Made by a program: the position numbers and the translations under genes. The notes below the pieces were generated by a model. The model did no database searches. It was not told where the DNA came from and saw nothing but the letters and a program-made list of their open reading frames with translations. Below, piece by piece: positions 1 through 27,603 of a DNA stretch of 27,603 bases. Source of the stretch: Gemmatimonadota bacterium (GTDB taxonomy: Bacteria > Gemmatimonadota > Gemmatimonadetes > Gemmatimonadales > GWC2-71-9); assembly GCA_031413355.1 (NCBI GenBank), contig JANOFA010000559.1, positions 1 through 27,603 of the forward strand, read 5' to 3'. How positions within the stretch are numbered: position 1 is the stretch's first letter; each line of letters opens with the position of its first letter.

Positions 1-8
1 GACGCGGC

Positions 9-38
9 TTGCGAAGCCACTTTGAACCGGACTACATT
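9..38 (+). promoter_or_regulatory. Putative sigma70-type promoter, possibly for a leaderless ubiE mRNA
   Basis: TTGCGA (9-14), 18-nt spacer, TACATT (33-38, TAnnnT). The ATG at 47 lies 8 nt after the -10 box with no Shine-Dalgarno. Confidence 0.45.
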
Positions 39-46
39 CATCGCCT

Positions 47-775
47 ATGTTGGTCACGGAAAGGAAGTTACCGCTTTCGGGCGGCGCAGAGAAGCGGTCC
101 TATGTCCGGGCCATGTTCACCCAGATCGCCCCCCGGTACGACCTCCTCAATCACGTCCTCAGTCTCAACCTGGATCGGCGCTGGCGACGGCAGGCCGTCG
201 CGGAACTCGACTGGGAGCGTGCCCCCGCTGGTCGCTACCTCGATCTCTGCTCCGGCACCCTGGATCTCGCGGCCACATTGGGCGCGCAGCCCGGCTTCAC
301 CGGGCAGGTGGTTGGCGCCGACTTTGTCCTTCCGATGCTCGGCCTGGGTCGGAACAAGTCCGACCGGGTCCGCCCGGTGAACGCCGACGCCCTCGACCTG
401 CCGTTCCCCGACGCCACGTTCGACGGAGCGACGGTCGGCTTCGGGGTGCGGAACCTGGCCGACCTCGATCGGGGCCTGGCCGAGGCCGCCCGGGTCATCA
501 AGCCGGGGGGACGATTCGTGATTCTCGAATTCACCACCCCATCCTGGCAGCCGATGCGCGGGGCCTACCTGCTCTACTTTCGCCAGGTCCTCCCGTTCAT
601 AGGACGACTGGTTTCCCGGCACTCCGACGCGTATACCTATCTCCCGGAGTCGGTGCTGACCTTTCCGGAACCCGCCCAACTCGCCGCACGGATGTCCGTC
701 GGTGGCTTTTCCGGTGTGCGCTGGGAACTGCTGCTGGGCGGCATCTGCGCGATCCATGTGGGGACCCGGCGATGA
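47..775 (+). CDS. ubiE: Demethylmenaquinone methyltransferase (UbiE/MenG family)
   Basis: Motifs MFTQIAPRYDLLNHVLSLNLDRRWR, SAM-binding LDLCSGTLD, DALDLPFPDATFD, VGFGVRNL and YTYLPESV. Confidence 0.95.
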   Translation: MLVTERKLPLSGGAEKRSYVRAMFTQIAPRYDLLNHVLSLNLDRRWRRQAVAELDWERAPAGRYLDLCSGTLDLAATLGAQPGFTGQVVGADFVLPMLGLGRNKSDRVRPVNADALDLPFPDATFDGATVGFGVRNLADLDRGLAEAARVIKPGGRFVILEFTTPSWQPMRGAYLLYFRQVLPFIGRLVSRHSDAYTYLPESVLTFPEPAQLAARMSVGGFSGVRWELLLGGICAIHVGTRR

Positions 776-789
776 GAGCTGCCAGGCAT

Positions 790-934
790 GGGAACGGGGA
801 ACGGGGAACCGGGAACCGGACAGGCACTGTGGCGTACACACCCACGCAGGGCTGGAGCAGCGGCGGGCATTCCGCGACCCCCGGATGCTCCCCGGTTCCC
901 GGTTCCCCGTTCCCGATTGTCCTCCCGTTCCCCG
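790..934. repeat. Inverted GGGAAC(C/G) heptamer arrays around a 72-nt spacer
   Basis: 797-819 GGGAACGGGGAACCGGGAACCGG is the exact reverse complement of 892-914 (23-bp perfect inverted repeat). Extra units at 790-796 and 924-934. Confidence 0.9.
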
Positions 935-941
935 AGTTTCC

Positions 942-2459
942 GTGAGCCTCGACAGCCTGCAGGAGTTCATCGCCGCGATCGAGAAGGCGGGCGAACTGGT
1001 CCGGATCAGGGAACCGGTGCGGACGCATCTCGAGATCGCGGAGATCGCCGACCGCTGCATGAAGAGTCCGGGCGGCGGGCCGGCGCTGCTGTTCGAGCAG
1101 CCGGTGCTGCCCAGCGGCGTCGTCAGCGAGTACCCTGTCGCCATCAACCTCTATGGCTCGATGCGGCGCATGTGCCTGGCGCTGGGTGTCGAGGATCTCG
1201 ACTCCATTGGCGGGCGGATCAGCGAGCTGCTGAATCTGAAGGTGCCCGACGGGCTCTTCGGCAAACTCTCGATGCTGCCCAAGCTCGCCGAGGTGGCCAA
1301 GTTCCCGCCGCGGATGAAGAGCGGCCGGCCGGCCTGTCAGGAGATCGTGTGGCAGGGCGAGGACATCAACCTCGATCGGCTGCCGTTCCTCACCACCTGG
1401 CCTCAGGACGGCGGGCGCTACATCACGCTGCCGATGGTCATCACGGAGGATCCCTCCCGCGGCATCCGCAACGTCGGCATGTACCGCATCCAGGTCCTGT
1501 CGAAGAACACGCTGGCCATGCACTGGCAGCGGCACAAGGTTGGTGCCGCGCACTGGCGCGAGGTGGCGGCAAAGGGTGAACGGATGCCGGTCGTCATCGC
1601 GGTCGGAGCCGATCCCGCGAGTCTCTATTCCGGGTCGGCCCCGCTGCCGCCGACGATCGATGAGTTCATCTTCGCGGGGTTCCTGCGAAAGTCTCCGGTT
1701 GAGCTGGCCAAGGCGGTGACCTGCGCCCTCGATGTGCCGGCCGAGGCCGAGTTCGTGATCGAGGGGTATATCGATCCGGCGGAGCCGCTGGTGCTCGAGG
1801 GGCCGTTCGGCGATCACACCGGGTTCTATTCGCTGGCCGACTACTACCCGCTGGTCCACGTCACCGCGGTCACCATGCGGAAGCGGCCGGTCTACGCCGC
1901 GACGCTGGTCGGGCGCCCGCCGATGGAGGACTACTACCTCGGGCACGCGACGGAGCGGATTTTTCTCCCGCTGCTCAAGCTCACCGTGCCGGAGATCGTG
2001 GACTATCACATGCCGTCGTACGGCATCTTCCACAACCTGATCTTCGTCTCGATCGACAAGCAGTACCCCGGCCAGGCCTCCAAGGTGATGAATGCGCTGT
2101 GGGGCCAGGGGTTGATGTCGCTGGCCAAGGTGATCGTGGTGGTCGACATGGAGGTCAACGTCCGCGATCCGGACGAGGCCTGGTGGATCGCGTTGAACAA
2201 CATCGACCCGCAGCGGGATGTGCGCTTCACGATGGGGCCGGCCGATGTGCTGGATCATGCCAGCCAGCAGTTCACCTATGGCAGCAAGATGGGGATCGAC
2301 GGCACGCGGAAGTGGAAGGAAGAGGGCTTCCTGCGCGAGTGGCCGCCGCTCATCACCATGGACGAGGCGACGAAGCAGCGCGTGGATGCGTTGTGGCCGA
2401 CGCTGGGCATCCGACTGGGGAACCGGGAACCGGGAACAGCAAAGGGGATGGGCCGGTGA
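942..2459 (+). CDS. ubiD: UbiD-family prFMN-dependent decarboxylase (menaquinone pathway, MqnL-like)
   Basis: GTG at 942 gives MSLDSLQEFIAAIEKAGELVRI. Motifs RNVGMYR, EGPFGDHTGFY, GRPPMED, VLDHAS, GSKMGIDGT. The longer ORF from 702 reads through repeat DNA and is unlikely. Confidence 0.93.
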   Translation: MSLDSLQEFIAAIEKAGELVRIREPVRTHLEIAEIADRCMKSPGGGPALLFEQPVLPSGVVSEYPVAINLYGSMRRMCLALGVEDLDSIGGRISELLNLKVPDGLFGKLSMLPKLAEVAKFPPRMKSGRPACQEIVWQGEDINLDRLPFLTTWPQDGGRYITLPMVITEDPSRGIRNVGMYRIQVLSKNTLAMHWQRHKVGAAHWREVAAKGERMPVVIAVGADPASLYSGSAPLPPTIDEFIFAGFLRKSPVELAKAVTCALDVPAEAEFVIEGYIDPAEPLVLEGPFGDHTGFYSLADYYPLVHVTAVTMRKRPVYAATLVGRPPMEDYYLGHATERIFLPLLKLTVPEIVDYHMPSYGIFHNLIFVSIDKQYPGQASKVMNALWGQGLMSLAKVIVVVDMEVNVRDPDEAWWIALNNIDPQRDVRFTMGPADVLDHASQQFTYGSKMGIDGTRKWKEEGFLREWPPLITMDEATKQRVDALWPTLGIRLGNREPGTAKGMGR

Positions 2460-2488
2460 GCGGGTCCGTTCCACGTTCCCCGCTCCCG
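2417..2488. repeat. GGGAACC heptamer array and degenerate inverted copy across the ubiD/ubiA junction
   Basis: GGGGAACCGGGAACCGGGAAC at 2417-2437 (inside ubiD) and GTTCCAC GTTCCCC GCTCCCG at 2468-2488 (inside ubiA). Confidence 0.8.
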
Positions 2489-3385
2489 GTCGTCGTGCCC
2501 GAGGGCCAGACCTTCGGTGGCACATCGCTGCTGGTCCGCTACGTCAATTTCGTCAAGCTGCCGCACACCCTCTTCGCGCTGCCCTTCGCGCTGCTGGGTG
2601 TGTTGGCCGCGTGGCGTGACAATCCGGTCACCTGGCGCATGGTGCTGCTCGTCGTGCTCGCCTTTTCCGCGGCGCGGTGGGTGGCGATGGGCTTCAACCG
2701 GATCGCCGATCGCGAATTTGACGCGCGGAATCCGCGCACCAGTGCCCGTGAGCTGCCCCGCGGCGCACTGACCCTGACGCAGGCGTGGGCGTCGGTCCTC
2801 GTCGCCGGCAGTCTCTTTCTTTTCGCGGCCAGTCAGCTCAACACCGTGTGCCTCCTGCTGGCGCCGGTCGCCCTGCTCTGGGTGATGGGCTACAGCTTCG
2901 CCAAGCGGTTCACCTTCTGGCCTCACCTCTGGCTGGGCGTCGCGCTCGCCATGGCGCCGGTGGGCGGCTACCTGGCCGTGACCGGGCGCTGGAGCGAGCC
3001 GTGGTGGGTCCTCATCACCGTGACGATCGCGGTGGCAACCTGGGTGGCGGGTTTCGACATCTTCTACGCCCTGCCGGATGAAGGCTTCGATCGCGATGCC
3101 GGGCTGCGCAGCGCGGTTGTCCGACTCGGTCAGCGCCGCAGCATCCTGCTGGCCAAGCTGTTGCACGGCGTGACGATCCCGGCGCTGGTGGCGTTCGGCG
3201 TCAGCGCTGGCTTCGGCCTCTGGTTCTTCGTGGGGGTGGGCTGCGCGGCGCTGATTCTCGCATGGGAGCATCAACTGGTGAAGCCGGGCGATCTGTCGAA
3301 GCTCGATGCCGCCTTTTTTACCATGAACGGCGTGATGAGTCTGACGGTGTTCGGGTTTGCTTTGGTGGATAGACTGGTGTCGTAG
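2456..3385 (+). CDS. ubiA: UbiA-like polyprenyltransferase (MqnP-like)
   Basis: GTGA overlap with the ubiD stop. Motifs VKLPHTLFALPF, AMGFNRIADREFDARNPRT.RELP, YSFAKRFT, GFDIFYA; multiple hydrophobic helices. Confidence 0.9.
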   Translation: MSGSVPRSPLPVVVPEGQTFGGTSLLVRYVNFVKLPHTLFALPFALLGVLAAWRDNPVTWRMVLLVVLAFSAARWVAMGFNRIADREFDARNPRTSARELPRGALTLTQAWASVLVAGSLFLFAASQLNTVCLLLAPVALLWVMGYSFAKRFTFWPHLWLGVALAMAPVGGYLAVTGRWSEPWWVLITVTIAVATWVAGFDIFYALPDEGFDRDAGLRSAVVRLGQRRSILLAKLLHGVTIPALVAFGVSAGFGLWFFVGVGCAALILAWEHQLVKPGDLSKLDAAFFTMNGVMSLTVFGFALVDRLVS

Positions 3386-3560
3386 GCGGTTGGGCGATTA
3401 GACGATTAGACGATTGGACGATTGGGCGATTGGGCGATTGGGCGATTGGGCGATTGGGCGATTAGGCGATTAGGCGATTAGGCGGTTGGGCGGTTGGGCG
3501 GTTGGGCGGTTGGGCGGTTGGGCGATTGGGCGATTGGGCGATTGGGCGGTTGGGCGGTTG
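3386..3560. repeat. Tandem 8-mer array, about 22 units of (G/A)CG(A/G)TT(G/A)G
   Basis: Starts immediately after the ubiA stop. Variant units GCGATTGG, GCGATTAG, GCGGTTGG, ACGATTAG and ACGATTGG occur in blocks. Confidence 0.97.
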
Positions 3561-3574
3561 CCGTTTGCTGCGTA

Positions 3575-3613
3575 CTGACCGCTGACGGCTGATGGCTGAT
3601 GGCTGATGGCTGA
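3575..3613. repeat. Tandem GCTGA(T/C)G heptamer array
   Basis: CTGACC GCTGACG GCTGATG GCTGATG GCTGATG GCTGA. Confidence 0.9.
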
Positions 3614-3634
3614 AACCTGACGAAAGGTCCATCC

Positions 3635-3784
3635 ATGTCGAAACGTCCGAAGGAAACGCTGATCCCCGTGCGCGGCAGGGGCAAGCCGGCGCCGGAGAAG
3701 GGCGCGCTGCAGCAGAAGGTCCCGCCACCGCAGCCGGAGCGGCGATCGCTCAAGACTCCGACCGCCAACCGTCGCGGCCGGTGA
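3635..3784 (+). CDS. Small basic proline-rich protein, 49 aa, below the ORF-track cutoff
   Basis: AAAGG at 3623-3627 precedes ATG 3635. Translates to MSKRPKETLIPVRGRGKPAPEKGALQQKVPPPQPERRSLKTPTANRRGR. Its TGA overlaps the ubiX GTG start (GTGA, 3781-3784), and third positions are mostly G/C. Confidence 0.6.
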   Translation: MSKRPKETLIPVRGRGKPAPEKGALQQKVPPPQPERRSLKTPTANRRGR

Positions 3785-4365
3785 GCTCGCTGCCGGTCGT
3801 GGTGGCAATCACTGGTGCGTCCGGGGCGCCGTACGCGGTGCGTCTGCTCGACGTGCTAGCGCGTCACCGTGTCCCGGTGTGGCTGATCGTTTCCAGTCAC
3901 GGCTGGCGGCTGCTCAAGGAGGAGACCGGCGTTGCGGATGAAGCGGCACTGCGCGCCGCCACCGGCGGGGACTGGTCCAGTATCACCTTCTTCCCTGATG
4001 GCGACCGCGGCGCCAAGCCCGCCTCGGGGTCGGCGAAGTCGGCCGGCATGGTGATCTGTCCCTGCTCCATGGGCACCGTCGCCGCCATCGCCGGCGGCAC
4101 CAGCCGCTCGCTGGTCGAGCGGGCCGCGGATGTCGTGCTCAAGGAGCGACGCAAGCTCATTCTGGTGCCCCGCGAGACGCCACTCTCGCTCATTCATCTG
4201 CGCAATCTTGTCGCGGTCACCGAGGCGGGTGCCGTCGTCATTCCCGCCGCGCCCGGCTTCTATCACCGGCCCACCCAGGTCAGCGAGCTGGTCGACTTCA
4301 TCGTCCAGCGGGTGATCGACCAGCTGGGTCTGGAGATAGACATTGCTCCTCGTTGGCAGGGGTAG
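3781..4365 (+). CDS. ubiX: Flavin prenyltransferase (UbiX family)
   Basis: Motifs VAITGASGAPY, ASGS, ICPCSMGTVAAIA, RAADVVLKERRKLILVPRETP, PAAPGFYHRP. Confidence 0.96.
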   Translation: MSSLPVVVAITGASGAPYAVRLLDVLARHRVPVWLIVSSHGWRLLKEETGVADEAALRAATGGDWSSITFFPDGDRGAKPASGSAKSAGMVICPCSMGTVAAIAGGTSRSLVERAADVVLKERRKLILVPRETPLSLIHLRNLVAVTEAGAVVIPAAPGFYHRPTQVSELVDFIVQRVIDQLGLEIDIAPRWQG

Positions 4366-4384
4366 GTGGATCGGTATTCGACCT

Positions 4385-4448
4385 TCAGCGGCCAGCAATC
4401 AGCAATCAGCGTTAAGCGTGCTGCTGATCGCTGATCGCTGACCGCTGG
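4385..4448. repeat. Inverted TCAGCAA / GCTGATC heptamer arrays (hairpin-forming)
   Basis: TCAGCGG CCAGCAA TCAGCAA TCAGCGT (4385-4412) faces GCTGATC GCTGATC GCTGACC GCTGG (4423-4448). Confidence 0.8.
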
Positions 4449-4474
4449 ACGCCTCTCGCGAAACCATCGCAATC

Positions 4475-4966
4475 ATGCGCCTGGGCATCATCGCCGACAC
4501 TCACGGCCTCCTGCGCTCCGAGGTGTTCGAAGTCTTCCGCGAGGTCGACCTGATTCTGCATGCCGGCGACATCGGGCCGGCGGGGCTGCTCATCGAACTC
4601 GAGGCGATCGCCCCGGTCACCGCGGTCTATGGCAACTGCGACGGCTGGGACCTGCGCGGCCGCTTGCCCGGTGTGGTGGAGCAGCGGATCCAGGGTCTCG
4701 ACTTCGTGCTGCTCCATGGCGACCAGCTCGGTGCGCCAACGCCTGACACGCTGCACGATGCCTTCCCCGCCGCCGACGTGATCATCTATGGCCATACCCA
4801 CCGGCCGCTGCTCACGACCGTGGACTTGACGGTGACGGTGATGAATCCCGGGGGCGCGGGCCGACGTCGCTTCGACCTGCCACCGTCCGTCGGGATCATG
4901 GAGCTTGAGTCCGGCCTGCCGCCCCGTGCGTGGCTTGTGCCGCTCACCGCCGCGGATGGCGACTGA
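4475..4966 (+). CDS. Metallophosphoesterase, YfcE/MJ0936 family
   Basis: Motifs IIADTHG, HAGDIG, VYGNCD, LLHGD, YGHTHRP, NPGG. Confidence 0.92.
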   Translation: MRLGIIADTHGLLRSEVFEVFREVDLILHAGDIGPAGLLIELEAIAPVTAVYGNCDGWDLRGRLPGVVEQRIQGLDFVLLHGDQLGAPTPDTLHDAFPAADVIIYGHTHRPLLTTVDLTVTVMNPGGAGRRRFDLPPSVGIMELESGLPPRAWLVPLTAADGD

Positions 4967-4972
4967 CCTCCG

Positions 4973-5614
4973 ATGCTGCTCGCCCCACTGCTGCTCCTCC
5001 TCGCCACCGATACCATCCCGCTCCGTCCCGCGGATCACCCGCTCGTCTTTGACGGGCACGCCGACAGCGCCGAGTATGGGGCCGCTGCCGCGATCATCGA
5101 ACGGCCGACGGGAGATATTCCGGTGTGGCTCCGGCGCGACGGCGACTACATCTATCTCGCCGCCGCGATCAGCGACAGCACTCGGTACTGGGGCGACGAC
5201 TTCGTGGTCAGCATCGATATCCGCGGCGACGGCACTCCCGCCCCGGGGCATGATGACTTTCAATGGTACTTCCGGCGAGTCGCGGACAGCAGCGTGATTT
5301 ATCGGGGTGATGCCGGAAAGTGGCGCGCTCCGCAGGACGACCCCGACTGGCGGCTCGGTCAGGCGCGTGAAGGCGGCGGCTGGGAGGTGCGGGTGACGGG
5401 CGACAGCGCCGGGTGGTCGATCGAGTTGCGGCTGGATCCTGCCTTCTTTGCCGAGGCCGGCACGCGCGGGCCGAGGCTGGCGTTCCGGGTTTTCGACAAC
5501 GAACCGATGGGCTGGTTCCCCTGGCCCAGGCCGGCGGGGATCCGCCAGCCCACGGATGTGGAGCGGCGGCCCGAGTTATGGGCGGTGGTCGCCCGTTCGG
5601 CGCTGGCGCCGTGA
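4973..5614 (+). CDS. Secreted hypothetical protein, probable DOMON/CBM9-like beta-sandwich
   Basis: Signal-like N-terminus MLLAPLLLLLA. Segments VFDGHADSAEY, YIYLAAAISD, DDFVVSID and WSIELRLD resemble DOMON-like sugar-binding domains. Confidence 0.6.
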   Translation: MLLAPLLLLLATDTIPLRPADHPLVFDGHADSAEYGAAAAIIERPTGDIPVWLRRDGDYIYLAAAISDSTRYWGDDFVVSIDIRGDGTPAPGHDDFQWYFRRVADSSVIYRGDAGKWRAPQDDPDWRLGQAREGGGWEVRVTGDSAGWSIELRLDPAFFAEAGTRGPRLAFRVFDNEPMGWFPWPRPAGIRQPTDVERRPELWAVVARSALAP

Positions 5615-5772
5615 GATATCCGCCCGGAGGGTCGCAGGGAGGGGCGAGGTCGCAGGAGCCCCGGAGGGCGCGTGCGTAGCTGGTCAGCATGCCGTCATTG
5701 TGAGGAACGCAAAGCCGAGCGCCCAGAGGGGCCCGGCGAACGAGCCCCCCCCGACACTGCCGGAGGGCTCCG

Positions 5773-6867
5773 TTAGGTCACCCAGGTCTCAAGCCGGCTG
5801 GTGCGGCGGAAGGCATCGGGATGCCGCCGGAACCAGCTCATGATGAGCAGGATCTCATCGAGATGCTGGAAGGGAAGGGGCCCCGGGGCGGGAGCCGGCA
5901 GCGCCAGCTCGTCGGCCACTACACCCCGGAACGCCTCCCGCTCGATCGGCGTTGCGGGCCACGGATAGCTGCAGCGCACCACTCCGTGGCGGATCAGGTA
6001 CGCACGATCGTCGCCGAAATCGCCGGGGTCCCGATACACGAACGTCAGTGCCTCCACCGCGGCTCGGGCCCGGCTCGTCGCCGCCAGCAGCCATTCCAGC
6101 GTCTCGAACCGCTCCCGCCATTTGGTTGCCCGCTCGAACTCCGCCGCGCCGGCCGCCGCTTGCATCTCCGTCACGGTCCGGTCGATCGGCTGGATGGTGC
6201 GCCCTTCCAGGAATGCTTGCGCTGTTCCCACCCGCCGCAGGTAGTCCAGCTCCGTCACGAGTGCCGCACAGGGGCCGGCGCAGAAGCCGAAGCCGTGGCG
6301 CATGCAGGCGGCATCGCGTGCGGGAGAGAAAAGGTCCATCTGCCCCGCGAAAACGATCGGCATGGTCGGCGCACAATCGCGCAAGCCCAGCAGGTCATTG
6401 AGCGTCTTGACGCCTTCGCGCACCCGGGCCGGTGCGGCGAATGGCCCGTACCACCGCTGGTCGCTCCGGCTGGTGGCGACACTCGCCGCGATGCGCGGCG
6501 CCGGTCCGTTCGACACCGTGATGAAGAAGGTGCGCCGAGCCCGGTTCATCTGGTGATTGAAGGTGGGGCGCCAGCGCGCGATCTGACGCAGCTCCGTCAG
6601 GCAGGCGGCGAACTCGCTCGGCGTGTAGTCCCAGGTGATGTCGGCGGCGGCATGGAGGATCCTGGCCGCCTTGTCCTCGGGGTAGCTGGCCCGGAAATAG
6701 GAGAGCACCCGCTGCCTGAGCCGGCGCGCCTTGCCGACATAGATGACCCGGCCCATCGTGTCCAGCATCCGGTAGACCCCCGGCCGCGGCTCGGCCAGAC
6801 GACGGACGCGCTCACGCAGCGTCGGCAGGTCCACAGTCGGCAGGGACAGCCGGAGGGCAGTGGTCAT
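5773..6867 (-). CDS. UvrC-like (Cho-type) GIY-YIG excinuclease
   Basis: PGVYRM..VIYVGKARRLRQRVLSYF, four-Cys region LRDC..CMRH..FCAGPC and UVR coil EMQAAAGAAEFERATKWRE. The UvrC RNase H and HhH domains are absent. Confidence 0.85.
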   Translation of the reverse strand: MTTALRLSLPTVDLPTLRERVRRLAEPRPGVYRMLDTMGRVIYVGKARRLRQRVLSYFRASYPEDKAARILHAAADITWDYTPSEFAACLTELRQIARWRPTFNHQMNRARRTFFITVSNGPAPRIAASVATSRSDQRWYGPFAAPARVREGVKTLNDLLGLRDCAPTMPIVFAGQMDLFSPARDAACMRHGFGFCAGPCAALVTELDYLRRVGTAQAFLEGRTIQPIDRTVTEMQAAAGAAEFERATKWRERFETLEWLLAATSRARAAVEALTFVYRDPGDFGDDRAYLIRHGVVRCSYPWPATPIEREAFRGVVADELALPAPAPGPLPFQHLDEILLIMSWFRRHPDAFRRTSRLETWVT

Positions 6868-6869
6868 GA

Positions 6870-6988
6870 AGGTGGCAGCGAGCAGGTGGCAGGTGGCAGC
6901 GGGCGGGTGGAAGATACCGGGGCCACTGGCAGCCGTCAGCTGTCAGCCAAAGGCCATTAGCCATTGGCTGTTGGCCGTTGGCGAATGG
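6870..6988. repeat. Mixed heptamer arrays (AGGTGGC; TCAGCC; AGCCATT / GGCCGTT)
   Basis: AGGTGGC three times at 6870-6897, then CAGCCGTCAGCTGTCAGCC and GGCCATTAGCCATTGGCTGTTGGCCGTTGGCG. Confidence 0.8.
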
Positions 6989-7052
6989 TGTCATCCTGAG
7001 CGCAGCGAAGGATCTCTCGGCTCCGGAGCCTTGCTTAGGGCTGAAGAGATCC
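6989..7052. repeat. Palindromic intergenic element with truncated right arm
   Basis: Left arm TGTCATCCTGAGCGCAGCGAAGGATCTCT (6989-7017). Only 8 nt of its reverse complement (AGAGATCC, 7045-7052) are present before unrelated sequence. Confidence 0.6.
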
Positions 7053-7192
7053 CCTGGAGGTGTTCACCTCAGCGGTGCTGGCGCAGGCTTCCGCCAGCTG
7101 CCAGACGGAAGCCGCGCGGCCGCCGTATTGCGTCGCAGGTTCGGATGGTCGATTTGCCCCGGGTTGTCGAGCTCGCCCTCCTCCCGGCTCGG

Positions 7193-10100
7193 TCAATGGC
7201 GCCGGTAGGAAAGCGCCGGGCTCCTCCGACTCAGCGCTTGCAGCGGGGTCTGGCAGAGGGCTACCCAATCAGGGTCTCCATACGGAATGAACCTGTCAAT
7301 GACCACCGCAAAGCTCGTGGTAGTTCGTGTCACGCTGTAGCAGCCATGGGTCGGATCGCCGACAACCGCCGATCCAGTCTCAAACCACGTCGCGGTGACG
7401 CCGATCGGATCCATCATGTGCTGCTTGAAGGAGTAGTCGATCACGGAACGGCCGTTCACTCGAACGGGTGGACCGTTGGGCACTGGCTGATCGTTGGCGA
7501 CGGTCATGGAGTAGTAGTTGCTTCCAACGTTGAAGAATCCGGTTTCGTCCCTTTCACCGACTGCGAATTGTACGCCAGTCTGATCCCACGCCCCGTCCAC
7601 TCCTCTCAGGCCCGGGGTCCCGTTGCAACCTGTGCCCAGCACGGGATATGAGGGGCCGGCGGGCAAGGTGACCAGCCAGACCTGCTCGATCACGATCGGT
7701 TGAGCGCAGGTGGGTTGCGCGCTGGTGGTCGCGAACAACGCATGGCGGCCGTCAGGGGCGAACTGGAACCAGACGGGACCAGGAGAAGGAAGGCTGGGAA
7801 TCGCCAGCGTGCCCATGACAATCGGAGTTCCGGACGCTCCCCACTGGGAGCCGCGCAGTGTCGCGGTGTTCCCGTCAACAGCGACATCGGCGGTGTCTTT
7901 TTCCAGGTAGCGCCGGGCGAGAAGCGGATCAATGGTGCGCCGGACGCCCCATTGAGTGCTCACCAGTGCGTACTCATCCACGGCGGAGACGCCGGCACCA
8001 TTGTCGCGTGTGATGGAGAAGAGTCTGCCGCCCTGAGCAACACTCCCTGACAGAATATCCGAGAACGATGCTGGCATTGGAATCGTGTCCACAACGCCCG
8101 GGTTTCGCTCGAGGATGACGTGGGGATCGTTGGCCGGATACTCGAACCGGACGTTGATGCCGCAAATTGGCGTGCCCGGGCGTTCCTTCGAGAGCAGCGA
8201 GAGGGCACCATAGGCGTCGAGTTGGTAAACACCCGGAGCGTTCGCTACTGGCTGGGCAGGAACATTCAGGCCGGTAGTCGGATCAAGACGCTCGGTTTGG
8301 GCGCCTCGGGTGATGTAGCTCTTCAGATCGGCGGCATTGAGGTTGGGATCCATGGCGAGCAGCTGGACGGCGACACCTGCTACCATAGGGGTCGAAAGCG
8401 ATGTTCCGTTGTCCAACACCACGGGTCCTGAAAAGGTGAATCCACTATTCCGCGATCCGAGGATCGCGACCCTTTCTCCGGGTGCCGCGATGTCGGTGCC
8501 TCCAGAAAAATAGTTGGATCCTGAGGGGGGAGCAGTCCAAAGCGTATTCCCCGGGCTTGTCCCGGCAACGAAGAGAATCCGATCACCATAGCTGGGTGAC
8601 TGCAGCTTGAGGGTCATCAGCCCAGCCCGCAGAGCATTCGGCCCTCTTAGTCCGGCAAGCTGGCTGGCTGTCAGATTCCGGCTGTTCTCATTCCCGGTCG
8701 CAATGACGACCAAGGCGTTGGGGTTCTGGTCCAGAAACGCCTGGAGGGTTTCGACAAGGCGTGCCTGCAAGGCCGGACCGGTGGCACTATTTGATGGCGT
8801 GGCAATGGTAATCGACACAGAAAGTACGCGAATGCCATCAAGAGTTGCCGCTTCGAGAGCCTGCGCGAAAGCATTTCTAGTACTGAAAGTCACGCCGGCG
8901 TTGTTGCCCCCCAAGTGATAGAGGCGAAGGTCTGTCTTCCAAGCGACGCCGGCGATTCCCTGATCATTGTCACCCTTGGCAGACAGGAGCCCGGCCGCGG
9001 CGGTACCATGGTATGCGTATTTGGCCACTTCCAGGAGTGTCAGCGAATTGCTCGAGGCACCTGATGGAACGAACACGGGGCTTGTCCGCGAAGTGGAAAG
9101 GTCCGGATGGGTGGAGTCGAAGGCCCATTCTACTACGCCGACTTTCACCGGAGCGCCACCGTACTCACCTGTCTCGCATCCCCAAGCAAGTGGGGCGCGA
9201 ATCGCCCTCATCGCCCATGTGGTATCCGATACTGCATTCAGCCAATCTGCCCGCGCCAGGCTGGCTCCATCGGTCGGGAATCGCGACTCGACCAATGGCT
9301 TTCCCTCATATCGGGTCATCGGTGTGGTACTGCGCACAATGGGTTCAGCGCTCAAGCTGTCGAGACGCGCGAGGTAGGCTGCCCAGGTCGAACCCGGATC
9401 AGGGTATCGCACAATGTAAGTGCTGATGAAGGTATTGCCTCCGACGATCGCGGCCTGGTACTTCTGTAGCATGGCGGTGAATTGGGATCCAGTGGTCCCA
9501 GGCTTCAACTGCAATTCTGCCATCGTCCGGAAGTAGACGAACGCGGTATCGACGGGATCACGAATTGTCAGAAGCGAATCGTCGGGCACGGCGAAGCTGT
9601 TAGGAATTGGGGGCAGTGGCCCGCCCGCCACCAGCGCACTTGCCTGAAAGCTGAACCTGGCCTGCGTCACCGGGCTCATCACATTCACGCGGATGGTGTC
9701 CTGCACCGTCGAGTCATTCGCCGCCAGCGTCCCGGTCCCGCCCACGAACCAGATCTTCCCCCCACCCGCCTCCACACTGTCCGGGTTGAGCGGCACCACC
9801 TTCGACGCCGGTGTCCCTGCTGGCGCCACCACCGTGATGCCCGTGGACGGGAGATAGAGTCTGACGGGCATCTGCAGCGTCTGCCCGCTCTTGTTGAGCA
9901 ACCGCACGAACAGCGTGAGCCGCCGGTTGGGGCTCTGGGCCCAGGTGGCCGCCTGCCCCCGGATCAGCACCAGCCCCGCGGCGCCGCAAGTGGTGCGGTT
10001 GGGAAAGCTGGTGGTGACGGCGGTGGGGCTGGTGATGGTGAACTGCAGCTTGGCGCATAGGGTGTCGGCCACGACGAGGGTATTGGCCGCCACCTCCTGC

Positions 10101-10231
10101 GCTGCCTGCCGCGGCGCGGTCGAGTCCTCGTCGGTGCAGCCGAGCCCGGAGAGCGCGCACATCGTAAGGGCGAGGACGGTCAGCATGTGGCCGCTCCGGG
10201 CAGAGGGAAGGCGAACGCCAGAGTGGAACAT
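7193..10231 (-). CDS. S8 (subtilisin-family) serine protease lipoprotein, 1012 aa, with C-terminal beta-rich/propeller-like region
   Basis: GGAG 5 nt before ATG 10231; lipobox-like LSGLGC. Motifs VKVGVVEWAFDSTHPDL, YHGTAAAGLL, IAGVAW, ATGNE, DIAAPG, NGTSLSTPMVAGV; TolB-like FAPDGRHALF. Confidence 0.88.
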   Translation of the reverse strand: MFHSGVRLPSARSGHMLTVLALTMCALSGLGCTDEDSTAPRQAAQEVAANTLVVADTLCAKLQFTITSPTAVTTSFPNRTTCGAAGLVLIRGQAATWAQSPNRRLTLFVRLLNKSGQTLQMPVRLYLPSTGITVVAPAGTPASKVVPLNPDSVEAGGGKIWFVGGTGTLAANDSTVQDTIRVNVMSPVTQARFSFQASALVAGGPLPPIPNSFAVPDDSLLTIRDPVDTAFVYFRTMAELQLKPGTTGSQFTAMLQKYQAAIVGGNTFISTYIVRYPDPGSTWAAYLARLDSLSAEPIVRSTTPMTRYEGKPLVESRFPTDGASLARADWLNAVSDTTWAMRAIRAPLAWGCETGEYGGAPVKVGVVEWAFDSTHPDLSTSRTSPVFVPSGASSNSLTLLEVAKYAYHGTAAAGLLSAKGDNDQGIAGVAWKTDLRLYHLGGNNAGVTFSTRNAFAQALEAATLDGIRVLSVSITIATPSNSATGPALQARLVETLQAFLDQNPNALVVIATGNENSRNLTASQLAGLRGPNALRAGLMTLKLQSPSYGDRILFVAGTSPGNTLWTAPPSGSNYFSGGTDIAAPGERVAILGSRNSGFTFSGPVVLDNGTSLSTPMVAGVAVQLLAMDPNLNAADLKSYITRGAQTERLDPTTGLNVPAQPVANAPGVYQLDAYGALSLLSKERPGTPICGINVRFEYPANDPHVILERNPGVVDTIPMPASFSDILSGSVAQGGRLFSITRDNGAGVSAVDEYALVSTQWGVRRTIDPLLARRYLEKDTADVAVDGNTATLRGSQWGASGTPIVMGTLAIPSLPSPGPVWFQFAPDGRHALFATTSAQPTCAQPIVIEQVWLVTLPAGPSYPVLGTGCNGTPGLRGVDGAWDQTGVQFAVGERDETGFFNVGSNYYSMTVANDQPVPNGPPVRVNGRSVIDYSFKQHMMDPIGVTATWFETGSAVVGDPTHGCYSVTRTTTSFAVVIDRFIPYGDPDWVALCQTPLQALSRRSPALSYRRH

Positions 10232-10332
10232 GGATGCTCCGGGGGCCGGAGGGTGTGCGGCAGGACACAAAGGGTGATTTGGGGGTCCGTTCGACCATAA
10301 CCTGCGGGGGGGGCAGCGCAAGGGGGAGGGAA

Positions 10333-10356
10333 TCAGCCGTCAGCCATCAGCCGTCA
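10333..10356. repeat. TCAGCC(G/A) heptamer array
   Basis: TCAGCCG TCAGCCA TCAGCCG TCA. Confidence 0.85.
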
Positions 10357-10596
10357 CCCCCGCGCGCTGGCCAGGGTCGCGCTCGGCGTACCGCATCCAC
10401 TTGCGTACGGCTTCCCCCGAGCACCCAAGCTTTTCGGTGATCGAGGCGATGGCTCCCCGGTGCGACGGGTATTCTTGGGCGTGGTCTCGCAGCATCCGGA
10501 CGGCCCGTTCCCGGACTTCAGGGGAATACCGGCTCGGTCTTGGCCTGTCTTCGATCTCTCAGGGAATGGAGTCTCCGACAATCCCGCGTCGATTCA
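10340..10596 (-). mobile_element. IS3-family (IS51/IS629-like) relic: left inverted repeat plus truncated orfA
   Basis: The minus strand from 10596 reads TGAATCGACGCGGGATTGTCGGAGACT (IS3-type IR). It continues PRPSRYSPEVRERAVRMLRDHAQEYPSHRGAIASITEKLGCSGEAVRKWMRYAERDPG, resembling IS629 OrfA. The expected start codon reads AGG, and the frame stops in the heptamer array. Confidence 0.88.
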
Positions 10597-10842
10597 GTCG
10601 CCGGATGCTGCTGTCGGCCACGTTTCCCGCCGCAGACCTTGCCGACCCGGCCGCCGGCCCGCAGTTTGACACCGAAGTGTTCACTCGCTTCCCTCGAACC
10701 AGGCGGCAGCAATGCCCAAGTGGAACCTCGTTCGCTGCGGCGCGCGCGGCGGCCCCACGCCGTGCCAATTCCCCGACGGTCATCGGCGCCGCACCCGGAA
10801 CGCCGCACGGGCGCTCACCGTGCTGCCATCTCTCCCGCCGCA

Positions 10843-10865
10843 GTAGGGCGGGGGCCGCTCCGCTC
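10843..10865 (+). repeat. Degenerate GTAG-type REP-like palindrome abutting the CHAT start codon
   Basis: GTAG followed by GGCGGGGGCCGCTCCGCTC, pairing with G-U wobbles. Resembles the 18300-18325 element. Confidence 0.35.
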
Positions 10866-13739
10866 ATGGTTTCGTGGATCCGGTTCGCCGCCTCCCTGCT
10901 GCTCCCGCCCGTTCCCGCGGAATTCCCCGCGCAGGTTGTGGCCCATGCCACCGCCGCCGTCGAGGGCGACAGCGTCGCCACGGTTCGCGCGCGCTGGCAG
11001 CGGCGGCTGACCACAGACTCCACCGACCGCGCGGCGCGCCTCGGCCTCGCCACGCTTGACCGGCTGACTTACGACTACGCCGCTGCGGCGCTGGGCTACG
11101 GTCGCCTGACTGGCGACGACGCCTGGGCGCTGCATGCCCGGATGGGCGGCGCCCACAGCGACCTGTGGCGCGCACCGTTCGACCAGACCGTCTACCGGTA
11201 TCTCGCCGTCGCCAGCGGTGCCCGCGCCCTGGGTGACTCGAGTCTGGCCGCCGCCGCGCTCAGTGCCGCCGGGTTCCTCGGTTCGCGACTCGGTGCGATG
11301 GGGCCATCCCTCGACAGCCTCGACGTCGCCTTCCAGCTCGCGCCCCGATCCAACCCGGCATTGCAGGCCCGGGTGCTCTGCGCCCGCGCGCCGATCCTCT
11401 CCTTCGCCGGACGGCCTGGGGCCATGGCCACGGCACAACGCGGCCTCGCGCTCGTCCAGCAGACCGGTGATCGACGGACCCTGGGGCTCTGCTACCACGC
11501 CGTCGCGATGGTCGCGATCAACGATCTCGACGATTCTCGCATCCCCCTGGCTTACGCCGACAGCGCCGCAGCCGCCTGGCGTGCCGCCCGTGACGGACCG
11601 ATGCTGGCGCTATCCCACTATACAAAGGGATACACGCGCTTTAACTACGCCGACTTCGCCGGCGCCAAGGTGGCCCTGGGGGAGGCGATCATCGAGGCGG
11701 AGCGGACCGGCTCGCGCTTTGTCATCGCCTGGTCCCGTCGTTTCCTCTCCATGCTCTACTGGACCGCAGGCGACATCCCCGCCTCGGTCCAGGATTTTGC
11801 CCAGGCAGAGTCCCTATTCACCATGCTCAACGACGGCTTCGGCATCAGTCACACGCGGAACGGTCGGGCTTTCGCCCAACTGACGCTCGGACGGGTGGCG
11901 GAGGCGGAGGCCACCTTTCGCGCCCAACTCGCCGTCAGCGAGCGGAACGGGATGGCCGAAGGCGTCTTCGCCAACCTGCAGCACCTGTCGGCGGTGCGTT
12001 CGGTACGGGGCGACTGGAAGGGTGCCCGCGAGGAAATCGAACGGGCCGTGGCGTATGGGAATGCGAATGGCCACGCCGGATGGACCCCGAGTCTCGACTA
12101 CCGGCGCGGAGTGATCGCGCTTCGGCTCGGTGAGCTCGACCTGGCGGAGCGCGTCCTCCGGCGATTCCTCGGCAGCCTCGGACCTGAGCAGCACCTCGAT
12201 CGGTACGCCACCCGCACCCGGCTCGGAGAGGTCGCGGCCCAGCGGGGGGAGCTGGACCAGGCGGTCGCAGAACTGGAGCATGCCGGCCGACAGCTCGATT
12301 CGGCGCGGAGTGCGCTGACCGACACCCAGCTTCGCCTCCTGGTCTTCCAGACCCGCTCCGCCCTGGACGAACCCGATCTCGGCCTGGCCCCGATCGCCAC
12401 GATCCTGGTGCGCGGAGATTATGCCAGCGCAGCCTTCCGTCTGGCGGAAGCGCGTCGTGCCCGCACGCTGGAAGCGCAGCTCATCAGGTCGGCCGTCCTT
12501 CAGGGAGAGTCGACACCGGCGGGAGCAGCGCTCGATGCGATCCCCGACCTTCCCGCGCTGCAGGCCGGGTTGCCCGAGAGCCTGGCGGTGATCGCATGGC
12601 TGGCGGGACGTGGCGGTGCGGCCACGACCGCCTATGTCGTGACTCGCGACGACATCCAGGGGACGGTCCTGCCATCGATCGATTCCGTGGCGCACGACAT
12701 CGACCTCTACGTCGCGCTGCTGGAGCAGGGTGAGCCGAGCGATGCGGTGGGTCGGCGACTGGCAGACGCCATGCTCGCCCCCGCGGTGGCGCTGGTGCCC
12801 GCCGGGGTGAACCGTCTCATCCTCATTCCGGACGACCGGCTGCACCGGATTCCGTTCGATGCCCTGCCATTGCCGGATGGCCAGCCGCTCCTGCTGCGCT
12901 ATGGCGTGAGTCGCGCCCCCTCGGCGGCGATCGCGGTGCGGCTCGCCGCGCGGCCTCGGCGGACCGGCCTCCCCACGCTGCTGGCGTTCGGCGATCCGCG
13001 TACATCGTCGGCGGACGACAGTTCCCACAGTGATCCGGAGGCGGAGCGGTATCGCGGCGTCTTTGCGGAGGCCGGCGGCCTTCCCCGACTCAAGGGCAGT
13101 GCCGCGGAAGCCCGTGATGCCGGTCGCTTCAGTCGGAACGCGGTGGTCCGCCTGGGCCCTGAGGCCAGCGAGTCCTTTCTGAAAGGCCGGTCGCTTCGAT
13201 CGTTCCGTGTGATTCACCTGGCCACGCACGCCGTGGTGGACGATCAGTCAGAGAGCCGGACCTCGCTGGCACTCGCACCGGGTGGTGGCGAGGATGGTTT
13301 CCTCGGCGCCGGCGAGATTGGCGAACTTGACCTGGAGGCCGACCTGGTCGTGCTCTCCGCCTGTCGTACCGCGGCGGGTCGAGTCATTGGTGGCGAAGGA
13401 GTGCAGGGATTGGTCGCGCCGCTGCTGGGTGCCGGGGCGCGCGCGGTCGTCGCCTCGCTCTGGCCGATCGGCGATCGTGGCACCGCGACGCTGATGCAGG
13501 ACTTCTATGACGGGCTGGCCGACGGGAAGACGGTGGGCGAGGCGCTGCGGGACGCGAAACTGGCGGCGCGGGCCGACGGGACGCCACCGAAAATCTGGGC
13601 GGCCTTCACGCTGGTGGGCGATCCCGATATCCGGATCCCGCTCGAGCACGGGAGGACGGTCCCGTGGTTCTACATCGGGGGAATCGTCCTGCTGCTCGCT
13701 GTGCTGGCCGCGTGGCGGATCAGGGTGCGCGCAGGCTGA
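10866..13739 (+). CDS. TPR-CHAT (caspase-like, clan CD) protease with C-terminal membrane anchor, 957 aa
   Basis: Helical TPR-like N-terminal two thirds. CHAT motifs LILIPDDRLHRIPFDAL, IHLATHAVV (His788), LVVLSACRT (Cys833), VVASLWPIGD, WAAFTLVG. Terminal hydrophobic helix WFYIGGIVLLLAVLAAW; possible signal peptide. Confidence 0.92.
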   Translation: MVSWIRFAASLLLPPVPAEFPAQVVAHATAAVEGDSVATVRARWQRRLTTDSTDRAARLGLATLDRLTYDYAAAALGYGRLTGDDAWALHARMGGAHSDLWRAPFDQTVYRYLAVASGARALGDSSLAAAALSAAGFLGSRLGAMGPSLDSLDVAFQLAPRSNPALQARVLCARAPILSFAGRPGAMATAQRGLALVQQTGDRRTLGLCYHAVAMVAINDLDDSRIPLAYADSAAAAWRAARDGPMLALSHYTKGYTRFNYADFAGAKVALGEAIIEAERTGSRFVIAWSRRFLSMLYWTAGDIPASVQDFAQAESLFTMLNDGFGISHTRNGRAFAQLTLGRVAEAEATFRAQLAVSERNGMAEGVFANLQHLSAVRSVRGDWKGAREEIERAVAYGNANGHAGWTPSLDYRRGVIALRLGELDLAERVLRRFLGSLGPEQHLDRYATRTRLGEVAAQRGELDQAVAELEHAGRQLDSARSALTDTQLRLLVFQTRSALDEPDLGLAPIATILVRGDYASAAFRLAEARRARTLEAQLIRSAVLQGESTPAGAALDAIPDLPALQAGLPESLAVIAWLAGRGGAATTAYVVTRDDIQGTVLPSIDSVAHDIDLYVALLEQGEPSDAVGRRLADAMLAPAVALVPAGVNRLILIPDDRLHRIPFDALPLPDGQPLLLRYGVSRAPSAAIAVRLAARPRRTGLPTLLAFGDPRTSSADDSSHSDPEAERYRGVFAEAGGLPRLKGSAAEARDAGRFSRNAVVRLGPEASESFLKGRSLRSFRVIHLATHAVVDDQSESRTSLALAPGGGEDGFLGAGEIGELDLEADLVVLSACRTAAGRVIGGEGVQGLVAPLLGAGARAVVASLWPIGDRGTATLMQDFYDGLADGKTVGEALRDAKLAARADGTPPKIWAAFTLVGDPDIRIPLEHGRTVPWFYIGGIVLLLAVLAAWRIRVRAG

Positions 13740-14343
13740 AGCTGCTGGTGGTGGAGCGATAGGTGCGGACATCCTCGGTGTACGCCGTGACCGACCAGAG
13801 GTAGCGCCGGCCGGGGACCAGAGACTCCGCCGGAACGGCGCTGGCGACGGTATCGACGACTCGTGTCGCGAATACGACCGCCCCGCTGCTATCCAAAACC
13901 TCCAGACGATAATCGACCGCACGCGGGACCCGGTGCCACACGAACACCGGCGTCGCCGTCAGCTCCGCGCCATCGACGGGGTGCAGGGTGACAACCGCCG
14001 CACGCCCGCCGCGCAGCGGCTCCGTGGTTTCGCGCTGCAGGGCGTACAGCAGACCAACTCCCGCCACCACAACGATGCCTGCCGCGGCCCGCCATGCGGC
14101 GCGGTTATACCACCGGGAGCGGACCGGTCGGCCGGCAATCATCACCGCCCGCAGCAGTTCGAATTCCGCGCGACGGCGGGGATCGAACAAGATCTGCTGC
14201 AGCGTGCGCAGGCGCTCGGCCTCGCTGCCGCGTCGTTCGAGAATCGCCACCATCGCCTCGAGCGACACCGGCTCGGCGTCACTGGTGTCCGGGCGCCTGG
14301 CCATGGCCCCGGCGTAGAGCGCCCGCAAGCGGTCGTCGTTCAT
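13720..14343 (-). CDS. Putative single-pass anti-sigma factor, 207 aa
   Basis: ATGA overlap with the sigma gene stop. N-terminal helical domain resembles a zf-HC/ZAS fold lacking the Zn ligands, then TM helix AAWRAAAGIVVVAGVGLLYAL, then a C-terminal Ig/FN3-like domain (PVFVWHRVP..YRLEVLD..YLWSVTA). Confidence 0.75.
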   Translation of the reverse strand: MNDDRLRALYAGAMARRPDTSDAEPVSLEAMVAILERRGSEAERLRTLQQILFDPRRRAEFELLRAVMIAGRPVRSRWYNRAAWRAAAGIVVVAGVGLLYALQRETTEPLRGGRAAVVTLHPVDGAELTATPVFVWHRVPRAVDYRLEVLDSSGAVVFATRVVDTVASAVPAESLVPGRRYLWSVTAYTEDVRTYRSTTSSFSLRAP

Positions 14344-14888
14344 GCCGACTCCTCCGGTCCGATGCCCCGGGCCTGCAGCCGTTCCCGCAGGTCCGCCAGC
14401 CCGCGGTACAGCAGATGGCGGGTGCGCGGTTCACTCCAATCGAACAGGTCCGCGATCTCCTCCCGGGTATAGCCGGAGAGGTACAGTCGGACCACGCCAG
14501 CCCGGTCGGGAGTGAGGCCGTCAACTTCCCGGGCGATCGCCTCGCCCAGCTCGCGGTCAATCAGCGGCGCGTCGGCTGCCGGACTCGCACCGAGTCGTGC
14601 CTCGCCGCTCGGGCGTTCCAGGCCGGCCGGTGTTTCCCGTCGGGCGCGACGCCGCCGGAGCAGGTCGATCGCCGCCGACATGGCGGTGCGATAGACATAA
14701 GACGCCGGAGTGCTGGCCGGGTTCCCGCGGCCGGGGTCCGAGCGCCACAGCCGGATGCGGACCTCCTGAAAGACCTCATCGATCCGATCGTCGAGCCCGT
14801 AGCGCCAGGCCAACCCGCGCACCTGCTCGGCGCAGCGGGTGATCAGCGCCTCAAGGGCCTGTTCGTCGGGAGGGGGAGATTCGGTCAT
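14340..14888 (-). CDS. ECF RNA polymerase sigma factor, 182 aa
   Basis: Region 2 DEVFQEVRIRLWR..SYVYRTAMSAAIDLLRRRR. Region 4 LTPDRAGVVRLYLSGYTREEIADLFDWSEPRTRHLLYRGLADLR. Confidence 0.92.
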   Translation of the reverse strand: MTESPPPDEQALEALITRCAEQVRGLAWRYGLDDRIDEVFQEVRIRLWRSDPGRGNPASTPASYVYRTAMSAAIDLLRRRRARRETPAGLERPSGEARLGASPAADAPLIDRELGEAIAREVDGLTPDRAGVVRLYLSGYTREEIADLFDWSEPRTRHLLYRGLADLRERLQARGIGPEESA

Positions 14889-15151
14889 GAGGGCGCGGGT
14901 TCCGCTGTGGGCGGCGGTGTGTGACGGGGAAAGCTGGCACGCGGAAGCTACGGCGACCGGAGTCAGACGCAACCTGGGCGGAGGGGGCGAGGGTCACGCG
15001 TCCAGAGTCGAGCAAAAGTCGCGGATCGATCCTCATGGTGCTTGACCCGCGCCGAAGTGGGAATAGTTCCGGGCCAGGCGCGTCACAGGAGGAGACCTGG
15101 CTTGGCGGTCCCGGTCGATTCGGCGGGTCCACCCCCCACAGGAGAGTCGCC

Positions 15152-17035
15152 ATGCGCGACCACATCATCCCTCGGTTCCTTTGTGCGGTGCTGGTCATGG
15201 CGATGGTTGGGGGGTGTGGCAGCGCCAACCCGTTCAATCCCTTTCAGGACGTCAGTGTGAGGGTGGCCGGTACCGGTTTCGGTACCGGGGCCGTGTTCGC
15301 TAATGATCCGGCCGTCCCCCTCGATTGCCAAGTAACGCCCGACGCCCTGATCGGAGCCTGTGACGTGACCTTCCAGGATGCGGGAAGCGGCGGGAGCTTC
15401 ACGCTCACGGCAGCAGCCGATCCGGGCAGCGGTTTCCTGGGGTGGCAGGGATGCAGTAGCGTTGCCGGTCCCGTCTGTACGCTCAACTTCAGCCCCGGGA
15501 GTGACGTCACCTTCTTCGTGGACGTCATCTTCTATCCGACCGCTCCCATTGGGGGCTTGGCGAAGGTCAGCGGCGATAGCCAGCAGGTGAGGCTCTTCAC
15601 TCACGCACCCCTTGTGGTGTCGTTCCGGAACCCGGACGGGACTCCACGGGTTGGAGCCGATATTCTGTGGATGGCTGAACCAGGCGGCTTCAGTGTGGAG
15701 GGCAGTTCGATTGTGGATTCTGCCGGCTTCGCCTCAACGGACATCGGCGAGAATGGTCAGGGAGAGTTTCAGCACACCCGTATCACCGCCTCACCCGCGG
15801 GAAGTCCGCTCGACCAGGTCACTTTCACCGTATTTCTGCCCCATAGGTTCCGGGTCGTCTCGGGAGACAGCCAGACTGCGGCGCCTGGCGCCCGACTGCC
15901 GCTGCCGATTACCGCGGTGTTCGAGGATCCCATCTGTTGTTCAGATGGTCCGCCCGCCAGCTTCAGCTGGCTGGTCCTCACTGGCGGGGGAAGCCTGGAC
16001 AAGGACACGACCGCCTGGGCAGGCCCGGCCTCCATGTCGAACGGGTGGGTGCTGGGCCTGGTGGCGGGAACCCAACAGGTCCGCGTCATCCGCCAGCTCG
16101 CCGTCGAAAACCTGCCGCCGGACACCACGATCATCACCGCGTTCTCGGTTCCCGCCGGGGGCAATCCGGTCTGCGGTACTGGCGGCACCCTGCATGTGGG
16201 GGGCGTTGACGTCACCAGCCCGGAGACCTGGACCGCGGCCGGCAGCCCGCACATCGTGCAAGGCCAGTTGAGATTCACCGTAGGCGCCCGGCTCACGATC
16301 GATGCCGGCGCCGTCGTCTGCGTCGAGCCCGGCGGGTACATCTCCCTGTCTGAGGGGCTCTACGCCGTCGGTACCCCGGCGAACCCGATCCGCTTCACCG
16401 CCACCGACACAGCGCAGGGCTGGCAAGGGATTCTTCTCGGCGGCCCTGCCACCACGCCGTTCAGCGAGATCAGCAACGCCCGGTTCGAGTATGCCTTCTC
16501 GGCGATCGTCGCGGCCACACCGATCAGGATCGACAGCACGATCATCCGACAGTCCGGGAACCTCGCGATCATCATTCAGAACAGCTCGACGTCGAACCGG
16601 ATCTTTCACACCACGGTGGACACGACATTCGGTTCCAACCCGGCGGTGCTCCTGAACGCTCCGGGGACGGTGTTCGTCGGGACGATTCGTGGTGCGGGCG
16701 GCACGGCTGCGCTGATGATCAATGAGGATTCGGTGACGGTGCAGGACTGTGAGATCAACGGGAGCGGTGGTATCGGCGTTCTCGTCGCGAACTTCCAGGG
16801 CGCAGTCGTGAGCAACTGCAACATCACCGGCAATGCCGGCCTGGCCGTGAGTGGGTCGCCCGTGGACGCCCGCTCGAACTGGTGGGGCAGCGCAGCCGGC
16901 CCGGCGATCGGGGGGCCGAACGGCGTGAGCAGCGGAGTGGATGCCAGCAATCCCCTGTCGGCGCCGGCGACACCTGGCTTCCGGCCGGTCTGGATTCGGC
17001 GTGGATCGATGGTGCGGCTCTCGCGCAGCCCCTGA
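15152..17035 (+). CDS. Surface lipoprotein with InlB-B-repeat-like, two Big_1-like Ig and parallel beta-helix domains, 627 aa
   Basis: AGGAGA Shine-Dalgarno at 15140-15145; lipobox MVGGC. FTLTAAADPGSGFLGWQGC, KVSGDSQ and VVSGDSQ Ig-like starts, and WTAAGSPHIV..LTIDAG..GTPANPIRFT..WQGI followed by beta-helix-type repeats. Confidence 0.8.
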   Translation: MRDHIIPRFLCAVLVMAMVGGCGSANPFNPFQDVSVRVAGTGFGTGAVFANDPAVPLDCQVTPDALIGACDVTFQDAGSGGSFTLTAAADPGSGFLGWQGCSSVAGPVCTLNFSPGSDVTFFVDVIFYPTAPIGGLAKVSGDSQQVRLFTHAPLVVSFRNPDGTPRVGADILWMAEPGGFSVEGSSIVDSAGFASTDIGENGQGEFQHTRITASPAGSPLDQVTFTVFLPHRFRVVSGDSQTAAPGARLPLPITAVFEDPICCSDGPPASFSWLVLTGGGSLDKDTTAWAGPASMSNGWVLGLVAGTQQVRVIRQLAVENLPPDTTIITAFSVPAGGNPVCGTGGTLHVGGVDVTSPETWTAAGSPHIVQGQLRFTVGARLTIDAGAVVCVEPGGYISLSEGLYAVGTPANPIRFTATDTAQGWQGILLGGPATTPFSEISNARFEYAFSAIVAATPIRIDSTIIRQSGNLAIIIQNSSTSNRIFHTTVDTTFGSNPAVLLNAPGTVFVGTIRGAGGTAALMINEDSVTVQDCEINGSGGIGVLVANFQGAVVSNCNITGNAGLAVSGSPVDARSNWWGSAAGPAIGGPNGVSSGVDASNPLSAPATPGFRPVWIRRGSMVRLSRSP

Positions 17036-17046
17036 TCACATCGAGC

Positions 17047-17072
17047 GGCGGCGCGGACGTGGCCGCGCCGCC
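17047..17072 (+). terminator. GC-rich hairpin after the lipoprotein gene
   Basis: Perfect 10-bp stem GGCGGCGCGG / CCGCGCCGCC with a 6-nt loop, 11 nt after the stop. No U-tract. Confidence 0.45.
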
Positions 17073-17159
17073 AATCGATCCCTTGCCTTGGGGGAGCTCG
17101 CCCTCGGTGTCGAAGGGCTGGATGCAGGATTGGGCTGCCCGGGGTTTTGTGGACACCTT

Positions 17160-17910
17160 CCTTGATTCTGGACTCGTGCGCGCGGCATACGCAGCGCCCG
17201 GCCCGTGCGCAGGCAGGCGGTCAGCTCCCGGCGCAAGGCCCCGCGGCCTTGGACGTACAGCGCTTGGTAGATGGCCTCGTGACTGATGCGCATGGACGGA
17301 CTGTCCGGAAAATCACACCGCAGGCGGTGGGAAATCTGCTCAGGACTCCACGCCAGCGCCCAGCGGCGATGTTGGCGTGGGCCGTGGCGTCGTGCGTCCC
17401 CAAGCGCGCGGCCTTCGGTCGGCGCGCCGCCCGATCCGCATGCCACTGGGCCGTCGTGGCCCGGTAGGCGAGGCCACCGCTCCGCGTCGCGGCATTGCGC
17501 CGTAACTCGCGTGAAATGGTCGAGGGGGCGCGGCCCAAGCGACGCGCACTCTCCCGCACGCCACATCCTTGGGCGCGCAGGATCGCGAGTTCTTCGCGCT
17601 CTGCGTAAGACAGGTACCGCACGGATCGCGGCGGCGCGGAGGCCGCCAGATGTGATGGAGGCATACCGCCCCACTCCCGGAACCATCGTCCGCCTACGGG
17701 TGGGGAAACGCCCGCCGTCCGCGCCGCGTCCTCACTCGACTGGCCCGACGCGACGGCGACCCAGAATCGCCGCCGCTCCGCACGGTGCACCGCCGGCGGG
17801 CGCCCCAGTGATCGTAACATGCGGCGCCCCGCCCGGTCAGACCGCCGCTTCTGCTTCTTCGCCATTGCCCACCTTGTTGGTCGAGGTGTTGCAACGACCG
17901 ATTGAATCCA
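17160..17910 (-). pseudogene. IS30-family transposase fragment with its left inverted repeat
   Basis: The minus strand from 17910 reads TGGATTCAATCGGTCGTTGCAACAC (IS30-type IR). From ATG 17865: YLSYAEREELAILRAQG..LGRAPSTISRELRRN, frameshift near 17400, then WSPEQISHRL..ISHEAIYQALYVQGRGALRRELTACLRTGR. Truncated before the DDE domain. Confidence 0.9.
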
Positions 17911-17912
17911 CC

Positions 17913-18188
17913 CAATACACCAGTGAGGCCTTCCAGCGGTTACTCCACGAGCTCGGGGTCACCTGTAGCATGAGCCGCTCGGGCAATGTCTGGGACAACG
18001 CGGTGATGGAGCGTTTCTTCTCGACGCTGAAAACGGAGCGGACGCACGGGAAGCGCTACGGCACGCGGAATGCCGCCCGGGCCGACGTCTTCGACTTCAT
18101 CGAGCGGTTCTACAACCCCGTGCGGCGACACTCGACCCTGGGTAACATCAGTCCTGTGGCGTTTGAACTGGCAACAGCAGTAGCGTAA
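17913..18188 (+). pseudogene. IS3-family OrfB (integrase core) C-terminal fragment
   Basis: QYTSEAFQRLL..SMSRSGNVWDNAVMERFFSTLKTE..FIERFYNPVRRHSTLGNISP. Confidence 0.92.
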
Positions 18189-18218
18189 CTCACCGTCCAC
18201 CGAACTCAGGACAGCTCA

Positions 18219-18290
18219 TCAGCCATCAGCCCTTAGACGTTGGCCGTTAGCAGCAAGCATTCAGCGTTCAGCAACCGCCCACCGCCTACT
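18219..18290. repeat. Mixed heptamer arrays (TCAGCCA, TCAGCGT, ACCGCC)
   Basis: TCAGCCA TCAGCCC directly after the IS3 end, then GTTGGCCGTTAGC, TTCAGCGTTCAGC and ACCGCCCACCGCC. Confidence 0.7.
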
Positions 18291-18295
18291 GCCAC

Positions 18296-18326
18296 TGAAG
18301 GGCGGAGCTGGAGCTCCGCCCCTACC
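18296..18326 (-). repeat. GTAG-type REP-like palindrome just downstream of mutM
   Basis: The minus strand reads GTAG G GGGCGGAGCT CC AGCTCCGCCC, with a perfect 10-nt inverted pair at 18300-18309 / 18312-18321. Confidence 0.7.
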
Positions 18327-18329
18327 CAG

Positions 18330-19154
18330 CTATCCCTGACACCGCCAGCAGAACACTGTGATCCGCCCGTCGATATCATGCGTCCCCGCCAGGCGCGTGC
18401 CGCACTGGCGACACGGTTCCCCCTGTCGCTCGTAGACCATGAGCTCGAGCTGGAAGTTGCCCGGTTGCCCGGTGCCGGTGCGGTAATCGCGAAACGTCGT
18501 GCCCTCGGCGTCGATGGCGGATTGAAGAATGCGGCGAGTCTCGTGGTAGAGCAGCTCGTAGCGTTCGGGCGGAACCTTGTTCGCCGGTCTGGAGGGATCG
18601 ATCCCCGCGGCGAAAAGCGCTTCGTTGGCGTAGATGTTCCCGACGCCGACGATTTTTCGCTGGTCCATCAGCACCTTCTTGATGGCCTGCCGTGAATTCC
18701 TGAGTCGCGCCATGAAGGCCGCCGGTGTCAACGCCGAATCCAGCGGCTCCGGCCCCAGCGCTCGGTCGTATGCGTCCCAGCCCTTTGGATTCAGCAGCAG
18801 CAGCGTCCCGATGCGACGGACATCCCGAAAGATGAAATAGGTCCCGTCGTCCAGCACGGTGCGCAGTACGGCGTACTTCCGCTCCGCCTCGGTCAGCGGC
18901 CGGTTGTAGTAGAGGAGGTTGCCGCTCATGCCCGGCTGCAGCACAAAGCGATGCGTGCCCAGGTCGATCACGGCATGCTTTGCCCGGCGGAAGACATCCT
19001 GCACCGTGGCACCGGTGAGCGCCGCGAGGAGGCGTGACCGGGTGACGCCACGCAGCACATCAATGTGGGAGAGGCTCGCGGTGAGGATGGTGCGGCCGAG
19101 CAGGACAGGCCGGATGCCGCGGACCATGGTCTCGACTTCGGGAAGTTCGGGCAC
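18330..19154 (-). CDS. mutM: Formamidopyrimidine-DNA glycosylase (Fpg)
   Basis: N-terminal PELPEVE, RRAKH, FRDVRRIG, LGPEPL, KVLMDQ..VGVGNIYANEALF, and zinc finger CRQC..CWRC. Confidence 0.97.
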   Translation of the reverse strand: MPELPEVETMVRGIRPVLLGRTILTASLSHIDVLRGVTRSRLLAALTGATVQDVFRRAKHAVIDLGTHRFVLQPGMSGNLLYYNRPLTEAERKYAVLRTVLDDGTYFIFRDVRRIGTLLLLNPKGWDAYDRALGPEPLDSALTPAAFMARLRNSRQAIKKVLMDQRKIVGVGNIYANEALFAAGIDPSRPANKVPPERYELLYHETRRILQSAIDAEGTTFRDYRTGTGQPGNFQLELMVYERQGEPCRQCGTRLAGTHDIDGRITVFCWRCQG

Positions 19155-19181
19155 AGTGCAGAATGTAGATGGAGAGGCGTG

Positions 19182-20453
19182 CTATTGCCGCTGTTCCTCT
19201 CGCCAGCCGATGTCGCGCCGGTAGACCTTGCCGGCGTACTCGATCCGCTCCGCCGTTTCCCGGCTGAGGCGCTGGGCTTCGCGGAAGGTTGGGGCGACGG
19301 CAGTCACGTTGAGCACGCGGCCACCGTGCACCCGGAGGATACCGTCGGCGCCGCGCGCCGTGCCGGCGTGGAAGACGCTCACGCCTGCGGGCAGTGTCGC
19401 TGGAATCGTGATGGCCGCGCCCTTCTTCGGGTCGTCGGGATAGCCCTCGGCGGCCAGCACGGTGGTGACGGCGTGCGCCGGTGCGATCGTGAGGGGGCCG
19501 GGTGCCTCGCCCCGCGCCGTGCGCCAGAGGCACTCGGTCAGACCATTGGTGACGAGGGGCAACACGACCTGCGTTTCCGGGTCGCCCAGGCGGCAGTTGA
19601 ACTCCACCACCCGGAGTCCGCCATCGGGGCCGATCATCAACCCCGCGTAGAGCACGCCGTTGTAGGGCGCGCCGCGCCGCGCCAGCTCCATCAGTGTCGG
19701 TCGCAGCACCTCGCGCACGGCGCGGTCGAGCAGCGCCGGCGTGCCGAGGGCGACAGGGCTGTAGGCGCCCATGCCACCGGTGTTGGGGCCGGTGTCGCCC
19801 TCACCCAGGCGCTTGTGATCCTGGGCGGCGGGAAGGAGGGTGATGTCAGTGCCGTTGGTGATGGCGAGCAGCGAGAGTTCCTCGCCGGGCATGAAATCCT
19901 CGATGATGACGACGTCGCCCGCGGTGCCGAACCTCTTCTCGCCCAGCATGGAGCGCACCGCCGCTGCCGCCTCGCCCCGTGTCTCACAGACGATGGCACC
20001 CTTGCCGGCGGCGAGCCCCGACGCCTTTACCACCAGTGGTTCCGCATGGGCGGCGACGTACGCCAGCGCGGCGGCCTGCTCGGTAAAGGTGGCGCTGGCG
20101 GCCGTCGCCACGCCGGCGCGCACCATGACATCCTTGGAAAAGGCCTTCGAGGCTTCGATCTCCGCCGCCGCCCGGCTGGGTCCGAACACCACCCGACCTT
20201 CGGCCCGCAAACGGTCGGCGAGACCGAGCGCGAGCGGCCCCTCCGGCCCGACGATGGTCAGGTCGATGCCATAGGCATCGGACGCGTCGGCCAGCCGGTC
20301 GATATCCGTGGCGCTGATGGGGAGGTTGGAGCCGAACTCGGCGGTCCCGGGATTGCCCGGGGCGCAGTAGATCGTGGCGGTGGGGTCTTCGTGGTGGAGC
20401 GCCGAGACGATTGCGTGCTCCCGGCCCCCGCCGCCGACGACCAGCAGCCGCAT
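19182..20453 (-). CDS. purD: Phosphoribosylamine-glycine ligase
   Basis: VVGGGGREHA, APGNPG, VGPEGPL, EASKAFSK, KASGLAAGKG, QDHKRLGEGDTGPNTGGMGAYSP, EFNCRLGDPETQ, GGRVL. Confidence 0.97.
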   Translation of the reverse strand: MRLLVVGGGGREHAIVSALHHEDPTATIYCAPGNPGTAEFGSNLPISATDIDRLADASDAYGIDLTIVGPEGPLALGLADRLRAEGRVVFGPSRAAAEIEASKAFSKDVMVRAGVATAASATFTEQAAALAYVAAHAEPLVVKASGLAAGKGAIVCETRGEAAAAVRSMLGEKRFGTAGDVVIIEDFMPGEELSLLAITNGTDITLLPAAQDHKRLGEGDTGPNTGGMGAYSPVALGTPALLDRAVREVLRPTLMELARRGAPYNGVLYAGLMIGPDGGLRVVEFNCRLGDPETQVVLPLVTNGLTECLWRTARGEAPGPLTIAPAHAVTTVLAAEGYPDDPKKGAAITIPATLPAGVSVFHAGTARGADGILRVHGGRVLNVTAVAPTFREAQRLSRETAERIEYAGKVYRRDIGWREEQRQ

Positions 20454-21457
20454 TACTGCTGTGACTTCTTGAAGGCGTCGCCCACCCGACCGGCGGCCTT
20501 CTTGGCTGCATCGACCACCTGGCCGAAGGTCTCCTTCGCCTCGCCGGCGTAATACTCCTTGGCGGCGGAGAAATCCTCGCTCAGCGGGCGGTCACCGGAG
20601 GACCCGCGCCGGACATACTCGCCGCGCAGGATCCGGTCATAGGCGCCCCCGGCGATCCACTGCTGCAGCTCCGCGGCGCGCACGGTGTGCATCGGATGGG
20701 TGAGCATCAGCGTGCTCATCACCTTGTAGACCACATCAAAGCCGTCGTTGCTCGTGGTGTACTCGTGCGCCTGGGCCATGAACGTGTCGAGGTCGAGCTG
20801 GCCGGCGTACTGGGGCGGGCGAACCCCGCCGGCCATATTCAGAAACAGGCGCTGTGATGCGAGCGGGTCCTGCCCGCCGAGCAGGCCGGCCCGATCAGCG
20901 GACAGCTCCGCCTTGCGAGACCACTCGAGGAAGGCCAACCGCACTGGCAGCAACGCGATACCGGCCAGGAAGGGCAGGGCGGAGGCGCTCACCAGAAAGA
21001 GGATCGCGGCGATCGTGCGGTAGAAAGCATGCCCGCTCATCACATGCCCCAGCTCATGGGCCAGCAGCACCCGGACTTCGTCATCATCCAGTAATTCAAG
21101 TGCAGCGGAGTGCAGGACGATAAATGGGTGGTCGATCCCGTAGGCGCCGGCATTGAACACCGGCGTCTGGGAGACATAGAGCTCGGGGACCTCGGCCCAG
21201 TCGAACGTCGTGCAGACCTCGACATGGGTGGTCCACAGCTTCGGAAACTGGGTTGGCCCGACCCGCACCGAATTGGCCTGGAACAGCAGCCGGATGCCGC
21301 GCTCACCACCGAGAAATGCCAGGAGCTTGCGCGTGATCTCTTCAAAGCCCGGGACCGACCGCAAGGTCTGCAGCGCGGCGCGGTCGGCGGGGTGCTCCCA
21401 GCTCACGGCGGCGATTTCGGGGAGCGTGCGCCGGGGGCGCGGGGCGGGCAGGGTCAT
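20453..21457 (-). CDS. M48-family zinc metallopeptidase
   Basis: WEHPADRAAL, FNAGAYG, LAHELGHV (HExxH), WSRKAELSADRAGL, THP. TAATG overlap with purD. Confidence 0.9.
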   Translation of the reverse strand: MTLPAPRPRRTLPEIAAVSWEHPADRAALQTLRSVPGFEEITRKLLAFLGGERGIRLLFQANSVRVGPTQFPKLWTTHVEVCTTFDWAEVPELYVSQTPVFNAGAYGIDHPFIVLHSAALELLDDDEVRVLLAHELGHVMSGHAFYRTIAAILFLVSASALPFLAGIALLPVRLAFLEWSRKAELSADRAGLLGGQDPLASQRLFLNMAGGVRPPQYAGQLDLDTFMAQAHEYTTSNDGFDVVYKVMSTLMLTHPMHTVRAAELQQWIAGGAYDRILRGEYVRRGSSGDRPLSEDFSAAKEYYAGEAKETFGQVVDAAKKAAGRVGDAFKKSQQ

Positions 21458-21583
21458 CGTGGTCTCTGGGCTGAGGGCGGGGTCCGTACGCCCTGCCCGG
21501 GCGATGGTTTCATCGTGAGACGGTGGCTGAATAGCCGCTCTGGTGTTGGCATGTGGATCGGCGCTGCCGGCCGGTTCAACCGG

Positions 21584-22747
21584 CTACGCCAGCGCCTGTT
21601 CCAGGTCCGCAATCAGGTCGGCGGTGTCTTCGATTCCGCAGGAGAGTCGCACCAGGCTGTCGGTGAGTCCCATCTCCTGGCGGAGCGCGAGCGGCACCGC
21701 CGCGTGCGTCATGCTGGCCGGGTGGCCGATCAGGCTTTCGACCCCGCCGAGCGACTCCGCCAGCGCGAAGATCCGGGTCCGTTCAACCACGCGCCGGGCG
21801 AGATCGGCGTCGCCCAGTTCGATCGAGATCATGCCGCCAAATCCGCGCATCTGCCGTTGGGCCAGCTGGTACTGCGGATGGGTCGGGAGACCGGGGTAGT
21901 AGACATGCTTCACCCGTTTGTGCCGCGTCAGCCACTCGGCGATCTCGCGGCCGCTGGCGTCATGCTGCCGCATCCGGAGTGGCAGCGTCTTGAGGCCGCG
22001 GAGGCAGAGCCAGCAGTCCATCGGGCCGGGGACGCCGCCGGCGGCATTCTGCAGGTAGCCGATCCGCTCCGCGAGGTCATCGCGCCGGGTCACCAGCATG
22101 CCGCCGATCATGTCGCTATGACCGTTGAGATACTTGGTCGTGGAGTGCAGCACGACGTCGGCACCGAGTGCGAGGGGCTGCTGGAAATAGGGCGTGGCAA
22201 AGGTGTTGTCGACCACGAACACTGCCCCGCGCGCCTGGGCGATATCGCCGATGGCGGCGAGATCGGTCAGGAACATCATCGGGTTGGTCGGCGTCTCGGC
22301 GTAGATCATCCGGGTCGCCGGCGTGAGGGCGCGGGCGACGGCGGCGGGATCCCGCATGTCGACAAAGGTGAAACGCAGGCCGAGCCGTTCGTAGACCCGC
22401 TCCATCAGGCGGTGCGAGCCGCCATACAGGTTGGAGCCGGCCACGATGTGGTCGCCGGCGCTGAACAGTTTCAGGATGGTGTCAAGCGAGGCGAGCCCGG
22501 AGGCGAATGCAAAGCCATGGGTGCCACCCTCCAGGCTGGCCACCGCGCGTTCCAGCGCTTCCCGGGTCGGATTCTGTGTCCGGGCGTATTCGTAGCCCTT
22601 GTGGCGGCCGAGACCGTCCTGGATGTAGGTCGAGGTCTGGTAGATCGGCGGCATGACCGCGCCAGCGAGCGGATCTGGCACCGGACCGGCGTGGACAGCC
22701 CGGGTGGCAAAGCCGGTCGGGTGGTCGTCGGGCGCGAGTTGTGTCAT
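21584..22747 (-). CDS. PLP-dependent cystathionine gamma-synthase/lyase (Cys/Met metabolism family)
   Basis: ATRAVHAG, PPIYQTSTY, YARTQNPTR, ETPTNP, VDNTFATP, HSTTKYLNGHSD, LAESLGGVESL, VRLSCGIED. Confidence 0.93.
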   Translation of the reverse strand: MTQLAPDDHPTGFATRAVHAGPVPDPLAGAVMPPIYQTSTYIQDGLGRHKGYEYARTQNPTREALERAVASLEGGTHGFAFASGLASLDTILKLFSAGDHIVAGSNLYGGSHRLMERVYERLGLRFTFVDMRDPAAVARALTPATRMIYAETPTNPMMFLTDLAAIGDIAQARGAVFVVDNTFATPYFQQPLALGADVVLHSTTKYLNGHSDMIGGMLVTRRDDLAERIGYLQNAAGGVPGPMDCWLCLRGLKTLPLRMRQHDASGREIAEWLTRHKRVKHVYYPGLPTHPQYQLAQRQMRGFGGMISIELGDADLARRVVERTRIFALAESLGGVESLIGHPASMTHAAVPLALRQEMGLTDSLVRLSCGIEDTADLIADLEQALA

Positions 22748-22839
22748 GCGGGCAGGGTGAGAGAGGGCGGGAACGTAATCCGGCGGCTCCGCGGCCGGCA
22801 AGCCACACTGGCGTCGAATGGCGAGGGGGGAGCGGGCTG

Positions 22840-23904
22840 ATGCTACTCGAATCGATCGCGGACCGGCTGGATCCGAAGGTGCTCGCGCCCCGCTGCCTCG
22901 TGGTGGACGATGACGCGGCGGTGCGTCGCAGCATCTCCAAGGTGATCGAACTGCAGGGACTCGCCGCGCTGGAGGCCGACGGGGCCGAAGCAGGTCTGGT
23001 GCTGCTGGCGGAGGAGGGCGAGGTCCCGCTCATCATCAGCGACATCAACATGCCCGGGATGAACGGACTCGCCTTTCTCGAGGAGGTGCTGCGCCTCTAT
23101 CCCGATACCGCGGTCATCATGCTGAGCGGCGTGTCCAATGTGCAGACCGCCGTCACCTGCCTCGACCGGGGTGCGCTGGACTATATCGCCAAGCCGGCCA
23201 TGGTGGAGGAGGTCCGGGTCCGCGTCGTCAAGGCGCTGGAGAAGCGGGACCTCACGTTGCAGAAGCGCTTCTATCAGAAGAACCTGGAACTGCGGGTAAA
23301 GGTCCAGGCGACCCGGATCCGCGAGCTCTTCCTCCAGGGGGTGCAGACGCTGGCGCACGCGCTGGAAGCCAAGGACTCCTACACCCGTGGTCACTCCGCC
23401 CGGGTCAGCCGCTACGCCGCGCAGACCGCCATTCGCCTGGGCTTTACCGGCGATCGGCTTGAGGAGATCCGGCTCGGAGCGGAGTTGCACGACATCGGCA
23501 AGATCGGGACGCGTGAGGCGATCCTCAACAAGCCTGGCAAGCTCACCGACGAGGAGTTCGCGCACATCGCCGAGCATGTGGTTCTGGGCGAGCGGATCCT
23601 GGCACCGCTCGCGCGGGAAAATCCCACGGTGCTTCGTATCGTCCGCAACCATCACGAGCGGATGGACGGGCGAGGCTTCCCCGACAAGATGGTGGGGGAG
23701 ACCATCTCCATCGAAGCCCGGATCGTCTGCGTGGTGGACGCGTTCGACGCCATGACCACCAACCGGGCCTACCGCGACTCGCGCCTCCCGGTTGACGCGA
23801 TGAAGGAGCTGGATCGGTGCACGCCGAGCCAGTTCGATCCCGATGTGGTGCAGGCGTTCAAGGCCGCCTTTCCCGACCTGAGCCTGCTCCCCGTCGAAGT
23901 CTGA
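22840..23904 (+). CDS. Response regulator with HD-GYP phosphodiesterase domain (RpfG-like), copy 1
   Basis: REC motifs LVVDDD, ISDINMPG, AKP. HD-GYP motifs YTRGHSARV, LHDIGKIG, HHERMDGRGFP, DAFDAMTT. Confidence 0.92.
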   Translation: MLLESIADRLDPKVLAPRCLVVDDDAAVRRSISKVIELQGLAALEADGAEAGLVLLAEEGEVPLIISDINMPGMNGLAFLEEVLRLYPDTAVIMLSGVSNVQTAVTCLDRGALDYIAKPAMVEEVRVRVVKALEKRDLTLQKRFYQKNLELRVKVQATRIRELFLQGVQTLAHALEAKDSYTRGHSARVSRYAAQTAIRLGFTGDRLEEIRLGAELHDIGKIGTREAILNKPGKLTDEEFAHIAEHVVLGERILAPLARENPTVLRIVRNHHERMDGRGFPDKMVGETISIEARIVCVVDAFDAMTTNRAYRDSRLPVDAMKELDRCTPSQFDPDVVQAFKAAFPDLSLLPVEV

Positions 23905-24023
23905 CCGAGGACGGGCCGCACCGTGACCGTCGTCACGGCTATCGGCACCGGCGTGTCCCACTGTTGAGTGTGACTCCACCCGACACTCCGCGCCGTCGCA
24001 CTCGGGCCGCGCGGTCCGATGCC

Positions 24024-25079
24024 ATGCCCCTCCAGATTCCGTCGTCCAGCTCCGAGTCGCCCATCCTCTGCCTCCTGGCGGATGACGACGCCGAGCTGCG
24101 CCGGGCCATGGCGCAGGTGCTGGAAGGCATGGGGCTGTCCTGCCTGGAGGCGGGCTCCGGCATCGAGGCGCTGGCCATCCTCGAGCAGACCGGTGAGCTG
24201 CCGCTGCTGATCTCGGACGTCTCGATGCCCGGGATGGGCGGACTCGGCCTGCTGCGGGAAGTGCGACGGCGGCATCCGGACATGGCGGTGGTGATGCTGA
24301 GCGGAGTCCGCGAGGCGGAGACCGCAGTGGAGTGCCTGCTGGCGGGCGCGCTTGACTACATCACCAAGCCGGCGCTGCTCGGCGAGATACGGTCCCGGAT
24401 CCAGCGGGCGCTGGAGAAGCGCGATCTCACCCTGCAGAATCGATTTTACCAGCAGCACCTGGAGCAGCTGGTCGACCACCAGGCCATCCGCCTCAAGGAA
24501 CTCTTCCTCGAGGGAGTGCAGACCCTGGTGCATGCGCTCGATGCGCGGGATCCGTACACCCGGGGTCATTCGATCCGGGTCAGTCACTATGCCAGCCGAA
24601 TCGCGAGCCGCATGGGATTCGGCGGGCAGGCCCTGGAGGATATCCGGCTGGGCGCGGAGCTGCATGACATCGGCAAGATCGGGACGCCCGAGGCGATCCT
24701 TCACAAGCCGGGCCCGCTTACGCAGGAGGAATTCGGTCACATCACCGAGCACACCGTCCTCGGCGAGCGCATCCTGGCGCCGCTGGCGCGGCAGAATCCC
24801 ACCGTGCTGTCCATTGTGCGGTCCCATCATGAACGGGTGGATGGCGCCGGCTTCCCCGACCAACTGGGTGGGAACCGCATTCCGTGGGCGGCGCGCATTG
24901 TCGCCGTGGCGGACGCCTTTGACGCCATGACGACCGATCGGTCCTACCGCGCCTCCCTCCCCGCTGCGAGCGCCTGCGACGAGATCCGCAGCTGCGCCGG
25001 GGCCCACTTCGACACCGAAGTGGTCGCCGCCTTCCAGGCTGAGTTCCCCGACCCGGGGCAGATGATGCTGGTGGAGTAG
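24024..25079 (+). CDS. Response regulator with HD-GYP phosphodiesterase domain (RpfG-like), copy 2
   Basis: REC motifs LLADDD, ISDVSMPG, TKP. HD-GYP motifs YTRGHSIRV, LHDIGKIG, HHERVDGAGFP, DAFDAMTT. Confidence 0.92.
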   Translation: MPLQIPSSSSESPILCLLADDDAELRRAMAQVLEGMGLSCLEAGSGIEALAILEQTGELPLLISDVSMPGMGGLGLLREVRRRHPDMAVVMLSGVREAETAVECLLAGALDYITKPALLGEIRSRIQRALEKRDLTLQNRFYQQHLEQLVDHQAIRLKELFLEGVQTLVHALDARDPYTRGHSIRVSHYASRIASRMGFGGQALEDIRLGAELHDIGKIGTPEAILHKPGPLTQEEFGHITEHTVLGERILAPLARQNPTVLSIVRSHHERVDGAGFPDQLGGNRIPWAARIVAVADAFDAMTTDRSYRASLPAASACDEIRSCAGAHFDTEVVAAFQAEFPDPGQMMLVE

Positions 25080-25130
25080 ATTGGGGGCCGTGGTGCTGCG
25101 CAGTGGCGCGGCCCCCGGAGCCTGGAGCCC

Positions 25131-25553
25131 ATGATTCGACTCTCACCGCGTCAGTCGCTCTACTGCCTGCTCGCCGGCCTGGGATGGGCGGCCGTCGCCT
25201 ACCTGTTCGGTGGGCGGAGTTTCGGGGCCGCTATCCGGGGCGGCCTGCTGGCGGCACCACTCATCGGCCTGGGGGTGGGCTGGCTCACCCAGCACGGCTT
25301 CGAGAACGCGACCGGGAGCCGGCGCGGTGTGGTGGCGCTGATCAGCCTCTACATCGGCGCCTCCCTGTTCGGCCTGGCGATCGGCGTTGGACAGTTGCTG
25401 GCGCATGGCGGGACCGATCGGGCACCGCTGGAGGTGCTGGTCGAGCCGCTGCTGGGGGTGCTCTGGGGAATCACCTTCACCGGCTTCCTGCTGTTCCTCT
25501 GGCCGCTCAGTTACGGCACCCACCTCCTGCTCGAATGGCTCGATGACCGCTGA
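25131..25553 (+). CDS. Small integral membrane protein of unknown function (about 4 TM helices)
   Basis: Four hydrophobic Gly/Ala/Leu-rich segments; host-like codon usage; GGAG upstream of ATG. Confidence 0.7.
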   Translation: MIRLSPRQSLYCLLAGLGWAAVAYLFGGRSFGAAIRGGLLAAPLIGLGVGWLTQHGFENATGSRRGVVALISLYIGASLFGLAIGVGQLLAHGGTDRAPLEVLVEPLLGVLWGITFTGFLLFLWPLSYGTHLLLEWLDDR

Positions 25554-25615
25554 GTTCCGCCGGATGCCGATGGTCGCCCTACCGCAGCCCAGCCCTCCCG
25601 TCCTACCTTTGCGCC

Positions 25616-27013
25616 ATGTCTGATACGCTCATGATCAGTGTGTCCGGGATGCGCGGGATCGTCGGCAAGGATCTCACCCCGGAGCTGGTGGCCCGTCACG
25701 CCGCGGCCCTGGGTGCGTGGGCCCGCTCCAACGGGAAGCCGCTGGTGGTCCTCGGGCGCGATGCTCGCACCAGCGGTCCGATGTTCGCCCGCGCGGCCAT
25801 CGCGGGGCTGATGTCGGTCGGGGTCGACGTCATCGATGTCGGAATCGTCCCCACCCCCTCCGTGCAGCTGGCGGTGGAGCATCATCATGCCGGTGCCGGG
25901 CTGATTCTCACCGCCAGTCACAATCCCATCGAATGGAATGCCCTCAAGCTGGTGGGTCCCGACGGGATCTTCCTCGACGGCGCTGACGGCGCGGCGGTGC
26001 GCGCCCTCGCCGAGGCGGGGCCGCCGCGAGTGGGCTGGGAGGGCGTGGGAGCGGTGCGGGAGGATGGCGACGCGATCGCCCGGCACCTCGATCAGGTGCT
26101 CGCGCTCCCCATGATCGACGTCGCCGCGATCCGGGCGCGCCGTTTCACCGTCGCGCTCGACTGCGTGCGTGGTGCCGGCGGCCTTGCCATTCCGCGGCTG
26201 CTCGAGCAACTCGGCTGCCGGGTGCACGGGATCCACCTGGAGGCGGATGGGAAGTTCCCCCACCCGCCCGAGCCTCTGCCTGAGAATATCGGCGACCTGG
26301 CACGTCTTGTCCGGGAGACTGGCGCCGACATCGGTCTGGCGGTTGATCCCGATGTGGACCGGCTGGCGCTGGTGGATGAACTGGGTGAACCGATCGGAGA
26401 GGACTACACGCTGGCGCTCGCGGTCCGGGCAGTGCTGGGTGCTGCCGCATCGGTGAAGGGCGCAGCAGGAGCTCCGCCCGTACCGGGACCCGCAGGCGTT
26501 GTGGTCTCCAACCTCTCGACCAGTCTGGTGGTGGAGGATGCGGCGCGGATGCATGGCGCCCGGTTCGTCCGGGCGCCGGTGGGCGAGGCGAATGTGGCCC
26601 GGACCATCCGGGATGAGGGCGCGATCATCGGTGGCGAGGGCAATGGCGGGGTGATTCTCCCTTCGCTGCATATCGGTCGGGATGCGCCGGTCGGTGTGGC
26701 ACTGATCCTGCACCTGCTCGCGGCTACGGGGCAGTCGGTCTCGCAGCTCGTCGCCAGCCAGCCCCGGTACCGGATTGTGAAAGCCAAAGCACCTCGTGGC
26801 AACGATTTAGCTCCAGTGTACTCGGCGCTCCTGGCCCGCTTTCCCGATGCGGTGCCGGATCGGCGCGACGGGTTGCGGCTGGCGTGGTCCGACCGCTGGG
26901 TGCACGTTCGACCCTCGGGCACAGAGCCCATCGTGCGGTTTATTGCGGAAGCTCCCACCCAGGCCGCGGCGGAAACGCTGGTGACGGCCTGTCGCGAACT
27001 CTTCTCGAAGTAA
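25616..27013 (+). CDS. glmM: Phosphoglucosamine mutase (alpha-D-phosphohexomutase family)
   Basis: ISVSGMRG, GRDARTSG, TASHNP (phosphoserine), DPDVDR (metal loop), GGEGNGG, RPSGTEP; directly upstream of glmS. Confidence 0.88.
   Translation: MSDTLMISVSGMRGIVGKDLTPELVARHAAALGAWARSNGKPLVVLGRDARTSGPMFARAAIAGLMSVGVDVIDVGIVPTPSVQLAVEHHHAGAGLILTASHNPIEWNALKLVGPDGIFLDGADGAAVRALAEAGPPRVGWEGVGAVREDGDAIARHLDQVLALPMIDVAAIRARRFTVALDCVRGAGGLAIPRLLEQLGCRVHGIHLEADGKFPHPPEPLPENIGDLARLVRETGADIGLAVDPDVDRLALVDELGEPIGEDYTLALAVRAVLGAAASVKGAAGAPPVPGPAGVVVSNLSTSLVVEDAARMHGARFVRAPVGEANVARTIRDEGAIIGGEGNGGVILPSLHIGRDAPVGVALILHLLAATGQSVSQLVASQPRYRIVKAKAPRGNDLAPVYSALLARFPDAVPDRRDGLRLAWSDRWVHVRPSGTEPIVRFIAEAPTQAAAETLVTACRELFSK
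26454..26484 (-). repeat. REP-like copy embedded in frame within glmM
   Basis: 28 of 31 nt identical to 18296-18326 in the same orientation. Confidence 0.8.
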
Positions 27014-27022
27014 GGACCCGGT

Positions 27023-27603
27023 ATGTGCGGCATCGTCGGCTATATCGGCCCGCGTCAGGCGACCGGCCTGCTGATCGAGGGGCTCCGGCGCCTCGAGTAT
27101 CGTGGCTATGACTCGTCCGGCGTCGCGATCCTCAACGGACGCGGCCTCGTCGTGGTCAAGGAGTCGGGAAAACTCTCCGCGCTGGAAAGCCTGCTCGATC
27201 GGGACATGCCCAAGGGCACCGTCGGCATCGGGCACACCCGCTGGGCCACGCATGGTCCGCCGACGGCGATCAACGCGCATCCGCACATGGACCAGAGCGG
27301 GAAGATCGCGCTGATCCACAACGGGATCATCGAGAATTCCGGTGCGATCAAGAAGGTCCTCGAGCAGCGCGGTCACACCTTCAAGTCCGAGACGGACACC
27401 GAAGTGCTCGCGCACCTGGTGGGCGAGTGCTACAAGGGCAATCTCGAAGAGGCGGTCGCCCAGGCGCTGCGCGAGGTCGATGGTGCCTACGGGATCGCGG
27501 TCATTTCCGAATCCGAACCGGACGTGCTGGTCGCGGCGCGGAAGGGCTCACCACTGCTGGTGGGCGTGGGCGACGGCGAGTGGTTCGTCGCCTCGGACGC
27601 GTC
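27023..27603 (+). CDS. glmS: Glutamine-fructose-6-phosphate transaminase (partial, runs off the window)
   Basis: AAGGA Shine-Dalgarno. MCGIVG, LEYRGYDSSG, IGHTRWATHG, NAHPH, HNGIIEN, SETDTEV, ARKGSPL, ASDA. Confidence 0.97.
   Translation, partial: MCGIVGYIGPRQATGLLIEGLRRLEYRGYDSSGVAILNGRGLVVVKESGKLSALESLLDRDMPKGTVGIGHTRWATHGPPTAINAHPHMDQSGKIALIHNGIIENSGAIKKVLEQRGHTFKSETDTEVLAHLVGECYKGNLEEAVAQALREVDGAYGIAVISESEPDVLVAARKGSPLLVGVGDGEWFVASDA

Follow-up and report, generated by a model that had tools for sequence, protein, structure and literature searches.

The window considered here, meaning the whole 27,603-nt stretch of DNA that was analyzed, raises the question of whether a CHAT domain protease cuts the anti-sigma factor encoded beside it, at an arginine in the short linker just outside the membrane helix. 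The initial annotation of this DNA placed the cut between residues R111 and G112 of the anti-sigma factor. We address the question by way of the architecture of the anti-sigma factor, the conservation of the arginine, the topology and catalytic residues of the CHAT protein, and the linkage of the two genes across the phylum.

Sigma Factor Gene and Architecture of the Anti-sigma Factor

The ECF sigma factor gene (14340..14972, minus strand) was identified by matches to Pfam Sigma70_r2 and Sigma70_r4_2 and to NCBIfam sigma70-ECF (1.5e-18); its longest open reading frame starts at a TTG codon at 14972, and the likely start is Met29, at 14888. The sequence reads as an ATGA junction in which the sigma stop codon overlaps the start codon of the anti-sigma gene (13720..14343, minus strand), and the sigma gene adjoins the anti-sigma gene in the orthologous loci as well. 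The 207-aa product is assigned as a single-pass anti-sigma factor on the basis of its translation, its AlphaFold2 (AF2) model, FN3 fold matches, and the HxxxCxxC motif and zf-HC2 matches of its relatives. All on the minus strand, its predicted parts are a helical cytoplasmic anti-sigma domain (14131-14343), a transmembrane (TM) helix (14035-14103), a tether that corresponds to a low-confidence AF2 stretch (13996-14034), and an FN3-like domain (residues 117-207; 13723-13995). The protein has no match among curated families.

The AF2 model, built on 38 homologs, contains four N-terminal helices (residues 3-71) and a long helix at residues 81-103, in good agreement with the TM helix that the initial annotation had put at about residues 83-102; the Arg-rich flank N-terminal to this helix is consistent with an N-in topology. 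Beyond the helix, pLDDT falls below 50 at residues 104-110 and averages 74 over residues 111-120, and a beta sandwich (residues 117-204), the strands of which begin at 117-121, is modelled with confidence. FN3/Ig-like folds match this C-terminal domain, although Pfam Ig_Rha78A_N and fn3 do so only weakly. The description of an exposed linker ahead of an Ig-like domain is therefore borne out by both the model and the fold matches.

Class I (ZAS-type) anti-sigma factors include zinc-free members. In the window's anti-sigma factor the zinc motif HxxxCxxC is replaced by Q-ILF-D-PR-R, such that all of the zinc ligands (H to Q, C to D, C to R) are lost, as they are in its closest homologs; the motif is kept in more distant homologs and in a paralog encoded in the same genome, and zf-HC2 matches three of the 38 family members. 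Because zinc-free class I members are known, the absence of the ligands lowers only the claim of zinc binding; here the gene is coupled to a sigma gene and the protein spans the membrane once, both consistent with a class I anti-sigma factor whose zinc ligands have been lost. Additional sigma genes, and also anti-sigma paralogs, occur within the genus (L047:10165-10674, minus strand; G000:C344:757-987 and C408:954-1187), and in these paralogs only the N-terminal 75 residues are common to the family, the periplasmic parts being different.

An Arginine Motif in the Tether

Minus-strand translation confirms that positions 14005..14022 encode residues 108-113 of the anti-sigma factor, E108-P-L-R111-G112-G113, with R111 situated 8 residues past the TM helix. 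A metagenomic search of 5.8 billion proteins yielded 38 relatives, including one from a Gemmatimonadaceae bacterium, and in a MAFFT alignment of these 38 homologs, which extend down to 30% identity, R111 is one of 13 invariant columns. When 401 genomes of the phylum were searched with a profile of the family, 147 gave matches (a tally that includes the unpublished genomes G157 and G057, which enter into none of the other results given here); 84 loci were retrieved, of which 26 are clear orthologs of the window gene, and the Arg is kept in all 26, which come from separate species genomes.

Across 78 non-identical sequences, an Arg occupies the putative P1 position in 74 (95%), and the family motif can be written (E/D)-(V/P)-(L/V/T/M)-R-(G/A/S)-(G/A), with EPLRGG as the window's copy. 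The P4 position is acidic in 66% (Glu in 28/74, Asp in 21/74), and the remaining residues include Pro, Gly, Thr, and Ala; P3 is V or P, P2 is L, V, T, or M, and P2' is G or A. The P1' position is Gly in ~65% and G, A, or S in 89%; a few sequences have Asp, Glu, or Asn there instead. In the linker columns around the Arg the commonest residue reaches just 13-38%. Thus, the expectation that an RG dipeptide would be conserved in an otherwise variable linker holds for the Arg, which is invariant in the window's clade amid variable neighbors, and only partly for the Gly; similarly, the Arg of the proposed ExxR motif is fixed, but its acidic P4 residue is not strict. On the alignments, both "RG" and "ExxR" are tendencies, with the Arg alone fixed.

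The motif was also assessed independently of any alignment. The pattern [DE]..R[GAS] is present in 50 of the 78 linkers, compared with 6.6 +/- 2.4 (maximum 17) after within-linker shuffling, a ~7-fold enrichment that is not to be read as a probability because the sequences are related. Neither the TM helix nor the first FN3 strand lies at a constant distance from the Arg, inserts of up to ~9 residues being present, and the family alignment has no conserved stretch of 7-10 columns. Variable spacing on both sides, together with the low AF2 confidence, indicates that the Arg belongs to a linear motif and is not a residue of the fold. Judged from these comparisons, the Arg motif is a genuine short linear motif in a flexible tether, present above chance.

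The TPR-CHAT Protease: Topology and Catalytic Residues

The protein encoded on the opposite strand (10866..13739, plus strand; 957 aa from the Met at 10866) has matches to Pfam CHAT (3.8e-64) and TPR, and is predicted to be an exported, membrane-anchored protease. It has a signal-like N-terminus (10866-10934), at a position where the orthologs start with signal or lipoprotein-like peptides, and a CHAT domain (12744-13622) that is followed ~14 residues later by a C-terminal TM anchor with a basic tail (RIRVRAG; 13650..13736), all on the plus strand. A C-terminal TM helix and basic tail within ~15 residues of the CHAT domain are found in most CHAT orthologs of the window's clade. The combination of an N-terminal export signal and a C-terminal anchor places the catalytic domain at the periplasmic face of the membrane, beside the tether motif.

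When PDB sequences were searched, phmmer with the whole CHAT protein gave no match and a full-length profile was swamped by TPR matches; a profile of the CHAT domain matched DdvA, Csx29, and separase, the best match being DdvA (8rot, 7e-12). The catalytic His788 (codon 13227..13229, plus strand), within ATHA, aligns with H862 of DdvA and with the CHG histidine of Csx29, and the catalytic Cys833 (codon 13362..13364, plus strand), within LSAC, aligns with C907 of DdvA. Cys833 is invariant in 26-sequence alignments, and its equivalent is present in every CHAT with a readable dyad. Every readable CHAT of the window's clade has both the His and the Cys of the dyad, as do 49/49 when a second clade is counted with it.

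The residue that would bind a P1 Arg is less clear-cut. Separase uses an invariant Asp, 41 residues past the catalytic Cys (D2151 in C. thermophilum), to pair with the P1 Arg (PMC10317155). We treated the alignment with separase as ungapped because there are 52 positions on each side, and the C+41 Asp then maps to W+8, which is Ala874 in the window's protein and is non-acidic across the family. One helical turn earlier, at W+4 of a WxxxD motif, lies the invariant Asp870 (codon 13473..13475, plus strand), a position that is Asp in DdvA and Ser in Csx29; Asp870 is a possible S1 acidic residue. Elsewhere in the same genome, contig C67 carries a Peptidase_M50 (RseP-like) gene (1.4e-60).

Linkage of the CHAT and Anti-sigma Genes

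The anti-sigma and CHAT genes do not form one operon and are not co-transcribed: they are convergent, with a 20-bp overlap of the two 3' ends (window 13720-13739). Tail-to-tail overlap or near-abutment (0-50 bp) is common among the orthologous loci. Antisense effects of the 20-bp overlap could couple expression of the CHAT and anti-sigma genes. A TPR-CHAT gene adjoins the anti-sigma gene in 24/26 orthologous loci, and in most of the distant loci too. The two genes lie beside each other in four different gene arrangements: the convergent one is commonest, L038 and L042 are divergent, the order in L041 is CHAT-sigma-anti-sigma, and in distant clades the anti-sigma gene is followed by CHAT. In three genera the two are fused in frame (L071:2223-6548, minus strand; L072:1777-6024, plus strand; L073:2058-6101, minus strand), such that a single frame encodes the anti-sigma domain (with HxxxCxxC), TM helix, Arg tether, FN3 domain, and TPR-CHAT. 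A second anti-sigma/TPR-CHAT pair in the window's own genome (contig C1002; L074:1659-5065) is co-directional, has intact zinc ligands, the tether A-D-E-L-R-G-D, and an intact dyad, and its CHAT groups with the window's clade.

At the level of whole genomes, of the 147 that have a family match, 117 also have a CHAT gene; in the other 30, the matches are weak or confined to the N-terminus, except for one gene whose contig stops 2 kb downstream of it. Among the 401 genomes, there is no clean case of a genome that keeps the anti-sigma factor but lacks any CHAT gene. The Arg is kept at four loci that have no CHAT gene within 5-8 kb (L048, L052, L060, and L092); their genomes do carry CHAT genes, and those of L048 and L052 were seen to contain a second copy that is linked to CHAT. 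Overall, the gene neighborhoods and genome tallies point to a strong link between the motif family and CHAT.

With regard to the other neighbors of the pair, an S8 subtilase (1042 aa; 7193-10321, minus strand) diverges from the CHAT gene. It was considered as the cognate protease and rejected, as none of the 40 loci compared has it. An integrase-core (rve) gene (17286-18188, plus strand) lies 2.3 kb past the sigma gene, and the CHAT/anti-sigma module may be located in a variable or mobile stretch.

A Proposed Model for Site-1 Cleavage of the Anti-sigma Factor

We propose that the window encodes a signalling module of three proteins: the ECF sigma factor; the single-pass anti-sigma factor, in which a TM helix and a flexible tether connect a degenerate zinc-type anti-sigma domain to an FN3-like domain; and the exported TPR-CHAT cysteine protease, which its C-terminal anchor would hold at the outer face of the inner membrane. 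The tether motif, (E/D)-x-hydrophobic-R-(G/A/S), would enter the active-site cleft of CHAT. In the window's clade, signal-dependent site-1 cleavage after R111 would be the most likely event; the cut would remove the FN3 domain, after which an RseP-type site-2 protease would cut the TM helix and thereby free the sigma factor. Of this model, the conserved motif, the gene linkage, the topology, the intact dyad, and the site-2 protease gene are what the analysis shows; that the motif touches the protease, which bond is cut, what triggers the cut, and what follows it are inferred.

Cleavage by CHAT after R111 (R111/G112) is offered as a tentative proposal, to which we would give somewhat less than an even chance. 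The conservation of the Arg, the adjacency of the CHAT gene, the predicted periplasmic location of CHAT, its intact dyad, and the site-2 protease gene in the genome all fit a cut site. Several comparative observations speak against one: the Arg is kept opposite CHAT domains that have no catalytic His; the position corresponding to the S1 Asp of separase is non-acidic; P4 is not always acidic, and P1' is sometimes Asp, Glu, or Asn; and four loci have the Arg but no nearby CHAT. In addition, the specificity of CHAT proteases is known to vary, as the initial annotation itself cautioned; Csx29 is not Arg-specific and cuts after Met or Leu. Taken together, the cut-site interpretation is plausible, and the comparative data have made it sharper.

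CHAT Domains Lacking the Catalytic Histidine and Other Possible Roles of the Arginine

A tree of 74 CHAT domains resolves three clades, two of which, the window's among them, keep the catalytic His. The third clade comprises 25 loci (L058, L061-L064, L067, L071-L073, L078, L082, L083, L085-L087, L089-L091, L094, L096, L102, L103, L105, L107, and L113), including all three fusions; here Tyr, Phe, Asn, Leu, Arg, or Ala occupies the position of the catalytic His, and Cys, Trp, and the W+4 Asp are all still present. The tether Arg is equally conserved in this His-less clade, in the context (H/Y)-R-(E/A/G)-P, and its conservation is therefore independent of a canonical active protease. For the Arg of the His-less clade, docking in the cleft fits as well as cleavage does.

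These loci bear on the first alternative, namely that the Arg tether is a docking or pseudosubstrate element that binds TPR-CHAT, in the S1 cleft or at an exosite, and is not cleaved. The complex of FN3 domain, tether, and TPR-CHAT would then constitute a steric block to the site-2 protease, or a sensor, and any catalysis by CHAT would be directed at some other substrate (for example a signal protein, or the anti-sigma factor at a different site). Such a role would account for the retention of the Arg where a CHAT without the catalytic His has preserved its Cys, Trp, and W+4 Asp, and for the fact that all of the in-frame fusions are of the His-less type. There are precedents, in that securin is an uncleaved pseudosubstrate bound to separase (PMC10317155), and the bulky TPR-CHAT of DdvA blocks RseP (PMC11506125). 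However, the strict preservation of the dyad across the two other clades (49/49 readable) argues for selection for catalysis, and a small residue after the Arg together with a hydrophobic one before it is typical of scissile sites; we consider uncleaved docking to be unlikely.

A second alternative is that the Arg motif is the site of a different, unlinked periplasmic protease or processing enzyme, with TPR-CHAT either gating access to it or being unrelated. To our knowledge, all characterized anti-sigma site-1 proteases are unlinked housekeeping enzymes, which lends this explanation some appeal, as do the Arg motifs at L048, L052, L060, and L092, where no CHAT gene lies within 5-8 kb, and those that have His-less CHAT partners. 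Nevertheless, for full-length family members the co-occurrence with CHAT is near complete at the genome level, the loci without a nearby CHAT are themselves in CHAT-bearing genomes (with a second CHAT-linked copy in the case of L048 and L052), the neighboring S8 subtilase was not found at the 40 loci compared, and no candidate Arg-specific periplasmic protease was identified. We regard an unlinked enzyme as improbable to much the same degree as uncleaved docking.

That the Arg has a structural or biophysical role requiring no partner, such as capping the first FN3 strand, forming a salt bridge to the conserved FN3 Asp-Thr, or contacting lipid head groups or peptidoglycan, is very unlikely: R111 is at the edge of the modelled domain (mean pLDDT 74 over residues 111-120) and the FN3 core Asp164 is nearly invariant, but the spacing of the Arg to the first FN3 strand and to the TM helix is variable and tolerates inserts, AF2 packs R111 without confidence, and the acidic P4, hydrophobic P2, and small P1' residues resemble a recognition motif.

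Least probable of all, to the point of being speculative, is the notion that the Arg motif is a universal element for the S1 cleft of CHAT and that, in the His-less clade, a P2 His from the substrate supplies the missing base. If true, such substrate-assisted catalysis would limit each CHAT to cutting its own anti-sigma factor. A His directly precedes the Arg at 15/25 His-less loci, versus 0/50 loci with a His-intact partner; yet when P2-His and His-less CHAT are compared on the tree this amounts to 1-2 changes, and the correlation carries little statistical weight because a single origin can explain the His-less group.

Comparison With Known Systems

Site-1 cleavage of the anti-sigma factor by CHAT, as proposed here, would resemble the classical regulated intramembrane proteolysis of the RseA/DegS/RseP, RsiW/PrsW, and RsiV systems in that a juxtamembrane or periplasmic site-1 cut would take off a bulky domain and be followed by release of the sigma factor by an M50 site-2 protease. 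In those systems, however, the site-1 enzymes are serine proteases, metalloproteases, or signal peptidase, and are usually unlinked; none of these classical enzymes is known to be Arg-specific or caspase-like.

Craspase (Csx29, Csx30, Csx31, and RpoE; type III-E CRISPR) likewise has a TPR-CHAT protease, Csx29, which cuts a protein that is associated with an ECF-type sigma factor (PMC10028731). Unlike the module described here, Craspase is cytoplasmic, is activated by RNA-guided Cas7-11, and cuts after Met or Leu, and Csx29 has Ser at the position of the invariant W+4 Asp.

Separase is a CHAT-type protease whose substrates are cut after the Arg of (S/D/E)xExxR (PMC11506125). The window's protease shares with it a TPR-like region combined with a CHAT-type clan CD protease domain, and the putative P1 Arg is likewise in an unstructured segment with an acidic P4; separase also has pseudosubstrates that remain uncleaved. 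The differences are that separase is eukaryotic and cytoplasmic, that its P4 Glu is invariant whereas P4 here is E/D in 66%, and that its C+41 S1 Asp is without an acidic counterpart in this CHAT family.

The closest parallel is DdvA of Myxococcus xanthus, a fused ZASD-TM-linker-TPR-CHAT protein that is the anti-sigma factor of DdvS (PMC11506125; PDB 8rot, 8rw5). The active site of its CHAT domain faces the linker of the partner protomer, and its authors proposed signal-induced autoproteolysis of the linker followed by RseP; dependence on RseP was shown for truncated forms only, dyad mutants had no phenotype, and autoproteolysis was not seen (PMC11506125). The same authors noted that site-1 cleavage of an anti-sigma factor by CHAT would have no precedent, and that its validation must await identification of the signal; DdvA-like proteins were reported from Myxococcota and one Comamonas only (PMC11506125). 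As with DdvA and DdvS, the window pairs an ECF sigma factor with a single-pass anti-sigma factor that has a zinc-type N-terminal domain, together with a periplasmic TPR-CHAT that has a His-Cys dyad (His788/Cys833 align with H862/C907) and the W+4 Asp, a flexible juxtamembrane linker as the proposed CHAT target, and an RseP-type site-2 protease. Unlike DdvA, the window's protease is exported and anchored in the membrane independently of the anti-sigma factor, as the product of a convergent gene of its own; the anti-sigma factor ends in an FN3 domain and has lost its zinc ligands; the tether has a defined, invariant Arg motif; and no defense island was identified as the regulon.

Judging from sequence, the window's module is a split DdvA-like form with an additional FN3 domain and a defined Arg motif, and the three fusions (L071-L073) are DdvA-like proteins outside the taxa from which such proteins have been reported; we found no description of the split module in the literature. 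The logic is the same as in DdvA, but protease and substrate are separate and there is one invariant residue to mutate, which makes the question testable in vitro with two purified periplasmic fragments. If cleavage after R111 is true, the tether would be the first defined trans substrate site of a periplasmic bacterial CHAT protease, and the module would represent a caspase-like route of ECF sigma activation that is widespread in the phylum (147/401 genomes with family matches).
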